In this document: positions 1-59,308 of the stretch, in pieces | Numbering within the stretch: position 1 is the first letter of the stretch | Layout of the letters: each line of letters starts with the position of its first letter | IMG/VR virus record: IMGVR_UViG_3300020472_000025 | Span: 1-59,308 of that record | Direction: 5' to 3' (one strand) | Length of the DNA: 59,308 nt | Source of the DNA: a virus | Taxonomy: Duplodnaviria > Caudoviricetes | Notes under the pieces: generated by a model | Database searches by the model: none | What the model was told of the DNA's origin: nothing | Seen by the model: only the letters and a program-made list of their open reading frames with translations | Program-made: the position numbers and the translations under genes

Positions 1-204
1 TCTGAAGGAACTAACCTCTACTATACAGATGCTAGGGCAGACGCAAGAATTGCTGCTGCTGATACCGATGACCTATCAGAAGGATCAAGCAATCTTTACT
101 ACACAGATGCTAGAGCAGATGCAAGAATTGCTGCTGCTGACACTGGTGATCTAACAGAAGGATCAAATCTATACTACACAAACGCTCGTGCTGATGCTCG
201 TGTA
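1..204 (+). repeat. Three ~25-26-codon coding tandem repeats (xEGSxNLYYTDARADAR)
   Basis: Three degenerate copies with synonymous differences. Confidence 0.85.
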
Positions 205-639
205 GTTGCAGGTATCACTGGAAAACTTGATGCCTCTGCTGTTAGTGCTTTCGGTCTAACACTTGTTGATGATGCAGATGCTGCTGCTGCCAGATCCACA
301 TTAGGATTAGGCACTGCTGCTGTTGCTGCTACAGGTGACTTCGCTACTGCCGCACAGGGTACAACTGCTGACAATGCACTCGCTGCGTCTGCTGTAAGTA
401 CATTCGGTGGCACTCTAATTGATGACGCAGACGCTGCTACTGCAAGGACAACCCTTGGATTAGGAACTGCTGCTACCACTGCCTCCACTGCATATGCTAC
501 TGCTGCACAAGGTACTCAGTCAGGTACTAACGACACTGACATTGACGCAATTTACACTGAATTAAATGCTATTGGTAATGACGCTGGTGTTACAACCGTT
601 GCACATCTTAAGGCTGCACTCGCCGCTCTATCACGTTAA
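1..639 (+). CDS. C-terminal part of a repeat-rich fibre/fibritin-position virion protein (5' end outside window)
   Basis: Frame 1 open from base 1 to TAA 637-639; repeats DLSEGSxNLYYTDARADARI and DDADAAxARxTLGLGTAA; lies directly upstream of gp13, where T4-like phages carry fibre genes. Confidence 0.7.
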   Translation, partial: SEGTNLYYTDARADARIAAADTDDLSEGSSNLYYTDARADARIAAADTGDLTEGSNLYYTNARADARVVAGITGKLDASAVSAFGLTLVDDADAAAARSTLGLGTAAVAATGDFATAAQGTTADNALAASAVSTFGGTLIDDADAATARTTLGLGTAATTASTAYATAAQGTQSGTNDTDIDAIYTELNAIGNDAGVTTVAHLKAALAALSR

Positions 640-643
640 TTAA

Positions 644-1444
644 ATGGCATCCCCAAACTCTAAAGCTACTCTTAAAGAATACTGCCTCCGTAGACTCGGC
701 AAACCAGTATTGGAAATTAATGTATCAGATGATCAAGTCGATGATGCAATCGACTATGGTGTTCAGAAGTTCCAACAGTTCCATTATGATGGTGCTGAGA
801 GAGTATATTTAAAACATTTGTTTACTGCTGATGAGATCACAGCAGGTAAAGCATCATCTAATAGTACAGGTGTGGATGGTACTACAATATGGGGTGAGCA
901 AACAAACTTCCTTTCTATACCAGATCACATACTATCAATAGAAGGTCTCTTTGCCTTTACGGATAAGGGTACTAGAAACATGTTTGATATTCGTTATCAA
1001 ATGAGACTTAATGACTTGTATGACTTTACGTCTACACAGTTCTATCATTACTATATGATTCAGACTCATCTACAAAGTATTGATTGGATACTTGAGGGTA
1101 TGAAACCTGTTAGGTATACCACTGTTAATAATAGACTGCATATAGATTTTGACTGGACAGAGGATTCACTAGAAGATCAATATATTGTTATTAAAGCATG
1201 GAGGGCACTGCAGCCTGATACTTGGACAGAGATCTATAACCAGATGTGGTTAAAGGATTATGTCTCAGCAAAGATTAAGAAGCAGTGGGGTCAGAACATG
1301 ACCAAATTCCAGAATGTACAAATGCCAGGTGGAGTCACTCTGAACGGAGAGATGATCTATAACGATGCTGTAGAAGAACTCAAAGTATTGGATGAGCAAC
1401 TACGTACAGAATGGGAAACCCCTCCACTAGACATGATAGGATAA
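644..1444 (+). CDS. gp13: Neck protein gp13
   Basis: YCLRRLGKPVLEINV start and QMPGGVTLNG motif; T4 synteny. Confidence 0.95.
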   Translation: MASPNSKATLKEYCLRRLGKPVLEINVSDDQVDDAIDYGVQKFQQFHYDGAERVYLKHLFTADEITAGKASSNSTGVDGTTIWGEQTNFLSIPDHILSIEGLFAFTDKGTRNMFDIRYQMRLNDLYDFTSTQFYHYYMIQTHLQSIDWILEGMKPVRYTTVNNRLHIDFDWTEDSLEDQYIVIKAWRALQPDTWTEIYNQMWLKDYVSAKIKKQWGQNMTKFQNVQMPGGVTLNGEMIYNDAVEELKVLDEQLRTEWETPPLDMIG

Positions 1445-1445
1445 T

Positions 1446-2321
1446 ATGGCAACTAATACGTATTTTTCACAAGGAACTGTTGGTGAACAAGGTCTTACTC
1501 AAGATCTAGTTGACGAGCAGATTAAGATGTTTGGAAAGGATGTTTACTACATACCTAGAACATTAGTAAAGGAGGATGGAGTTTTTGGAGAAGACACACT
1601 ATCCAAATTCGTCGGTGCCTTTCAGGTGGAAGTATATATTGAGGATGCTGGTGGTTTTAGGGGTGATGGCGATATTTTCTCTAAATTTGGAGTCAGAATT
1701 CAGGACCAAGTTACCTTTGTTATATCAAAACGTAGATTCACAGCAGCAGTAGATGATAATGCTACGTTAATAGTAGAAGGTAGACCAAATGAAGGTGATC
1801 TAATTCATCTTCCATTAGCTAATAAGACATTTGAGATACAATTCGTAGAGCATGAAGTACCATTCTATCCTTTGGGATCGACATACGTATGGGGACTTCG
1901 CTGTGAGTTGTTCGAATACAGCGACGAGGACATCGATACTGGTGTTGCTGCTGTAGATGCTATCGAAGCCAACTTTGCCAATGCTATTACTGTCAACCTA
2001 GTTGCAGGTGGTACTGGTACGTACACAGTTGGAGAGACTATCACTGGTGGTACCTCTAATGTGTCTGCTGAGGTTAAGTCCTTTGACGCTGGAAATAACC
2101 AATTACAGGTTTATAACCGTACAGGCATCTTTACCGTCCCTGAGACGCTCACAGGACAGTCTAGCGGTGCTGCATGGACTACTGCTACATATAATACCCT
2201 AAATAATGTTAATAGTGAATTTGATGCTAATGCTACGTTCGAAACGCAAGCAGATGGTATCTTAGACTTTACCCAAGGTAATCCCTTTGGTGAGTTTGGA
2301 AACAAAGGAAGTAGTATCTAA
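1446..2321 (+). CDS. gp14: Neck protein gp14 (head completion)
   Basis: EQIKMFGxDVYYIPR, SKFG, RPNEGDLI, LRCELFEYS, C-terminal NPFGE. Confidence 0.95.
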   Translation: MATNTYFSQGTVGEQGLTQDLVDEQIKMFGKDVYYIPRTLVKEDGVFGEDTLSKFVGAFQVEVYIEDAGGFRGDGDIFSKFGVRIQDQVTFVISKRRFTAAVDDNATLIVEGRPNEGDLIHLPLANKTFEIQFVEHEVPFYPLGSTYVWGLRCELFEYSDEDIDTGVAAVDAIEANFANAITVNLVAGGTGTYTVGETITGGTSNVSAEVKSFDAGNNQLQVYNRTGIFTVPETLTGQSSGAAWTTATYNTLNNVNSEFDANATFETQADGILDFTQGNPFGEFGNKGSSI

Positions 2322-3358
2322 TGTTAGGAACATATTCTTATCACGAAATTATTAAAAAGACAGTAGTCGGATTCGGCACACTGTTTAATAATATTGAGCT
2401 TCGTCGTACTGCAGGAGCTAAGACTGAGGTGATGAAAGTACCTCTTGCTTATGGTCCTAAGCAGAAGTTCCTTGCTAGGTTAAGGCAATTAGGTGATCTT
2501 AGTACAAAGGATCAAGTACAGATCACACTACCAAGAATTTCATTTGAGATAGTTGGTATCTCATATGATGCAACCCGAAAGGTTTCTCCCACTCAGTACA
2601 TAAGAAAGACTAGTGGTAGTACAACCAGTAAGGGTTTCATGCCAATACCATATAATGTATCTTTTGAGTTGGCAATCCTCGCTAAGAATCAGGATGATTC
2701 ACTTCAGATTCTTGAGCAAATCCTCCCATTTTTCCAACCAAGTTTTAGTATAACAATGAACTTGGTACCTTCTCTGGGGGAGAAGAAGGACTATCCCATC
2801 ACACTGACTAACGTAGCATACGATGATCAGTATGAAGGTGATTATGATACACGTAGGACTCTGATCTATACTTTACAGTTTGTTGCTAAGACATATCTGT
2901 ACGGTCCTGTTCAGTCTACCGACGCTGTTATCAAGAAGGCAATCGTCGATTACTCTACGGAAGCAGTTGCTACTGCACCAAGAGAAGTCAGATACACTGC
3001 TACACCAGCATCACTTGTTGATAGAGATGCTAACGCTATCACAACTCTTTCTGCTGCAATGGATATCAATGATGGTATTATCTCCATCACTGATGCTAAT
3101 GCTGCTATCGTTGGAGATGAGATACAAATTGGTACCGAAGTGATGCATATCACTAGAGTAGTAGGAAGTACATGGCACGTCAATCGTGGATGGAACAACA
3201 GCACTATTGCTGGACATGCTATTAGTAGCAATATCCTCAAGATAGATGCTGATGATCATGCACTGGTTGAGGTTGGTGATGACTTCGGATTTAATGAACT
3301 ATACGCTGAATTTTCTGATGGCAAGTCAAGGAACCCAACAACAGGAGCAGACGAGTAA
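2321..3358 (+). CDS. gp15: Tail sheath stabiliser/tail terminator gp15 with C-terminal extra domain
   Basis: FGTLFNNI, VPLAYGPKQKFL, LPRISFE, EQILPFFQP. Confidence 0.95.
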   Translation: MLGTYSYHEIIKKTVVGFGTLFNNIELRRTAGAKTEVMKVPLAYGPKQKFLARLRQLGDLSTKDQVQITLPRISFEIVGISYDATRKVSPTQYIRKTSGSTTSKGFMPIPYNVSFELAILAKNQDDSLQILEQILPFFQPSFSITMNLVPSLGEKKDYPITLTNVAYDDQYEGDYDTRRTLIYTLQFVAKTYLYGPVQSTDAVIKKAIVDYSTEAVATAPREVRYTATPASLVDRDANAITTLSAAMDINDGIISITDANAAIVGDEIQIGTEVMHITRVVGSTWHVNRGWNNSTIAGHAISSNILKIDADDHALVEVGDDFGFNELYAEFSDGKSRNPTTGADE

Positions 3359-3770
3359 GTTTGATGGTATAGAGGATGCTCTCGATGTAGAGACTTCTAT
3401 TATACCCGAAGGGGGTTGTGCCCCTAGGAAAGAACAACTTGCTAACATAACTGGTCCAACAGAACAACTCAAGAAAGATTATGATTACACTCGTGGTAAT
3501 CTATATTCTCTCATTGAGAAGGGACAGGAAGCTGTCGATGGTATCCTAGAGCTAGCGCAGGAATCAGATCAACCCAGAGCATATGAAGTTGCTGGACAGT
3601 TGATTAAACACGTAGGAGATGTAGCAGATAAACTTGCTGATCTGCATAAGAAAGTTAACGAGATAGAAAATCCCAAGGGAAGTAAGACTACAGAGGTTAC
3701 AAACAACACTATGTTTGTTGGTAGCACTGCAGATCTCGCTAAGTTTCTAAAACAAAAGCAAGATAAATAA
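3318..3770 (+). CDS. gp16: Terminase small subunit gp16
   Basis: DYDYTRGNLYSLIEKGQEA, PRAYEVAGQLIK, NNTMFVGSTADL; ATG 3318 chosen as start. Confidence 0.92.
   Translation: MASQGTQQQEQTSKFDGIEDALDVETSIIPEGGCAPRKEQLANITGPTEQLKKDYDYTRGNLYSLIEKGQEAVDGILELAQESDQPRAYEVAGQLIKHVGDVADKLADLHKKVNEIENPKGSKTTEVTNNTMFVGSTADLAKFLKQKQDK
3764..3769 (+). promoter_or_regulatory. T4-type late promoter (TAAATA)
   Basis: ATAAATA overlapping the gp16 stop, upstream of ATG 3796. Confidence 0.7.
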
Positions 3771-3795
3771 CATATAGGTATAGGAAGCATTAGTA

Positions 3796-4338
3796 ATGTC
3801 AGTATTAAACGTTTTAGATACGCAAACCGTAAGTGCATCGGGTACTGCGTATATCACAGTGAAAACGGGAGTAATTAGAGTATTAGCAACTGCTGCATCC
3901 AGCATCCAAGTTGGGGCAGGTCCTGCTATAACCCTCGCTGCTGGTGTTCCTGAATTAATTTCGGTAGGTAAACCGAAAACGGCAAAGATTGCTGCTGCAA
4001 CCGATGCTAATCCTACAGTCCTTACTTTAGAAGGATACTCAAATGGTGGTCGTCACACGTTTACTGCTGAGGACACTATAACCACATCTAATGGTGGAGA
4101 CACTGCATTTGTAGCAGCATTTGTTACTGCTGGTAGTGCTGGTAAGAAAGCTGCTTCCGTTACTGCTACTACTATTACTACTGACCTCGATGCTTCTGGT
4201 GCTTCTGCTGACTACGCTTTATCTGAAGCGGATGTAATTGCTGGCACTATTCCTTTGGTACAAAGAACTGCATTACTGACTGCAGGTTCTGGTTCAGGTG
4301 GTGTCGTTGTCGAACAAGTACAAATTGTTGGAGGTTAG
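3796..4338 (+). CDS. Hypothetical Ala/Thr/Gly-rich protein, probably virion structural
   Basis: Long ORF after a late promoter; beta-rich composition. Confidence 0.6.
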   Translation: MSVLNVLDTQTVSASGTAYITVKTGVIRVLATAASSIQVGAGPAITLAAGVPELISVGKPKTAKIAAATDANPTVLTLEGYSNGGRHTFTAEDTITTSNGGDTAFVAAFVTAGSAGKKAASVTATTITTDLDASGASADYALSEADVIAGTIPLVQRTALLTAGSGSGGVVVEQVQIVGG

Positions 4339-4339
4339 T

Positions 4340-6205
4340 ATGACTGACGTTAACGAAGCTAAGGTAGATACTGGTACTCCAGAAGAGAAAGAAAAGACAA
4401 GAAACGTACGTAAGTTTGGTGTCAGTCACAATGTGGCTGGTCATGGTAAACTAAGACGTGCACTCCACAGGTCAGACCGTGGACATAAGAAAATTAAAGG
4501 TGATAAGCCACAACTAGAACAAGAAGGAGTGATCGCTCTTGTTAAAAAAGGGAAGGCAAAACATGATGAAGCCGTTGAGAAAAAGAAAGTCAAGCAGAGG
4601 AAAGCCGTTCCTTATGCTGCTTTGGCACAGAGTTACAACCCCAAGGGTGAGACTATCTCTGAGGAAGAGTACGATAGAATTAAGGATCGTCGTCTTGAGC
4701 GAGGTGGAAGTGCTGATGGGGGTGATGATTACAAGTCTTCGTCATATAAGTCATCTAAGAAGTATGATCCGAAGGCGGCGAAGAAGGCTTCAGATCAGGC
4801 ACTTGCGAATGTCAGGGCAGCAATTATTGCACAGCATGGTCCAGGTGCAATCGCAAAATCCAGAAAAGAAGAATGGGAAGCAGCAGCGTTAGAAGTTGCT
4901 GTTGATTACTTCTATGAAGAAGGTATCAATGAAGAAGGATTAGACCTCATTATAGAAGAGGTTGGTCTAGAAGATTTTGTAGAGTATATACTTGATCCAC
5001 CTCCAGAATATTTGGAAGAGGAAAGGTCTGCTAGAAAGGCATCAGCGAGTGCTCCTTCATATGAGAAGGTAAAGGCAAAGGTAGATGCTGGTGACGCTGC
5101 TAGAAAGAAATCAGGCAAAGGTGAGTATGCTAAGACTGCTGCTGCCAAGAGGAACTATGGTGATGAAGACAATACCAATTACGATGAGAAGAAACCTGCT
5201 GCTAAAAAGAAAGCAGCACCTAAGGCAAAACCAAAAGCTAAGCCAAAGGTCGTTGAGATTAGAAAGAAAGTTGAGAAGTCAGTGCCTAAGGCAAAGAAAG
5301 AGCAACCTAAAAAGAAACCTGAGAAGAAAGGTCTTTATAGTAAACTCAAGGATACTGTCAAGAAAGGTGTTGACCGCCATAAGGAAGCTACTGGAAAACT
5401 CAAGAAGAGATATGTTACTGCACGTGCCAAAGGTAAAGTTCCAGAGAAACGTGCCAAGGAGTTTGCCAAGGGTGTCAAGTCTGGCGTTAAGACTGCTGTC
5501 AAGTTCGCTAAGGACGTTAAAAAAGTAGTTGGTGAGGAAGTGGTACCTGAGGGATACGATGCTAGAGTCGATATCACATCTATCGAACCTATAGAAGAAG
5601 GTTTAGCATCTGCTTTAATTAAGACTGCTGTAAAAGTATATCAAAATAAGAAGAAAAAGTCCGAGAATACAGATGAGAAGAAGGATGTCAATGAAAAGAT
5701 GACCTTCAGTAGATTCATCGATGAGGGCAACAAGACTGTCAGACAATACACAAAGTCCAAAACTCAAGTCACAGGGCACATCTCTGCTGACAGGGGGGAT
5801 TCCGAAAAAAAGAACCGAGCCTCTAGAAAAAATCTAGAGAAGGATCTCAAGAAGCATGGGATCGGTCACTCAAAAGGTAAGGGCAAGTATAAGTATGACA
5901 GTGGTGAAACTGGCACAGAAGTTTCCTATCAGACTTCTAAATCGAGTAAAATGTCTAAACGTCGTTTTGGGAAAGTGATGCGTCGTCTAGGACGCAAGCA
6001 CGGTCAAGAATCCGTGATAACAAAAGATAAGGACAAACCAGCACGTTTACATGACACCGAGGCTAAGAAGCCTGGGAAGTCTATTAACATAGGTAAGTCC
6101 AAACCTGGTTCCCACCCTAAAGGGGAGGGAGAAACTTCTGGTACTAAAGTCAGAAGTGGTAAACTACCCAAAAAGACAAGCAAAGGAGCATATCACTATG
6201 GCTGA
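4340..6205 (+). CDS. Large Lys-rich protein, putative internal head protein; C-terminal DUF3293-like domain
   Basis: ATG 4340 follows the upstream stop; basic blocks separated by acidic xE(E) islands; C-terminal ISADRG...LGRKHGQESV. Confidence 0.55.
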   Translation: MTDVNEAKVDTGTPEEKEKTRNVRKFGVSHNVAGHGKLRRALHRSDRGHKKIKGDKPQLEQEGVIALVKKGKAKHDEAVEKKKVKQRKAVPYAALAQSYNPKGETISEEEYDRIKDRRLERGGSADGGDDYKSSSYKSSKKYDPKAAKKASDQALANVRAAIIAQHGPGAIAKSRKEEWEAAALEVAVDYFYEEGINEEGLDLIIEEVGLEDFVEYILDPPPEYLEEERSARKASASAPSYEKVKAKVDAGDAARKKSGKGEYAKTAAAKRNYGDEDNTNYDEKKPAAKKKAAPKAKPKAKPKVVEIRKKVEKSVPKAKKEQPKKKPEKKGLYSKLKDTVKKGVDRHKEATGKLKKRYVTARAKGKVPEKRAKEFAKGVKSGVKTAVKFAKDVKKVVGEEVVPEGYDARVDITSIEPIEEGLASALIKTAVKVYQNKKKKSENTDEKKDVNEKMTFSRFIDEGNKTVRQYTKSKTQVTGHISADRGDSEKKNRASRKNLEKDLKKHGIGHSKGKGKYKYDSGETGTEVSYQTSKSSKMSKRRFGKVMRRLGRKHGQESVITKDKDKPARLHDTEAKKPGKSINIGKSKPGSHPKGEGETSGTKVRSGKLPKKTSKGAYHYG

Positions 6206-6359
6206 GCACAGGCTCGATAAAAATGGATACGGAGTTTGGTACTGTGTACATTGTGGACTTACTGCACCACAAGGACATTGGAAACCAAAGTCATGGACAG
6301 AGAAGCACGAAAAGAATTGTGCAATGAACCCAGTTAACGGATATAAAGCCCCTGCATAG
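6198..6359 (+). CDS. Small Zn-finger-like protein (CxxC...H...C)
   Basis: AAGGAG upstream of ATG 6198; YCVHCG...KHEKNC. Confidence 0.6.
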   Translation: MAEHRLDKNGYGVWYCVHCGLTAPQGHWKPKSWTEKHEKNCAMNPVNGYKAPA

Positions 6360-6361
6360 AT

Positions 6362-6493
6362 ATGAAATCACTTAGAACATTTTTTAACGAAGAGCACAAC
6401 TGTCCTCCTGGAAAAAAATATTGTCCTAAGTGTCAGATGTGTGTCACCGAGACATGTGCTGAGAAAAAAATGAGGAAAGAAGAAAATAAGTAG
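6362..6493 (+). CDS. Small Cys-rich protein, 43 aa (not in ORF track)
   Basis: MKSLRTFFNEEHNCPPGKKYCPKCQMCVTETCAEKKMRKEENK*; fills the gap after the previous stop. Confidence 0.6.
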   Translation: MKSLRTFFNEEHNCPPGKKYCPKCQMCVTETCAEKKMRKEENK

Positions 6494-6501
6494 TTATTGC
6501 A

Positions 6502-6520
6502 ATTGATTTGCGTTCTCAAT
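6502..6520. promoter_or_regulatory. 19-bp palindromic operator ATTGA-N9-TCAAT upstream of petF (Fur-box-like)
   Basis: attgatttgcgttctcaat in the intergenic region. Confidence 0.35.
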
Positions 6521-6576
6521 AAGGGGTTGTTTTTTCGCAATAGATGCTATATAGTATAGAGGTTCTGGAGAACTAA

Positions 6577-6873
6577 ATGGCATCCTATCAAGTAACTGTA
6601 AAAGACGCAGCAGGAACAGAGAGCACTTTCGAGTGTGCATCTGATGAATATATTTTAGACCGAGCGGAGGAAGAAGGTGCTGATGCTCCTTACTCTTGTC
6701 GTGCTGGAGCATGTAGTACATGTGCTGGTAAGATCGTTTCAGGTACAGTAAATCAAGAAGATCAATCTTTCTTAGATGAAGAACAACTAGAAGCAGGATT
6801 CGTTCTAACTTGCGTTGCGTATCCAACCTCTGACTGTGTTATCGAACTCGGACAAGAAGAACATTTATATTGA
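6577..6873 (+). CDS. petF: Plant-type [2Fe-2S] ferredoxin
   Basis: [15 protein letters not shown]...VLTCVAYP; GGAG RBS. Confidence 0.98.
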
Positions 6874-6882
6874 TTTCTGGGA

Positions 6883-6888
6883 TAAATA
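6883..6888 (+). promoter_or_regulatory. Late promoter (TAAATA)
   Basis: gataaatacc between petF and the next ORF. Confidence 0.6.
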
Positions 6889-6922
6889 CCTATACAATTA
6901 GCGAGCCCTCGGCCTAAAAATC

Positions 6923-7105
6923 GTGTCTCATTATACAGTGTCCTATATGGACCAGACAAGGCATCACCAAGAGATCTGCGAGTACGCAGAGGATGCCTAT
7001 TCAGCAAGAAATCAAGCATGTGCGGATGTTTCCTATCTAAAGGAGCATCCGCATTCTATTGATTGCATTCTTAAAGAAAATTCTCTATTCTCTGCAATAT
7101 TATGA
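6923..7105 (+). CDS. Small hypothetical protein (picocyanobacterial/cyanophage type)
   Basis: GTG start; EICEYAEDAY...YLKEHPHSIDCI; ATGA-coupled to petE. Confidence 0.65.
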   Translation: MSHYTVSYMDQTRHHQEICEYAEDAYSARNQACADVSYLKEHPHSIDCILKENSLFSAIL

Positions 7106-7461
7106 AACATGAAATCATGTGGTGGATGAGTCGTATCACAGTGATGCTTACTTCATTAGCACTATCTTTCACATTAGCAGCACAAGCTTATGCTGCTGAT
7201 ATCCAAATGGGTTCAGGTGGTAACCTGATCTTCGAACCAAATGAGGTGTCAATCTCAGTTGGTGATACTGTAACCTTCACTAATGGTGATCTACCTCCTC
7301 ATAATATGCAGGTAGCAGATCATCCAGAACTATCACATGGTGATCTAGCATTCGTTGCTGGTGAGAGTTTCGATGTTACTTTCCCTGAGGCAGGTGACTA
7401 CGAGATTCAGTGTGATCCCCATGCTGGGGCTGGAATGAAGGGAGTAATCCATGTGTCGTAG
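7102..7461 (+). CDS. petE: Plastocyanin
   Basis: Signal peptide ending AYA; PPHN and CDPHAGAGM type-1 copper ligands. Confidence 0.97.
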   Translation: MKHEIMWWMSRITVMLTSLALSFTLAAQAYAADIQMGSGGNLIFEPNEVSISVGDTVTFTNGDLPPHNMQVADHPELSHGDLAFVAGESFDVTFPEAGDYEIQCDPHAGAGMKGVIHVS

Positions 7462-8125
7462 GTTTATCAAATAGAATGTTGTAGATGTATTCCATTGCCC
7501 ATTCTTTATTAAACCAACTCGACAGTGCTGCAATAGTCTTCTTATTCTTTCTTTGTTGATGAGAATAATGACATTGGTCATCCATCCTTAGCATGGACTG
7601 TACCCAATCGTCATCTTTTTTAGTAGACTTTACCCAGTTGCAGAAGATATCCAGGTAACCTGTTAGTATTTTAATATACTCCTCTACCTCATCTTCATCT
7701 CTGATTCTAACGAACTTAAAGCAAGGGGAAAATATCTCATCACCCCATAGTGGTAGGGGTCTCTTTTCTTTAAATCTGTATGAATTACTGACTGGTACTA
7801 TCTTATCGTATATCGCTTCAGTTCCCCTTACAGGAGAGACATCAACAATAGCAGCAGTAATAACTGTTTTAGTAGCAACTATATCGCATCCGAAGATAGG
7901 AATATTATACTCAAAGTCTGGGAAGAATACACAGTGAAGTACATCTAGTCCTTTAACTTCAGAAGTCTCTACATGAATCTTTCTGAGACCTGTGGACTTC
8001 CACATCTCATTCTTTATCCATCCTGCCTCAAATTCTATTAGTTCGCAGTCACATTTTATAGGTTCCAAACCATCTAATGTCTCTGCTCTTTTAATAATTT
8101 CATTAGCAATTCGCTGTACTAACAT
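7376..8125 (-). CDS. pcyA: Phycocyanobilin:ferredoxin oxidoreductase
   Basis: RKIHVE, LDVLHCVFFP, PIFGCDIV, AAIVDVSP, QQRKNKKT match the PcyA Glu/His/Asp catalytic pattern. Confidence 0.9.
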   Translation of the reverse strand: MLVQRIANEIIKRAETLDGLEPIKCDCELIEFEAGWIKNEMWKSTGLRKIHVETSEVKGLDVLHCVFFPDFEYNIPIFGCDIVATKTVITAAIVDVSPVRGTEAIYDKIVPVSNSYRFKEKRPLPLWGDEIFSPCFKFVRIRDEDEVEEYIKILTGYLDIFCNWVKSTKKDDDWVQSMLRMDDQCHYSHQQRKNKKTIAALSSWFNKEWAMEYIYNILFDKPTTHGLLPSFQPQHGDHTESRSHLPQGK

Positions 8126-8126
8126 A

Positions 8127-8279
8127 ATGATAGTCTGGTCAATAATATGGATGGTTGTGATACTACTTATAGGAGTATCAGTTTCTCTTGTCTATATATT
8201 TAAGTACGACGATTGGTATCCCAATGGGCAAGATGACACCACCGTCACGGAAGAGTTGTTACAACTTCAGGGTGACTGA
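8127..8279 (+). CDS. Small single-pass membrane protein
   Basis: MIVWSIIWMVVILLIGVSVSLVYIFKYDD; hydrophobic N-terminus. Confidence 0.55.
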   Translation: MIVWSIIWMVVILLIGVSVSLVYIFKYDDWYPNGQDDTTVTEELLQLQGD

Positions 8280-8760
8280 GATAGTAAAAGTAGTTGATGG
8301 AGATACCATTGACGTAGTAATAGATTTAGGATTCGATATCTATAAGCACGAACGTGTTCGTATAGCTGGTATCGACACACCTGAGAAGCGAACACGAGAT
8401 CTAGAAGAAAAGGCACTAGGAATAGATGCTACTAACTGGATGAAATCTACCTTAGAGGATACTATTAATGGGGACCATGAACTTACTATACGCACTGAAC
8501 TCAAAGGCGGTATGGGTAAGTACGGCCGTCTACTTGGCTGGTTATATGTTGGTGATGATGAGACATCACTTAATGAACAGATGATTGCCGAAGGGTATGC
8601 ATGGGAATACGATGGTGGTACTAAACAAAAGAACTTCTCAGAGTTACGTGAGATACGTAGGTCATTGGGTACATTAGTCGAAGAACCCGAAGAAGGAGAT
8701 CCATTGCCTGAAGTAGGGCATGGCACAACAACATCAAGTATGGCAGGTTTATATGACTAA
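8224..8760 (+). CDS. Thermonuclease (SNase-fold) family nuclease
   Basis: VVDGDTID, RVRIAGIDTPE, GKYGRLLG, NEQMIAEGYA. Confidence 0.92.
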   Translation: MGKMTPPSRKSCYNFRVTEIVKVVDGDTIDVVIDLGFDIYKHERVRIAGIDTPEKRTRDLEEKALGIDATNWMKSTLEDTINGDHELTIRTELKGGMGKYGRLLGWLYVGDDETSLNEQMIAEGYAWEYDGGTKQKNFSELREIRRSLGTLVEEPEEGDPLPEVGHGTTTSSMAGLYD

Positions 8761-8965
8761 AATACCATTCGCAGTAGTCTCATTCTTAGCAGTCCAATTG
8801 GGCGGTGCTATATGGTGGGGTGCTGGTATAGATGCCAAGGTAAAACTTATAGAAGAGAATAGGAGATACATCCAAGAGGTTGTAATCCCTTCCTATGAAA
8901 TCAGTGACAACTGGAACAACCCACACTACAATAACTGGCTAAAGGCTGGTGGATGGAAAGATTAA
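8753..8965 (+). CDS. Small protein with N-terminal transmembrane helix
   Basis: MTKIPFAVVSFLAVQLGGAIWWGAG. Confidence 0.55.
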   Translation: MTKIPFAVVSFLAVQLGGAIWWGAGIDAKVKLIEENRRYIQEVVIPSYEISDNWNNPHYNNWLKAGGWKD

Positions 8966-9144
8966 TGAAGAAACTAAGTTTAATACTACTAGCACCACTA
9001 TTAGTAGGATGCGATCCTTCAGGTGGTATGGGTAGTATCGACTGGTCTTGGCCAGGTGTCCCAGATGAATACGAATGTGATCAGGTAACAGATCCTGCAT
9101 CATGGTGTGCAACAGGTGAACATCCTAATCTATGTGATTGCTAA
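8965..9144 (+). CDS. Small Cys-rich lipoprotein
   Basis: MKKLSLILLAPLLVG-C lipobox; TAATG coupling at both ends. Confidence 0.65.
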   Translation: MKKLSLILLAPLLVGCDPSGGMGSIDWSWPGVPDEYECDQVTDPASWCATGEHPNLCDC

Positions 9145-10817
9145 TGGCGGTTAAGGAAGACGTTTATCTAGGTAACCCGAACCTCAAGAAGGCTAACGTT
9201 GCCACAAACTTCACACCTAAACAGGTGCAGGAGTTTATAAAGTGCAGCCAAGATCCTGTATATTTTATCAAAACATATATTAGAATCGTTTCACTAGATA
9301 AAGGTCTTATACCATTTGATCTGTATGATTTCCAAGAGGATATGGTACAGAAGTTTCATGATGATAGATTTAATATAGCAAAGTTACCACGACAGTCTGG
9401 TAAGTCAACTGTTGTTACCTCGTATCTGTTGTGGTATGTGTTGTTTAATGATAACGTTAACGTAGCAATCCTTGCTAACAAGGCAGCAACTGCTAGGGAG
9501 ATGCTTGGGAGGTTACAACTTTCCTATGAAAACTTACCTAAGTGGATGCAACAAGGTATTGTAGGGTGGAACAAAGGAAGTTTGGAGTTAGAGAACGGAT
9601 CTAAAATCCTTGCTGCTTCTACTTCTGCTAGTGCTGTTCGAGGTATGTCATTTAACGTTATATTCTTAGACGAATTTGCGTTCATTCCGAATCATATTGC
9701 TGATCAGTTCTTTAGTTCTGTTTATCCTACTATATCTTCTGGTAAATCTACTAAGGTTATAATCATATCTACCCCTCACGGGATGAATATGTTCTACAAA
9801 CTCTGGCATGATGCTGAGAGAGGTAAGAACGAATACACTACAACAGAAGTTCATTGGTCTCAGGTTCCTGGCAGAGATGCTGTATGGAAAGAACAGACCA
9901 TTGCCAACACGTCTGAAGAACAGTTCCGAGTTGAGTTCGAATGCGAATTCCTAGGATCTGTTGATACATTGATCTCAGCATCTAAACTGAGGACACTGAC
10001 ATATGAAGACCCACTCACTTCTAATAAAGGACTCGATGTTTATATACAACCAGAGCCTGATCATCAGTATACTATATGTGTTGACGTAGCAAGAGGTATA
10101 ACTAAGGATTATTCTGCATTTGTAGTTGTAGATACTAGTACTATTCCATATGTGGTAGTAGCAAAGTATAGAAATAATACAGTTAAACCATTACTCTTCC
10201 CTAATATAATAGAGGAAGTTGCTAAAGCATACAATCATGCTTATACATTAATTGAGGTCAATGATATTGGTGGACAGGTTGCTGACATCTTACAGTTTGA
10301 TCTTGAGTATGATAATCTTCTCATGTCTGCTATGAGAGGTAGAGCAGGTCAAGTTATAGGACAAGGATTCTCTGGTACTAAGGTGCAGTTGGGAGTTAAG
10401 ATGTCCACTACAGTTAAGAAGACTGGATGTTCTAACCTTAAACAGTTGTTAGAAGATGATAAATTATTATTACATGACTATGACATTATATCAGAACTTA
10501 CGACGTTCATTCAGAAGGGACAGGCATGGGAAGCAGAGGAAGGTTGTAATGATGACCTTGCTATGTGTCTCGTTATTTTCAGCTGGTTGGCTACTTCCGA
10601 TTATTTTAAAGAGCTCCACGACTCTGATGTAAGAGCAAGGATGTACAAAGAACAGAGGGAAGGTATCGAACAAGATATGGCACCATTTGGATTTGTAGAT
10701 GATGGTCTTGGAAATGAGACTGAGGTTATTGATGGTGAACTCTGGCAAACAGAGAATGATGGTGGTAAAATGGATGAATATGGAAACCGTTCTTATATGT
10801 GGGAATACTTATCATGA
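9144..10817 (+). CDS. gp17: Terminase large subunit gp17
   Basis: YLGNPNLK, PRQSGKST Walker A, FLDEFAF Walker B, DVARG and DDLAM nuclease motifs. Confidence 0.98.
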   Translation: MAVKEDVYLGNPNLKKANVATNFTPKQVQEFIKCSQDPVYFIKTYIRIVSLDKGLIPFDLYDFQEDMVQKFHDDRFNIAKLPRQSGKSTVVTSYLLWYVLFNDNVNVAILANKAATAREMLGRLQLSYENLPKWMQQGIVGWNKGSLELENGSKILAASTSASAVRGMSFNVIFLDEFAFIPNHIADQFFSSVYPTISSGKSTKVIIISTPHGMNMFYKLWHDAERGKNEYTTTEVHWSQVPGRDAVWKEQTIANTSEEQFRVEFECEFLGSVDTLISASKLRTLTYEDPLTSNKGLDVYIQPEPDHQYTICVDVARGITKDYSAFVVVDTSTIPYVVVAKYRNNTVKPLLFPNIIEEVAKAYNHAYTLIEVNDIGGQVADILQFDLEYDNLLMSAMRGRAGQVIGQGFSGTKVQLGVKMSTTVKKTGCSNLKQLLEDDKLLLHDYDIISELTTFIQKGQAWEAEEGCNDDLAMCLVIFSWLATSDYFKELHDSDVRARMYKEQREGIEQDMAPFGFVDDGLGNETEVIDGELWQTENDGGKMDEYGNRSYMWEYLS

Positions 10818-11404
10818 CAAACAATCAGACTAATTCGTGGGGAATGGCAGCAGAATTATTAGAGGATGCTAAATCTCCTTTTTTACGTGGTATAAAGAAA
10901 ACTACATTGGTAGACTACGTACGAAAGTATGCACACAAGACAGGAGATTTTACCTTATCGTCAGGACTATCCACTAGACACTATATTAATATGAAACCTA
11001 TCATCCTGACAGGTACAGGATTGGGTTTGATATCTGAGATGATATTAGAACTAATAGATACACACTGTGTAGCAGGACTCACCTTAGGTGCTGACCCTCT
11101 AGTCAGTGGTGTTGCTATGAAGGGTGGTATTGCTGGTTTAATTATACGTAAGGAACCTAAGGGTCATGGTACTCAGTCCCAGATAGAAGGACCATTACCA
11201 CCATTAGGTACCAAGATAACAGTATTAGAAGATGTATCCACAACTGGCGAGTCTGCACTGAAAGCAGTAAAGGTGTTACGTGATAACGATTTTGTTGTAG
11301 ATACTGTTGTTAGTGTAGTAGATAGAGAAGGTGGTGCAAAACAATTAATGGAAGATAATGGAATAACTCTTAAGAGTTTATGTTACTTGAGTGAATTTGT
11401 ATGA
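10814..11404 (+). CDS. pyrE: Orotate phosphoribosyltransferase
   Basis: GDFTLSSG, GLTLGADP, IRKEPKGHG, VLEDVSTTGES PRPP-binding motif. Confidence 0.93.
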   Translation: MTNNQTNSWGMAAELLEDAKSPFLRGIKKTTLVDYVRKYAHKTGDFTLSSGLSTRHYINMKPIILTGTGLGLISEMILELIDTHCVAGLTLGADPLVSGVAMKGGIAGLIIRKEPKGHGTQSQIEGPLPPLGTKITVLEDVSTTGESALKAVKVLRDNDFVVDTVVSVVDREGGAKQLMEDNGITLKSLCYLSEFV

Positions 11405-11643
11405 AGGAAGCATTTCAGAATATAGGAGAACAATTAGAATTAGAACATCTTCTACTAGTTGATAGAAGGTGTAGAACTTGTGGTCAAACTAAGAACCTAC
11501 TGGCAGATTTTTACATGACACATAAGGACAGAGGACCGTTTCCTTCTGCTTATGCATATGAGTGTAAAGTTTGCACAGTGAAGAGAGTTATACGGTCTAG
11601 AAATAGAGACACAGCAGCACCAGAACTGTACCCTGACTGGTAG
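11401..11643 (+). CDS. Small Zn-ribbon protein between gp17 and gp18
   Basis: CRTCG...YECKVC, C-terminal YPDW. Confidence 0.7.
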   Translation: MKEAFQNIGEQLELEHLLLVDRRCRTCGQTKNLLADFYMTHKDRGPFPSAYAYECKVCTVKRVIRSRNRDTAAPELYPDW

Positions 11644-11679
11644 TTCACGCTGGGCTTCCCCCGTGGAAAGTATGCTATC

Positions 11680-11687
11680 TATAAATA
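11680..11687 (+). promoter_or_regulatory. Late promoter TATAAATA for gp18
   Basis: Exact T4 late consensus upstream of AGGAG and ATG 11728. Confidence 0.85.
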
Positions 11688-11727
11688 ATCATAGCATCCC
11701 AGTAATTGACTTCAGGAGTATAACCAG

Positions 11728-14502
11728 ATGGCATCCACGCAAGTTTCACCAGGTGTTGTTGTCCTAGAAAGGGACCTAACGAATACCATTAACGCAACCA
11801 TAGATAACGTTGCTGCAATCGTAGGTGCTTTCGAGAAAGGACCAGTAGAAGAAGTAGTCACTGTCTCCAGTGAGCGAGAACTTCTAGACATCTTTGGCAA
11901 ACCAAACGACTATAACTACGAGTATTGGTTCAGTGTAGCTCAGTTCCTCCTTTATGGTGGTTCTGTTAAGGTAGTTCGTGCAGATAGCACAGCACTTAAG
12001 AACTCTATCGACGCTGTAACTTTTACAGATACAACTTTCAGTGCAACAGATACCACTCTTACGGTAACATCTGCCACTGATTTCGACGTTAATGATTATC
12101 TGAAGATCGATGCTGAGATTATAAAGGTTACTGCTATATCTGGTTTAGATATAACTGTTCTTCGTGGTCAACTGTCTACTGCTGCTGTATCACACAGTGC
12201 TTCCACTCAGATCACTTTGATCGAAGAAGCAGGTACACAGAGTACGATCAATGAGGGTGCTACCTTTAACGATTCAGACGTAACTCTGACTGTAACTTCT
12301 GCTGCATCACTTGGTGTACAGAACAACAGTTACATCATTGTTGACTCTGAAATTCTCCAAGTTACTAGTATCTCTACCAACGACCTCACAGTTACTCGTG
12401 GTGTTCTTGGTACAACTGCTGCTGCACATACTGACGGTACTACTGTTAAGTTGCTCACAGTTACTACTAACAAGACAACTATTAATGAGCAAACCTCATC
12501 AGGTTTGACTCCTCCATTGATCAAGAACCTTACTCAATACGAATCAAACGTTGAGACAGGTGCTAACCAGTGGAAATGGGCAGGACGTTCACCAGGAATT
12601 TACGGTAACTCCTTACGTGTTGTAATGACTGACGCAGGTCCTGATCAGGTTCTTAACCTTGCTGGTCCTACATCTGGTGCTGAGTGGGAATTCACTTCTG
12701 GACTTGATGTTAATGTCAGTGCTACTAACACATACTCACAAGTCTTTAACTATTCACTAGTCGTTACTTTAACCGCAGGTTCTAGTTTGATTGGTGAGTT
12801 CGAAGCAGATAACTTTATCACTGCAAACTCTGGTAACGTTACTGGACGTGTTGTTGCTTATGATAAGAACCTGCGTAAGATCGAATTAATTATTGATGAC
12901 ACCTCTGCTGATTACTTAGAAGTTGGTGACACAATTACAGAACTAGCAAACAGTGCTGGATCTCCTGGATCTGCAACTGGTGACCAAGCAGAAGTCTCTA
13001 ACATTGTACGTCGCTTAGAAGTTGCACACAATGAGGGTTCGACTGACTTTGTTGTTAACCAGTCTATTGGTGATGACAATGCTGCTTCAGTACAAATCAC
13101 TTCAGTTGAGGAAGAGTACGTAACTCGTTACTACGGTCCTAACCAGAAGTGGGGAAGCGTTGCTGGTCGTCCTGGAACTTCCGAATATGCTAAACAGCGT
13201 GGTGGATACAATGACCTCATGCACGTACTTGTGCTTGATGGTGACGGTGGAATCACTGGTGTTCCTGGATCTGTTCTAGAAAAATTCCTTGATGTTTCTA
13301 AGGCAAGAGATGCTAAGTCTCCTCAAGGTGCTAACATCTATTATAAGGATGTTATTAAGCTCAACTCTAACTATCTCTTCTGGGGTTCACACGAAGCAGC
13401 AACTGTCTTCGATGTTAATACAGGCGCAACTGGAGACATAGGTGGAGAAGCAGCTAACAGAAAGTTTGACTTACTTAAGAATAACTATGCTATCTTAAGT
13501 TCGGATGACCCTTCAGGTGCTAACCCACAGGCAATTCCACTTCTTTATACTAAGAACTCTGCTACCCTGAAGTATAGCCTCAGAGGTGGTGTAGATGGTT
13601 ACACCGTAGCAAGAGACAAGTTGTTTGACTCATACGATTTATTCAGTGACCCTGAAACAGAGGAAGTAGATTACATCCTCCAAGGTCCATCGATGAGCAA
13701 CTTCACTGACAGTGTTGCAAAAGCACAGAAGATGCTAGACATCGCTGCTATCCGTAAGGATTGCATGGCATTTGTTTCACCTCCTCGTGACCGTGTTATC
13801 GGAGTCCCTTCGACAAATGAAATTGTTGATCGTGTCATTGAGTTCTTTAAAGTTCTATCCAGTACATCTTATGGTGTATTTGATAACAACTACAAGTATG
13901 TTTACGATAAGTACAGCGACAAGTATCGCTACCTCCCATGTAACCCTGATGTTGCTGGATTGACACTGAGTTGTGCTCTAAACCAAGAGCCTTGGTTCTC
14001 TCCTGCTGGATTTGCAAGAGGTCAGGTAAGAAATGCTATTAAATTAGCATATTCTCCACTTAAGGATCACAGAGACAGACTATATTCTGCTCGTGTGAAC
14101 CCAATCGTAGCATTCCCTGGGCAAGGTAATGTACTCTTCGGAGATAAGACTGCCCTCGGACTCGCTAGTGCATTCGATAGAATCAACGTTCGTCGTTTGT
14201 TCCTAGTTATTGAGAAAGCAATTGCGACTGCTGCTAAGTCACAACTCTTCGAACTCAACGACGAGTTTACTCGTACTGGGTTTAAGAATATCGTAGATCC
14301 ATATCTACGTGGTGTTCAGGCACGTCGTGGTGTTGTAGATTATCTTGTTGTTTGTGATAGCAGCAACAACCCGCCTGATGCAATTGATCGTGGTGAATTT
14401 TTCGCAGAGATATTTGTGAAGCCTACAAGGTCTATCAACTTCATAACTCTGCAGTTCACAGCTACTAGAACTGGTGCGTCGTTCGCCGAAATAGTTGGCT
14501 AA
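11728..14502 (+). CDS. gp18: Tail sheath protein gp18 (enlarged by inserted domains)
   Basis: SPGVVVLERDLT, WFSPAGFARG, FDRINVRRLF, KPTRSINFI. Confidence 0.98.
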   Translation: MASTQVSPGVVVLERDLTNTINATIDNVAAIVGAFEKGPVEEVVTVSSERELLDIFGKPNDYNYEYWFSVAQFLLYGGSVKVVRADSTALKNSIDAVTFTDTTFSATDTTLTVTSATDFDVNDYLKIDAEIIKVTAISGLDITVLRGQLSTAAVSHSASTQITLIEEAGTQSTINEGATFNDSDVTLTVTSAASLGVQNNSYIIVDSEILQVTSISTNDLTVTRGVLGTTAAAHTDGTTVKLLTVTTNKTTINEQTSSGLTPPLIKNLTQYESNVETGANQWKWAGRSPGIYGNSLRVVMTDAGPDQVLNLAGPTSGAEWEFTSGLDVNVSATNTYSQVFNYSLVVTLTAGSSLIGEFEADNFITANSGNVTGRVVAYDKNLRKIELIIDDTSADYLEVGDTITELANSAGSPGSATGDQAEVSNIVRRLEVAHNEGSTDFVVNQSIGDDNAASVQITSVEEEYVTRYYGPNQKWGSVAGRPGTSEYAKQRGGYNDLMHVLVLDGDGGITGVPGSVLEKFLDVSKARDAKSPQGANIYYKDVIKLNSNYLFWGSHEAATVFDVNTGATGDIGGEAANRKFDLLKNNYAILSSDDPSGANPQAIPLLYTKNSATLKYSLRGGVDGYTVARDKLFDSYDLFSDPETEEVDYILQGPSMSNFTDSVAKAQKMLDIAAIRKDCMAFVSPPRDRVIGVPSTNEIVDRVIEFFKVLSSTSYGVFDNNYKYVYDKYSDKYRYLPCNPDVAGLTLSCALNQEPWFSPAGFARGQVRNAIKLAYSPLKDHRDRLYSARVNPIVAFPGQGNVLFGDKTALGLASAFDRINVRRLFLVIEKAIATAAKSQLFELNDEFTRTGFKNIVDPYLRGVQARRGVVDYLVVCDSSNNPPDAIDRGEFFAEIFVKPTRSINFITLQFTATRTGASFAEIVG

Positions 14503-14550
14503 TCTAATTCTATGATTCCCGTTTCACGTATTAATTAAGGAGTATTTTAA

Positions 14551-15243
14551 ATGGCAGACATTAACCAATCGACCACTGTCCCTAAGGGACAGGTGGATGG
14601 AAAGATTATAAGATCGTCAATTGATGATTTTAGAAGTCATATCCAAGAACTAGCCCGCCCCAATATTTTTGAGGTGGAGATTGAGTTCCCCACCCTTATA
14701 GAAGGTGCTACAGATGCCAGCGCAAACAATCGTAACGATGCTAAAGCCGTTGCTGCTGGAGAACCACAAATAGAGAACGCAAAAGCGAAGGAGATTTCTA
14801 GTTTCCTTGTTAAAGCAGCAAATTTACCTGCTTCTAACATAGGTGTTATCGAAGTTCCTTTCAGAGGTCGTGTTTTAAAAATTTCTGGAGACAGAACATA
14901 CGAACCATGGCAGGTTACTGTACTCAATGATGAGGCATTCCGTCTACGTCGTAAGTTCGAAGCTTGGTCACGTGCAATCCAACAATTGCAGACTAACCTA
15001 TCCAGTGCTAGTAACATCCTGTCCTATCAGTCAACTGCTAGAGTCCTACAGCAAAATCGTCAAGGTAAGTTTGCTGCTGGTTACAGATTCCAAGGAATTT
15101 GGCCATCAACAGTTTCCGCTATCGACCTTGCATGGGATACTAATGATACTCCTGAGGAGTACACAGTTGAGTTCCAAGTACAATACTGGGAGCCATGTGA
15201 TGACACAGATACCCCAGGTGCTAAGTCTCGTCTGGATACATAG
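14551..15243 (+). CDS. gp19: Tail tube protein gp19
   Basis: ARPNIFEV, VPFRGRVLKISGDRTYEPW, EEYTVEFQVQYW. Confidence 0.96.
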   Translation: MADINQSTTVPKGQVDGKIIRSSIDDFRSHIQELARPNIFEVEIEFPTLIEGATDASANNRNDAKAVAAGEPQIENAKAKEISSFLVKAANLPASNIGVIEVPFRGRVLKISGDRTYEPWQVTVLNDEAFRLRRKFEAWSRAIQQLQTNLSSASNILSYQSTARVLQQNRQGKFAAGYRFQGIWPSTVSAIDLAWDTNDTPEEYTVEFQVQYWEPCDDTDTPGAKSRLDT

Positions 15244-15257
15244 TTTTAAAACTATCA

Positions 15258-15263
15258 TAAATA
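15258..15263 (+). promoter_or_regulatory. Late promoter (TAAATA) for gp20
   Basis: cataaataa in the gp19-gp20 gap. Confidence 0.75.
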
Positions 15264-15294
15264 ACTTTGATAGGACAAAACTGAAACGGGAATA

Positions 15295-16908
15295 ATGTCT
15301 CAATTATTTGGTTATTCATTAGACAGGAAGAAGGGGAAGGTTAACGCCCCTTCTTTCGTGCGTAAAGAATCTGACGATGCAGCGTCACCAATTGCTGCTG
15401 GTGGATACTTTGGGCAGTATGTTGAGATGGGTGACGCTGCTAATAAAGCAAGCGAGGCAGATTTAGTTGGTAGATATCGTGAAATGTCTCTGCACCCAGA
15501 GGCAGACTCTGCAATTAATGATGTAGTTAACGAAGCGATAGCAGGAGATCTCAACGATCACCCTGTAGATATAGACCTTCAGAACATGAAGGTATCTCAA
15601 ACACTTAAGAATAGAATAAGAGAAGAGTTTGAGAACGTATTAATTCTTTTAGACTTCGATAAGAAGGCATATGATATCTTTCGTAGATGGTACATCGACG
15701 GAAGACTTTTTTATCATAAGATGATTAACGTTGACAATCCCTCTGAAGGTATTACAGAACTGAGGTATATTGATCCACGTAAGATCAAGAAGGTTATAGA
15801 ATTTGATAAGCCGAAAGATCGGCAAGTGCAAATAACTGACCCTGAAGTGTCAACGTTGATCCCTAAGTCGGTAGAATATTACATTTATTCACCAAAAGGA
15901 CTAAAAGGGTATGAGAATAATGGAATAAGAATAGCACCTGATGCTGTTACATATGCTCACTCAGGGCAATTGGACATGCAGAGGAACTATGTTCTCTCTC
16001 ATTTGCACAAAGCGATTAAGGCAATTAATCAACTTAGGATGATTGAGGATAGTCTGGTAATCTATAGACTATCAAGAGCACCTGAGCGTAGAATATTTTA
16101 CATCGATGTAGGTAACTTACCTAAGCAGAAGGCGGAACAATACCTCCGTGAGGTCATGTCTCGCTATAGGAATAAGTTAGTATATAATGCTGACACTGGT
16201 GAGATTCGTGATGACAAGAAGTTCATGTCCATGTTGGAAGACTTCTGGTTACCACGTAGAGAAGGTGGTAGAGGTACTGAAATCACTACACTTCCAGGTG
16301 GTCAGAACTTAGGTGAGTTGGAAGACGTTAAATATTTCCAGAAGAAATTATATCGTTCACTGAATGTACCTGAGTCCCGTTTGGAATCAGAGAGTTCATT
16401 TAACGTTGGTAGATCTGCGGAGATTACAAGAGACGAAGTTAAGTTCCAGAAGTTCATTGTTAGACTTCGTAAGAAGTTTACTGATCTTTTTGATGACCTA
16501 CTCAAAACTCAATTAGTACTTAAGGGTGTACTTAGTTTAGAAGAGTGGGATGATCTGAAGGAACACATCCAATACAACTTCATTGCTGACAACTACTTCT
16601 CTGAGATGAAAGAGAAGGAAGTAATGAATGAGAGGATGGCACTTCTCGCTCAAATGGATCCATTTGTAGGTAAATACTTCAGTTTGGAGTACTTACGTCG
16701 CTATATACTTAAGCAGACTGATGCTGAATTCGGTGATATCGATGAACAAATGGCATCAGAAGTCGAAGCGGGAATGGCAATACCTCCCGTAGAGATGCAG
16801 AAATTGGAGTTAGCCCAGATGGAACTGGCGGCAACACCGCCCGAACCTGAACCAGTAGAAGAGGAACCACAGATGGAACCTAAAGACTACAAAAAGGGAG
16901 AAATCTAA
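15295..16908 (+). CDS. gp20: Portal protein gp20
   Basis: RRWYIDGR, YRLSRAPERRIFYIDVGNLPK, EDFWLPRREGGRGTEI. Confidence 0.99.
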   Translation: MSQLFGYSLDRKKGKVNAPSFVRKESDDAASPIAAGGYFGQYVEMGDAANKASEADLVGRYREMSLHPEADSAINDVVNEAIAGDLNDHPVDIDLQNMKVSQTLKNRIREEFENVLILLDFDKKAYDIFRRWYIDGRLFYHKMINVDNPSEGITELRYIDPRKIKKVIEFDKPKDRQVQITDPEVSTLIPKSVEYYIYSPKGLKGYENNGIRIAPDAVTYAHSGQLDMQRNYVLSHLHKAIKAINQLRMIEDSLVIYRLSRAPERRIFYIDVGNLPKQKAEQYLREVMSRYRNKLVYNADTGEIRDDKKFMSMLEDFWLPRREGGRGTEITTLPGGQNLGELEDVKYFQKKLYRSLNVPESRLESESSFNVGRSAEITRDEVKFQKFIVRLRKKFTDLFDDLLKTQLVLKGVLSLEEWDDLKEHIQYNFIADNYFSEMKEKEVMNERMALLAQMDPFVGKYFSLEYLRRYILKQTDAEFGDIDEQMASEVEAGMAIPPVEMQKLELAQMELAATPPEPEPVEEEPQMEPKDYKKGEI

Positions 16909-16932
16909 ATAGTATTATACGAATTCTAAATC

Positions 16933-17184
16933 ATGCCATCAGAACCAGCACTTGACATCGTTAATTCCGTATTCGCAGGTCAAAAAGATCTGTCAGATTA
17001 CGTTGATAGTCGTATGAAAGAACTAGCCGTCGATAGTATAGAGACACTTAAGAAAGACATAGGTAATGCTATGTTCGCTCCTACTCCTGACGAGCCAGAA
17101 GCAGAAACTTCCACTGAGGAAGAACCTGAAACCGCCGTAGCAACTGCAGAACCAGAGGAAACATCAAATGAAACTGATCACTGA
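16933..17184 (+). CDS. Acidic prohead core protein (gp67 position)
   Basis: Small acidic ORF between gp20 and gp21; TAAATA at 16906. Confidence 0.65.
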   Translation: MPSEPALDIVNSVFAGQKDLSDYVDSRMKELAVDSIETLKKDIGNAMFAPTPDEPEAETSTEEEPETAVATAEPEETSNETDH

Positions 17185-17812
17185 AGAAATTCATGATACT
17201 AAAGTCATCACTGAAGGTAAAGGATCTAAAAGGAGAACCTTTATTGAGGGTGTGTTCTTGCAAGGAGCTATAAAGAATCGTAATGGACGTATGTATCCAC
17301 TGCAAACTCTTAATAAAGAGGTGCAGAAGTACAACGAAAATTACATTAAAAAAGGTCGTGCGATGGGAGAACTAGGACACCCTGATGGTCCTACTATCAA
17401 TCTAGACCGTGTGTCACACCTCATTACTTCTCTTAAGCAAGAGGGTAATAACTACGTAGGTAAGGCACGTATATTAGACACTCCTATGGGACGTGTCGCT
17501 AAAGAATTACTCGATGAAGGCATTAAGCTCGGCGTGTCTTCACGGGGTCTCGGTTCGATTAAAGAAGAGAACGGAGTAAAGGTAGTAATGGATGACTTCA
17601 TTCTTGCTACTGCTGCTGATATTGTTGCTGACCCATCTGCACCTGATGCTTTCGTAAATGGAATCATGGAAGGTAAGGAATGGATCTGGAATAATGGAGG
17701 CATATCTGAACAACGACTTGACTCAATTAAGTCAAGAATTGACTCAGCATCACGGACTCAAATTGCAGAAAGAAAGGTTTCCGCATTTAATGAGTTCTTG
17801 CAAAGTTTATAA
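17168..17812 (+). CDS. gp21: Prohead protease gp21
   Basis: MKLITEE, NRNGRMYP, GELGHP, GVSSRGLGS, DIVADPSAPDA. Confidence 0.97.
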   Translation: MKLITEEIHDTKVITEGKGSKRRTFIEGVFLQGAIKNRNGRMYPLQTLNKEVQKYNENYIKKGRAMGELGHPDGPTINLDRVSHLITSLKQEGNNYVGKARILDTPMGRVAKELLDEGIKLGVSSRGLGSIKEENGVKVVMDDFILATAADIVADPSAPDAFVNGIMEGKEWIWNNGGISEQRLDSIKSRIDSASRTQIAERKVSAFNEFLQSL

Positions 17813-17814
17813 GT

Positions 17815-17822
17815 TATAAATA
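17815..17822 (+). promoter_or_regulatory. Late promoter TATAAATA for gp22/gp23
   Basis: Exact consensus. Confidence 0.85.
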
Positions 17823-17861
17823 ATTAGAGCAAATCACCTGTTTATACGAGGAGACAACGAA

Positions 17862-18917
17862 ATGTCTGAAGCTATTGAGAACCTGGATGAAAACCAAGTG
17901 ACGGCGAACGCCAACGCTGGTGACAAAGCCCAGAAAAAACTAGAGAATGACGGTAGTCGTCTCGGCGGTGCACAAGATCTTGGTGGACCTACACCATTTA
18001 ACAGTAAACCCACTGATGATTCCAACAAGTATAAGACTGGTGGTGGACCAACCGCAGTACCCCCTAAGACAAAACCATCTGATGCATCTGCACAGAAGGC
18101 AGAGTTCTCTGGTAAGGGTGATGTAAAAGCAGGTCATGAACCTGAAGGAGAGGTGATTGCTGAAACCGAAGCTCCAGAAGAAGAAAATGTAGAAAAGATC
18201 GAGATCGATCTATCTGCTGACGTTGCTGCTCTAACAGAAGGAGAGGATCTCTCTGAAGAGTTTAAAGAGAAAGCAAAGACAATCTTCGAAGCAGCAGTTG
18301 TTTCCAAGATAAACGAAGAACTAGAGCGTATGCATACTGATTATGCTAAGGTTCTAGAAGAAGAAATCGAGACTGTTAAATCCGATCTTGCAGAGAAGGT
18401 TGACGAGACTCTTGCCTACCACGTATCGAAGTGGGTTAAGGACAATGAGATCGCAATTGAGCACGGAATTAAAACTGAAATGGCAGAGAGTGTCATGGCA
18501 GGTCTCAAACAAGTTTTTGTCGAGAATTTCATTGATCTTCCCGACGAGAAAGTTGACTTAGTTGATGAAATGACTGAGCAACTCGATACTATGGAGAAAA
18601 AACTCAACGAACAGATCGAAGAAAACGTTGGTCTCTCAAAAGAGGTCGGCGGCTATATTAAGAATGGGATTGTGAGCGAGCTGAGTGAGGGATTAAGTCT
18701 CTCTCAGAAAGAGAAACTGCAATCACTTGCAGAAGCTGTTGAGTTTGAGAATGAGGAGCAGTTTAGAGAGAAAGTTGCAACACTACGTGAGTCATACTTC
18801 TCTACCGCCCCAGCCACTAAAACTGTGACTGAGGATGTACAAGTAGAAGCACAAGCAAATGTAGGTTCAGCTATGGAAGGGTACGTAAGTGCTCTGTCTC
18901 GCTGGTCCAGTAAGTGA
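17862..18917 (+). CDS. gp22: Prohead core scaffold protein gp22
   Basis: LSEEFKEKAKTIFEAAV, acidic coiled coil, LRESYF; synteny. Confidence 0.95.
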   Translation: MSEAIENLDENQVTANANAGDKAQKKLENDGSRLGGAQDLGGPTPFNSKPTDDSNKYKTGGGPTAVPPKTKPSDASAQKAEFSGKGDVKAGHEPEGEVIAETEAPEEENVEKIEIDLSADVAALTEGEDLSEEFKEKAKTIFEAAVVSKINEELERMHTDYAKVLEEEIETVKSDLAEKVDETLAYHVSKWVKDNEIAIEHGIKTEMAESVMAGLKQVFVENFIDLPDEKVDLVDEMTEQLDTMEKKLNEQIEENVGLSKEVGGYIKNGIVSELSEGLSLSQKEKLQSLAEAVEFENEEQFREKVATLRESYFSTAPATKTVTEDVQVEAQANVGSAMEGYVSALSRWSSK

Positions 18918-18956
18918 TAATAGTAAACCTAATTTCCTAGAAAAAAATTTAACGCA

Positions 18957-20306
18957 ATGTTTAATTCAGAATCATTGCAGGAAAAGTGGGAACCCATTCT
19001 AGAGCATTCCGAGATCGATGGGATCAAGGACAAGTATAGAAAGGCCGTTACCTCCGTCCTGTTAGAAAACCAAGAAAGATTCCTCAGGGAGGAGGCTGGC
19101 GTTCTTAACGAAGCCGCTCCTACTATGAGCGCAGGTACTGCTGGATTCAGTGGTTCCTCCACCGCTACAGGTCCTGTTGCTGGTTTCGACCCAGTTTTGA
19201 TTAGTCTAATCAGACGCTCAATGCCTAAGCTTATTGCTTATGACATTGCTGGTGTTCAGCCTATGACTGGTCCTACTGGTTTGATCTTCGCAATGAGATC
19301 ACGCTACGGTACAACACGTACAGGTACTTCCAACGAAGCATTCTTTAACGAAGCAGATACAGAGTTCTCAGCAGAGAACGCTGCAAGCGACCTAGGTAGA
19401 ACTGCACAAGCAGGATCTAACCCAGGACTTCTTAACGCTTCTGGAACCTATAACACTTCAGACGGCATGCCAACGGCAGAGGCTGAAGCATTAGGTGATG
19501 CTGCTGGAAACCAGTTCGCTGAAATGAACTTCAGCATTGAGAAGGTAACAGTGACCGCTAAGTCACGTGCCCTCAAAGCTGAGTACAGTTTAGAATTGGC
19601 TCAAGACCTTAAGGCAGTTCACGGACTAGACGCTGAGTCTGAACTCGCAAACATCCTCTCAACAGAGGTTCTTGCTGAGATCAACCGTGAAGTAGTTAGA
19701 ACTGTTTACAAGATCGCACGTCCAGGCGCACAGAACAACACAGCAACCGCTGGTATCTTTGACCTAGACGTTGACTCCAATGGTAGATGGTCAGTTGAGA
19801 AGTTTAAGGGTCTACTCTTTAACATCGAACGAGACATGAACGCAATCGGGCATGAAACTCGTCGTGGAAAGGGTAACATCTTGATCTGCTCTGCCGACGT
19901 TGCTTCTGCACTATCAATGGCTGGCGTTCTTGATTACACTCCTGCTCTTGCTGGTAACAGCAACTTGCTCCCAGATGACAACAGCAGCACACTTGCTGGA
20001 ACTCTGAACGGACGCATCAAGGTCTATGTTGACCCTTACTCTGCTAACGTAAGTGATCGTCACTTCTACGTTGCTGGATACAAAGGTTCTTCTGCCTATG
20101 ACGCTGGACTGTTTTACTGCCCATACGTTCCACTACAGATGGTTCGTGCCGTTGGTCAGGACACCTTCCAACCAAAAATTGGCTTTAAGACTCGTTATGG
20201 CATGGTTGCCAACCCATTCGCTGAGGGAACTGCTCAGGGAAGTGGTGCTCTTACTGCTAATGCAAACCGTTATTACAGACGTACTCTTGTTGACAACCTT
20301 ATGTAA
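18957..20306 (+). CDS. gp23: Major capsid protein gp23
   Basis: LLENQE, LIRRSMPKLIAYDIAGVQPMTGPTGLIFAMR, KSRALKAEYSLELAQDLKAVHG, FQPKIGFKTRYG. Confidence 0.99.
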   Translation: MFNSESLQEKWEPILEHSEIDGIKDKYRKAVTSVLLENQERFLREEAGVLNEAAPTMSAGTAGFSGSSTATGPVAGFDPVLISLIRRSMPKLIAYDIAGVQPMTGPTGLIFAMRSRYGTTRTGTSNEAFFNEADTEFSAENAASDLGRTAQAGSNPGLLNASGTYNTSDGMPTAEAEALGDAAGNQFAEMNFSIEKVTVTAKSRALKAEYSLELAQDLKAVHGLDAESELANILSTEVLAEINREVVRTVYKIARPGAQNNTATAGIFDLDVDSNGRWSVEKFKGLLFNIERDMNAIGHETRRGKGNILICSADVASALSMAGVLDYTPALAGNSNLLPDDNSSTLAGTLNGRIKVYVDPYSANVSDRHFYVAGYKGSSAYDAGLFYCPYVPLQMVRAVGQDTFQPKIGFKTRYGMVANPFAEGTAQGSGALTANANRYYRRTLVDNLM

Positions 20307-20330
20307 GGTTATGCTCATACAAGCATTTAA

Positions 20331-20355
20331 AGAGACCCCTGCGGGGGTCTTTTTT
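20331..20355 (+). terminator. Intrinsic terminator after gp23
   Basis: AGACCCC-tgcg-GGGGTCT followed by a T-run. Confidence 0.85.
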
Positions 20356-20366
20356 ATGTGCTATAC

Positions 20367-20374
20367 TATAAATA
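20367..20374 (+). promoter_or_regulatory. Late promoter TATAAATA
   Basis: Exact consensus just after the terminator. Confidence 0.8.
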
Positions 20375-20398
20375 CTAGGTATCACATAGGTACTAGCC

Positions 20399-20563
20399 AT
20401 GAACGGCAGACTGGACAAGGTTACAATGACCCACAAGCTCATGCGACTCAAGAATGAGTTGGAAGACAAATGTCAAAGAAATGAGATGGGAGAATGGGAG
20501 TGTATAGGAGCAGACAGGTACCTAAATAAGACACTAGAGATCCTAGACGAGTACTATATGTAA
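20399..20563 (+). CDS. Small hypothetical protein, 54 aa (not in ORF track)
   Basis: MNGRLDKVTMTHKLMRLKNEL...LDEYYM*; follows a late promoter. Confidence 0.65.
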   Translation: MNGRLDKVTMTHKLMRLKNELEDKCQRNEMGEWECIGADRYLNKTLEILDEYYM

Positions 20564-20572
20564 TGAGACATC

Positions 20573-20890
20573 ATGACACCGATAGACAACGTTTACACCA
20601 AGAAGGAGGTAGACGCTCTTATTGACGCAGCTGTTGCCGAAGCACGGGCAATAGATGAAGCATCAATGGCAGAGCACAATTTTAAGGCGACTATTATTAG
20701 TATGATTCTCGGATTCATCTGTCTGGCATTATTTGTAGATGGTTTATTAAGAATTTTAGGTATTATCCCACCCTTTATGGACTTGGATGTAAACGTAATA
20801 GACAATATTGTAGAAGAAGTTAGTCAAAGAGTGGAGAGTGATGTCATTCCTTTGGTTAAGCAAGGAGCTAAATATATACCAAGGATATGA
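20573..20890 (+). CDS. Hypothetical membrane protein
   Basis: IISMILGFICLALFVDGLLRILGIIPPF hydrophobic segment. Confidence 0.7.
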   Translation: MTPIDNVYTKKEVDALIDAAVAEARAIDEASMAEHNFKATIISMILGFICLALFVDGLLRILGIIPPFMDLDVNVIDNIVEEVSQRVESDVIPLVKQGAKYIPRI

Positions 20891-20997
20891 TTGATACTTC
20901 ACCCGATTCTATTAGGACAATTGCCATAATTGTATTGGGTATAGTGTGGTTTTATCTCTTTAACCAGTGGTTAAGAGAACCAAAAGATGATGATTAA
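20887..20997 (+). CDS. Small membrane peptide, 36 aa
   Basis: MIDTSPDSIRTIAIIVLGIVWFYLFNQWLREPKDDD*; ATGA overlap. Confidence 0.5.
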   Translation: MIDTSPDSIRTIAIIVLGIVWFYLFNQWLREPKDDD

Positions 20998-21322
20998 CTT
21001 TCTATTTGTAGCAACCTCACTGTACCTACTAGTGCAAGCTTTTAGGTTAATGGCTGGTGCATGGAATCTTAATACACCTGAGGTTGATCCCACTAAACCT
21101 GTAGTTACTAAGAAAACTATCACTAAACCTGTTCATCCAGAGATGGTTGATGTTAAACCAGGTGATGAGTTGATGGGTGTTACGTTTGCTAAGATCCCAC
21201 CACCCACTAGTGACCCATTACATGAGTCATTACGTAAAAGAATTACAGAACTAACCCCAGATCCATGGATTGATGAAGAAGATGATGATGACGGTGGAGC
21301 ACCTGTACCAGCAAGGAGATAA
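20987..21322 (+). CDS. DUF2973-like membrane-anchored protein
   Basis: N-terminal TM ending QAFRLM; HPEMxDVxxGDELMGVTF. Confidence 0.6.
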   Translation: MMINFLFVATSLYLLVQAFRLMAGAWNLNTPEVDPTKPVVTKKTITKPVHPEMVDVKPGDELMGVTFAKIPPPTSDPLHESLRKRITELTPDPWIDEEDDDDGGAPVPARR

Positions 21323-21325
21323 ATA

Positions 21326-21478
21326 ATGTTAACTAAAGATGATCGATGTAGAATTAGCATCATAGCCTGTAAGGTTCGCCTTAACAGAGATGTTACTCTT
21401 AAAGATATGTTATGGGCAACAGAACTCTGTGAAGTGAGTGAGCAAGCACAGGGTATATGGGATAGGACAGTTCTATGA
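21326..21478 (+). CDS. Small hypothetical protein, 50 aa
   Basis: AAGGAG RBS; MLTKDDRCRISIIACKVRLNRDVTLKDMLWA...; ATGA overlap with gp3. Confidence 0.6.
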   Translation: MLTKDDRCRISIIACKVRLNRDVTLKDMLWATELCEVSEQAQGIWDRTVL

Positions 21479-22083
21479 CCAGTAGTTACGAAGAAGGTGG
21501 ACAAAAAGCGACTAGTTGGAATAGTCAGATAGAGAATAGGAATTTCCTGTCACCTATCGGATTTAGATTTGTCTTGGCAGATTTTCCAAAGATCGCTTAC
21601 TTCTCACAGTCTGCAAATATTCCTGGTATTGGTGTTAATACTGTAGAACAACCCACTATGTTGGGTAGACCTATACCATGGGATTCACATGGTCTTAATT
21701 ATGAACCATTTAATTTAAACTTCTTAGTTGATGAGAACCTAGAGAACTATCTTATACTACACAACTGGATCAGAGGTTTGGGTATAGGTGAAGACTTCAT
21801 AGAACGAACAGAATTAGAAGCAACATCTCTAGAGTCAAGACCTCTATCAGGACATGGTAGGATAGTAAATCCACGTGCTGATGGATCTCTTGCTATACTA
21901 AACAGCAATTTCCAAACAAATTTCTGGGTAACATTTAAAGATATGTTCCCAGTGTCCCTTAACGCATTGGAATTTAGTGCTACAATAGATGGTACAGAGT
22001 ATGCTATGGCACAAGCATCATTTAGATACACCAGCTATAACATAACTGACACATACAATAAGCGACGTAAGCAATTAGAATGA
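21475..22083 (+). CDS. gp3: Tail completion/tube terminator gp3
   Basis: NRNFLSPIGFRF, ANIPGI, FLVDENLENY, FKDMFPVSL; upstream of uvsY. Confidence 0.9.
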   Translation: MTSSYEEGGQKATSWNSQIENRNFLSPIGFRFVLADFPKIAYFSQSANIPGIGVNTVEQPTMLGRPIPWDSHGLNYEPFNLNFLVDENLENYLILHNWIRGLGIGEDFIERTELEATSLESRPLSGHGRIVNPRADGSLAILNSNFQTNFWVTFKDMFPVSLNALEFSATIDGTEYAMAQASFRYTSYNITDTYNKRRKQLE

Positions 22084-22502
22084 ATCTTGATGAAATTCGT
22101 GATATGTGGAGGGAGGACTGTAAGATTGACCAGAACGACCTCGACACTGAAAATTTTAAAGTCACCGTTATCCATGAGAAATATTTAAACATCTGGTCTC
22201 AATTCAGACTGATGCTTTCTGATGCAGAAGCACGGTGTAGAAGAACTTATAAAGAAAAATTTGAGTATTACTCTGGGAAAGCACCCGCTCAAGTATACAA
22301 AGAAAAACCCTTTAACCTTAAGGTACTAAAAGGAGATCTTACTACGTATATCTGGGCAGATGAAGAGTACCTTAGAAGTAAGCAGAAAATAGACTACCTA
22401 GAAACTTGTATAAATTATTTGGAGAACATTCTTAAGCAGTGCTCCAATAGGGGTTTCCAAATAAAGAACGTTATCGAACTTAAAAAGTATGCAGAGTATT
22501 GA
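22080..22502 (+). CDS. uvsY: Recombination mediator UvsY
   Basis: MW.ED.KID, HEKYL, YYSGKA, NRGFQIKN. Confidence 0.92.
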   Translation: MNLDEIRDMWREDCKIDQNDLDTENFKVTVIHEKYLNIWSQFRLMLSDAEARCRRTYKEKFEYYSGKAPAQVYKEKPFNLKVLKGDLTTYIWADEEYLRSKQKIDYLETCINYLENILKQCSNRGFQIKNVIELKKYAEY

Positions 22503-22504
22503 CG

Positions 22505-23965
22505 ATGACGGTTATCAAGAAGAAGAACGAAGTTTATCTTAAGGTAACCACAGAACCTCATGTACATAAGGAACTGAGTGAGCACTTCATGTTTGATGTG
22601 CCAGGTGCTAAGTACATGCCAGCGTATCAAAAGTTTAAATGGGACGGAAAGATCAGACTATATTCTCCTGGAACAGGTGAAATATATGCTGGTCTTTTTG
22701 ATTATGTTGCTGACTTTTTAGAAAAGAAAGGATATGAATACAGTATAGAGGAAAGTGATTATGGAAAACCAACCGATACCGAATCTATCATATCACCTGA
22801 GGCTGTCACGGGCTATGTGCGAACTCTGGGACTACCATTTAAACCAAGAGACTACCAGTTACGAGCAATTTATCAAGCACTTAGGTATAATAGGAAGGTT
22901 CTATTATCACCCACAGGATCGGGAAAATCCCTGATAATATATGCTATAGTGAGGTGGCATCTGGATGGTTGGTATAGGAATTGTTTAATTATAGTACCTA
23001 CTGTCTCTCTTGTAGAGCAGATGCATAAAGATTTTAAAACATATGGATGGGATTCAGATGATGTACATAAAATCACCGCTGGTTCAGAAAAGTATGTTAA
23101 TCATTCAGTCGTTATTAGTACTTGGCAGAGCATTTATAAGGAACCCCGTAAGTTCTTTAAACGTTTTAGTGTCATTATCGGGGATGAAGCACATCTTTAT
23201 AAAGCGAAGTCACTCGCAGGCATCCTCACAAAATGCCACGATGCCAAATACAGAATTGGATTGACTGGCACATTAGATGGGATGGAGTCTCATCAGTTAG
23301 TGTTGGAAGGTTTGTTTGGTAGAGTGAATAAAGTTACCAAGACAGTAGAACTCATGAAAAAAGGACACCTAACACCACTGAAGGTGTGTGTCCTACTATT
23401 AAAGCATGGTTTTGTACCGTTTGATGACTACCAACAAGAGATGGACTACCTAGTTTCCCATCCAAAACGTAATAATTTAATAATTAATTTAGCATCTGAC
23501 CTCCGTGGCAACACTCTGATCCTTTTTAACTATATCGAGAAGCACGGAGATCCTTTATGGGACTTGCTAAATAGTAAAGTGAAAGACAATCGAAAGATTT
23601 TCTATATTCATGGCGGTGTAGATGCAATGGAGCGTGAAGAAGCACGTCTCATCTGTGAGAAAGAAAAGGATGCTATCATTCTTGCTTCTTATGGTACATT
23701 CTCTACAGGTATTAACATAAAAAACCTACACAATGTGATATTTGCTTCTCCTAGTAAGTCTAGGGTAAGAAATCTTCAGAGTATTGGTAGGGTTCTGAGA
23801 AAGGGTGATAACAAAGCACAAGCGGTACTATATGATATCGCTGACCACTGTGCTAGAGGTTCGAAAAGTAATTATACACTTCGTCATTTGTCTGCAAGGA
23901 TTAAAATATACGAAGAAGAGAACTTTAATTATGAAATCAAAGAAGTTAAGTTAAAACATGATTAA
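22505..23965 (+). CDS. uvsW: UvsW SF2 helicase
   Basis: WDGKIRL, SPTGSGKS, DEAH, GLTGT, QSIGRVLR. Confidence 0.97.
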   Translation: MTVIKKKNEVYLKVTTEPHVHKELSEHFMFDVPGAKYMPAYQKFKWDGKIRLYSPGTGEIYAGLFDYVADFLEKKGYEYSIEESDYGKPTDTESIISPEAVTGYVRTLGLPFKPRDYQLRAIYQALRYNRKVLLSPTGSGKSLIIYAIVRWHLDGWYRNCLIIVPTVSLVEQMHKDFKTYGWDSDDVHKITAGSEKYVNHSVVISTWQSIYKEPRKFFKRFSVIIGDEAHLYKAKSLAGILTKCHDAKYRIGLTGTLDGMESHQLVLEGLFGRVNKVTKTVELMKKGHLTPLKVCVLLLKHGFVPFDDYQQEMDYLVSHPKRNNLIINLASDLRGNTLILFNYIEKHGDPLWDLLNSKVKDNRKIFYIHGGVDAMEREEARLICEKEKDAIILASYGTFSTGINIKNLHNVIFASPSKSRVRNLQSIGRVLRKGDNKAQAVLYDIADHCARGSKSNYTLRHLSARIKIYEEENFNYEIKEVKLKHD

Positions 23966-24410
23966 TTACATACGTCACGATGAACAGTTCTTTGGAACAC
24001 TTAAACTGTCTACTGGGGAAGAAGTCCTCGGTGAACTTCTAGTGTCTCAATGTCCTGAAACTCAGGATGATATGATTTTTATTCAGCATCCCGCTAAAAC
24101 TAAAGTCATTGAGATGGATGAAGCTGGCGAACACAAGGTCGCCGTCGGGTTTATGAAATGGATGAACTTTAGTGATGAAGAATTTTATGTTATAGATGAG
24201 GACGCTGTTGTAAGTATTGCTCCCATGAGTAAGGAAGCGATTAGAATGTATAGTAGATGGGTTAAGAAAGAAATATTACATGAGCCAGAAGTAGAACGAG
24301 GTCAAGTTCCTATTACTCCTAGTATGGGACTGATTGCTAAGGTCGAAGATGCTAGAAAGCATCTAGAGAAGATGTACAAAGAAGAGCCAGAGCGTCCCTC
24401 CAACCCTTAA
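23958..24410 (+). CDS. Conserved hypothetical protein (Sm-like fold) between uvsW and gp55
   Basis: LKLSTGEEVL...KWMNFSDEEF; synteny. Confidence 0.7.
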   Translation: MINYIRHDEQFFGTLKLSTGEEVLGELLVSQCPETQDDMIFIQHPAKTKVIEMDEAGEHKVAVGFMKWMNFSDEEFYVIDEDAVVSIAPMSKEAIRMYSRWVKKEILHEPEVERGQVPITPSMGLIAKVEDARKHLEKMYKEEPERPSNP

Positions 24411-24431
24411 CAGTGTTGATCATAATTAATT

Positions 24432-24485
24432 CTTGACGGGTTGTCAAGCCCCCTTGATTTTTTGACTGTCTTCGTGTAATATAAT
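24432..24485 (+). promoter_or_regulatory. Sigma70-like promoter region for gp55 with CTTGAC/GTCAAG inverted repeat
   Basis: cttgac-gggtt-gtcaag; TTGATT-17nt-TAATAT and TATAAT at 24480. Confidence 0.45.
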
Positions 24486-24503
24486 GTTAACCGTGAAAAC
24501 AAT

Positions 24504-24995
24504 ATGACTGTACTTATGCCACGGAAATCCACCAAGAAAAAAGAACATTACGTGGACAATAAGAAGTTCCTTCACGAGCTGATTATATACCGTAATAAGA
24601 TCGCACAAGCTGCTGAGGCAGGCGATCCCAAACCTCGTGTAACGAATTACATCGGGGAATGTTTTCTAAAGATAGCAACTCATTTATCCTATCGTCCTAA
24701 CTTTATAAATTATATGTATCGTGAAGATATGATAGGGGATGGAATCGAGAATTGCATCCAATACATACACAATTTTGATCCAGAGAAATCCTCCAATCCG
24801 TTTGCATACTTTACCCAAATAGTCTACTACGCTTATCTAAGGAGAATTGCCAAGGAGAAGCGTCAGCAAGCAATCAGGGAAAAAATATTAGAGAGAAAGG
24901 GGTTCGAAGAGGTTTTCCACTCAGATACTAATGATAATCATTCCGATATGAACTACATTAAATCTAGAGTAGAAAGTAACACCCGCTATGGCTAA
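24504..24995 (+). CDS. gp55: Late-transcription sigma factor gp55
   Basis: HYVDNKKF, YIGECFLKIATHLSYRPNF, NPFAYFTQI. Confidence 0.97.
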   Translation: MTVLMPRKSTKKKEHYVDNKKFLHELIIYRNKIAQAAEAGDPKPRVTNYIGECFLKIATHLSYRPNFINYMYREDMIGDGIENCIQYIHNFDPEKSSNPFAYFTQIVYYAYLRRIAKEKRQQAIREKILERKGFEEVFHSDTNDNHSDMNYIKSRVESNTRYG

Positions 24996-25164
24996 AAAAG
25001 AAGTTCATCGCAACTTCACAATCGAGCAGTGCTCAAAAGGATTGTGGAGGAGTTTTGACCTGGATGGGAATCCAGTGCTCAGTTCTCTAACCAAAGACCA
25101 TTTAATAATGATAACATCATGGAAACTAAATCGAGACGAGACAGAAGGATTACTCTCCTCGTAG
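24988..25164 (+). CDS. Small hypothetical protein, 58 aa
   Basis: MAKKEVHRNFTIEQCSKGLWRSFDLDG...; tiles the gp55-gp47 gap. Confidence 0.5.
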   Translation: MAKKEVHRNFTIEQCSKGLWRSFDLDGNPVLSSLTKDHLIMITSWKLNRDETEGLLSS

Positions 25165-25289
25165 AGGAGCTACGTGTACTGACAGAAGGTGAAGTGGCAC
25201 ACTCGACAACTCTCGATTCTCGTGGTAGAATGTCCAAGAAGATCGTTGTAGAGTATGACATCCAGCAAAAAGATACTGCTGATAACTGA
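25119..25289 (+). CDS. Small hypothetical protein, 56 aa
   Basis: METKSRRDRR...DSRGRMSKKIVVEYD; tiles the gp55-gp47 gap. Confidence 0.5.
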   Translation: METKSRRDRRITLLVEELRVLTEGEVAHSTTLDSRGRMSKKIVVEYDIQQKDTADN

Positions 25290-26295
25290 TCAGCATTTCG
25301 GTGTTCGCAATGATAGTCAGTACTATGTGTCAAAATATCGTACCTTTTATGAAGGTACAGTTTTGCCGTACATAGATAAAAATAAGATTGACACTATAAT
25401 ATGTCTAGGTGATACTTTCGATAGACGTAAGTATGTCAATTTCCATTCACTAGATGCAGCAAAGGAAATGTGGTTTGATCCTCTACAGGAGAGGGGAGTC
25501 CACATGTATATGCTCATCGGCAATCATGACATATACTATAAGAATACTCTTAGAGTTAATTCCCCAGAGCTACTCCTATCAGAGTACTCGAACATTGATG
25601 TGGTATCTAGTCCACGGGAATTACATATTGGTGGGTGCGATTTTCTTCTTCTACCTTGGATATGTGACGAGAACCGAGCAGAATCTACAAAGAGCATCAC
25701 TGAAAGTACTGCAAGCATCTGTCTTGGGCATCTTGAGCTTAACGGTTTTGAGGCTGTTCCTGGACATACCATGGAGCACGGAGATGACCCAAACATATTC
25801 GATAAATTTCAGTTAGTATGTACTGGACACTTCCATATGAGAAGTCGGAAGAAGAACATACAGTATTTGGGTAACCCGTACCAACTATATTGGAATGATT
25901 ACGGTCAGGAAAGAGGGTTCCATGTAATAAATACTAGTAGTAAGAGGTTATCTTTTATTAAGAATCCTAACAGGATGTTCCATAAGATCATCTATAAGGA
26001 TGCTGAGACTTCTAAGATCAATTATAATGAGTTGGAAGGTTGTTATGTGAAGTTGATCGTTGAGACTAAGGAGGATCAAGTTCTATTCGACAAGACCCTC
26101 AAGAAGATCAATGAATCTAATGTTGCTGATCTTAAAATTATAGAAGATCAGTTCGTATATCTGGAAGACATTGATGATTCTATAGAGTCTGAAGACACTC
26201 TTGCTATACTACAGAAATGTGTTAGTGAAATTGATAATAAAGATGAGATATTTGCTGTATTAAAGTCATTGTATGTGGAGGCTCTCAGAATATAA
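25255..26295 (+). CDS. gp47: Recombination endonuclease gp47 (Mre11/SbcD-like)
   Basis: TDQHFG, LGDTFDRRK, GNHD, GHFH phosphoesterase motifs. Confidence 0.97.
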   Translation: MTSSKKILLITDQHFGVRNDSQYYVSKYRTFYEGTVLPYIDKNKIDTIICLGDTFDRRKYVNFHSLDAAKEMWFDPLQERGVHMYMLIGNHDIYYKNTLRVNSPELLLSEYSNIDVVSSPRELHIGGCDFLLLPWICDENRAESTKSITESTASICLGHLELNGFEAVPGHTMEHGDDPNIFDKFQLVCTGHFHMRSRKKNIQYLGNPYQLYWNDYGQERGFHVINTSSKRLSFIKNPNRMFHKIIYKDAETSKINYNELEGCYVKLIVETKEDQVLFDKTLKKINESNVADLKIIEDQFVYLEDIDDSIESEDTLAILQKCVSEIDNKDEIFAVLKSLYVEALRI

Positions 26296-26561
26296 TGTTT
26301 GTTCTGGTTGACAAAAACTCAGGAGGGGTGTATGCTGTCAGGGATGATGGCTTAAAGGAACGTGTTGTACAAATTTTCTCAGAATCGGATGATGCTGAGA
26401 GATATTATGGGCATTTGATTGCCAATGATTACAAACGCCAACTTAAAGTAATGGAGATAGAAGAGGGTGATGTTAAACGTAACTGCAACCAATTCGGATA
26501 CCATTACTCAATCATCCAACCTGATGACATAGTGTTTCCACCGATACATGATAACCTTTGA
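26295..26561 (+). CDS. Conserved hypothetical protein (DUF3110-like) between gp47 and gp46
   Basis: GVYAV...DDAERY...DDIVFPP. Confidence 0.65.
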   Translation: MFVLVDKNSGGVYAVRDDGLKERVVQIFSESDDAERYYGHLIANDYKRQLKVMEIEEGDVKRNCNQFGYHYSIIQPDDIVFPPIHDNL

Positions 26562-28266
26562 GAAGATCCGTTGGAAGAATTTTCTGTCAACAGGACAGCA
26601 GTTCACTGAGTTAAACTTAAACGATTCCAGCAGCACCCTTATTATTGGATCTAATGGCGCAGGGAAGTCTACCATACTAGACGCTCTGTGCTTTGTGCTG
26701 TTTAATAAACCTTTTAGGAAAGTCAGTAAGAGTCAGTTGATCAATAGTGTCAATGAAAAGGATACTCTAGTTGAGGTTGAGTTCCTTGTGGGAACTGTTA
26801 AATATAAAGTAGTAAGAGGAATGAAACCAAATGTATTTGAGATCTATAGGAATACTGAACTCGTTGACCAAGATGCTGCCCAGAAGGACTACCAAAAGTT
26901 CCTCGAACAATCAGTACTCAAACTCAACTACAAGTCCTTTACACAAGTCGTCATCCTCGGATCATCCACATTTATCCCATTCATGCAACTCGGAGCAAGT
27001 CACAGGAGAGAAGTTATCGAAGATATACTGGACATCCAGATCTTCTCCCAAATGAATTTCCTCCTAAAGGAAAGAGTTAGAGATATTAAAGAAGAACAAC
27101 GGCAGTGTGAATATGAATTAGAAATAGCACTGCAAAAGGTCAACATGCAGAGGAAAAACATAGAGAATCTGGAGAAGGTTGATCAAGAGCACACTGCTAT
27201 TGCTCAGGATAAGTTTAAAGACAATGAAGATAGGGTTAAGGAGATCAAACTTAAGGTTAAGTCCCTTGATAAGGAGATATCTGAGATCACTCCTAGAATA
27301 TTACTGTTGGATAGGTCTATAGAGAAGCATGAGAAGTATAAAGTCATGCGAACTAAGTTGCATTCCAAGAAAGAGAATGCTACTAAAGATATTAAATTTT
27401 TTGAGGAGAATGATACCTGTCCTGTATGTACTCAGACCATAGATTCTGACCTAAAAACAGAGAAAATAGGGTCATTATCCAGTAAGGTGGATGAGTTTAA
27501 GGTAGCACACAGTCAGATCACTGAACATATACATACAATCTCAGATGAGGTCAGGGAACTGAGAGCACAGGCCGAAGTTGTGAACGGATATAGGTATGAA
27601 ATACAGGCATTAACCAAGGAGGAGGTGAAACTTCTCAAGGAGAACACCAGCATCATGACTGGTATGGGTAGTGACAGTACTAGTTTGGAGTCAGAGAGAC
27701 AGGATTTGGTACGATTTGAGCACAAATTGGGTGAAAAGGAGGAATTTTGTGCCAATGTGAACAAGCAGGGTGACAATCTAAAAACTGTCACCACTTTGTT
27801 GCGAGACGGTGGGATCAAGACTAAGATAGTATCGAAGTTTATCCCCATAATTAACCAAAAAATCAATAAATACCTCACAAGTATGGATTTCTACGTGAAT
27901 TTCACGTTGGATGAAAACTTTAACGAGAAGATACTATCTAGATTCAGAGATGATTTCTCTTATGCATCCTTTTCAGAGGGTGAAAAGCAGAAAATTGATC
28001 TAGCACTACTGTTTACATGGCGAGAGATCGCTAAGATGAAGAACAGTGCAAGTACCAACCTCCTAATACTTGATGAAGTTTTTGATTCTTCCTTAGATCA
28101 GGGTAGTACTGATGAACTAATGAAGATATTGAGGGGTTTAGGTAAAGATGCTAACCTTTTTGTCATCTCTCACAAGGGTGATATACTATTAGACAAATTT
28201 GACAGGCTAGTATCCTTCGAAAAACAATCTGACTTCTCTCTAATGAAGATCCATGACGACACCTAA
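26548..28266 (+). CDS. gp46: Recombination ATPase gp46 (Rad50/SbcC-like)
   Basis: GSNGAGKST, CPVC zinc hook, FSEGEK, LILDEVFD. Confidence 0.97.
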   Translation: MITFEKIRWKNFLSTGQQFTELNLNDSSSTLIIGSNGAGKSTILDALCFVLFNKPFRKVSKSQLINSVNEKDTLVEVEFLVGTVKYKVVRGMKPNVFEIYRNTELVDQDAAQKDYQKFLEQSVLKLNYKSFTQVVILGSSTFIPFMQLGASHRREVIEDILDIQIFSQMNFLLKERVRDIKEEQRQCEYELEIALQKVNMQRKNIENLEKVDQEHTAIAQDKFKDNEDRVKEIKLKVKSLDKEISEITPRILLLDRSIEKHEKYKVMRTKLHSKKENATKDIKFFEENDTCPVCTQTIDSDLKTEKIGSLSSKVDEFKVAHSQITEHIHTISDEVRELRAQAEVVNGYRYEIQALTKEEVKLLKENTSIMTGMGSDSTSLESERQDLVRFEHKLGEKEEFCANVNKQGDNLKTVTTLLRDGGIKTKIVSKFIPIINQKINKYLTSMDFYVNFTLDENFNEKILSRFRDDFSYASFSEGEKQKIDLALLFTWREIAKMKNSASTNLLILDEVFDSSLDQGSTDELMKILRGLGKDANLFVISHKGDILLDKFDRLVSFEKQSDFSLMKIHDDT

Positions 28267-28513
28267 CTGGCAACACAATTCGGGGAAGCCACCGAAGCGA
28301 AAACTTAAACCACAAGCACTCCGAAGTGCAAGAGAAAGGCGTAGACAGTTGATAAAGTGTCTACTAAAGACCTCCGATCCTCGTCGGGGGTCTTATAATG
28401 TGTACATACATACGAAATCACATGAGTACAGACATCAAAGGAACCCTAGCAAAACTACTTGCCACAGAGAACCTGTTGGTAGAGCACAAGAATGTGGAGA
28501 CAGCATCCTTTGA
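28253..28513 (+). CDS. Small basic hypothetical protein
   Basis: NWQHNSGKPPKRKLKPQALRSARERRRQL; 3' part overlaps the next promoter and gene. Confidence 0.5.
   Translation: MTTPNWQHNSGKPPKRKLKPQALRSARERRRQLIKCLLKTSDPRRGSYNVYIHTKSHEYRHQRNPSKTTCHREPVGRAQECGDSIL
28341..28399 (+). promoter_or_regulatory. Cyanomyovirus early-type promoter copy 1 (GTGTCYAC-N29-TATAAT)
   Basis: GTAGACAG..GTGTCTAC 28357, TATAAT 28394; an 11-bp hairpin lies in the spacer. Confidence 0.7.
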
Positions 28514-30548
28514 TGTAGCAAAACGTGTTCTGACCCTTCCAATGTGGGAAGCAAGTAATACTGTATACAACATGCTCGTGGGTCACGAGGTTGGTCATGC
28601 CCTATACACACCAGAAGAGGGTCTAGAAGACCTCCCATGCCCCAAAGCGTTCATAAACGTTACAGAGGACGTACGTATAGAGAAGTTGATGAAGAGAAAG
28701 TTTCCTGGTTTAGGTAAGGACTTCTATCAAGGTTACCAGCAACTCAATGACAGAGACTTTTTCTCCATTGAGAACAGAAATTTGTGGAAATTATCATTAA
28801 TAGATCGTATCAACCTTCATTATAAGGTTGGTGCATATGCAGTGATGCCATTTACTGACGCTGAGGTGCCTCTCAGAGACGCTGTAGAGGGTACAGAGAC
28901 ATTCCAAGATGCAATTGACGCAGCAATAGATATATTTCGCTTTATGAAGGAAGAAATTGAGAAACAGAAGGAACAAGTGAAGGCACAGGGAACAGAAGAG
29001 ATTCCAGGTTCTTCAGGTGATCAGGGTGAAGGTGAAGAGGAGACAGAAGATGATAATGATACTGATGAATATGATAAGGATCCAGATGGAGGGGTTTATG
29101 ATGAACCACCACGTCCAGAAGAGGACATTGCTGATGATTTCCAAGATGAAATGGATTATTTGTCACCTGAGGAGCAACTTAAGACTGTAGAGACTCAAGA
29201 ATGCTTTAACGGTAATATGGAGAACCTAAAAGCAAGAGGTGCTAGAGAGGTTACCTATGTTAATCTTCCAGCAGTACCTCTAGACACTATTGTTGTTGAT
29301 AACAAGATCATCTGGGACAAGGCAGAGCAGTGGTGGAACGATAATGAAGAAGATTTTAACGAGATAGACCTAAAGTTTAATGAATTCTGCAAAAGAACTA
29401 AGAAAGATGTTAATTATCTTGTAAAAGAGTTCGAATGTAGGAAAGCAGCAAGTACTTACGCACGTACATCTTCTTCTAAGACTGGTGTCATTGATACAAG
29501 TAAGTTACACAACTATAAAATCGCTGAAGATATCTTTAAAAGGGTCACTAAGACAACAGATGGCAAGAATCATGGTCTTATCTTCCTTCTTGACTGGTCT
29601 GGGTCTATGTCAAGAGAAATATCTGATACAGTCTATCAGTTAATCAACTTATGTCAGTTCTGTAAGAAAGTTGACATCCCATTTGATGTATATACTTTCA
29701 CTGCTGATGGTGGATACTACTGTTCTCAAGAGGAACCATGGGATTACCCTGAGTTGGATCATAAACAAGGAGAACTATGGATAGAGGATCGTTTTAGACT
29801 TTGCAACCTTTTAACTAGTAAAGGTAATAAGCAGGACTTCCAAAGACAGTGCCGTAACCTCTATCGTGTTGCATACTATTATGAGGGTTACTATTATGGC
29901 ATCTATGGTGAGGTTAAAGCTGTACCTAGACCACCACATTTCTTAGGACTAGGTGGAACACCACTGAATGAGGGTCTAGTTTGTGTAAATGAATTGATTC
30001 CACAGTGGAAAGCAGCACATAACGTAGAGAAGACACATCTTGTAGTCCTCACTGATGGTGAAGCAAACTGTATGGGGTATGGTCATGAGAGAACCAACTA
30101 TGTGGATCGTGTTTACTGCAATGCAATAGGATGGGGTACATGTATTCGTGATAGAAAGACTGGTCGTTATTATTCAGACATTAAGAACGGTAATGTTTCC
30201 TTAACTCAGACACTTATTCGTATCATTAGGGATCATAATCCTGGTACTAGTGTCTTAGGGTTCAGAATCTGTCAACCAAGAAATCTTTCTATGTTCTTAA
30301 GGATGAATGATATCTGGAGTACTGAGAAGTACAAGAGAGAGTGGTCTAAGAATAAGTCTGTGGTTATTACAGACACTTCATACAATGAATTGTATGTTAT
30401 TCAGTCAAATGATAGCAGTGAGGAGGTCTCTATGGAGGTCAAGGAGGATGCTACTAAGGGTCAGATTCGTACTGCCTTTAAGAAAGCACTAAAGAAGAAG
30501 GTTAACAACCGTCGCATCCTTGCTACCTTCGCAGGACAGATTGCATAG
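28422..30548 (+). CDS. CobT-like protein: HEXXH metallopeptidase-like domain plus VWA domain
   Basis: GHEVGHALYT; DWSGSM, GGTPL, LTDGE MIDAS motifs. Confidence 0.85.
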   Translation: MSTDIKGTLAKLLATENLLVEHKNVETASFDVAKRVLTLPMWEASNTVYNMLVGHEVGHALYTPEEGLEDLPCPKAFINVTEDVRIEKLMKRKFPGLGKDFYQGYQQLNDRDFFSIENRNLWKLSLIDRINLHYKVGAYAVMPFTDAEVPLRDAVEGTETFQDAIDAAIDIFRFMKEEIEKQKEQVKAQGTEEIPGSSGDQGEGEEETEDDNDTDEYDKDPDGGVYDEPPRPEEDIADDFQDEMDYLSPEEQLKTVETQECFNGNMENLKARGAREVTYVNLPAVPLDTIVVDNKIIWDKAEQWWNDNEEDFNEIDLKFNEFCKRTKKDVNYLVKEFECRKAASTYARTSSSKTGVIDTSKLHNYKIAEDIFKRVTKTTDGKNHGLIFLLDWSGSMSREISDTVYQLINLCQFCKKVDIPFDVYTFTADGGYYCSQEEPWDYPELDHKQGELWIEDRFRLCNLLTSKGNKQDFQRQCRNLYRVAYYYEGYYYGIYGEVKAVPRPPHFLGLGGTPLNEGLVCVNELIPQWKAAHNVEKTHLVVLTDGEANCMGYGHERTNYVDRVYCNAIGWGTCIRDRKTGRYYSDIKNGNVSLTQTLIRIIRDHNPGTSVLGFRICQPRNLSMFLRMNDIWSTEKYKREWSKNKSVVITDTSYNELYVIQSNDSSEEVSMEVKEDATKGQIRTAFKKALKKKVNNRRILATFAGQIA

Positions 30549-30590
30549 TGTCCACTGGGGGTACACAACCCCCCTTCTATGCCCTATAAT
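30532..30590 (+). promoter_or_regulatory. Early-type promoter copy 2
   Basis: GGACAG..GTGTCCAC 30548-N29-TATAAT 30585. Confidence 0.7.
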
Positions 30591-30615
30591 AAACACATAC
30601 AAACAAAAGAAACAC

Positions 30616-31725
30616 ATGCCATTCGAACCAGTACCAGTCACATCCGATGATCTTGTAGCATTCTTATCAGAGAGACACGGTGAAGAGGTACAGACACCAG
30701 CATTGAGGGAAGCAGCAGCACACTATAACTGCTCCTATGCTACAGTTAAGAAAAGACTTCAGAAGTATAATGTGGGTAAAGGTAAATGGAATCTTACCGT
30801 TACTGAAGCATTAGAAAGAAATTTCCAGCAACCAGCAGTATCACCAGCAGTGGAGATTAAGAACTTGGTACCTGATGTAGACTCTAACTACGTACCTTTT
30901 GGTAACTTTAGTGACCTTAAGAAGATCATTAAGTCAAAGGTTTTCTATCCAGTATTCATCACTGGTTTATCAGGTAACGGTAAGACCTTTGGTGTAGAGC
31001 AAGCATGTGCTAATCTAAAGAGAGAATTGATTAGAGTTAATATTACTGTAGAGACTGATGAGGATGACTTGATCGGTGGGTTCAGGCTTGCAAATGGTGA
31101 CACTGTATGGCATAATGGTCCTGTGATTGAGGCACTCCAGCGTGGTGCAGTCTTGTTATTGGATGAGTTAGACCTCGCTAGTAATAAGATCCTTTGCTTA
31201 CAATCCATTTTGGAGGGAAAAGGTGTCTTTCTTAAGAAGACTGGTCAGCAGGTGTATCCTGCTCCTGGATTCACAGTGGTTGCAACTGCAAACACTAAGG
31301 GTAAAGGATCTGATGACGGGCGTTTCGTCGGAACAAACGTGCTTAATGAAGCATTCTTAGAGAGATTCCCTCTCACATTTGAGCAGGAGTACCCTTCACC
31401 AGTGGTGGAGAAGAAACTTCTCAACAATTACTGTTCCGAGTTGGACTGTTGTGACGATGAGTACATTACTAACCTATGTACATGGGCAGAAATCATCCGT
31501 AAAACCTTCGCTGAAGGTGGAGTGGATGAAGTTATAAGTACTCGTCGTCTAGTCCATGTGATACGTGCTTTTGCTATCTTTGGTGATAGACTTAAGGCAA
31601 TCAAGGTATGCTTAAATCGTTTCGATGATGAAACAAAAGAGTCATTCCTAGAACTTTACACCAAAATTGATGCTAAAGTGGATGTATCCGATGCAGAACT
31701 ATTGCAGGAATTAAATGAAGTATAG
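30616..31725 (+). CDS. cobS: CobS-like MoxR-family AAA+ ATPase
   Basis: GLSGNGKT, LLLDELD, ATANTKGKG, NEAFLERF, ISTRRL. Confidence 0.9.
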   Translation: MPFEPVPVTSDDLVAFLSERHGEEVQTPALREAAAHYNCSYATVKKRLQKYNVGKGKWNLTVTEALERNFQQPAVSPAVEIKNLVPDVDSNYVPFGNFSDLKKIIKSKVFYPVFITGLSGNGKTFGVEQACANLKRELIRVNITVETDEDDLIGGFRLANGDTVWHNGPVIEALQRGAVLLLDELDLASNKILCLQSILEGKGVFLKKTGQQVYPAPGFTVVATANTKGKGSDDGRFVGTNVLNEAFLERFPLTFEQEYPSPVVEKKLLNNYCSELDCCDDEYITNLCTWAEIIRKTFAEGGVDEVISTRRLVHVIRAFAIFGDRLKAIKVCLNRFDDETKESFLELYTKIDAKVDVSDAELLQELNEV

Positions 31726-32029
31726 AGAAGACGATACGATCAAAGTGGTGGAGGATTATATTTCCTCCACTTACCGATCACACTACTCCAATGAGGAGAA
31801 GGGGGTGCAGACTCTGGACTTACTGGAATCAATCGGTACTGCCGAACAATTCTGTCAGTCAAACATCATTAAGTATGCATCCAGATATAAGAAGAAGAGT
31901 CAGCATAAAAGTGACGTGCTAAAAATCATACACTATGCTATACTGTTATACTACTTCTCTGGTACCTCTTATCCCAATGACAAACCAGAGCAAATTGGAA
32001 CACCCCCATCCCTAATGGACTACGAATGA
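31715..32029 (+). CDS. Conserved hypothetical protein (DUF3310-like)
   Basis: STYRSHYS, FCQSNIIKYASRY, DVLKIIHYA. Confidence 0.7.
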   Translation: MKYREDDTIKVVEDYISSTYRSHYSNEEKGVQTLDLLESIGTAEQFCQSNIIKYASRYKKKSQHKSDVLKIIHYAILLYYFSGTSYPNDKPEQIGTPPSLMDYE

Positions 32030-32754
32030 TTATGAAATTTACTGAGTATGAGATGGAAGTGTTGAGATCTTTTAACCAGATCAACCCTTCTATCATTTTT
32101 AATCCAGGGCATAAGGTAGCGACGATTAGTAACAACAAGAACATTCTTGCCAGTGCTAATTTTAAGCAGGTATCGTTTCCTAAGCAAGCACCTATCTATG
32201 ATCTATCTAATCTGATCAGCAGTATTAATATACTTGCTACAGATGACAAACCAGACATTAATTTTGGTGATAATCTTGTTACATTGGAACAGAAACGTAG
32301 TAAGATTAAGTATTACTATGCTGAACCACGCATGGTAACAACACCACCTGAAACTATTCAGGATTTGGGTGCTCCTGTAGTCTCTACAGTACTACAACAC
32401 TCACAATTGTTACAGATAGAACGTGCTGCTAGTACCTATCAACTCCCAGATATATGTTTTACTGGTGAGAAGGGTGTACTCACTGCTGTTGTGACTGATA
32501 AGCGTAACTCATCTTCCAATTCACTTGAGATTGAGTTAGGTAAGGCCGAAAATGACTTCTGTTTCTGTATGAAGATAGAGAATCTCTCTGTCATTAACCT
32601 CAGGGGTGGTCAATATACACCATGTTCTGCATATGATTTGGATATCTATGCTGCAAAGGTTGCTAGGTTTACAGGTGTTATAACAAAGGGTGCAGAAGAT
32701 TACGTCAGTTCTTTAGAGTATCTCATTGCACTGGAGCCTGATAGTGAGTATTGA
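32026..32754 (+). CDS. gp45: Sliding clamp gp45
   Basis: F.QINPSI, NKNILA, IYDL, KIKYYYA, YLIALEPDS. Confidence 0.88.
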   Translation: MIMKFTEYEMEVLRSFNQINPSIIFNPGHKVATISNNKNILASANFKQVSFPKQAPIYDLSNLISSINILATDDKPDINFGDNLVTLEQKRSKIKYYYAEPRMVTTPPETIQDLGAPVVSTVLQHSQLLQIERAASTYQLPDICFTGEKGVLTAVVTDKRNSSSNSLEIELGKAENDFCFCMKIENLSVINLRGGQYTPCSAYDLDIYAAKVARFTGVITKGAEDYVSSLEYLIALEPDSEY

Positions 32755-33634
32755 TTCAGTTTTAGTAGGTGACTGTCGAGAGACGCTCAAAACTATAACT
32801 GAGAGACCACGTATGTGCGTCACCTCACCACCTTATTATGGTCTCAGAAACTATGGAGATGAAGAGGATCAGATAGGTCAAGAGAATACTCCTGAGGAGT
32901 ATATAGAACAGTTGGTACAGGTGTTTAGGGAGGTTCGAAATGTGCTTGCAGATGACGGAACTCTTTGGGTTAATATTGGGGATAGTTACTATAATTACAG
33001 GCCAGGTAGAGGACAAGGACTGGTTAAACAAACAGTCTCAAATACAAAGCAAGATCTACCAGATGTGTGTCCTCGTAGAGGAAATAAACTACCAGGACTC
33101 AAAGAAAAAGACCTTATAGGTATCCCATGGATGCTTGCCTTTGCACTACGTGCAGACGGTTGGTATCTACGTCAGGATATTATTTGGCACAAACCTAATC
33201 CCATGCCAGAGAGTGTACGTGATCGTTGCACTAAGTCACATGAATACATCTTTCTTTTAAGTAAGAACAAGAAGTATTTCTATGACAATGAAGCGATAAA
33301 GGAACCTGCTAAGGACTGGGGTACTAGGAAGAGAGATAATGGTAAGTATCACAATCCAGGCACAGGTTTACAACCTCATAGTGGTCTTACAAAGAGTTAT
33401 CCTACTAAGAATAAGAGATCTGTCTGGAGTGTCACTAACAAACCTAGCAAAGTTAAGAGACACTATGCTGTATACCCACCAGACCTCATAGAACCATGTA
33501 TTAAAGCAGGTTCTGAGGAAGGTGACATAGTATTGGATCCATTCATGGGTTCAGGTACTACTGCTAGGGTTGCAAATTCACTCAATAGGCATTATATTGG
33601 GTGTGAACTACATGAGGGGTATGTAAATGGATGA
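32744..33634 (+). CDS. Beta-class N4-cytosine/N6-adenine DNA methyltransferase
   Basis: VTSPPYY catalytic motif, IIWHKPNPMPES, VLDPFMGSGTT SAM motif. Confidence 0.93.
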   Translation: MSIDSVLVGDCRETLKTITERPRMCVTSPPYYGLRNYGDEEDQIGQENTPEEYIEQLVQVFREVRNVLADDGTLWVNIGDSYYNYRPGRGQGLVKQTVSNTKQDLPDVCPRRGNKLPGLKEKDLIGIPWMLAFALRADGWYLRQDIIWHKPNPMPESVRDRCTKSHEYIFLLSKNKKYFYDNEAIKEPAKDWGTRKRDNGKYHNPGTGLQPHSGLTKSYPTKNKRSVWSVTNKPSKVKRHYAVYPPDLIEPCIKAGSEEGDIVLDPFMGSGTTARVANSLNRHYIGCELHEGYVNG

Positions 33635-34568
33635 CTTCTTATGGGTGGAAAAGTATAGACCTGAGAAGGTAGATGATTGTATCCTACCTGAAGAAACCAA
33701 GAAGATGTTTAAGGGGTTTCTTGCTCAAGGTGAGATACCAAACCTTCTTCTGACTGGTCCTGCAGGTATTGGAAAGACAACCATTGCTAAATCATTATGT
33801 TATGAATTAGGGGCAGACTATTATGTCATTAATGGATCAGATGAGGGAAGGTTTCTTGATACAGTTCGGAATCGTGCCAAGAGTTTTGCGTCTACAGTAT
33901 CTCTCACAAGCAAGTCGAAACATAAAGTCCTCATCATCGATGAAGCAGACAATACCACTCCCGACGTACAACTCCTTCTTAGAGCGAGTATTGAGGAGTT
34001 CTCCAAAAACTGCAGATTCATTTTTACCTGCAATTACAAGAACAAAATCATCGAACCACTCCACTCAAGATGTTCAGTAGTTGATTTTCATGTTAAAGGT
34101 AAAGAGAAAGCACAACTAGCGACTCTATTCTTTAAGAGAGTACATACTATCCTTGCAGAAGAGAACGTTAAGTTTGAGATGAAGGTAGTTGCAGAGGTTG
34201 TACAGAGACATTTCCCTGACTTCAGACGTACTCTTAATGAGTTGCAGAGGTATGCTTCAGGTGGACAGATTGATGTAGGTATACTGGCACAGGTTACAGA
34301 TGTTAACATCACATCTCTTGTTGGTTATCTGAAGAACAGAGAGTTCACTAACATGAAGAAGTGGGTGACGAGTAACATGGATACAGAACCTCATGTTATC
34401 ATGAGAAAGGTCTATGATAACTTGTATAACTATCTTGTACCCAAGAGTATACCAGAAGCAGTCTTAGTCATAGGAGAGTATCAATATAAGTCTTCGTTTG
34501 TGATGGATCAAGAGATCAATTTGGTTGCGTTCTTGACAGAATTAATGATGAGGTGTGAGTTTAAATGA
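33627..34568 (+). CDS. gp44: Clamp loader large subunit gp44
   Basis: LWVEKYRP, GPAGIGKTT, IIDEAD, PLHSRC, FPDFRR. Confidence 0.97.
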   Translation: MDDFLWVEKYRPEKVDDCILPEETKKMFKGFLAQGEIPNLLLTGPAGIGKTTIAKSLCYELGADYYVINGSDEGRFLDTVRNRAKSFASTVSLTSKSKHKVLIIDEADNTTPDVQLLLRASIEEFSKNCRFIFTCNYKNKIIEPLHSRCSVVDFHVKGKEKAQLATLFFKRVHTILAEENVKFEMKVVAEVVQRHFPDFRRTLNELQRYASGGQIDVGILAQVTDVNITSLVGYLKNREFTNMKKWVTSNMDTEPHVIMRKVYDNLYNYLVPKSIPEAVLVIGEYQYKSSFVMDQEINLVAFLTELMMRCEFK

Positions 34569-35200
34569 GCGAACCACATAAAAAGATTCACCAATTATTT
34601 CCAGTACCAGTCTGGGAGTATAGGTTAGATGAGAGAGATATGTGGATGTCTGAGCAGGCATTGGAGTACTGTAAGACATTAGAGATGCAGATGTATAACT
34701 TCCCTGCTGGTGTACGTACCAGTAGAGGTGACATCCATAAGGAACCAGAGATGGAACCCCTTATGGGATTTTTTGCTGATGTTTTGGATGAGATTAGATG
34801 TGCTCAAGCACTACAGTGCCATGAGTTAAAGATATCATTGTCATGGGCAAACCTTGCACCTAAGGGTAGTAACACAGGACATCCTATACATCGTCACAAC
34901 TACTCATATCTTAGTGGTGTATACTATTTTACAAAGGGTGCACCTACTACCTTCTGGGATCCATTAAACATTCGTAATGAAGATACTCTAGAGATCATTA
35001 GGGATCATATTAATCCTACTCAGGAGATAATAGAGGCAGAACCTGGTAAACTATTGGTATTTCCAGGTTGGTTAAAGCATCAAAGTGGTCCTCATAATGG
35101 TAAAGAGGATCGTTGGTCTATGAGTTTTAATTCTTTACCTAATGGTCCTGTCAATGCAGGTCCACAGGGTGTACCAATGGCGAACTTAACAGTCAATTAA
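34565..35200 (+). CDS. Putative 2OG-Fe(II) oxygenase (TIGR02466-like)
   Basis: LFPVPV, SWAN, HxH (HRH), LSGVYY, VFPGWLKH, RWSMSFN. Confidence 0.85.
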   Translation: MSEPHKKIHQLFPVPVWEYRLDERDMWMSEQALEYCKTLEMQMYNFPAGVRTSRGDIHKEPEMEPLMGFFADVLDEIRCAQALQCHELKISLSWANLAPKGSNTGHPIHRHNYSYLSGVYYFTKGAPTTFWDPLNIRNEDTLEIIRDHINPTQEIIEAEPGKLLVFPGWLKHQSGPHNGKEDRWSMSFNSLPNGPVNAGPQGVPMANLTVN

Positions 35201-35202
35201 TT

Positions 35203-36045
35203 ATGAAACTAGTGAAGACTCCACTGCGTTATCCTGGAGGTAAATCCAGAGCAGTAAAACAATTATATAATTGGTTTCCATCTGATGTGCATGAGTACAG
35301 GGAACCATTTATAGGTGGTGCTTCTATGGCACTATACTTCTCACAACTACACCCAGATATACCTGTGTGGGTTAATGATAAGTACACATATTTGTACAAT
35401 TTTTGGGTTCAGTTACAGGAGAGAGGTAATGAATTATCTGATGCATGTTATAAGGTCAAGACAGACCACCCAGATGATGACACTGCTAGAGAACTCTTTG
35501 ATAAGACTAAGAAAGATATCGAACACGCAGAACCTTTTGATCAAGCTGTTCTTTTTTGGGTTCTTAATAAGTGTAGCTATAGCGGGTTGACTGAGAACTC
35601 ATCGTTTTCACCTGCTGCATCACGTCAGAACTTTACATTGCGTGGTGCTGCTAAGTTAAAGAACTATCCTGACATAATTAAGAACTGGCGTATCACTAAT
35701 GAAGATTATGAGGTAGTGATGAGTGATACTGGTGGTGATAATGTTTTTTGTTTCTTAGATCCACCATATAAGATCAAGTCATTCCTTTATGGTACTAAAG
35801 CAGACCTGCATAAGAACTTTGATCACCCAACCTTTAAAGATATCTGTTCTGTATGCCCACATAAGTGGTTGCTAACATATAATGTTGATCCTGACATCGA
35901 ACAGGCATTTTCGTTGTATAATCAGAGGTACTTTAGACTTACCTATGGTATGCAACACCGTGCTAATAACGTGAAGGATGAATTACTCATCTCTAACTAC
36001 GAAATTAACCCTGTAAACCCCCTTGAGAAGGTGTTATATGCCTGA
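35203..36045 (+). CDS. dam: Dam-like (D12 class) DNA adenine methyltransferase
   Basis: LRYPGGKS, EPFIGG, FLDPPY, ELLISNY. Confidence 0.9.
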   Translation: MKLVKTPLRYPGGKSRAVKQLYNWFPSDVHEYREPFIGGASMALYFSQLHPDIPVWVNDKYTYLYNFWVQLQERGNELSDACYKVKTDHPDDDTARELFDKTKKDIEHAEPFDQAVLFWVLNKCSYSGLTENSSFSPAASRQNFTLRGAAKLKNYPDIIKNWRITNEDYEVVMSDTGGDNVFCFLDPPYKIKSFLYGTKADLHKNFDHPTFKDICSVCPHKWLLTYNVDPDIEQAFSLYNQRYFRLTYGMQHRANNVKDELLISNYEINPVNPLEKVLYA

Positions 36046-36430
36046 TTATGAGTACCCTCTGAAGGATTATCTTAATGGTATTAATCTGAAGCAAGGAGAC
36101 TTGGAATCGGATGAACGTGCCATGAAGAAGTATCCAAAATTCGTGGTCAATAAGTTATTGGCCGAACATATTGACTGTATAATGCATGTCAATGAGATGA
36201 ATCGTTACTATAACATAGATAACCTCCTGCAATATCAGTATTTTCTATATAGTATTAGGAAATCAAAGAGATTTTCTCCTTGGAATAAGAAATCTACCGA
36301 CAGCGATTTGGAATTGGTCAAACAATTTTATGGTTATAGTAATGAGAAAGCAAAGGTAGCACTCTCTCTACTATCAAAAGAAAAGCTAGACGTAATAAAA
36401 GCGAAACTTGATACTGGAGGAAGGAGATGA
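36038..36430 (+). CDS. gp62: Clamp loader small subunit gp62
   Basis: LKDYLNGIN, NEMN, RKSKRFSPW, YGYSNEKA. Confidence 0.92.
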   Translation: MPDYEYPLKDYLNGINLKQGDLESDERAMKKYPKFVVNKLLAEHIDCIMHVNEMNRYYNIDNLLQYQYFLYSIRKSKRFSPWNKKSTDSDLELVKQFYGYSNEKAKVALSLLSKEKLDVIKAKLDTGGRR

Positions 36431-36852
36431 GTGACGAGATCAGTTGGTCTCAGGATATGATGCTGGAGGTTACACTAAAAGAACCAGACGATTTTCTGAA
36501 GATTAGAGAAACCCTTACACGGATTGGTGTAGCCTCTCGAAAAGAGAGAAAACTATATCAGTCGTGTCATATTCTACACAAGAAGGGTAAGTATTACATA
36601 GTCCATTTTAAGGAACTGTTTGCACTGGATGGAAAACCTGCTAACATAACTAAGAATGACATAGAGAGACGCAACAGAATCGCTAAGCTACTATTCGATT
36701 GGGGTCTTGTAGAGATACAAGAAGACCTTCTATCAAATGATGGGTGTGCACCACTCAATCAGATAAAGGTACTATCCTATAAGGATAAGAGCGAGTGGAT
36801 ATTAGAATCAAAGTACAACATAGGGAAGAAGAAAGTTATCACTGAAACATAA
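36427..36852 (+). CDS. regA: Translational repressor RegA
   Basis: PDDFLKIRETLTRIG, YQSCHILHK, YIVHFKELF. Confidence 0.97.
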   Translation: MSDEISWSQDMMLEVTLKEPDDFLKIRETLTRIGVASRKERKLYQSCHILHKKGKYYIVHFKELFALDGKPANITKNDIERRNRIAKLLFDWGLVEIQEDLLSNDGCAPLNQIKVLSYKDKSEWILESKYNIGKKKVITET

Positions 36853-38303
36853 TGAAATTTTTGGGATTGAGGATCGAAGATCACGATTCCAATATCACCT
36901 ATACTGATGGTACTAAGGTACGATATTGTGCAACCGAAAGACTCTTCGGCATTAAACATCATGGATACGATAACACTTGGCAATGGCAGGATGTGCTAGA
37001 CTCTTGGGGTGTCAATGCAGATGAGTTAGATGCTCTTGCAATTATCTCAGATCAGATAACCTTTGAGGATGGTGAAACCTATCGTGAATTGGACATGGGG
37101 TTCCCATGTAGGACGTTCGCAGTAGACCATCACTATTGTCATGCTCTGAGTCTTTGGCCACTAGGAGAAGTCCCTTACACAAATTACATCTATGACGGTT
37201 TTGGAAATAATGATCGTAGCTATTCCCTTATTCTTGGGAATAAGATTGGCTGTAGCCACAGTGTACTTACTACTGGGTCTATCGGAGTCGAAATGGCGAA
37301 GGTCGGAAGAGCACTCGGAATCGAAGCAGACCCACACGGATTAGATTTAGCAGGTAAGATCATGGGTCTTGCTGCATATGGACTTGTAGACGAAGAATAT
37401 TATCATAAGATATCACACAGTCATCTAACTGATATCAAGAAGATATGGAACTATGATTCTTGGGATCGTAAGTGGGATAATGACTTTGATATTAACTGGT
37501 TACGAACAGTACATGAGTATACTGGTGATCAACTAGCACTGTATATGAATCATCCTGTAGGTGGTGATGATGTCATAGGATATAGTGGTGGTATAGCACA
37601 GAACTGTGTGTTTAATGGTAAGATATTGAGTGGTGATAAGAAGATAATGATCCCACCTCATGCTAATGACTGTGGTCTGACCCTAGGTGCTGTAGAATTT
37701 TTGAGACAACACTACCATGAGGAACCATTTAGTAATGAAGGGTTCCCATTCTGGCAGGATGATGAAGGTACTGAAGAGGTGAGTGATCAGGTTATATTAG
37801 AGACTGCTGAGGCACTTGCTGATGGTGATATAGTTGCATGGTATCAGGGACATGGTGAGATAGGACCTAGAGCATTAGGTAACAGGTCTATCCTTATGAA
37901 CCCACGTCTACCTGATGCTAAGGACACACTTAATAGGAAGGTAAAACATAGAGAACACTTCCGTCCTTTTGGTGGTTCAGTTCTATTAGAGGATGTTGAT
38001 AAGCATTTTGAGTGGACTGGTGCATGTCCTTATATGAATGTGTCTGTACCAGTAAAGGATGATGGACTGAAAGCAATCACTCATATAGATGGGTCGTCTA
38101 GAATACAGACAGTAGATGGTGATGGATCATATGCTAGACTCCTTAGGAAGTATAAAGAGATAACAGGTGATGGTGTACTACTTAACACCAGTTTAAATGT
38201 CGGTGGTAAACCTATTGCTGGTCATAAGTGGGAAGCTAAAGAGATGTTCTCTAAGAGGGGTATAGATGTACTAGTTATTGGGGATGATATTTTGTCTAAA
38301 TAG
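36852..38303 (+). CDS. Carbamoyltransferase (CmcH/NodU/TobZ family)
   Basis: DHDS, ATER, DHHYCHA, AGKIMGLAAYG, GGIAQN, EIGPRALGNRS, RPFG, LNTSLN. Confidence 0.92.
   Translation: MKFLGLRIEDHDSNITYTDGTKVRYCATERLFGIKHHGYDNTWQWQDVLDSWGVNADELDALAIISDQITFEDGETYRELDMGFPCRTFAVDHHYCHALSLWPLGEVPYTNYIYDGFGNNDRSYSLILGNKIGCSHSVLTTGSIGVEMAKVGRALGIEADPHGLDLAGKIMGLAAYGLVDEEYYHKISHSHLTDIKKIWNYDSWDRKWDNDFDINWLRTVHEYTGDQLALYMNHPVGGDDVIGYSGGIAQNCVFNGKILSGDKKIMIPPHANDCGLTLGAVEFLRQHYHEEPFSNEGFPFWQDDEGTEEVSDQVILETAEALADGDIVAWYQGHGEIGPRALGNRSILMNPRLPDAKDTLNRKVKHREHFRPFGGSVLLEDVDKHFEWTGACPYMNVSVPVKDDGLKAITHIDGSSRIQTVDGDGSYARLLRKYKEITGDGVLLNTSLNVGGKPIAGHKWEAKEMFSKRGIDVLVIGDDILSK
38297..38302 (+). promoter_or_regulatory. 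Late promoter (TAAATA)
   Basis: ctaaatag at the end of the carbamoyltransferase gene. Confidence 0.65.
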
Positions 38304-38321
38304 CCCAGTTACTCTGGTTAC

Positions 38322-38792
38322 ATGTCCGAAGAAGAAATTAAAGAAGAAGTAGTAGAAGAACCCAAAGAAGAAAAGAAAAAAGGTTTCTTTGGTAAAGTGA
38401 AATCTGCTATCGTTCCCGATGCTGACGAACAGGCAGCAATCATCAGTACAATGGTCAGAATTACTGTCCTTGCCTGGTCTGGGGGAATATTGACTCTTAA
38501 TTATGTGGCGATTCCAGGTGTACCGCAACAAAAAATAGATCCGACTTTTATAGCTTCAGTTTTTACTGGAGTTTTAGCTAGCTTTGGGATTCAGACAGCA
38601 TCTAAGAAGGGTGATGGCACCATGAAGATGGATAAGAATGGTAATCCTGCTGGTGGACCACCACCTGTCACTGCTAGTGATATAGAAGCAATCATAGCGA
38701 AAGCTGGACCTACTCAAACTATTCGTATTGAGCAAGCACCTCTTAAAATAGTTGGTGTCTCAACCGAAGATGAAAAACCTTACAAACTATAG
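38322..38792 (+). CDS. Hypothetical two-TM membrane protein
   Basis: VLAWSGGILTLNYV, IDPTFIASVFTGVLASFGI. Confidence 0.7.
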   Translation: MSEEEIKEEVVEEPKEEKKKGFFGKVKSAIVPDADEQAAIISTMVRITVLAWSGGILTLNYVAIPGVPQQKIDPTFIASVFTGVLASFGIQTASKKGDGTMKMDKNGNPAGGPPPVTASDIEAIIAKAGPTQTIRIEQAPLKIVGVSTEDEKPYKL

Positions 38793-38796
38793 AATC

Positions 38797-39015
38797 ATGC
38801 AAAAAATTGTTAACGTACTAGCACTAGTATCTTTCGTAGGTATAGTTGGTGTAGTGGGAGCTGGAGGATATGTTTTCCTTCAGAAGGATGCTATCATTAA
38901 AGATGTAACAGAGTCCGTATTGGGTGATGTGCTTGGTGATATGCCAGCGATCCCAGAAGTACCTGCTACAACAGGTGGAGTTGCACCACCAGCAGGACTT
39001 GCTATTCCTAAGTAG
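38797..39015 (+). CDS. Small membrane-anchored hypothetical protein
   Basis: MQKIVNVLALVSFVGIVGVVGAGGYVFL; Pro-rich tail. Confidence 0.65.
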   Translation: MQKIVNVLALVSFVGIVGVVGAGGYVFLQKDAIIKDVTESVLGDVLGDMPAIPEVPATTGGVAPPAGLAIPK

Positions 39016-39833
39016 TGGACATACAGGAGATTATGGTTAGGATGCGAGAGATTCAGAATCCTCGCATCAATATCATAGACAATACTACTATTACTACGAG
39101 TACTATCCCAAACACTCAGGTATCTGAAATAAGAAATCAGGATATCCAAAATGTTAATACTGGGGATATTAGAACTTATGAGATTAGGGATCCTGTTGTG
39201 TATGGTTTGACTGTACCTGTCACTGTGAGTGCAGGTAAACCTATTGTTAACATACCTGGTTGTGTTAAAGCACACAAGGATGGGGGCAGTAAGAATAAGA
39301 ACCTCGTAGACGATGACCCTAAGGGTGTAATGACGTACTGTGATGGGCAGTCACCATCATTTAATTCTATGGATTATAATGCTGATGAGTTAGTAATTAA
39401 GCAGGAAAAATACGAACCAAACCTCAAGATACCACCACCTGAGGTTCCAGAACCACCTGAGGTTCCACCGATAGAATGCTATGATCCACAGATCAAAGAC
39501 CCTGTAACGGGTCAGTGTATTGATAAACCTACACAGAATACCGAACAAAAGGATGATGGTCCTTCGTTCGCAGAACAATATTTACCTGAGATGAGTACGG
39601 TTACCACTACTGCAGCGATAGCAGTGGTCGCTACCTCATCAGCATTACTTGCTAAACCATTAGCAGATCTATTACTTAAGGTCATTAAACCTGCAGTCAA
39701 GCAGGCAATGACCAAAATCCAAAGACTACTGGGTAAGAATCCATATAAGCCATCAAAGAGTGAGATACAAGCTAACGCATACAGAGAGAAGAAAGGACTG
39801 CTACCACTAAAACCTCAGAAAAAGAAGAAGTAG
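39015..39833 (+). CDS. Hypothetical Pro-rich protein with C-terminal hydrophobic helix and basic tail
   Basis: PIVNIPGCV, PPEVPEPPEVPP, TTAAIAVVATSSALLAKPLADLLL. Confidence 0.7.
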   Translation: MDIQEIMVRMREIQNPRINIIDNTTITTSTIPNTQVSEIRNQDIQNVNTGDIRTYEIRDPVVYGLTVPVTVSAGKPIVNIPGCVKAHKDGGSKNKNLVDDDPKGVMTYCDGQSPSFNSMDYNADELVIKQEKYEPNLKIPPPEVPEPPEVPPIECYDPQIKDPVTGQCIDKPTQNTEQKDDGPSFAEQYLPEMSTVTTTAAIAVVATSSALLAKPLADLLLKVIKPAVKQAMTKIQRLLGKNPYKPSKSEIQANAYREKKGLLPLKPQKKKK

Positions 39834-39853
39834 GCATAAATTTTTGTGTATAT

Positions 39854-39867
39854 GTATCAGCGTATAC
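39854..39867 (+). promoter_or_regulatory. NtcA-box-like site GTA-N8-TAC
   Basis: tGTAtcagcgtaTAC; TAGAAT -10-like box 24 nt downstream (39892); late TATAAATA at 39880. Confidence 0.5.
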
Positions 39868-39963
39868 GGACCTAACTTGTATAAATAATGGTAGAATTGG
39901 GACAACCAAGATGCATCCAAACCTCTAAATTATGAGGTCCACGTTGAGTAAAGGAGGAACCAA

Positions 39964-40122
39964 ATGTACAGTCATCTATCATCAAATCAATTGGCAGAAT
40001 GGAATCACAACATTGAGCAGACACCAATAGAAGACCCTATAGACGAATACTTTGAGTGCTTGATTGAGTGTGATGATAGTCAGTCCAGTTGTCGAAGACT
40101 CTGCGGAGATCTTCTAAAGTAA
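39964..40122 (+). CDS. Small acidic four-Cys peptide, 52 aa (not in ORF track)
   Basis: Strong AAGGAGG RBS; MYSHLSSNQLAEW...YFECLIECDDSQSSCRRLCGDLLK*. Confidence 0.75.
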   Translation: MYSHLSSNQLAEWNHNIEQTPIEDPIDEYFECLIECDDSQSSCRRLCGDLLK

Positions 40123-40140
40123 AATTCATTCATTTGCTTC

Positions 40141-40169
40141 GTCCCTCCTTGAGAGGGACTTTTTATTTT
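40141..40169 (+). terminator. Intrinsic terminator
   Basis: GTCCCTC-cttga-GAGGGAC followed by a T-rich tail. Confidence 0.75.
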
Positions 40170-40171
40170 GC

Positions 40172-40177
40172 TAAATA
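40172..40177 (+). promoter_or_regulatory. Late promoter (TAAATA) for the aaRS-like gene and tRNA
   Basis: ctaaatag 20 nt before ATG 40198. Confidence 0.65.
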
Positions 40178-40197
40178 GATTAGTTTGTCCAAAAATA

Positions 40198-40995
40198 ATG
40201 ACAGCCCTAATTGATCCAAAAGAATATTCCGACGTGGTTGACCTATTGAGGTCATTTTTTTTGTCTAAAAATTTCCTTGAGGTTCATACCCAAAATCGTT
40301 TAAGTATTCTTGCTGCTTGTGAAGACCCAGAAACCGTAGCAACCTATAATTACAATGGTCAAGTATGGCCACTGCCACAGACAGGTCAGATGTGGTTAGA
40401 ATATGAATTACTATCCAACCCCAAAGCAGAGGGGTTTTTCTGTGTCTCAACGTCATACAGGGCAGAACCAGATCCTGTACCAGGAAGACATGAAGTTATC
40501 TTCCCCATGTTTGAGTTCGAGATGAAGGGTGGTGTTAAAGAACTCGAAGATATGGAGAAAGAATTGTGTGAATGGTTAGGTATACCATTAGACCAAGTGA
40601 ATGTTAAGACCTATAAGGATTGGGGTGACAAGTTTAATGCAAAAGAACTTGACCACGATCATGAGAAAAAGATTCGTCGAGGTATGATTACTGAGTTCCC
40701 TGAATGGACATCACCTTTCTGGAACATGGCAAGAAATTCTGACGATACCAGTAAGAAGATTGATGTTATCTTAGGTGGTAAAGAAACTATCGGTAGTGCT
40801 GAAAGGAGTACCGACAAGGATCAGATGAGAGAGACCTTCTATACTATATCAGATGGTAAGTATGCTCAACTTATTATTGATCTGTTTGGTAAGGAAAGAG
40901 TAGAGAAAGAACTAGAAGAGTTTCTTGAGTTCGACTTCTTCCCTAGGAGTGGAGGAGGTATAGGTATACAGCGTCTTATATCAGCCCTTAAGTAG
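40198..40995 (+). CDS. Class IIb (Asp/Asn-type) aminoacyl-tRNA-synthetase-like protein, catalytic domain only (265 aa)
   Basis: Motif 1-like LRSFF..NFLEVHT, motif 2 SYRAE..GRH..FPMFEFE, ETIGSAER, motif 3 PRSGGGIGIQRL; no N-terminal OB-fold anticodon-binding domain. Confidence 0.85.
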   Translation: MTALIDPKEYSDVVDLLRSFFLSKNFLEVHTQNRLSILAACEDPETVATYNYNGQVWPLPQTGQMWLEYELLSNPKAEGFFCVSTSYRAEPDPVPGRHEVIFPMFEFEMKGGVKELEDMEKELCEWLGIPLDQVNVKTYKDWGDKFNAKELDHDHEKKIRRGMITEFPEWTSPFWNMARNSDDTSKKIDVILGGKETIGSAERSTDKDQMRETFYTISDGKYAQLIIDLFGKERVEKELEEFLEFDFFPRSGGGIGIQRLISALK

Positions 40996-41003
40996 GGCTT
41001 CTA

Positions 41004-41093
41004 TGTGAGGTGACGAAACTGGTAAACGTGGCAAGCTGTTTCCTTGCTGTTCTGTTTTGGCGGGACTTGGTGGTTCGACTCCACCCCTCACAG
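41004..41093 (+). tRNA. Atypical tRNA with GUU (Asn) anticodon and long variable arm; CCA not encoded
   Basis: Acceptor TGTGAGG/CCTCACA, G73; D-arm ACG-AAACTGGTAAA-CGT; anticodon arm GCAAG-CTGTTTC-CTTGC; 21-nt variable region with 7-bp stem; T-arm GGTGG-TTCGACT-CCACC. Confidence 0.85.
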
Positions 41094-42245
41094 TTATTTG
41101 TCTACAACAGCTGGATTAGATATTGAGATTGGTTCGAATACGAAGTCTTCATTAGGACCTATGGTTTCTCTCTTGATGAGTGTTGCCTTTCCTTTATCAT
41201 CATACTCAAAGACTGATACCTCTGTTGCTGATGTCTTTACTCGTACTGTCTTATTTTTAATGGTTTGATTACCATCTCCATCAATCTCATAGGTTGTTAC
41301 TTCATCCTTATTGTCGTTAGCAGTTACCTGTGGGATACTATGTGAGTGATTTGGTAGTCCGTTCTGTGGTAAAGTAACCACAACGTCAGCACAAACACTA
41401 GCATATGGTGACTTCGGATGGAACTTTATACCAGATTGCATAAGTTCACCACAATTTTTGAGACGAGCTATCTCAAAGTCTAGTCTTTTGTTGGCAAGTA
41501 TTTGATTTTGTAGTGCTGTCTGTGTATTATATGCTCTCTTACAACCGTTCTGTAGTTGTCTATCTAAAGGTATTGATACCGTTGCACTTATACCTAAATT
41601 AAAATTCAGGTTGTCCTTCTGTCCAGTCCTAGTAGGAATGTAGTAGAGGATCTGACCTGGATCATCTGGGATCCCATCGTCATCATTGTCTGCATTGTTG
41701 TAGACAGGATCATCATAGTAATATTCCTTAGGATTCTGATGCGATAACGCATGTGTCACGAACGGTGTGATATTGAGGGTAGGCCCCTGACACGAGATCC
41801 CATTGCCATATGTGTTTGTAATATATGGACCTTGTAATACTTGTATTGCCTGGTTGGTGACTGAGCCCGAACTATTAGCTATCGGATTGGCAGTCGCACT
41901 AACACCTCCTACGTCTGCTGCATAGGTAGGTGAACATGTTAACGCTGCAATTACTGGGAGAAGATACTTGTTGTATCTGTTACGCTTGTTACGTTGGTGG
42001 TACGTTGGATTATCGTCTGATTGGATATACCTGGTCCCATATATGTAGTCGTTAGTTGGAATGCCGCTCCTGGAGTCGTTATTGTGTAGTCTCCTAGGGT
42101 GGATAGATCCAGTTGAGATGTTGTCTGGGGCGTTGTGTCTGTGGCTGAACCAAGTACGTCTACTGTACCCGCTGTTACGTTTGCGTCGGGTAATAGACTT
42201 GATCCATTGTGTGAAATTCCTGTGCCCGTTACTGAATATTGCCAT
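41094..42245 (-). CDS. Hypothetical exported protein (true start uncertain, probably near 41975)
   Basis: Signal-like KYLLPVIAALTCSPTYA; NQAIQVLQG, NLGISATVSIPLD, RLDFEIARLKNCGEL. Confidence 0.65.
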   Translation of the reverse strand: MAIFSNGHRNFTQWIKSITRRKRNSGYSRRTWFSHRHNAPDNISTGSIHPRRLHNNDSRSGIPTNDYIYGTRYIQSDDNPTYHQRNKRNRYNKYLLPVIAALTCSPTYAADVGGVSATANPIANSSGSVTNQAIQVLQGPYITNTYGNGISCQGPTLNITPFVTHALSHQNPKEYYYDDPVYNNADNDDDGIPDDPGQILYYIPTRTGQKDNLNFNLGISATVSIPLDRQLQNGCKRAYNTQTALQNQILANKRLDFEIARLKNCGELMQSGIKFHPKSPYASVCADVVVTLPQNGLPNHSHSIPQVTANDNKDEVTTYEIDGDGNQTIKNKTVRVKTSATEVSVFEYDDKGKATLIKRETIGPNEDFVFEPISISNPAVVDK

Positions 42246-42421
42246 CCTGTATTATAGTCAATAGAATTAATCGTCTCAGTCACTGTCGAGGTTGTCTCGG
42301 TGTGGCTCGTCATTGAGCCTTGGGTGAAGTTGGGGACCACGGGGACCGCCATCGCAGGTACAACACTTACAAGTGCAGTACCCACAGCAGTCACATATAG
42401 GGCAATCGTTTTCTTCATCAC
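41951..42421 (-). CDS. Hypothetical exported Thr-rich protein
   Basis: Signal peptide ending AMA; VPVVPNFTQGSMTSHTET. Confidence 0.75.
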   Translation of the reverse strand: MMKKTIALYVTAVGTALVSVVPAMAVPVVPNFTQGSMTSHTETTSTVTETINSIDYNTGWQYSVTGTGISHNGSSLLPDANVTAGTVDVLGSATDTTPQTTSQLDLSTLGDYTITTPGAAFQLTTTYMGPGISNQTIIQRTTNVTSVTDTTSIFSQ

Positions 42422-42430
42422 TATATATCA

Positions 42431-42952
42431 CTATCTTACGGTGAGTTCAGATACGAATTGCGTTGTTAATGTAGTACCTGCACCACCAGCAGAAGGAGCA
42501 GCATCACCAGTAGCAAATCCGTGAGCACTGGTAACGTTACCAGCTAGGTCTCCAGCAGATCCAGCAGCAGTAGAATACTGATTAGAGTATGCAGCAACAG
42601 CACCAGTAGAAGGTGCAGAACCTATAGCGTCCCCTGTAGTCAGACTAGTTGTGTAGCTGAATGCATTTCCAGCAGTCGTTTGTGTGGCATCTGGCACTAC
42701 AAACGTAGCAACGCCTGTATTACTTACAGCAGATATACCGCCAAGACTTGCACCAGCAGATCCACCAGACGGTGTTACTGTTGTTGTGACATTATTTCCT
42801 GATATACTAAACGTATTTCCAGATCTGGTAACAGATGTCGCAGCTGCGTCCACAGTTAACGCAGAACTTGTAGTCATACGGTGGTGTATATCGGCTCTTG
42901 CAACAGAGCCACTCATCAAAATCATACCGAAAAGCAAGAATACTTTTCTCAT
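42431..42952 (-). CDS. Hypothetical exported Gly/Ala/Thr-rich protein
   Basis: Signal peptide MRKVFLLFGMILMSGSVARA; ends GAGTTLTTQFVSELTVR. Confidence 0.75.
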   Translation of the reverse strand: MRKVFLLFGMILMSGSVARADIHHRMTTSSALTVDAAATSVTRSGNTFSISGNNVTTTVTPSGGSAGASLGGISAVSNTGVATFVVPDATQTTAGNAFSYTTSLTTGDAIGSAPSTGAVAAYSNQYSTAAGSAGDLAGNVTSAHGFATGDAAPSAGGAGTTLTTQFVSELTVR

Positions 42953-42973
42953 GTGTTTATACCTAGGTGATTC

Positions 42974-42979
42974 TATTTA
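42974..42979 (-). promoter_or_regulatory. Late promoter (TAAATA) for the minus-strand three-gene operon
   Basis: TATTTA on + strand, 21 nt upstream of the 42952 start. Confidence 0.6.
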
Positions 42980-43045
42980 GCTGATTGAGACATGTTACAA
43001 ATGTACTATTCGGAAAGCACTACCCCTAGTATCAGGCCGATATGC

Positions 43046-43053
43046 TATAAATA
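43046..43053 (+). promoter_or_regulatory. TATAAATA promoter for hsp20
   Basis: Exact late consensus, preceded by TGC. Confidence 0.75.
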
Positions 43054-43055
43054 TA

Positions 43056-43113
43056 TGTGGTTGCCTTCGGGGACCACACAAACAAACTCGCTTAGTAAAG
43101 GAGCATACCAATG
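43056..43113 (+). promoter_or_regulatory. Structured hsp20 5' UTR (UUCG hairpin plus ROSE-like SD hairpin)
   Basis: TGTGGT..CC-TTCG-GG..ACCACA; CTC(G)CTT-agta-AAGGAG. Confidence 0.6.
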
Positions 43114-43539
43114 GGAAACCTAACACGTTATCGTGCGACAGATCTTCCACAGCTAATGGAAAAGATCAACAAGTATGGCATAGGATTAGATACATACTTT
43201 GATTCTTTCTTTAGTCAAGATCAATCGACAAACTACCCACCCTACAATTTGATTCATCTTAGTAATCATGAATCACGTTTGGAGGTCGCACTAGCAGGAT
43301 TTAAAAAGGATGAAGTCAAAGTGTATACCGAGTATGGTAAACTCTTTGTAGAAGGTAAGGTAGAAGAGAAAGAAGAACCAGAGTATGCTTACAGGGGACT
43401 CTCTAAGAGGAACTTCAGTAGGTCATGGCAACTCTCTGAGGATGTAGAGATCAAGCATGTTGATTTCGAAGATGGACTACTGAATGTCTTACTTGGTAAG
43501 ATAGTTCCTGAGCACCATGCAAGAAAAGACTATATGTGA
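43111..43539 (+). CDS. hsp20: Small heat-shock protein (IbpA-like)
   Basis: NYPPYNL, LEVALAGF, YRGLSKRNFSRSW, FEDGLLNV, VPEH. Confidence 0.96.
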   Translation: MGNLTRYRATDLPQLMEKINKYGIGLDTYFDSFFSQDQSTNYPPYNLIHLSNHESRLEVALAGFKKDEVKVYTEYGKLFVEGKVEEKEEPEYAYRGLSKRNFSRSWQLSEDVEIKHVDFEDGLLNVLLGKIVPEHHARKDYM

Positions 43540-43569
43540 TAGTATACATATAGTAACTACATATCCAGA

Positions 43570-43770
43570 GTGAAGTTCGAAGATTATTACAAAGAATTTT
43601 GTGAGGTTTTTGGTCATCCACTCTGGATGCTGCCAATGATGTGTATAGGATTCTTCCTTATGGTAGAAGTTATGCATACCAAATACCATATGGATGGTAC
43701 ACAGGATGCACATGGATTCTGTGGCAGGCAGGAATGGGTAAAAGAATTAATGGAGGAGGATGACTACTGA
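43570..43770 (+). CDS. Hypothetical membrane protein
   Basis: GTG start; FGHPLWMLPMMCIGFFLMVEVMH, DAHGFC. Confidence 0.6.
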   Translation: MKFEDYYKEFCEVFGHPLWMLPMMCIGFFLMVEVMHTKYHMDGTQDAHGFCGRQEWVKELMEEDDY

Positions 43771-44083
43771 ATCACAATTTACAGAAGTACCTGGTACTGA
43801 CGTATCAGATACTGCACCAGGACTAATTCCAGAATCATTTCCAGGAGGTGATCCACTATCAGAGATTCATCAGCATTTGCACGATCTAAATCAAAAGGTA
43901 GATCATTTATTAAAGTCAAGGGTGGAACTTCTATCTAAGATAGACCATCTACTTGAGCATGCACATCAACCATTGGAGGGTCACATAACCCTTCATCCAC
44001 CTGCTAAGGTGCCATCAGGGGAAGATGTATGGGACGGTGATCCTAACTGTGAAGATTGTATACCAGATCCCGATCTGATATAG
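43760..44083 (+). CDS. Hypothetical protein with His-rich coiled coil and C-terminal CxxC
   Basis: GGAGGAGG RBS; heptad LHDLNQKVDHLL; NCEDC. Confidence 0.6.
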   Translation: MTTESQFTEVPGTDVSDTAPGLIPESFPGGDPLSEIHQHLHDLNQKVDHLLKSRVELLSKIDHLLEHAHQPLEGHITLHPPAKVPSGEDVWDGDPNCEDCIPDPDLI

Positions 44084-44104
44084 AGCCTATATAAAACACA
44101 ACCG

Positions 44105-44127
44105 AAGAGACCTCAGGGTCTCTTTTT
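44105..44127 (+). terminator. Intrinsic terminator
   Basis: AAGAGACC-tcag-GGTCTCTT followed by Ts. Confidence 0.75.
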
Positions 44128-44141
44128 GTTTGGAGACAAAA

Positions 44142-44384
44142 ATGAATATGTATGTTAATCTATGTCCAGCATACACTGAGAAGAGTGAGACTCTTACAGT
44201 GGACATTCCACCTGATCAGATGGATGAGTTTATGCAATATGTCCACATTCTATCTGAAGAGAAGAACATTAATGCCCGTCGAGCATTCACAGATTTAATT
44301 AAAGAATCGTACTACACACTAATGGAGAAAGATTATGAGCGTAAAGGTCGTAAGAATGCAAAACGGAGAGGACGTAATCGCTGA
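44142..44384 (+). CDS. Hypothetical protein
   Basis: GGAG RBS, ATG 44142; basic C-terminus. Confidence 0.6.
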   Translation: MNMYVNLCPAYTEKSETLTVDIPPDQMDEFMQYVHILSEEKNINARRAFTDLIKESYYTLMEKDYERKGRKNAKRRGRNR

Positions 44385-44709
44385 CGTTAAGGAGATGCGT
44401 CAGAGTGAGGAAGGTCCTGCTATGGCATATAAATTGGAATTTCCATATGCTTTAACTATCAAACCTAATGGAACGTTACTGTTGGAACAAGAACAGTCAC
44501 TTGATTTAGATGAGATTGACATAGAGTTTCAGACATATGTTCCATTGTCAAAGCACTCTTATATATTCATACCGATACCATCAGTGGCACTTATATATGA
44601 ACCACATGATAACCTCTTATCAAAGTACAACGAACTGTTAGAATCCAATGCTCAAACTAATACTACTGAAGACGAACTGCCAATTACACCTGTTGGGACA
44701 GCTGACTGA
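44335..44709 (+). CDS. Conserved hypothetical protein (Sm-like fold) upstream of gp43
   Basis: VKVVRMQNGEDVIADVKE...IYEPH..L..KY. Confidence 0.7.
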   Translation: MSVKVVRMQNGEDVIADVKEMRQSEEGPAMAYKLEFPYALTIKPNGTLLLEQEQSLDLDEIDIEFQTYVPLSKHSYIFIPIPSVALIYEPHDNLLSKYNELLESNAQTNTTEDELPITPVGTAD

Positions 44710-44893
44710 GTTGGATGAAGAACCTAGTCTTCTCATAGAGAAATGTATGAAGGTGAATGATGATGGTTCATTAGAACCATACCCTAAGCATACAGACCAG
44801 AGAGATTTGTTCTTGACATCTGACCTACTCTTTACTATAATGGATCCATCTGCTACTATTGCAGATGCTTACAAGAAAGCGACTGGAGGTTGA
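44648..44893 (+). CDS. Conserved hypothetical protein upstream of gp43
   Basis: LKLILLK...EP..L...FLTSD..FTIMDP. Confidence 0.65.
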   Translation: MLKLILLKTNCQLHLLGQLTELDEEPSLLIEKCMKVNDDGSLEPYPKHTDQRDLFLTSDLLFTIMDPSATIADAYKKATGG

Positions 44894-47385
44894 TGGATTT
44901 TTATACGGACGTTCTTCTCCTTGGCGATGATATACTCTATAGAGGGTATGAAGGCCAAGAACCTGTCCAGTACAGGGAGAAGGTTCGACCTACCTTATAT
45001 TTTGTACCAGAGGATCAATCCAAAAAGTCAAAGTATAAGACTCTAGATGGACGTTATGCACACCCTAAGAAGTTCGATGGAGCTAGGGATGCTCGTAGTT
45101 TCATTGAGAAGTATGAGCATGTTGATGGTCTAGAGGTACATGGGTACGAACGGTTCGTGTATCAGTACATTGCTGAGAGATTCCCTGACGAGATCCGTTT
45201 TGATATGGATGCGATGAAGATCTTTACGATTGACATCGAAGTTGGATGTGATAATGGGTTCCCCTCTGTTGAGGAGTGCCGTGAGGAGGTGCTATGCATC
45301 ACCATGAAGGATGTTGTCTCCAAGAAAATTGTTACTTGGGGTAGCAGGGAATTTAATGCTCCCGATAACGTAGAGTATCGGGTCTTTTGGACGGAGCAGG
45401 AGTTGTTACAGGACTTCCATACGTGGTGGGTCAATAATACTCCCGATGTCATTACAGGTTGGAACTGTAATTTATATGACATCCCGTACATCTGTCGTCG
45501 CATGGAGCGGGTGCTAGGTGAGAAGTGGAAGAAGTCCCTCTCACCATGGAATAGAGTAGTAGATAGAGAGTTAGTCATTAGGGGTCGTAAGCAACTGGCA
45601 TATCAAATTGCTGGTGTTACGATCCTTGACTATCTTGATCTCTATCAGAAGTTTACTTATTCAGCACAAGCATCCTATCGACTTGATCATATTGCTAATG
45701 TGGAACTAGGACAACAGAAACTAGATCACAGTGAGTATGAGAACTTTAAAGCATTCTATACAAACGATTGGCAGAAGTTTGTAGAGTATAATATACTTGA
45801 CGTGGAACTTGTTGACCGTTTGGAAGACAAGATGAAACTAATTGAGTTAGCATTAACCTTATCTTATGACGCTAAGGTTAATCTGTCTGATGTTTATAGT
45901 CAGGTACGTATGTGGGACACTCTCATATATAATGACTTGACGAAGAGAAACATTGTTGTTCCACCAAAGATAAGTAGTAAAAAAGATGACCAGTATGCAG
46001 GAGCTTATGTTAAAGAACCTACACCAGGCATGTATGAATGGGTTGCGAGTTTTGATCTTAACTCCCTGTATCCTCATCTCATCATGCAGTACAACATCTC
46101 CCCAGAAACCCTCGTTGATAGAAGACATCCAACAGCCAGTGTTGATGGATTGCTTAGTAGAGAAGTCGGGATTACTGGAGATTACGCCGTGTGTGCCAAT
46201 GGAGCACAATACCGCAAGGACATCCACGGATTCCTCCCAGAAATGATGCAACGGATCTACGAAGACCGTACGATCTATAAGAAAAAGATGCTTAAGGCTA
46301 AGCAAGACTATGAGCACACCCCCACAACAGAACTCCAAAAGGACATTGCTAGATATAATAATATCCAGATGGCCAGAAAGATCCAACTTAACTCTGCCTA
46401 TGGTGCAATCGGTAACCAGTACTTCAGGTATTACAATCTTGCGAACGCTGAAGCCATCACCTTGTCAGGACAAGTCTCAATCCGATGGATAGAGAATAAA
46501 ATAAACCAGTACATGAATAAGGTACTTAAAACTGAGGAACATGATTATGTTATTGCTTCTGATACCGATTCCATTTATTTGCATATGGGTCCTTTGGTTA
46601 AAGCTGTATTCGAGGGCAGAGAGAAAAGCAGTGAGAGCACTCTTAGGTTCCTTAAAAAGGTGTGTGATGTGGAACTTGATAAGTATATCCAAAATTCTTA
46701 CCAAGAACTGGCTACCTATGTAAATGCTTATGATCAGAAGATGATCATGGCACGAGAGAATATTGCTGATAAGGGTATCTGGACTGCAAAGAAGAGGTAC
46801 ATCCTTAATGTATGGAATAGTGAGGGTGTTCAGTATGAGAAACCCAAACTAAAGATGATGGGTATAGAAGCAGTTAAGTCTTCTACACCTATGCCTTGTC
46901 GTTCAGCAATTAAAGAGACACTAGATCTTGTCATGACTGGTACTGAGGATCAGGTTCAGACATATGTGTCTACGTTTAGGAAGAAATTTGAGACACTACC
47001 GTTTGAGGACATAGCATTCCCACGTAGTTGTAACAATATACAAAAGTTCTCTTCCAGCAAAGACATCTATGGTAAGGGGTGTCCCATTCATGTACGTGGG
47101 TCACTATTATATAATTTTTATGTTAAGAAACATAAGATAGCACATAAGTTTCCACTCATTCAGGAGGGTGAGAAAATTAAGTACATGTATTTGAGAAAAC
47201 CAAATCGTATAGGAGAGAATGTCATCTCGTTCTTCCAAACTTTACCAAAAGAGTTTGAGCTTGACGGATCGATAGATTATGACTTACAATTTGAGAAGAG
47301 TTTTCTTGCACCAATCAAGGTTATCCTTGATGCTATAGGTTGGTCCCCTGAGAAACGTGTATCACTGGAGCATATTTTTGGATGA
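44893..47385 (+). CDS. gp43: Family B DNA polymerase gp43
   Basis: DIEV Exo[33 protein letters not shown]. Confidence 0.99.
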
Positions 47386-48401
47386 CAAATTCTTTTTTTG
47401 CAGACATCGCCAAGGAGATAGGTAATGAGTACGCTGGCGTTGTTTCTGATGGTGTTGCTGCTGGCGACACAAGTAATTTTATCGATACGGGTAGCTACCT
47501 CTTTAACGCTATTGTATCAGGAAGCATCTTTGGAGGTGTTCCAGGGAATAAGATCACAGCTATTGCAGGTGAGTCAAGTACTGGCAAAACATTTTTCTGC
47601 CTTGGTATGGTACAGCATTTTCTCCAATCTCATCCTGATGCTAATGTTGTTTATTTTGAGTCTGAAAGTGCTATATCTAAGGACATGATAGAGAGTCGGG
47701 GTATAGACTCTAGTCGTATGTTCTTATGTCCTGTTACTACAGTACAAGATTTCAGACAGCAAGCAATTAAGGCAGTAGATATACATTTATCCTATAAGAA
47801 AGAGGATCGTAAACCAGTAATGTTTGTACTGGATTCTCTTGGTATGTTGTCCACCACTAAGGAGGTACAGGACACACAGGATGGTAAGGATACTAGAGAT
47901 ATGACCAGAGCACAGGTTGTTAAGTCTATATTCAGGGTGCTGACACTCAAACTAGGTAAGGCAAACATCCCTATGATTGTAACCAACCATACTTATGATG
48001 TGGTGGGTGCTTATGTGCCAATGAAAGAAATGGGTGGTGGTAGTGGACTAAAGTATGCTGCTAGTACTATAATATACTTATCCAAATCCAAGGAGAAGGA
48101 TGGTACGGATGTCGTAGGCAACCTTATCAAGTGTGAGACTAAGAAGTCTCGATTCACCAAGGAAAATTCTAAAGTGCAGGTACGATTATTTTATGACGAA
48201 CGAGGTCTTGACAAGTATTACGGACTACTGGAACTGGGTGAGAGACATGGAGTCTTTGAGCGAGTCGGTAATCGCTATAAGATGGGTGGCTCTAATCTAT
48301 ATCCTAAGTCTATTCTGGCAGAACCAGAAAAACATTTTACTCCAGAAGTAATGCAAGCATTAGATGAAGTAGCAGCGAAGGAGTTCTCTTATGGTAGTTA
48401 G
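47382..48401 (+). CDS. uvsX: RecA-like recombinase UvsX
   Basis: [32 protein letters not shown]. Confidence 0.97.
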
Positions 48402-48960
48402 TTTAAAGGATTTTGTTAAGGTATATCCTGGTGCCTTAGACACTAACCTGTGTCGTAACATCATTGATCTTGCATCTAAATCTGAACCAGAAAGATGGGA
48501 ACAGAAGGGTCGTCCACAGTGGAACATGTGGAACCTAACTATGATGGCAGAGGAAGAAAAGATAGAGGAATGGCAGAAGGTACATAACCAATTGGTTACT
48601 GCTATCAAGTCTACTGCTGAACAGTACATGACTGATGTACAGTGTAGAGACTATTGGCCACCTCAGAATGCATTAGAACAGATAAGACTAAAGCATTACG
48701 AATCAGAAAAGAATGATCGTTATGACTGGCATGTTGATGTGGGTAACCATGATAGTGCTAGACGTTTCCTTGCTATGTTCTTCTATCTGAATGATGTAGA
48801 CAAGGGTGGGCAGACCTACTTTAATAACATTAATTACAAAGTGAAAGCAAAGGAAGGATCTGTGCTATGCTTTCCACCTACATGGATGTTCCCTCACGAG
48901 GGGAAAGCACCCTTGTCAGGTGACAAGTGGATCGTAGGAACCTATCTACATTATCTCTAA
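48391..48960 (+). CDS. 2OG-Fe(II) oxygenase (prolyl-4-hydroxylase-like)
   Basis: WHVD (HxD), [30 protein letters not shown]. Confidence 0.9.
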
Positions 48961-50330
48961 TGCAAAAGATCGAGGAGATTACCCTAAGTAAACTTATCCT
49001 AGATGAGAATTACTGTAGGAAGACTCTACCTTTTATTCAGGAGGAGTACTTTGAGTCTATACATCACAGAACTATCTTCGATACAGTCAAGTTGTATGTT
49101 CAGGAGTATAATGCTATTCCAGAATCTACTGCTATTAAGATTGAGGTAGAGAAGAGAAGAGATCTCAGTGAAGAGATCATGCAGGAGATCGATGATTTTC
49201 TTAATGATAAGTTAGATCATGATCAGTATAATGAAGAGTGGTTGTTAGATACCACAGAGAAGTGGTGTAAAGAACGTGCTATCTATCTGGCATTGATGGA
49301 TAGTATTAAGATTGCTGACGGTCAGGATAAGACTCGTACCAAAGATGCCATACCACATATTATGTCAGAAGCATTAGGTACATGCTTTGATGAGACTGTT
49401 GGTCATGATTACATAAAGGATGCTGAAGAACGTTATGACTTCTATCACACGGTTGAGGACAAGACCCCGTTCGACTTGGAATATTTTAACAAGATTACGA
49501 AGGGTGGACTACCTAATAAGACTCTTAATATCGCTCTTGCTGGTACAGGTGTTGGTAAGTCTTTGTTTATGTGTCACTGTGCTAGTGCCTCCCTCCTCAG
49601 GGGACGTAATGTATTGTATATTACTCTTGAGATGGCTGAAGAAAAGATTGCAGAGAGAATTGATGCCAACCTCCTGAATCTACCCATCCAACAACTGTCT
49701 GATCCTCTGTTTAGTAAAGCAGATTTTCGTAAGAAGATAGACAAGTTAAATAAGAAGACCCAAGGTCGTTTGGTTATCAAGGAGTACCCAACTGCATCGG
49801 CACACGTCGGTCACTTTAAAGCACTCCTGAATGAGTTAGCAATGAAGAAAGGATTTAGTCCTGATATAATCTTCATAGACTATCTCAACATATGCTCATC
49901 CTCTCGCTACAAGAACTCAATTGTTAATTCATACACGTTCGTTAAAGCTATTGCTGAAGAACTTAGGGGACTGGCTGTCGAAGCAAACGTCCCGATTGTT
50001 AGTGCTACTCAAACTACTCGTTCTGGTTACGGTTCTAGCGATGTTGACCTTACCGACACATCTGAGTCTTTCGGACTCCCTGCTACTGCTGACCTTATGT
50101 TCGCTCTCATATCTACTGAGGAGTTGGAAGCGATAAATCAAATAATGGTGAAGCAGTTAAAGAATAGATACAATGATCCTACAGTTCATAAGAGATTTTG
50201 TATAGGTATTGACAGAGCGAAGATGAGGCTGTATGATTGTGAACAGGCAACACTCGCTGATCCTGGCAAAGAGGAAGAGGTCGTAGAGATCAAACCCAGT
50301 AAAAACAAATTCGATTCCTTTAAGGTATGA
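48960..50330 (+). CDS. gp41: Replicative DNA helicase gp41
   Basis: AGTGVGKS, TLEMAEE, IKEYPT, DYLNIC, SESFGLPATAD, KNRY. Confidence 0.98.
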   Translation: MQKIEEITLSKLILDENYCRKTLPFIQEEYFESIHHRTIFDTVKLYVQEYNAIPESTAIKIEVEKRRDLSEEIMQEIDDFLNDKLDHDQYNEEWLLDTTEKWCKERAIYLALMDSIKIADGQDKTRTKDAIPHIMSEALGTCFDETVGHDYIKDAEERYDFYHTVEDKTPFDLEYFNKITKGGLPNKTLNIALAGTGVGKSLFMCHCASASLLRGRNVLYITLEMAEEKIAERIDANLLNLPIQQLSDPLFSKADFRKKIDKLNKKTQGRLVIKEYPTASAHVGHFKALLNELAMKKGFSPDIIFIDYLNICSSSRYKNSIVNSYTFVKAIAEELRGLAVEANVPIVSATQTTRSGYGSSDVDLTDTSESFGLPATADLMFALISTEELEAINQIMVKQLKNRYNDPTVHKRFCIGIDRAKMRLYDCEQATLADPGKEEEVVEIKPSKNKFDSFKV

Positions 50331-51004
50331 CTAAGAAAGCAAGAAATCCAAATCAACAACCATTAGGTTCTGCTAATGTGAATTTTGATCCAGCATCTAC
50401 AGACAATGTAACTAAGATTGCTGAGGACTTTAATGATAAGGTTCAGGATCAGAAGGATGAGATGAAGGAGGGTGCTGAGAAGATCAAAGATGATACTCCC
50501 ACCACTCCAGAAGAACTCATCAATAAGAAAGGGTTCTCTGCATGGCAGGCAGCAGAGAAGGTTAAGGCAAAGAGAAGGGAAGAACATGATCAGAAGAAGT
50601 TCCAGATAGATCTGGATAAGTACATGCACTTCTGTGACATGACGTGCTCAGAACCTAGTAAGGATAGAGCACAGTATCTTGATCGTCTTAATCAATTATA
50701 TGATCAGGGATGTAATGTATCTCTTTTAGATACTGCATCACAAGGATTGACTGCTGAAGCAGGTGAGTTCTGTGAGATCGTTAAGAAGATTAAGTATCAA
50801 GGTAAACCATATAATGATGCTAACAGAGAACATCTAGTTAAAGAGTTGGGTGATATACTATGGTATGCATCCCAAGCAGCTAGAGCATTGGACATCCGAT
50901 TGGATGAAGTGTTCTATGCTAACACCCTCAAGCTTGCTTCTAGATATCCTAGTGGTGAGTTTAATATTGAGGACTCTGAAAACCGCAAACCTGGTGACAT
51001 CTAA
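50327..51004 (+). CDS. mazG: MazG-family nucleotide pyrophosphohydrolase with N-terminal extension
   Basis: GLTAEAGEFCEIVKK, KELGDILWY, N..KL..RYP. Confidence 0.92.
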   Translation: MTKKARNPNQQPLGSANVNFDPASTDNVTKIAEDFNDKVQDQKDEMKEGAEKIKDDTPTTPEELINKKGFSAWQAAEKVKAKRREEHDQKKFQIDLDKYMHFCDMTCSEPSKDRAQYLDRLNQLYDQGCNVSLLDTASQGLTAEAGEFCEIVKKIKYQGKPYNDANREHLVKELGDILWYASQAARALDIRLDEVFYANTLKLASRYPSGEFNIEDSENRKPGDI

Positions 51005-51090
51005 TGCATCTTATTCTACCTATCATCTGCATTTTTCTTATCTGTTTGGTGATAGTTTACTCCGTTATACAAAAGTACAATCCACATTGA
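51004..51090 (+). CDS. Small membrane peptide, 28 aa
   Basis: MHLILPIICIFLICLVIVYSVIQKYNPH*; TAATG coupling. Confidence 0.5.
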   Translation: MHLILPIICIFLICLVIVYSVIQKYNPH

Positions 51091-51091
51091 C

Positions 51092-51289
51092 ATGACATTA
51101 TCAAATTCAGTAGAATATTCTCTAAGAGAAGCACAAGACGCACTTCGTAATGCTCTAGCATTTTCAGCACGTAGTGAGAAACCATATGTTAGTAAGCACA
51201 TTGCTGATATGCTTTCTAACATTGAGAACCTCTGTGACATCACAGATCTTTTAGACAAGGTGGAGGAAGCACGTGAACTTACCGATTAA
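51092..51289 (+). CDS. Conserved small hypothetical protein
   Basis: SLREAQDALRNALAFSARSEKPY. Confidence 0.7.
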   Translation: MTLSNSVEYSLREAQDALRNALAFSARSEKPYVSKHIADMLSNIENLCDITDLLDKVEEARELTD

Positions 51290-51413
51290 CGATGACGAAT
51301 TGGATGTTATCGTTAGACAACTCTGGAAGTCACGTAAGAATGCAGGAGAACCAGCGGTTGCTCCATTGTATGAGAAGATCAAAGAGTTTCGAGATGCTAA
51401 CAAAGGGGGTTGA
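51273..51413 (+). CDS. Small hypothetical protein, 46 aa
   Basis: GGAGG RBS, GTG start; MNLPINDDELDVIVRQLWKSRK... Confidence 0.55.
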   Translation: MNLPINDDELDVIVRQLWKSRKNAGEPAVAPLYEKIKEFRDANKGG

Positions 51414-51439
51414 CACCCTCTTTTTTTATGCTATAGTAT
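51402..51439 (+). promoter_or_regulatory. Terminator hairpin with embedded sigma70 promoter (TTGACA...TGcTATAGT)
   Basis: aaagggggt-tgac-accctcttt plus T-run; TTGACA 51410, TATAGT 51432. Confidence 0.7.
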
Positions 51440-51460
51440 ATCTGTTGAGCGCACAACATA

Positions 51461-51628
51461 GGGAGTGACTGAATAATCTTTCTGGCATATAGCTGGATAA
51501 GGTGATACGATACAGGTGGTGCTGCTTCTTCGGAAGAACCGACCAACCAGTCGGATCGTAGGCAGAGGTGATCTTACTAACTGTAGTAATGCCCTCCTCT
51601 TATTGGTAATACAGCAATCCAATCTCCC
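51461..51628 (+). ncRNA. manA-like structured RNA motif
   Basis: Closing GGGAG/CTCCC; hairpins CTGGC/GCTGG, CTTC-TTCG-GAAG, CCGAC/GTCGG, TTACT/AGTAA, ATTGG/CCAAT; TGCTG/CAGCA pseudoknot; resembles the cyanophage manA motif as recalled. Confidence 0.7.
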
Positions 51629-51657
51629 ACACACTAACACAATTAACTCTGCAGACT

Positions 51658-51686
51658 AAATAGAGGGGTAACACCCTCTATTTTTT
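51658..51686 (+). terminator. Intrinsic terminator overlapping a late promoter (TAAATA 51657)
   Basis: AAATAGAGGG..CCCTCTATTT followed by Ts. Confidence 0.8.
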
Positions 51687-53033
51687 ATGGCCTTAGAGTA
51701 TTCTGAAATAATGATGGCAGGTGCTATGTTCTCTACAACTGCAGAGTTAAAAGCAGCCACGAATACAGAAGATGATCTGATAGAATGGGTTGCCAAAATT
51801 GCTAAGACAGTTAACGTGCCTGCTAATGTAGCATTTGGATCTAAGAAGAGTGAGTGGGTAAACTATCTGAAGCAAGATGTAAAGAGTCTTACACCAAAGA
51901 AAAGAGGTGATCTTTTAAAGAATGGATTACAAGGGATCTCTGCTGCCATAGCAGTTAAAAAATGGTTGCAGCATGATCATAAAGAAGGTGCAGATACCAT
52001 TGCCACTAAGGTGTTCATGACAGGTAATGTATGGCCTAGAGAGGTGAAGAAATTTAGGATAAGTGCGTATGGATTTGATGATTATAACTCTTCTGATGTT
52101 ATTGTAAAGACTGGAGATAAAAAATATTTTGGAGTCTCTCTGAAGAAGAAACCCAAGTCAAACTCAGCAGATCCTACTCTTATTAATAAAGCATTCACTA
52201 GTCTTATTAATGGTGATGGTCCTGGTGGTATATTTAAGGAAGCACGAAGAGAATTGGATGAGAGAAGGACAGGATACTTTGCTGCAAGGGTAAAGGATGC
52301 AGTACAACATGGTATTCTTAACCTTGAGGATGAGGAGGGTAAAGATCAATCTGAAATTATGACTGACAAAGAGTTGTTTAAGGGTAACACTCGTAAGCAA
52401 CTCTTTGCTCATAGACCAAAGGCACAACAATTTAAGTACCCTTATATTGATGCTAAAGGTAATCATATAGAAGGTTATTCTACTGAACCTACCTCATGTT
52501 CACTACCTGACATGAAGTCCTTTGTTAATAATGACTTAAAGAGAAAGGATAATAAATTATGGGAGAAGTTTAGGGAGACTGTTATTGGATTTGGTGAGAC
52601 CTTTGCTGATCAGTTAATCAATTTGGTATTAAAGGTTAAACTACAAGATGATCTTGCTGCTAATAAGAAACTACATGAACATAAGTTTGCTTTTGGTTTG
52701 ATAACTGGTATTGGTACAGCCTCTAAGCTGCCTAAGAAGGATGAATATAAACTTGAGCTTGGTCAGGGTAAATATATTGATCAACATACTATATTATGTG
52801 GTCTGCAGAAACTTGATGGTAATAAGAAAAAATATGAGATAGAGTTAGACTTAGATGCTACTGACAAAGCAGATGCTGCTAAGATATTCTTTACAGTATC
52901 AAAGGCAGACACACCTATTCTATCCTTAGAGTTGAGATACAAGGGTAAATTTACCCCACAACCTCAGTTCTTTGCTAACATTACACCCGAATTTAGAACG
53001 ATAATGACTAAAGAGTGCTTGGTACACGATTAA
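51687..53033 (+). CDS. Hypothetical protein, possible PD-(D/E)xK-type endonuclease
   Basis: NSSDVIV...FGVSLKK motif; C-terminal LELRYKG...PQF. Confidence 0.5.
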   Translation: MALEYSEIMMAGAMFSTTAELKAATNTEDDLIEWVAKIAKTVNVPANVAFGSKKSEWVNYLKQDVKSLTPKKRGDLLKNGLQGISAAIAVKKWLQHDHKEGADTIATKVFMTGNVWPREVKKFRISAYGFDDYNSSDVIVKTGDKKYFGVSLKKKPKSNSADPTLINKAFTSLINGDGPGGIFKEARRELDERRTGYFAARVKDAVQHGILNLEDEEGKDQSEIMTDKELFKGNTRKQLFAHRPKAQQFKYPYIDAKGNHIEGYSTEPTSCSLPDMKSFVNNDLKRKDNKLWEKFRETVIGFGETFADQLINLVLKVKLQDDLAANKKLHEHKFAFGLITGIGTASKLPKKDEYKLELGQGKYIDQHTILCGLQKLDGNKKKYEIELDLDATDKADAAKIFFTVSKADTPILSLELRYKGKFTPQPQFFANITPEFRTIMTKECLVHD

Positions 53034-53077
53034 AAGTGTCCACTCAGTCACCCATTCAGACCCTCCTCTGCTATAAT
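53021..53077 (+). promoter_or_regulatory. Early-type promoter copy 3
   Basis: GTACAC..GTGTCCAC 53036-N28-TATAAT 53072 with extended TG. Confidence 0.7.
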
Positions 53078-53139
53078 ATGTGTATAAGGGATGAATCGAT
53101 GACGTGCTTGCACCGATGGGTAATTCTCCCTTAACTATT

Positions 53140-54336
53140 ATGGCAAAAAACACTCACTTAGAACACCTAGAAGACGACATTTTTAACAGTGGTCCTGCTG
53201 GTGTCACCAACTCAATCAATTTCCTGAAGTCACTGAGAGATATGCTGTCTACAGGTAGTGGTGGTAGTAAAGTTAAGGTCACTACCAAATGGGATGGTGC
53301 TCCTGCTATTATATGTGGTAAGAATCCAGAGGACGGTAGGTTCTTTGTTGGCACTAAGAGTGTGTTTAATAAGGTTAATCCCAAGATAGTATACACTGAA
53401 GCAGATGCAGATAGATTGTATCCTGGTGAGACTGTTGGGGATATCCTTAAAAATTGTTTAAAACATCTATCCACTCTACCTATTGATGGTGTGGTGCAGG
53501 GTGATTTGTTATATCAGGAGAAACCTCCGACCATTATAAATGAAGGCAAGAAAGTCTTTTCATTCAGACCTAATACTATTACATATACTATTGAGGTTAA
53601 GAGTGAGTTAGGTAAGAAGGTAAGTCTTAGTAAGATGGGTATAGTATTTCACACTGAGTATAGTGGTAGGACTATGGCAGAACTAACAGCAGGTTTTGGT
53701 GCTGATGTAAGTAAATTACAGGGTAAACCAGATATTGCAGTGTTCTCCTCAGAGTTTACTAATGTGGGTGGTGCTGCTAACCTATCACTGGTCGAGAAAG
53801 CAAATGTAACTAGGATCATAACTGCTGCTAAACAGAACTTTGATAAGGGTGAATTCTTTGTTAAGAGTGTCCAAGGTGTAGGTAAAGGACCGTTTACATT
53901 ACCTGCATTGTTTAAGGTATACTTTAACCAAGTAGTAAGAGCTGGTACTGTACCTAATGCTAATACAATGTCAAAACAATTCTGTGCTTTCGTTTTTGAG
54001 AAGCATACGAAGGAGATGGACAAGAAGAAGACTCTAAAATCTAAAGGAGAATGGATGAACCGACGTAATGAAGCTGTTAAATACCTAAATACTAACAGAT
54101 CTTCTATGAACTCAGCACTTGATGGCTTTAAAAACCTGATGGACGCTAAGGTTATGATCATAAATAAATTAACACAGATAAAAAGTGTTGGCACTTTCAT
54201 CGAAGATGAAAATGGATTCCGTGCTACTAAACCAGAAGGATTTGTAGCAATAAAAGACGGAGCAGCACTGAAACTTGTCGATAGACTGGAGTTTTCCAGA
54301 GCAAACTTCACCGTTGCAAAAGACTGGGGTAAATGA
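53140..54336 (+). CDS. DUF6267-type protein with ligase/capping-enzyme nucleotidyltransferase motifs
   Basis: NTHLEHLED, TTKWDGAP (KxDG), VQGD, PEGFV, LKLVDRLEFS. Confidence 0.65.
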   Translation: MAKNTHLEHLEDDIFNSGPAGVTNSINFLKSLRDMLSTGSGGSKVKVTTKWDGAPAIICGKNPEDGRFFVGTKSVFNKVNPKIVYTEADADRLYPGETVGDILKNCLKHLSTLPIDGVVQGDLLYQEKPPTIINEGKKVFSFRPNTITYTIEVKSELGKKVSLSKMGIVFHTEYSGRTMAELTAGFGADVSKLQGKPDIAVFSSEFTNVGGAANLSLVEKANVTRIITAAKQNFDKGEFFVKSVQGVGKGPFTLPALFKVYFNQVVRAGTVPNANTMSKQFCAFVFEKHTKEMDKKKTLKSKGEWMNRRNEAVKYLNTNRSSMNSALDGFKNLMDAKVMIINKLTQIKSVGTFIEDENGFRATKPEGFVAIKDGAALKLVDRLEFSRANFTVAKDWGK

Positions 54337-55400
54337 TTAGATTTCATACATTCATAACCGAAGCCACTACTGCTAAGAAGAAACCTGCGGGTACTACTAA
54401 GGCAGAGAAGATGGCAGACGACAAGCACGTTGCTATCACATTCGGTAGGTTTAACCCACCTCATGCTGGTCATGGTAAACTGATGGACGCAGTGAAGACT
54501 GCTTCAGGAGATTCTGGTAACTATAGAATCTATCCTTCACGTACACAAGATCATAAGAAGAACCCTCTACATCCTGAAGATAAGATCAAGCACATGCGTA
54601 GCATGTTTAAGCATCATAAGGGTGCGATCCAAAATTCAGAGCAGCATAGAAATATATTTGATATACTACGTGACCTTAATGATGAAGGTCATGAGCACGT
54701 CACCATGGTAGTTGGTGATGATAGAGTAAAAGAATTTGAGAAACTTACTGGCAAATATAACGGTGTACACTATGACTTTAAGAGTATTAATATAAAGTCA
54801 GCAGGTAAGAGAGATGCAAATTCCGAGGATCCAGTAGAGAAACTAAGTGCTAGTGGACAGAGGAAGCATGCTTCGGGTGATGACCATGATAACTTCCATG
54901 CTGGTGTGCCTAAAGGGTATGGTAAGAAATCATCCAGAGAGTTGATGGATCTGGTTAAAACAGGTATGACACCTCCTAAGAAGGAGAAGAAGTCTAAGAA
55001 GAAGACTAATGAGTCATGGTTGTTTGCACCTAAACTACACATCGAAGAATTTAGAACACATTATATCGAAGACAGTATCTTTAGTGAAGGTACATTAGTT
55101 GAGCACGATGACACAGGTCTACGTGGTCATGTAGTGCATCGTGGTACTAACTATGTTGTCTTTAGGAATGATGATGGAGAGGAGTTTAAAGCTTGGTTAC
55201 ATCATGTAACTGAGGTGACAGATGCTAGTAAGAAGAGGGATGATCAGTCCAATTTCTCTGCTGATGATGGTAGTGGAAATGATTGGAAGATTGGAACTGA
55301 TAAATATCGTCAGGCAGTTCAGGACATGACTCCTGGACAAGGCACAACTAAATTCGGGGTTAAGTTCTCCGACTTCAGAAAACAAACAGCACCTAAATAA
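54333..55400 (+). CDS. Cytidylyltransferase-like (HIGH-motif) nucleotidyltransferase
   Basis: TFGRFNPPHAGHGKL, KKNPL, MVVGDDR, SAGKRD, LSAS. Confidence 0.85.
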   Translation: MIRFHTFITEATTAKKKPAGTTKAEKMADDKHVAITFGRFNPPHAGHGKLMDAVKTASGDSGNYRIYPSRTQDHKKNPLHPEDKIKHMRSMFKHHKGAIQNSEQHRNIFDILRDLNDEGHEHVTMVVGDDRVKEFEKLTGKYNGVHYDFKSINIKSAGKRDANSEDPVEKLSASGQRKHASGDDHDNFHAGVPKGYGKKSSRELMDLVKTGMTPPKKEKKSKKKTNESWLFAPKLHIEEFRTHYIEDSIFSEGTLVEHDDTGLRGHVVHRGTNYVVFRNDDGEEFKAWLHHVTEVTDASKKRDDQSNFSADDGSGNDWKIGTDKYRQAVQDMTPGQGTTKFGVKFSDFRKQTAPK

Positions 55401-55434
55401 TAGAACGCACTTATTCCCTCCAGGAAAAAAGACT

Positions 55435-56796
55435 ATGTTAGACATTAAGATATCTGCAGAGTTGATGGGGTATTCCCTTGACGAGCAGATGACAATCATG
55501 AAATGTGTAGAGGAAGGCTCTACTCATGACAGTAAGAGATTCCAAGAAACCATTGAGAAGATCACTGTCCTTGTAGACGCATCACCAATTCTTGAGGTTT
55601 TTGAGGGGTATGCAGGTTTCCCTATCGAGAAGGCACTGATTGATAAAAATAAGGGTAGAGCACCTGATGATCGTAATATAGGTAGGGTCATTACACAGGG
55701 TGGTCTCTCACTAGTAGTCACAGGTCGTAAGGCTGATGGACGTTACAACGTTGTAGGTAAGAAAGGAGAGAAGACTGCAAAGCATGCAGAAGATCTAGGT
55801 CTCCAAGTTAAGGAGTCTATTGATATTGAGGATCTTCATCAGTCTATGTTAGAAGCAATGACTGTTACTAATGCTGATAAGAAAGGAAATACTCCAGCGT
55901 GGCAGAACTATAAGAAAGGACTGAAGAATAAGCAAGGTAAGCCAGTGTATAAGGCTGCTGATCATGTTAAGAATGAGGAGTATACTGTTACCAACGCTGA
56001 TAAGAAAGGTAACACTCCTGCATATCAGGCATACAAAGCAGGTAAGAAGAATGCCAAGACAGGCAAACCTCTATACAAGGCTGCTTCCCACATGAAGGAA
56101 GAACAAACTATTGATGACTTTATTTTAGAGTTCATTGATTTAGATGATGATGGAATAGATACCTTAAGTTTTGAGGAACTAGAACAGGTATGTATCGAAG
56201 CATTAGAAGAACTCGAAGGAGATCTTCTTAACGAAGCACTCGAAGCAATAGATGGTATATCACTTCTTACTGAAGCACCATCTAAGCACTCAGCAAATCC
56301 TAATATTGCTGTGCAAGCACCACAGAAGGAGAAACCAGGTAGAGATGCAGGTAAACTTGCGAGAGCAAAGTTATCTAAGCCACAAGCTTCTCGTAAAGAG
56401 AAGGTTAAGGCAGCACTTAAGTCTGCTGGTTCAGCAATCAAGAAGGGTGTGAAGGCTACTGCTAGAGGTGTGGGTAAAGCTGCAGGTCATGCTGCTAACG
56501 CTGCTGAGAAAGGTGCTAGTGCAGTTGGTAAGGTTGCCAAGGAAGTTGGAAAGGGATACTCTGATACTCGTAAGGGTAGATCAGATGAGGGTTCCAGTAC
56601 AACTGATGCTAAGGCACCAGATGAGAGCAGGGGTGGATCGGATAGACCACGCTTGCGTGATAAGATAAAGCGTGGTATAAAGAAAGTCGTTGGTAAGGCT
56701 GCTCGTGCCGTCTCCAGAGGATCAAGGAATGTCGCTAGGAGATTAGGTGAAGAGAAGTATAACTGGCGATCTCAATTGGAGGTCAACAAAGAATGA
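55435..56796 (+). CDS. Basic/acidic block protein with internal repeat, putative internal head protein
   Basis: TAAATA at 55394; duplicated TVTNADKKGNTPA unit; LTE-A and MLE-A sites. Confidence 0.6.
   Translation: MLDIKISAELMGYSLDEQMTIMKCVEEGSTHDSKRFQETIEKITVLVDASPILEVFEGYAGFPIEKALIDKNKGRAPDDRNIGRVITQGGLSLVVTGRKADGRYNVVGKKGEKTAKHAEDLGLQVKESIDIEDLHQSMLEAMTVTNADKKGNTPAWQNYKKGLKNKQGKPVYKAADHVKNEEYTVTNADKKGNTPAYQAYKAGKKNAKTGKPLYKAASHMKEEQTIDDFILEFIDLDDDGIDTLSFEELEQVCIEALEELEGDLLNEALEAIDGISLLTEAPSKHSANPNIAVQAPQKEKPGRDAGKLARAKLSKPQASRKEKVKAALKSAGSAIKKGVKATARGVGKAAGHAANAAEKGASAVGKVAKEVGKGYSDTRKGRSDEGSSTTDAKAPDESRGGSDRPRLRDKIKRGIKKVVGKAARAVSRGSRNVARRLGEEKYNWRSQLEVNKE
55861..56103 (+). repeat. Two ~41-codon tandem coding repeats
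   Basis: TVTNADKKGNTPAWQNYKKG..GKPVYKAADH / TVTNADKKGNTPAYQAYKAG..GKPLYKAASH. Confidence 0.85.
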
Positions 56797-57272
56797 CTAC
56801 TACATCACGATTCCAAGCTAACAAAAACGACGAAGGCGATAAGAATTCGCAAGGCGTTGGTAAGCTGAAGAAAAAGGTGGTAAAAGGTATCACCGTCAAT
56901 CCCAAGAAGGAAGATCTTATGTCAGAGAAATTAGATCCCGTCGGCAAGGAAGATGCTGACCTTGATAACGATGGGAAAAAGAATGACAAGAACGATAGGT
57001 ACTTGCGTTATAGAAGAAAGGTACGTTCATCTGTCATCAAAACACAAAAAGAAGCATTAGAATCATTACGTAATAAGGAACTTGTAGAGGAAGAAGAGGT
57101 AGTAAATGAGGTTGCTGTTACAGCAGTCGCTACTCCTGCTGCTGTTGGTTCTACATCACACAGCAATGTTAAGAAAGGTTCTGGTACTGATGATGCTAAG
57201 AAGAGAATGAAGCAGAAACTTCTTGCTCAGACCGCTGAGTATGACAAGAAGCGGAAGGAAGCACGTGGTTGA
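56793..57272 (+). CDS. Basic hypothetical protein with DxDxDG loop
   Basis: LDPVGKEDADLDNDG..DRYLRYRRK. Confidence 0.65.
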   Translation: MTTTSRFQANKNDEGDKNSQGVGKLKKKVVKGITVNPKKEDLMSEKLDPVGKEDADLDNDGKKNDKNDRYLRYRRKVRSSVIKTQKEALESLRNKELVEEEEVVNEVAVTAVATPAAVGSTSHSNVKKGSGTDDAKKRMKQKLLAQTAEYDKKRKEARG

Positions 57273-57280
57273 GGTAGGTC

Positions 57281-57523
57281 ATGAACCTAATAGAATACGA
57301 CAACGATGCTGCTGCCGATAAGATAGCACGGTACAAGAAAGAAAAAGAAACTCGCAAAGAATACCTCTACAAGTCCAAGCATGGACCTAAGAGGTACAAA
57401 GAGTTTATGAAGAAGGATGCTGATGCTGCTGCAAAAGGCACTCCTAAGAACCCCAAAGGGGTTAAAGCTCTCCACAAAGGTAAGTGGGGGTATATGAAGA
57501 ATAGGAAATTTACTCCTGATTGA
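57281..57523 (+). CDS. Small Lys-rich hypothetical protein
   Basis: GAGG RBS; KGVKALHKGKWGYMKNRKF. Confidence 0.6.
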   Translation: MNLIEYDNDAAADKIARYKKEKETRKEYLYKSKHGPKRYKEFMKKDADAAAKGTPKNPKGVKALHKGKWGYMKNRKFTPD

Positions 57524-57554
57524 TGCTATATAGAGTACTATACTCTAATTGATC

Positions 57555-57743
57555 ATGGTTAACTTTTTAATGCCTATTGCCATTAGTATTATTAACAAGG
57601 CAGTAGATAGGATCCCAGAGGATCTAGACTCAGTAATTAAAGACTTCTTAATTAAACTACTTAAGAAAGCAGCAGCTAAGACTGGAAACAAAGTGGATGA
57701 TGAACTAGTCATCGCTCTCCAGAAAGCACTGCTAGAGTCTTGA
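57555..57743 (+). CDS. Small conserved hypothetical protein
   Basis: KIP/RIP-EDLD...TGNKVDDELV. Confidence 0.65.
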   Translation: MVNFLMPIAISIINKAVDRIPEDLDSVIKDFLIKLLKKAAAKTGNKVDDELVIALQKALLES

Positions 57744-57746
57744 TAT

Positions 57747-57754
57747 TATAAATA
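57747..57754 (+). promoter_or_regulatory. Late promoter TATAAATA
   Basis: Exact consensus upstream of GGAG and ATG 57791. Confidence 0.8.
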
Positions 57755-57790
57755 AAATATAGGAATACTCACTGTCCAGAGGAGAACACA

Positions 57791-58624
57791 ATGTCTGTCG
57801 TAGGAAAACTTGACTCAGCAGCGTTTAGCAATACTATTGGTGTCACAAATGGTGACGCAACCGTATCTAAAAATGCTGGTGATACTGTAGTTGTAGGTGA
57901 CGTGCTTGACATCAGTGGCGTAAGCTACATTGTCAAACAAGTAACCAGCACCACTGCAATCGAACTGCATAAGAATTATGCAGGATCAACCGCAACCGTT
58001 GCTGCTGCGGCAGTGCTACGAAGAACTCCACCTAAAGCAGTTGCAGAGTATGTAATTGTTGGTGGCGATAGTAATTCCTATGATTTAGTTTTTGTAGACA
58101 CAACTGAGGACAGCATTGCGTCTAACAAGAGTCGTGGTATTTCTGGACCTGGTTGGTGGCAGTATAGAACATATACTTCACACAACGGTGACGAAAAGCA
58201 TAAGGCAGAGTGTTTAGTACCTATGAAGGTTGCTGCTGGTACTTCTGGAGACTTTGGTGACGATACCCTCGCTGCTGATGTACTTGAGACAATCACAGTT
58301 GGTACACAACCTGCTAACTCCACCTCATCTTCTGGTGCTGGAACATTCGTTGCTGCATTTACAGTCGATCAGTCTGGTACTAAGCAGTACAAGTGGCAGA
58401 GACAGACAGCTACCGCTACTACTCGTTGGGTAGACATCGTTGGTGGTGCTAATGGTCTTGACACTGGTATCACATATGCAGACTTCACTACAGCAACACT
58501 TGCTTACAGTGGACTTGCTGGTGATACATTAGATGGTTACAAGTATCGCTGTGTGCTTAACACAAGCAAGGGTGCTGAAACTAAGAGAACAAACGGAGCT
58601 GCCACACTTACATTCGGTAGCTAA
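57791..58624 (+). CDS. Virion structural protein with C-terminal Ig-like domain
   Basis: PGWWQYRTY..G..KAECLV; QP...YKWQ...DGYKYRCVL Ig-like pattern; late promoter. Confidence 0.65.
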   Translation: MSVVGKLDSAAFSNTIGVTNGDATVSKNAGDTVVVGDVLDISGVSYIVKQVTSTTAIELHKNYAGSTATVAAAAVLRRTPPKAVAEYVIVGGDSNSYDLVFVDTTEDSIASNKSRGISGPGWWQYRTYTSHNGDEKHKAECLVPMKVAAGTSGDFGDDTLAADVLETITVGTQPANSTSSSGAGTFVAAFTVDQSGTKQYKWQRQTATATTRWVDIVGGANGLDTGITYADFTTATLAYSGLAGDTLDGYKYRCVLNTSKGAETKRTNGAATLTFGS

Positions 58625-58641
58625 ACTGAACCTTTTATATA

Positions 58642-59007
58642 ATGTATTTTGATGAGTTAACAGAACACAATCATGTTCTCTTTGCAATAAAGCACTACGA
58701 AAACCCTCACTCGGTAACCGTAGATGACTTTATGGAAGATATGAAGAAGTTCAAATACCTTAAGAGATTATTCAAGAGGTATTTGAACTCTAATGTTCTT
58801 AGAACTAATTTAATATTAAATCATCTAATCATATTGTTTAATGTATTTGGTGAGGGTACCACACCTCTACTCATGTATAAACTTGAGAGAGAATACTGGT
58901 CTATCCTAAAGACATTTCTCATATATCTAAATCGTTACGACGGTTATGGTGTTCTTGAGGATGTTGATATTGACGATGATGTAAAAGATATCCTAAACGA
59001 ATTGTGA
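58642..59007 (+). CDS. Conserved T4-like marine phage hypothetical protein
   Basis: FAIKHYENP, EDMKKFKYLKRL, LILNHLIILFNVFG. Confidence 0.75.
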   Translation: MYFDELTEHNHVLFAIKHYENPHSVTVDDFMEDMKKFKYLKRLFKRYLNSNVLRTNLILNHLIILFNVFGEGTTPLLMYKLEREYWSILKTFLIYLNRYDGYGVLEDVDIDDDVKDILNEL

Positions 59008-59308
59008 TTAACGAAGACGCACCAACAATGAGCGCAGGTACAGGAGGATTCAGTGGATCTTCTAATGCCAGTGGTCCTGTGGCGGGTTTTGATCCTATGT
59101 TAGGTTCCAATAAGGAAAAGAAACCTAAACTGCAAAGAAGGAAACCGAAGAAGCGTAAGTATACAGTAAAGGAAGACGTTTATAGTAAAGAGAAAGACCA
59201 AAGTAAAAGTCATTACTTACCATATCTAATATGTTATGATGATGCACAGGAGTATGTGCTCTATGGTAAGTCAGAAGCAGAAATTAAAGTACAGTTGAGA
59301 AAGATATA
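59004..59308 (+). CDS. Hypothetical protein (3' truncated) starting with a copy of the gp23 maturation segment
   Basis: GTGA overlap with the upstream stop; frame open to the window end; MINEDAPTMSAGTGGFSGSSNASGPVAGFDPML. Confidence 0.75.
   Translation, partial: MINEDAPTMSAGTGGFSGSSNASGPVAGFDPMLGSNKEKKPKLQRRKPKKRKYTVKEDVYSKEKDQSKSHYLPYLICYDDAQEYVLYGKSEAEIKVQLRKI

Follow-up and report, generated by a model that had tools for sequence, protein, structure and literature searches.

A catalytic core of asparaginyl-tRNA synthetase (AsnRS) type, here called X, lies directly upstream of a chimeric tRNA with a GUU anticodon, and comparison of sequences indicates that a late promoter, X, and the tRNA form a three-part cassette that is passed as one unit between T4-like marine phages. 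We suggest, with a probability of roughly 35%, that X is an asparagine-handling enzyme of the orotate branch and that the tRNA is its asparagine partner. The copy described here is found in the window, the whole 59,308-nucleotide stretch of ocean cyanophage DNA that was analysed, and the features that bear on the argument are as follows.

40141..40169, plus strand: terminator-like hairpin GTCCCTC-CTTGA-GAGGGAC followed by a T run; 7-pair stem with 5 G-C pairs
40171..40178, plus strand: T4-type late-promoter motif CTAAATAG (TATAAATA in relatives), 27 nt before the ATG
40198..40995, plus strand: gene X, class IIb (AsnRS-type) catalytic core, 265 aa; PHROG 29758, Pfam PF00152
41004..41093, plus strand: chimeric tRNA(GUU), 90 nt; called tRNA-Asn(gtt) by ARAGORN and matched by a covariance model
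41094..42245, minus strand: convergent gene, PHROG 848; its stop codon adjoins the tRNA 3' end
10814..11401, plus strand: PyrE, orotate phosphoribosyltransferase; TIGR00336, 112.6 bits against a cut-off of 106.8

The cassette and its distribution

The cassette has recognizable edges. An intrinsic-terminator-like stem-loop at 40141-40159, followed by the T run, lies upstream of the promoter motif and terminates the preceding transcription unit; in this genome it also sets the left border of the cassette. The hairpin is also present in the nearest relative (locus L006) and is missing from most other contexts. A reading made from the sequence alone had placed a late promoter at 40172, and CTAAATA was indeed found at 40171-40177, 27 nt upstream of the ATG. 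Moreover, of 71 distinct regions upstream of X in related phage loci, 70 have the motif, as TATAAATA in 24 and as YTAAATA in 46, always at -27 to -31 relative to the ATG. The stretch between motif and ATG is conserved across these loci, and the sequence farther upstream is unrelated. We take TATAAATA/YTAAATA to be a promoter by its agreement with the T4 late-promoter consensus. At the other end, the stop codon of X occupies 40993-40995, the tRNA begins 8 nt later, and the stop codon of a convergent minus-strand open reading frame (41094-41096) adjoins the tRNA end. The 90-nt cloverleaf that had been proposed to lie between the two stops was recovered by ARAGORN at 41004-41093. The convergent PHROG 848 gene is the right boundary and is itself outside the cassette, and the neighbors differ in P-SSM7 and P-SSM2.

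X and its tRNA are rarely parted in phages. A protein search for X gave at least 8,000 matches, and at least 597 relatives are present in IMG/VR. Of the 80 IMG/VR loci that were kept, 77 had downstream DNA, and the tRNA was present in all 77 (74 complete copies and 3 truncated at a contig end). The tRNA also lies beside X in the isolates P-SSM2, P-SSM5, and P-SSM7, and the pair occupies differing contexts in P-SSM7, in P-SSM2 and P-SSM5, and in the window. Phage clades at approximately 50 to 68% protein identity likewise have the tRNA beside X. The exceptions are L120 and L121, two phage-like loci without the tRNA that are nested within a tRNA-linked clade. Outside the phages, the X family extends, at 56 to 62% identity and with its active site unchanged, to giant viruses, Bacteroidota, Patescibacteria, and Rickettsiales, and none of the loci in these four groups has such a tRNA beside X. 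The expected co-occurrence of enzyme and tRNA therefore holds for phage homologues, which keep the tRNA, and fails for nonphage homologues, which never have one.

The enzyme and its relatives

The motifs, profile matches, and predicted structure of X mark it as an adenylate-forming class IIb core of AsnRS type that is catalytically complete and has no anticodon-binding domain. The 265-residue open reading frame had been claimed to carry class II motifs 2 and 3, and both were found: motif 2 with R88, E90, R97, H98, E106, and E108, and motif 3 with G252-G256 and R259. The protein also matched Pfam PF00152 (tRNA-synt_2) with an E value of 9e-15 and a score of 55 bits against a cut-off of 25. The same reading had seen no room for an anticodon-binding domain, and we agree. 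Residues 11-264 of X align to positions 26-292 of the 308-position PF00152 profile, such that the core begins at profile position 26, and Pfam reported no anticodon-domain family in X. Moreover, the AlphaFold model (pLDDT 96.7), which matched AspRS and AsnRS in Foldseek with an E value of 2.4e-17, superposes on AsnRS and AspRS chains only over their catalytic domain, with alignments that start at about residues 118-250 of those chains. No candidate for an anticodon partner in trans was found either. In five Patescibacteria loci, the open reading frames immediately before X show no homology from one locus to the next and have no Pfam family, and PHROGs reported no anticodon-domain family among the open reading frames of the window.

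Conservation in X takes in all catalytic residues. Among 193 X-family sequences, R88, E90, R97, H98, and R259 are invariant, and 84 of the 265 positions are at least 97% identical, including PLPQTGQMWLE, R88, R97, H98, E106, R203, and R259. In a profile alignment to 2XTI (AsnRS) and 3NEL (AspRS), the pocket motif reads QTGQMxLE in X, QSSQLYLE in AsnRS, and QSPQLYKQ in AspRS. The pocket motif of X thus resembles that of AsnRS, with Leu-Glu in place of the Lys-Gln of AspRS, and agrees with the GUU anticodon. X is strongly acidic, with a pI of 4.8 and a net charge of -17. No sign of adaptation to tRNA binding was found in the pI, net charge, motif-2 loop, or clade-specific residues of the tRNA-linked members, which have neither clade-specific basic residues nor a changed motif-2 loop.

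X resembles several synthetase families and belongs to none of those we compared. The catalytic domains of AsnRS (8TC9, 2XTI, 8H53, 1X54, and 9SH8) align with X at VIA Z 25.4 to 26.2 and an rmsd of 2.1 to 2.4 over 240 to 244 residues. AsnRS shares motifs 2 and 3 with X and, unlike AspRS, also resembles X in the Gln-x-x-Gln...Leu-Glu pocket motif and the fEfE strand. AsnRS, however, is only about 20% identical to X and has an N-terminal OB-fold anticodon-binding domain that X lacks. The asnS model TIGR00457 scored 20.9 bits on X against a cut-off of 342.6, over residues 136-215 only, which is below the threshold for a canonical AsnRS. X further differs from AsnRS by a strongly conserved helical hairpin at residues 207-243. 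Position 250 is an invariant arginine in X and a histidine ("PH.G") in the one aligned AspRS (3nel/1b8a); histidine is general at this position in synthetases.

EpmA/GenX is a second point of comparison. It is a class IIb core without an anticodon domain (Z 22.9 to 23.3), and it aminoacylates a dedicated tRNA-shaped partner, EF-P, rather than an ordinary tRNA, which we count as a likeness to X. It differs in that it derives from LysRS and that its partner is a protein, and the EpmA models scored below cut-off on X (TIGR00462, 12.6 bits against 286.9; NF006828, 17.8 against 264). Other synthetase paralogues offer looser precedents. HisZ, with HisG, was recruited to a nucleotide/amino-acid pathway, GluQRS (YadB) lost its anticodon domain and yet acts on a specific tRNA (tRNA-Asp), and ProRSx is paired with an anomalous tRNA, tRNA-ProX. 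All three come from other synthetase families, however, and none is known to be a mobile enzyme-plus-tRNA cassette or to be tied to PyrD or PyrE-F.

The chimeric tRNA(GUU)

The tRNA is the only one that ARAGORN reported in the window (tRNA-Asn(gtt), 41004-41093), and it is unusual in build. Its acceptor stem has 7 bp and includes U1-A72, and G73 follows. The D stem, of 3 bp, belongs to a tRNA-Leu-like D arm, the anticodon loop reads CUGUUUC (U37), the variable arm is 21 nt long, and the T arm is standard. The gene does not encode the 3' CCA. The best Rfam match was tRNA-Sec, at 20.1 bits and an E value of 0.12 against a gathering score of 47; RF00005 was not reported for the region, where Rfam clan competition retains the best match only. 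A covariance model built from 53 distinct copies, in contrast, scored the window copy at 101 bits, far beyond chance, and compensatory changes were seen in 19 of 24 predicted pairs. In all 53 distinct copies of the cyanophage clade, U1-A72, G73, G34-U35-U36, and U37 are invariant. G2-C71 is present in 47 of the 53 and C11-G24 in 46. The standard T loop, G18-G19, U8, a 5-bp anticodon stem, and a 7-nt loop are all retained. The elongator rule of U33 with a purine at 37 is broken, by U37 in 53 of 53 copies and by C33 in 8 of 53.

The sequence-only reading had taken the tRNA for a tRNA-Asn that gained a long arm, and here our analysis differs. The best host matches to the covariance model were tRNA-Leu, at 58 to 60 bits. 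Like the phage tRNA, bacterial tRNA-Leu has this D arm and a long variable arm, but the phage tRNA has G73 where host tRNA-Leu has A73. A73 is an identity element of tRNA-Leu. Bacterial tRNA-Asn, by comparison, shares GUU, G73, and U1-A72 with the phage tRNA, and canonical tRNA-Asn of Escherichia coli has both G73 and U1-A72, but canonical tRNA-Asn has a short arm and A37 where the phage tRNA has a long arm and U37. The molecule thus resembles a tRNA-Asn with an added arm less than it does a Leu-type class II body fitted with G73 and GUU. We conclude that it is a conserved chimera of a Leu-type class II body with U1-A72, G73, GUU, and U37. Moreover, an invariant anticodon beside an enzyme without an anticodon domain argues for another reader of the anticodon, either host enzymes or the ribosome.

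One candidate set of readers is the host route by nondiscriminating AspRS (ND-AspRS) and GatCAB. The predicted set of determinants for that route, GUU, G73, and U1-A72, is complete in all 53 cyanophage-clade copies. Bacterial GatCAB recognizes U1-A72 and the D-loop, as described in PMC2811023. A second tRNA-linked phage clade (L104-L107 and L109) has A1-U72 instead of U1-A72, which weakens the argument from GatCAB. Three marine RNA libraries yielded only short assembled contigs of relatives, and one contig of 151 nt bridges the 3' end of X into the tRNA, for which DNA carry-over is possible and the ends, strand, and CCA are not readable.

Pyrimidine synthesis, translation, and other readings

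In giant viruses and Bacteroidota, X is a neighbor of PyrD and PyrE-F or is fused to them. X is fused to PyrD in one protein (P0123) and to PyrF in another (P0147), and a search for viral loci related to the X+PyrF fusion found none. Among 16 giant-virus-type loci, 3 have PyrD and/or PyrE-F no more than 4 kb from X, and 8 have some nucleotide-metabolism gene there. Aureispira has the clusters PyrD-MBL-X, with a PqqB-like MBL, and PyrEF-PyrD-TIR-X. Five X-bearing genomes of Bacteroidota have neither pyrB (aspartate transcarbamoylase [ATCase], 0 of 5) nor pyrC at cut-off (0 of 5), and PyrF is present in all five and asnS at cut-off in four. In the cyanophages, X and a PyrE of the window type were found in the same 6 records of 3 isolates (P-SSM2, P-SSM5, and P-SSM7) among 516 records that matched the capsid protein gp23, 476 of them at 60% identity or more. 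This co-occurrence reflects no more than two or three phage lineages that are independent, and these have the same type of host. The PyrE gene of the window directly follows the terminase gene in the late structural block, 29 kb from X, and its co-occurrence with X suggests that the two are possibly linked in function. Together, the contexts of the relatives and the co-occurrence of PyrE in cyanophages point toward pyrimidine synthesis. The role cannot be universal, however, because PyrF was absent from all five X-bearing genomes of another kind (four Saccharibacteria-type and one Rickettsiales), which have the same active site and of which only one gave a strong PyrD match.

The hosts may explain why a tRNA would be involved. 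No asnS was found at cut-off in 81 genomes of the picocyanobacterial family, and a full-length AsnB-type synthase was found in about 11 of 26 picocyanobacterial genomes. In the reading that we favor, X would not be a private synthetase for translation and would instead feed the (dihydro)orotate branch together with the phage PyrE. Where the host forms asparagine solely on tRNA, the phage tRNA would be an asparagine handle for X. Host ND-AspRS may read GUU and G73 and load aspartate on the phage tRNA, and host GatCAB may read U1-A72 and amidate the tRNA-bound aspartate to asparagine. X, having retained the acceptor-end side of a synthetase, would then act on the asparagine at the tRNA 3' end, and U37, the occasional C33, and the long arm would keep the tRNA poor in ordinary decoding. 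Several points count against this reading. We know of no reaction by which an AsnRS-type site makes a pyrimidine precursor and, to our knowledge, there is no precedent for the use of Asn-tRNA by such an enzyme. The two loci without the tRNA, the acidity of X and its lack of tRNA-specific change, the few independent PyrE lineages, and the distance of 29 kb between X and PyrE also weigh against the orotate-branch reading.

A bolder version seems rather doubtful to us. X might be the key enzyme of an undescribed, ATCase-free route leading to dihydroorotate or orotate, with asparagine or an AsnA-like activated aspartate as its starting point. Bacteroidota without ATCase and giant viruses would use the X route, and the cyanophage tRNA would be a dedicated carrier whose asparagine is built by host ND-AspRS and GatCAB and consumed by X. 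Such a scheme would make one step of nucleotide biosynthesis depend on a tRNA and would package that step in a mobile phage cassette. If X does belong to pyrimidine synthesis, it could be the missing ATCase-independent entry to the pathway, one that bacteria, giant viruses, and phages have in common, and the tRNA would serve as a metabolic cofactor.

The co-evolved orthogonal pair that the sequence-only reading proposed is a tentative possibility. X would asparaginylate the phage tRNA directly, with the class II body, G73, and the weak pair 1-72 as recognition elements in place of the anticodon. Hosts that lack AsnRS would thereby gain a way to make Asn-tRNA directly, without glutamine, for late virion proteins. 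Much of the evidence agrees: enzyme and tRNA are co-inherited under a common late promoter (77 of 77 loci, three isolates, and differing contexts), the AsnRS-like pocket fits GUU, all catalytic residues of X are intact, the tRNA keeps the standard core listed above, and the RNA-library contigs that join the 3' end of X to the tRNA add weak support. The absence of AsnRS from the 81 host genomes agrees as well, and X is also carried by Saccharibacteria-type and Rickettsiales genomes, in which asnS was never found at cut-off. If correct, the pair would be a natural minimal orthogonal pair without anticodon recognition and a phage repair of a gap in host translation. A private pair, however, leaves unexplained the PyrD and PyrF fusions, the PyrD/PyrE-F neighborhoods, the co-occurrence with PyrE, and the ATCase-less carriers that have AsnRS (4 of 5). 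Moreover, little free asparagine is expected in hosts that lack AsnRS and often AsnB, U37 (53 of 53) and C33 (8 of 53) are poor for decoding, X shows no tRNA-specific adaptation, and an identical active site works elsewhere without the phage tRNA. Of the sequence-only proposal, co-inheritance is supported and the dedication of X to this tRNA is weakened. It is unlikely, in turn, that X and the tRNA are mere neighbors, with X a tRNA-independent metabolic enzyme, the tRNA an odd codon-supply or nuclease-resistant tRNA-Asn charged by the host, and adjacency due to entry of the gene beside a tRNA, which is a common site of recombination. Homologues of X without the tRNA in four other lineages and the position of X inside a tRNA cluster in P-SSM7 would fit such an arrangement, as would reports that tRNA genes accompany nonsyntenic regions (Sullivan et al. 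2010, PMC3037559) and that changes in the anticodon loops of phage tRNAs are an escape from host nucleases (PMC10264068). Against such an arrangement stand the retention of the tRNA in all 77 loci, and likewise in clades with protein identity as low as about 50%, despite changing flanks, and the agreement between the amino-acid theme of the enzyme and the anticodon. Moreover, the tRNA is a conserved chimera rather than a normal tRNA-Asn.

Two further readings involve only one of the partners. X could make free asparagine from aspartate, ammonia, and ATP, as does the truncated archaeal AsnRS paralogue (AS-A/AsnRS2, or AS-AR), and we regard this as quite improbable. AS-AR (3P8T, 3REX, and 1NNH) is also a stand-alone AsnRS-derived core of similar length (Z 23.3 to 24.0). 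The core-only architecture of about 265 to 295 residues is common to both, X aligned with archaeal AS-A 3rex_B at Z 24.0 and an rmsd of 2.5 over 239 residues, and the profile match to 3p8t had an E value of 2.1e-6. That sequence relation is weak, however, and AS-AR is a separate and far larger family, with 665 cluster representatives at an E value of 1e-3 or better. The NCBIfam model for archaeal AS-AR (NF005055) gave X 18 bits against a cut-off of 389, so that the family threshold was missed, AsnA models gave no match to X at an E value of 1 or better, and AsnRS chains scored slightly higher (Z 26.2 versus 24.0). Moreover, X, unlike AS-AR, is accompanied by a dedicated tRNA or by pyrimidine genes, contexts that synthesis of free asparagine leaves unexplained. 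X also occurs in lineages unable to use free asparagine for translation, which is barred in the AsnRS-less hosts (0 of 81) and in three X-bearing genomes (G002, G004, and G005). Finally, the tRNA may be read by another host synthetase, for example, by SerRS to place serine at Asn codons, or may be a decoy that titrates ND-AspRS and GatCAB, and both seem far-fetched. The class II body with G73, together with G2-C71 (47 of 53) and C11-G24 (46 of 53), speaks for SerRS, the identity rules of which would fit a tRNA with a long arm, G73, G2:C71, and C11:G24. The acceptor pairs at 2-71 and 3-70 are variable, however, the variable stem is short (4 predicted pairs), and neither serine misreading nor a decoy gives a reason for linkage to an AsnRS-type enzyme.

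The cassette is abundant in the ocean, and from the first cyanophage genomes onward its annotation has not gone beyond "tRNA ligase" plus "tRNA-Asn". The literature searched contained no functional description of the X family or of the enzyme-tRNA pair. GenBank labels X "tRNA ligase" and T4-GC194, and Sullivan et al. 2010 (PMC3037559) only lists the T4-GC194 "tRNA ligase" in P-SSM2 and P-SSM7.

The phage cassette

The window is a portion of a T4-like cyanomyovirus genome, with genes for portal, gp23, sheath, terminase, a gp55-like late sigma factor, UvsX/Y/W, and photosynthesis-type auxiliary functions. Its closest isolates over the region of X, an AsnRS-type class IIb catalytic core without an anticodon-binding domain, are P-SSM7 (82% nucleotide identity) and P-SSM2/P-SSM5 (78%).

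40198-40995, + strand: X gene, 265 aa

ARAGORN found a single tRNA in the whole window, tRNA(GUU) at 41004-41093 (+), which begins 8 nt past the X stop codon and ends where the stop of the convergent gene directly abuts it. The sequence-only reading, which had proposed a dedicated synthetase paralogue/tRNA module at 40172..41093, thus placed both gene and tRNA exactly. At least 597 IMG/VR loci encode a relative of X, and among the best 80, which were kept, this captive tRNA was present in all 77 with downstream DNA: ARAGORN called it in 72 of the 80, sequence inspection added two complete copies (L079 and L082), and three copies were cut at the contig end (L008, L031, and L078), while the contigs of L052, L053, and L067 stop ≤8 nt beyond the X gene. 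The same pair is annotated in GenBank, as "tRNA ligase" and tRNA-Asn, in P-SSM7, P-SSM2, and P-SSM5, with different neighbors. Moreover, TATAAATA or YTAAATA, which we take to be a late promoter from the T4 consensus, lies 27-31 nt ahead of the X ATG in 70 of 71 distinct upstream sequences, and upstream similarity among X loci ends just before it. We conclude that the mobile unit is a predicted late promoter plus X plus the tRNA. Upstream, a small Cys-rich ORF of 52 aa without a family match (39964-40122, +) sits between a PHROG 570 gene and a terminator hairpin.

The captive tRNA and host asparagine

Alignment of 53 distinct copies of the captive tRNA gave a cloverleaf with acceptor, D, anticodon, and T stems of 7, 3, 5, and 5 bp, a variable arm of 14-29 nt, and compensatory changes in 19 of 24 predicted pairs. 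U1-A72, G73, G34-U35-U36, and U37 were invariant, and position 33 was C in eight copies. The top matches of a covariance-model search of five picocyanobacterial genomes were tRNA-Leu genes (58-60 bits), and the D arm is nearly identical to that of host tRNA-Leu. Thus, the captive tRNA is, judged from its sequence, a chimera: its class II body is of the Leu type, its discriminator, first pair, and anticodon are of the Asn type, and position 37 is a pyrimidine. We note that the tRNA cluster immediately upstream of X in P-SSM7 includes a "tRNA-Leu(UAA)" (2911-2983) of just 73 nt without a long variable arm, whereas the GUU tRNA on the downstream side has the Leu-type body; the pattern resembles a swap of bodies and anticodons.

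How the hosts make asparagine bears on the tRNA. No asnS was found over the cut-off in 81 genomes (1.0-3.9 Mb) of the family holding a "Prochlorococcaceae" MAG, the best matches (~100 bits) being AspRS- and LysRS-sized ORFs, and a full-length AsnB-type synthase was found in about 11 of 26 genomes of the picocyanobacterial family. Asn-tRNA in these hosts must therefore, as gene content predicts, be made by a nondiscriminating AspRS and GatCAB. U1-A72 and the D-loop are recognized by bacterial GatCAB (PMC2811023).

The X family and the pyrimidine pathway

X matched Pfam tRNA-synt_2 (E 9e-15) and PHROG 29758, a family of unknown function (E 2.5e-163), and none of the NCBIfam models for synthetases, archaeal asparagine synthetase A (AS-A), or EpmA (GenX) approached its cut-off on X. 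The AlphaFold model (pLDDT 96.7) is a class IIb catalytic core and was compared by Foldseek (E 2.4e-17 to AspRS/AsnRS) and by structural Z-score, which was best for AsnRS chains (25.4-26.2), followed by archaeal AspRS (24.3-25.1) and AS-A (23.3-24.0); LysRS, among the matches listed, scored 22.6-23.7 and GenX 22.8-23.3. Profile alignment to solved structures shows that X and AsnRS have in common a Leu-Glu where AspRS has Lys-Gln and a "vEaE"-strand Glu where AspRS has Asp. Given the roles of these residues in synthetases, the matches point to Asn or an Asn-like molecule as the likely ligand.

Of 1.84 billion cluster representatives searched, 665 matched at E ≤1e-3 and 170 at E ≤1e-30. Because 84 of 265 positions are ≥97% identical over 193 sequences, including all catalytic residues and the pocket motif PLPQTGQMWLE, we infer one chemistry throughout the family. 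More distant members (27-37% identity), in many of which the arginines of motifs 2 and 3 have been replaced, may be noncatalytic, HisZ-like relatives; in our protein alignment, several (P0186, P0240, P0254, and others) keep Q61, E106, the G220-x-Y222 helix, and R250.

Among the best 80 of 263 GTDB stretches encoding X relatives, the special tRNA was found in six, all short marine contigs, and the other 74 had only ordinary tRNAs nearby. These 74, at 56-62% identity and some on 0.7-Mb chromosomes, are mostly from Saccharibacteria and other Patescibacteria, also Aureispira/Chitinophagales and Rickettsiales. In a maximum-likelihood tree built quickly from 71 representatives, the main tRNA-linked phages fall into a single clade (support 91) in which two tRNA-less loci are nested, a second tRNA-linked pair falls near jumbo phages, giant viruses group with Bacteroidota (support 97), and Patescibacteria form one clade (support 99). 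The nested loci that lost the tRNA are L120 (6001-6795), with an RNR-like gene upstream and the next ORF starting 20 nt beyond X, and L121 (6001-6855). The tRNA was not found within 3 kb in jumbo phages L004 and L005.

Two long matches are fusion proteins, PyrD+X and X+PyrF. The PyrD+X fusion as query returned 28 IMG/VR loci, mostly giant-virus bins, and only five, all phage-like (L104-L107 and L109), carry the special tRNA, with A1-U72 in place of U1-A72. PyrD and/or a PyrE-PyrF fusion lies ≤4 kb from X in three of 16 giant-virus-type loci scanned (L097, L103, and L088), and eight of the 16 have some nucleotide-metabolism neighbor (RNR, DHFR, PurH, or PyrD/EF). Aureispira gene orders are PyrD-MBL-X, with a PqqB-like MBL gene, and PyrEF-PyrD-TIR-X, the TIR-domain gene (Thoeris ThsB-like; L130, 4743-5657, -) being inserted between PyrD and X. 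Five X-bearing Bacteroidota genomes (G091-G095, of L124, L130, L146, L178, and L131; 2.7-7.8 Mb) had no transcarbamoylase by the pyrB model at E ≤1e-10 (controls, 14/14) and no pyrC over the cut-off; all five had PyrF, and four had canonical AsnRS over the cut-off. PyrD and PyrE-F are present there without a detectable aspartate or ornithine carbamoyltransferase.

The window itself encodes a PyrE.

10814-11401, + strand: PyrE (orotate phosphoribosyltransferase), directly after the terminase gene in the late structural block

The PyrE reading frame begins within the 3' end of the gene for the large terminase subunit. Among isolated phages, this PyrE type is common only to P-SSM2, P-SSM5, and P-SSM7; X and this PyrE occur in the same six of 516 gp23-matching records (476 at ≥60% identity), and the phage collection has the PyrE type also in one jumbo phage and on six viral fragments from single cells. 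With PyrE itself encoded among the late genes, late expression of X is compatible with a role in nucleotide metabolism.

A pyrimidine role would not extend to every carrier. Of five further genomes with X, four of the Saccharibacteria type and one from Rickettsiales, none had PyrF and just one had a strong PyrD match, which argues against a universal role; absence of the early pyrimidine steps holds for Bacteroidota but fails for Patescibacteria. All five had GatB and none had asnS over the cut-off, though two had a 440-aa protein at 244 bits.

What X and its tRNA may do

Any explanation must fit three facts: phages pair X, an enzyme of AsnRS type, with an Asn-type tRNA; X goes with PyrD/PyrE-F elsewhere and with PyrE here; and the asparagine of the hosts is essentially Asn-tRNA only. 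Our best reading, at a probability of roughly 0.35, is that X is an Asn-handling enzyme of the orotate branch. Host enzymes would build asparagine on the captive tRNA, which would supply or present it to X. Such a route would explain why anticodon and first pair are invariant though X cannot read the anticodon, and why decoding-poor positions 33 and 37 are tolerated. Alternatively, X and the tRNA might be a private translation pair. This reading accounts for the late promoter and for carriers without AsnRS, yet it leaves all of the pyrimidine evidence unexplained, and we think it rather unlikely. Less is explained if X and the tRNA have unlinked functions, an improbable arrangement, or if X is an AS-A-like synthetase, which we doubt more strongly; charging of the tRNA by a different synthetase, or its use as a decoy, likewise explains less and seems very improbable.

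A carbamoyl-transferring enzyme is encoded 1.9 kb upstream of X, and its closeness to a putative enzyme of the pyrimidine branch may or may not be coincidence.

36852-38300, + strand: NodU/CmcH-type carbamoyltransferase (PHROG 1601; NCBIfam NodU 91.6 bits, far under the cut-off)

In three Patescibacteria classes (L173, L154, and L148), the order Dus, a nonconserved small ORF, X, and dnaX recurs; Dus is a tRNA dihydrouridine synthase with a DHODH-like flavoenzyme fold. A Saccharibacteria locus (L143) has RimK and two NUDIX genes on the downstream side of X, and in jumbo phage L004, X is followed by a RimK-like ATP-grasp gene and a PRTase gene.

Follow-up and report, generated by a model that had tools for sequence, protein, structure and literature searches.

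At the 3' end of a cyanophage sequence lies a small gene whose N-terminus is a near-exact copy of the maturation site and mature N-terminal arm of gp23, the same phage's major capsid protein. The likeness between the small ORF and gp23 is real and far beyond chance. Homologues from other phages, T4 included, align as a conserved module. It consists of a putative [L/I/V]-x-E protease site, followed by a duplicate of the N-arm of the phage's own gp23 and then by a basic tract; a leader or cargo may stand in front, and a C-terminal domain behind. The best reading of these comparisons, in which our confidence is about evenly balanced, is a protein that is targeted to the prohead, cut there by the protease gp21 and docked through its copy of the arm.

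The small gene and its gp23 original

The window analysed here is a whole IMG/VR record of 59,308 b, which amounts to about 32% of a genome. It derives from a T4-like cyanomyovirus, and P-RSM6 is the nearest phage. The features concerned are the following:

17168..17812, plus strand: gp21 prohead protease (Peptidase_S77), the enzyme proposed for both sites
17862..18917, plus strand: gp22 scaffolding protein (T4_CASP), a candidate prohead docking partner of the arm
18957..20306, plus strand: gp23 major capsid protein, a 449-aa ORF (Pfam Gp23 PF07068, E 1.8e-144)
19104..19112, plus strand: gp23 maturation motif L-N-E, with a cleavage site predicted by homology with T4
19113..19199, plus strand: original mature N-arm of gp23, AAPTMSAGTAGFSGSSTATGPVAGFDPVL, identified by sequence and DNA match
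57748..57754, plus strand: late-promoter-like motif (ATAAATA), situated 37 nt upstream of where the gene string begins
57791..58624, plus strand: opening gene of the string, for a virion structural protein (PHROG 613 'head protein')
58642..59007, plus strand: DUF7207 gene (PHROG 407, T4-GC 198), whose stop overlaps the start codon of the small ORF
59004..59306, plus strand: small ORF with a GTG start, 101 codons seen, member of PHROG 696 / Syn9 gp190 / T4-GC 426
59004..59015, plus strand: leader M-I-N-E, with I-x-E as putative gp21 site (compare L-N-E of gp23) and a predicted cut at 59015/59016
59016..59102, plus strand: copy of the mature gp23 N-arm, DAPTMSAGTGGFSGSSNASGPVAGFDPML, 29 aa, the most conserved part of the family
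59103..59159, plus strand: Lys/Arg-rich tract GSNKEKKPKLQRRKPKKRK, predicted to be disordered
59214..59306, plus strand: first half of the C-terminal alpha/beta domain, YLPYLICYDDAQEYVLYGKSEAEIKVQLRKI..., conserved, cut by the contig end and covered by an AF2 model of the L015 homologue

Residues 50–81 of gp23 (codons 19104–19199) read LNEAAPTMSAGTAGFSGSSTATGPVAGFDPVL, that is, L-N-E and then the first residues of mature gp23. Translation of the small ORF from 59004 gives (M)INEDAPTMSAGTGGFSGSSNASGPVAGFDPML and then GSNKEKKPKLQRRKPKKRK. By direct count over the first 33 residues of the small ORF, 26 of 32 residues are identical to the gp23 segment. When the record was searched at the DNA level with the small-ORF region, the sole second match was gp23 19105–19192 (78% identity over 88 bases, E 1.8e-15). 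Within the last 22 codons of the arm pair 18 residues are identical, and 11 of these 18 are specified by different codons. The sequence and the DNA match thus confirm what the first-pass annotation had described, namely that a distinct gene begins with a near-exact copy of the maturation site and mature N-arm of gp23, with many synonymous differences. The ORF that it placed at 59004 is a real coding ORF but not a complete one, the contig ending after codon 101 so that the 3' end is missing.

The GTG start of the small ORF overlaps the stop of the preceding gene (GTGA). RefSeq sets the gene start in P-RSM6 and P-TIM40 at an internal ATG (MSAG...). The upstream start is supported because the INEDAPT stretch ahead of this ATG is conserved and because S-WAM1 has no internal Met. 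A frameshift fusion with the upstream DUF7207 gene, which ends in ...LNEL in the window, was considered and rejected, as this ending is not conserved in P-RSM6, P-TIM40 and S-SSM4.

Searches by tblastn returned 267 phage records with the window ORF and 293 with the full-length P-RSM6 homologue, all of them cyanomyoviruses. The small protein family is PHROG 696, equivalent to Syn9 gp190 and to T4-GC 426 (Sullivan et al.), and the PHROG 696 profile matched the window's 101 residues (E 2.8e-30) as well as the homologues of P-RSM6 (E 8.4e-51) and S-SSM4 (E 1.5e-125). The order of genes at the locus is constant: virion structural protein (PHROG 613), DUF7207, small gene, DUF7201 and primase gp61. 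It is found in full in P-RSM6, P-TIM40, S-SSM4, Syn9 and others, and the window holds its upstream half, ending before DUF7201. Neither the window ORF nor the full-length P-RSM6 and S-SSM4 homologues matched any Pfam family, Gp23 included. In RefSeq the small gene is labelled 'major head protein'. Because there is no capsid-protein body and the similarity is N-terminal only, this label on the PHROG 696 gene is wrong and an annotation artefact.

Full-length relatives of the small gene encode 130–290 aa and share a layout of gp23-like peptide, Lys/Arg-rich tract and a conserved domain of about 60 aa, often followed by a long coiled C-terminal extension. Every member examined has the Lys/Arg-rich tract behind its arm copy and is accordingly a basic protein. 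An AF2 model of the 132-aa L015 homologue has disordered residues 1–60 (pLDDT about 50) and a beta-beta-alpha-alpha-beta-alpha domain at residues 69–130 (pLDDT about 90). The sequence behind the basic tract, taken to be unrelated sequence at first pass, is instead a conserved small domain according to the homologue alignment and this model. A Foldseek search with the model against the PDB gave no match at E ≤ 0.001. A wide VIA-align search reached a best Z of 4.9 with a common small alpha/beta arrangement, and three BFVD matches at E ≤ 0.001, among them proteins of cyanophage ACG-2014d and S-H38, were uninformative. The best score of a search of the ESM Atlas by features was 0.82, to unnamed viral clusters.

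In an alignment of 18 sequences, 10 of the 12 invariant columns fall within the arm copy, and the first 34 codons, compared with those of five relatives, had a pN/pS of 0.12–0.31. These values indicate that the reading frame is coding and that the gp23-like peptide is the most constrained part of the family. Across lineages, codons at identical residues of the gp23 arm and its copy differ in 35–83%. Since these codons often differ, the agreement between arm and copy is old and held by selection rather than due to recent gene conversion. The suggestion made at first pass that the arm copy is under protein-level selection is borne out by the pN/pS range together with differences in 50–83% of the codons at identical residues; recent gene conversion as the cause of the identity was rejected on the same figure, synonymous sites differing at 50–83% of identical residues.

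The same data bear on the idea that the peptide is a neutral relic, left behind when the gp23 5' end was partly duplicated or recombined long ago, with a similarity that serves no function. Illegitimate recombination is common in phages, and the gene has been lost in some lineages. In S-PM2 and P-SSM2, a search with the phage's own gp23 arm detected no second copy, so the small gene is dispensable there. A relic is nevertheless hardly credible, given purifying selection on a peptide whose residues are kept while synonymous sites have largely diverged. Moreover, the peptide is the most conserved part of the protein, co-varies repeatedly with gp23, indels included, and belongs to a module that is present in T4.

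Forms of the module and the T4 member

When 1.84 billion representative proteins were searched with a profile, 266 matched at E ≤ 0.001. Among the 150 matches listed, 103 carry the peptide outside a gp23 context, two are gp23 and 45 are without the core motif. In 65 of the 103 listed non-gp23 matches the peptide starts within the first 25 residues, and in the remaining 38 further in. All 38 internal cassettes among the listed matches have an [LIVMF]-x-E that ends 9–17 residues before the G[FY] core, as opposed to 49 of 243 control windows from the same proteins. This spacing of [LIVMF]-x-E and peptide is the layout of gp23's own maturation site.

The long forms (188–558 aa) are orthologues at the same locus in which the site is preceded by segments of basic, low-complexity, glycine-zipper or DUF6321 type. 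Three proteins (P0125, P0129 and P0107) have site, peptide and basic tail only, at their extreme C-terminus; no relatives of P0125 were found in IMG/VR. The short forms, with 57–65 aa (S-SSM7 and loci L047 and L064), consist of a 9- to 16-residue leader ending in L/I-x-E, the peptide and a basic tail. Shortest of all is the M-I-N-E leader of the window type, and no T4 propeptide is known that is nearly as short. In every form the peptide is at the N-terminus already, or would be after the predicted cut, as it is in mature gp23. A leader ending in Glu is altogether missing from many cyanophage members (MTVM..., MM...). Because of these members, and because the window leader consists of M-I-N-E only, cleavage cannot be universal.

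The module also has a member in T4, a 54-aa ORF which we take to be gene 61.1. It is located downstream of AdfA and directly upstream of the 342-aa primase ORF, and it is composed of a 10-residue leader ending in I-K-E, an arm-like stretch and a charged tail. Its match to T4's own gp23 arm is 48% over 33 residues (E 2.9e-5). A search of T4 with its own arm matched only gp23 and this ORF, the internal proteins being without an arm copy. A degenerate leader pattern had three matches in T4, and the reversed control had none. The other two matches, identical to each other, are the leaders of two genes (100 and 193 aa) that PHROGs annotate as 'internal virion protein'. The leader of the 54-aa ORF agrees with the internal-protein leader at seven of ten positions, among them 7, 8 and 10; at position 4 it has a different aromatic residue. 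According to the review by Kuhn and Thomas (PMC9026906), IPII and IPIII have identical propeptides whose first 10 residues are enough for head targeting; positions 4 and 7 are important for targeting, positions 8 and 10 for processing. The family of the T4 ORF is PHROG 1823, which is annotated without a function, and it has a further match, to the C-terminus of a 156-aa family. In the open literature we found gp61.1 mentioned by name only, in phage genome papers, and no paper on its function.

Co-variation of the copy with gp23

To compare arm and copy within phages we used named phage records, because the IMG/VR loci were mostly too short to contain both genes. Of 29 phages with a gp23 row, 23 entered the pairing. 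Left out were S-WAM1 and S-H38, whose small-gene peptide diverges after ...GTG, and P-SSM2, S-PM2, P-HM2 and S-SSM7, for which the standard small gene had not been found at that stage. In a gapped alignment own pairs scored 91.3 versus 82.6 ± 2.4 for shuffled pairs, with a p value of about 5e-5 that is not corrected for phylogeny. Ungapped, the values were 14.7 versus 13.9 identities of 22. The own-pair signal stems from discrete peptide states, of which there are two types, AGTGGFSGS and TTGYTGGD. Small genes of the TTGYTG type are confined to phages whose gp23 is of that type too, namely Syn9, S-MbCM6, P-SSM3 and P-SSM4, which do not form a single clade on the gp23 tree. In 10 of the 23 phages the types are mismatched, with a gp23 arm of the TTGYTG type and a small gene of the AGTGGFSG type; strict type matching is therefore not required. 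This mismatch shows that a shared partner of the arms, if there is any, tolerates both peptide types, and the loss of the gene in S-PM2 and P-SSM2 likewise speaks against a strict requirement. In S-RIM8 it is gp23 that bears small-gene-like features.

Three further observations come from outside the pairing set. Three near-complete genomes with long forms encode a gp23 that is 86–87% identical to that of the window. In these, gp23 and cassette alike have PT-x10-GF, four residues longer than in the window, where the spacing is x6 in both, and the sequence of the cassette is also similar to the phage's own lengthened gp23 arm. P-HM2, missed by the standard small-gene search, has a 234-aa gene (PHROG 4187) at the same locus, which was found by searching the genome with its own arm. 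This gene has an 11-residue stretch identical to P-HM2's own divergent gp23 arm, and the stretch is absent from all other phages compared. The lengthening in the long forms and the copies of P-HM2 and T4 are much stronger evidence of tracking than the pairing of 23 phages. Hence, the expectation that each copy tracks the gp23 of its own phage held in several independent lineages, including T4, but failed through type mismatch in 10 of 23 cyanophages. Judged by these alignments, tracking of the own gp23 is loose and episodic, not strict.

Tracking is what would be expected of an anti-defence decoy, a free arm peptide that mimics a part of gp23 sensed by the host and thereby blocks the sensor. 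The T4 neighbour gene encodes AdfA, an anti-DarT factor, and the Lit protease provides a precedent in that it senses a peptide of gp23 (the Gol peptide), but that peptide is an adjacent segment of gp23. We regard a decoy as very unlikely. A CTS-like leader and a protease site make sense in the prohead and not in the cytoplasm, the gene string opens with a structural gene behind a late-type motif, and conservation from T4 to cyanophages, whose hosts differ greatly in their defences, argues for a role in assembly. Docking and processing in the prohead are favoured over a decoy because of the [LIVMF]-x-E site, the leader resembling the T4 CTS and the long forms with cargo.

A possible role in the prohead and comparison with known systems

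Based on the above, we propose that the gene would be expressed late, together with the structural gene of its string. The arm copy would then dock the protein in the unexpanded prohead at the place of the gp23 arm, on either the scaffolding core or the inner shell, and gp21 would cut the x-x-E site simultaneously with the cleavage of gp23. The cut would release the upstream part, which is nothing in the window and 250–430 aa in close relatives, and the remaining product would be a basic protein with a gp23-like free N-terminus. Its basic tract would bind DNA inside the head, and the arm copy, taken from the capsid protein, would be the tag by which the protein is targeted or anchored. As described in PMC9546572, T4 gp23 is cleaved after residue 65, and residues 66–105 of the resulting gp23* are disordered and interior in the unexpanded head, where they probably touch the scaffolding core. 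T4 gp21 cuts head proteins after Glu, and propeptides dock internal proteins to the core, according to PMC9026906 and PMC7411985. A complex prediction with two gp23 bodies (residues 82–449, without the arm) and residues 1–48 of the small protein scored 0.02, versus a mark of 0.32, and carries no weight either way.

As to expression, ATAAATA motifs number 14 in the window as compared with a chance expectation of 14.4, and all 14 are on the plus strand; it is thus strand bias and position, not the count, that argue, weakly, for function of the late-promoter motif. No terminator-like site was found on the plus strand in 57000–59308. RNA-library contigs of two studies bridge the junction of DUF7207 and the small ORF, with DNA carry-over being possible, and none in four runs covered 59104–59308, which is not evidence of absence. 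Taken together, these data hint weakly at late co-expression of the small ORF with the structural gene.

In S-SM1 virions 41 proteins were detected, as reported by Sullivan et al. (PMC3037559). In the depositors' own GenBank records the orthologues of the small gene, SSM1_197 of S-SM1 among them, are called 'hypothetical protein', as opposed to other orthologues of detected proteins and a neighbouring gene in S-ShM2 (T4-GC 934), which are called 'virion structural protein'. From these labels we infer that the protein of the small gene probably went undetected in S-SM1 virions. This negative hint from the virion proteome is the main weakness of the prohead-targeting reading. A dense Lys/Arg tract next to a long N-terminal peptide free of Lys and Arg makes a poor target for tryptic mass spectrometry. 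Alternatively, the protein may be a component of the core that leaves the head.

Non-detection in virions would also follow from low copy number, as in a model in which the protein is a lattice filler or cement. Its arm copy would fill, in trans, empty 'N-fist' sites at special positions of the shell such as the portal vertex, and would anchor basic tract and C-domain there in few copies. This model can draw on T4, where residues 66–105 of gp23* are externalised on expansion and, according to PMC9546572, form an external arm and 'N-fist' that make inter-capsomer contacts. It is further compatible with the high conservation of the arm copy relative to the rest of the protein and with the lack of gp24, soc, gp67 and gp68 in cyanomyoviruses (review PMC2984593). 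N-whiskers touching the portal are not a feature of gp23; the whisker belongs to gp20 (PMC7136217). We nonetheless consider a filler unlikely, as long forms and CTS-like leaders point to entry via the prohead core, the Lys/Arg-rich tract fits DNA inside the head better than the outer surface, and P-HM2 and the short forms have no C-domain.

The lack of the T4 core proteins gp67 and gp68 (PMC2984593) and the probable non-detection in virions are equally in line with a regulator of assembly. Such a competing substrate or pseudo-substrate would titrate gp21 or the docking site of the arm, time the cleavage of gp23 and expansion, and then be degraded or expelled. The arrangement of site and arm is the same as in gp23, and the copy tracks its own gp23. 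On the other hand, variable upstream cargo and unrelated C-terminal parts are hard to explain in this way and many members have no Glu site, which makes a regulator quite unlikely in our view.

Processing of a basic protein in the prohead, as in the reading we prefer, resembles the maturation of IPII, IPIII and Alt of T4, which are basic proteins with a short N-terminal leader ending in I-x-E that gp21 removes in the prohead, as described in PMC9026906 and PMC7411985. In the T4 internal proteins, however, targeting lies in the cut-off leader (CTS), whereas the conserved element of the present module follows the predicted cut, and many members, including that of the window, are almost without a leader. 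A targeting propeptide of the T4 type, with 10–19 residues, is absent from the small ORF of the window, where the leader is M-I-N-E only; the T4 member and the short forms have leaders of 9–16 residues. With gp23 (PF07068) the module has in common about 30 residues around the maturation site and the mature N-terminus. Unlike gp23, it belongs to a small protein of 130–290 aa with a disordered N-terminal half and a small alpha/beta C-domain in place of an HK97-fold body. DarA and Hdf of phage P1 are likewise processed by a prohead protease, which removes about 69 N-terminal residues; they are anchored on the inner capsid and act after ejection, according to PMC12810830. The P1 proteins are anchored by folded hexon- and penton-binding domains and not by an arm copy, and they are unrelated to the module in sequence.

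Our searches of the open literature (Syn9 gp190, cyanophage capsid targeting, arm mimicry) found no description of the module. Protease-processed, head-targeted proteins are already known; new is the proposed principle of targeting. It is tempting to speculate, though on balance doubtful, that T4-like phages from T4 to cyanophages use a copy of their own gp23 N-arm as a portable, co-evolving tag for loading proteins into the head or anchoring them there. To our knowledge, little is understood, beyond T4 itself, of how T4-like phages select the proteins that enter the head, and cyanomyoviruses are without recognisable internal proteins. If the proposal is true, proteins inside or associated with the head could be sought by a sequence rule across thousands of marine phage genomes, and the widespread mis-annotation as 'major head protein' would be accounted for. 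It would also indicate that the prohead has a docking site for gp23's arm, and provide a second natural handle by which T4 heads could be loaded with cargo. With a 54-aa member of its own, T4, whose genetic system is the most advanced of any phage, allows a direct test of the proposal.

Encapsulin cargo-loading peptides, which are short, flexible and portable and send varied cargo inside an HK97-fold shell, offer a further comparison. They are not copies of the shell protein and involve no protease step, so that the parallel is one of analogy only. If our proposal is true, a tag behind a prohead-protease site puts varied cargo, including basic DNA-binding tails, small folded domains and glycine-zipper or DUF6321 proteins of 250–430 aa, at the normal site of the capsid arm. 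The module would then be a phage counterpart of the encapsulin cargo-loading peptides, derived from the shell itself and overlooked even in T4.

Cargo of the long forms

Among the long forms, the same-locus orthologues of the small gene that carry cargo ahead of the putative protease site, DUF6321 and glycine-zipper segments are present (library proteins P0036 and P0040; loci L150 and L152), and a conserved MPAKS-x-AQ motif stands at the start of many of them. These parts have further matches to PHROGs without known function and to a 'tail associated lysin' family. They may constitute ejected, membrane-active cargo.

Variant arm copies and the name of the gene

The small genes of S-WAM1 (L095) and S-H38 (L097) retain INEDAPTNSVGTG, after which an unrelated proline-rich stretch (AET.LPP..EPPGI) replaces the GFSG...GPVAGFDP part; the S-WAM1-type arm (AGSSPAGFSG) is found instead in some library proteins. 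S-SSM7 possesses a short form as its sole form, in which the arm copy follows the leader MKTYKELKE and precedes a basic tail. The match obtained at this locus by family-profile search contains one TAA stop.

L147:1467-1640 region (record 170618-170773), S-SSM7 57-aa short form, between DUF7207 and DUF7201

For many cyanomyovirus genomes (L003, L004, L005, L095-L100, L104, L109, L111, L112), RefSeq lists the small gene under the name 'major head protein', whereas in the depositors' GenBank records it is a 'hypothetical protein' or 'gp190'. The 30-residue similarity to gp23 seems to be the source from which the RefSeq label spreads, possibly via PHROG 696.

Promoter-like motifs and irregular loci

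All 14 occurrences of the late-promoter-like motif ATAAATA in the window lie on the plus strand, their total being at chance level (14.4 expected). Examples are:

17816, plus, ATAAATA preceding gp22
57748, plus, ATAAATA preceding the structural gene

Three relatives show an irregular annotation or gene order:

L112:242-364, metaG-MbCM1, DUF7207 gene annotated with just 40 codons
L004:1770-2593, P-TIM40, PHROG 613 structural gene annotated as two overlapping CDS
L186:2184-2957, P-HM2, 257-aa protein of PHROG 24927, next gene after the arm-copy gene

The first two may reflect frameshifts or assembly errors. In P-HM2 the PHROG 24927 gene takes the place of DUF7201, and thus this lineage has a rearranged locus downstream of the module.

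The T4 member and its neighbour

The leader of the T4 54-aa ORF and that of the S-SSM7 short form are similar. Directly upstream of the T4 ORF lies the gene for the anti-DarT factor AdfA:

L191:1619-2245, minus, AdfA of T4 (Pfam PF23813, E 1e-135)

The arm-copy ORF of T4 therefore adjoins a known anti-defence gene.
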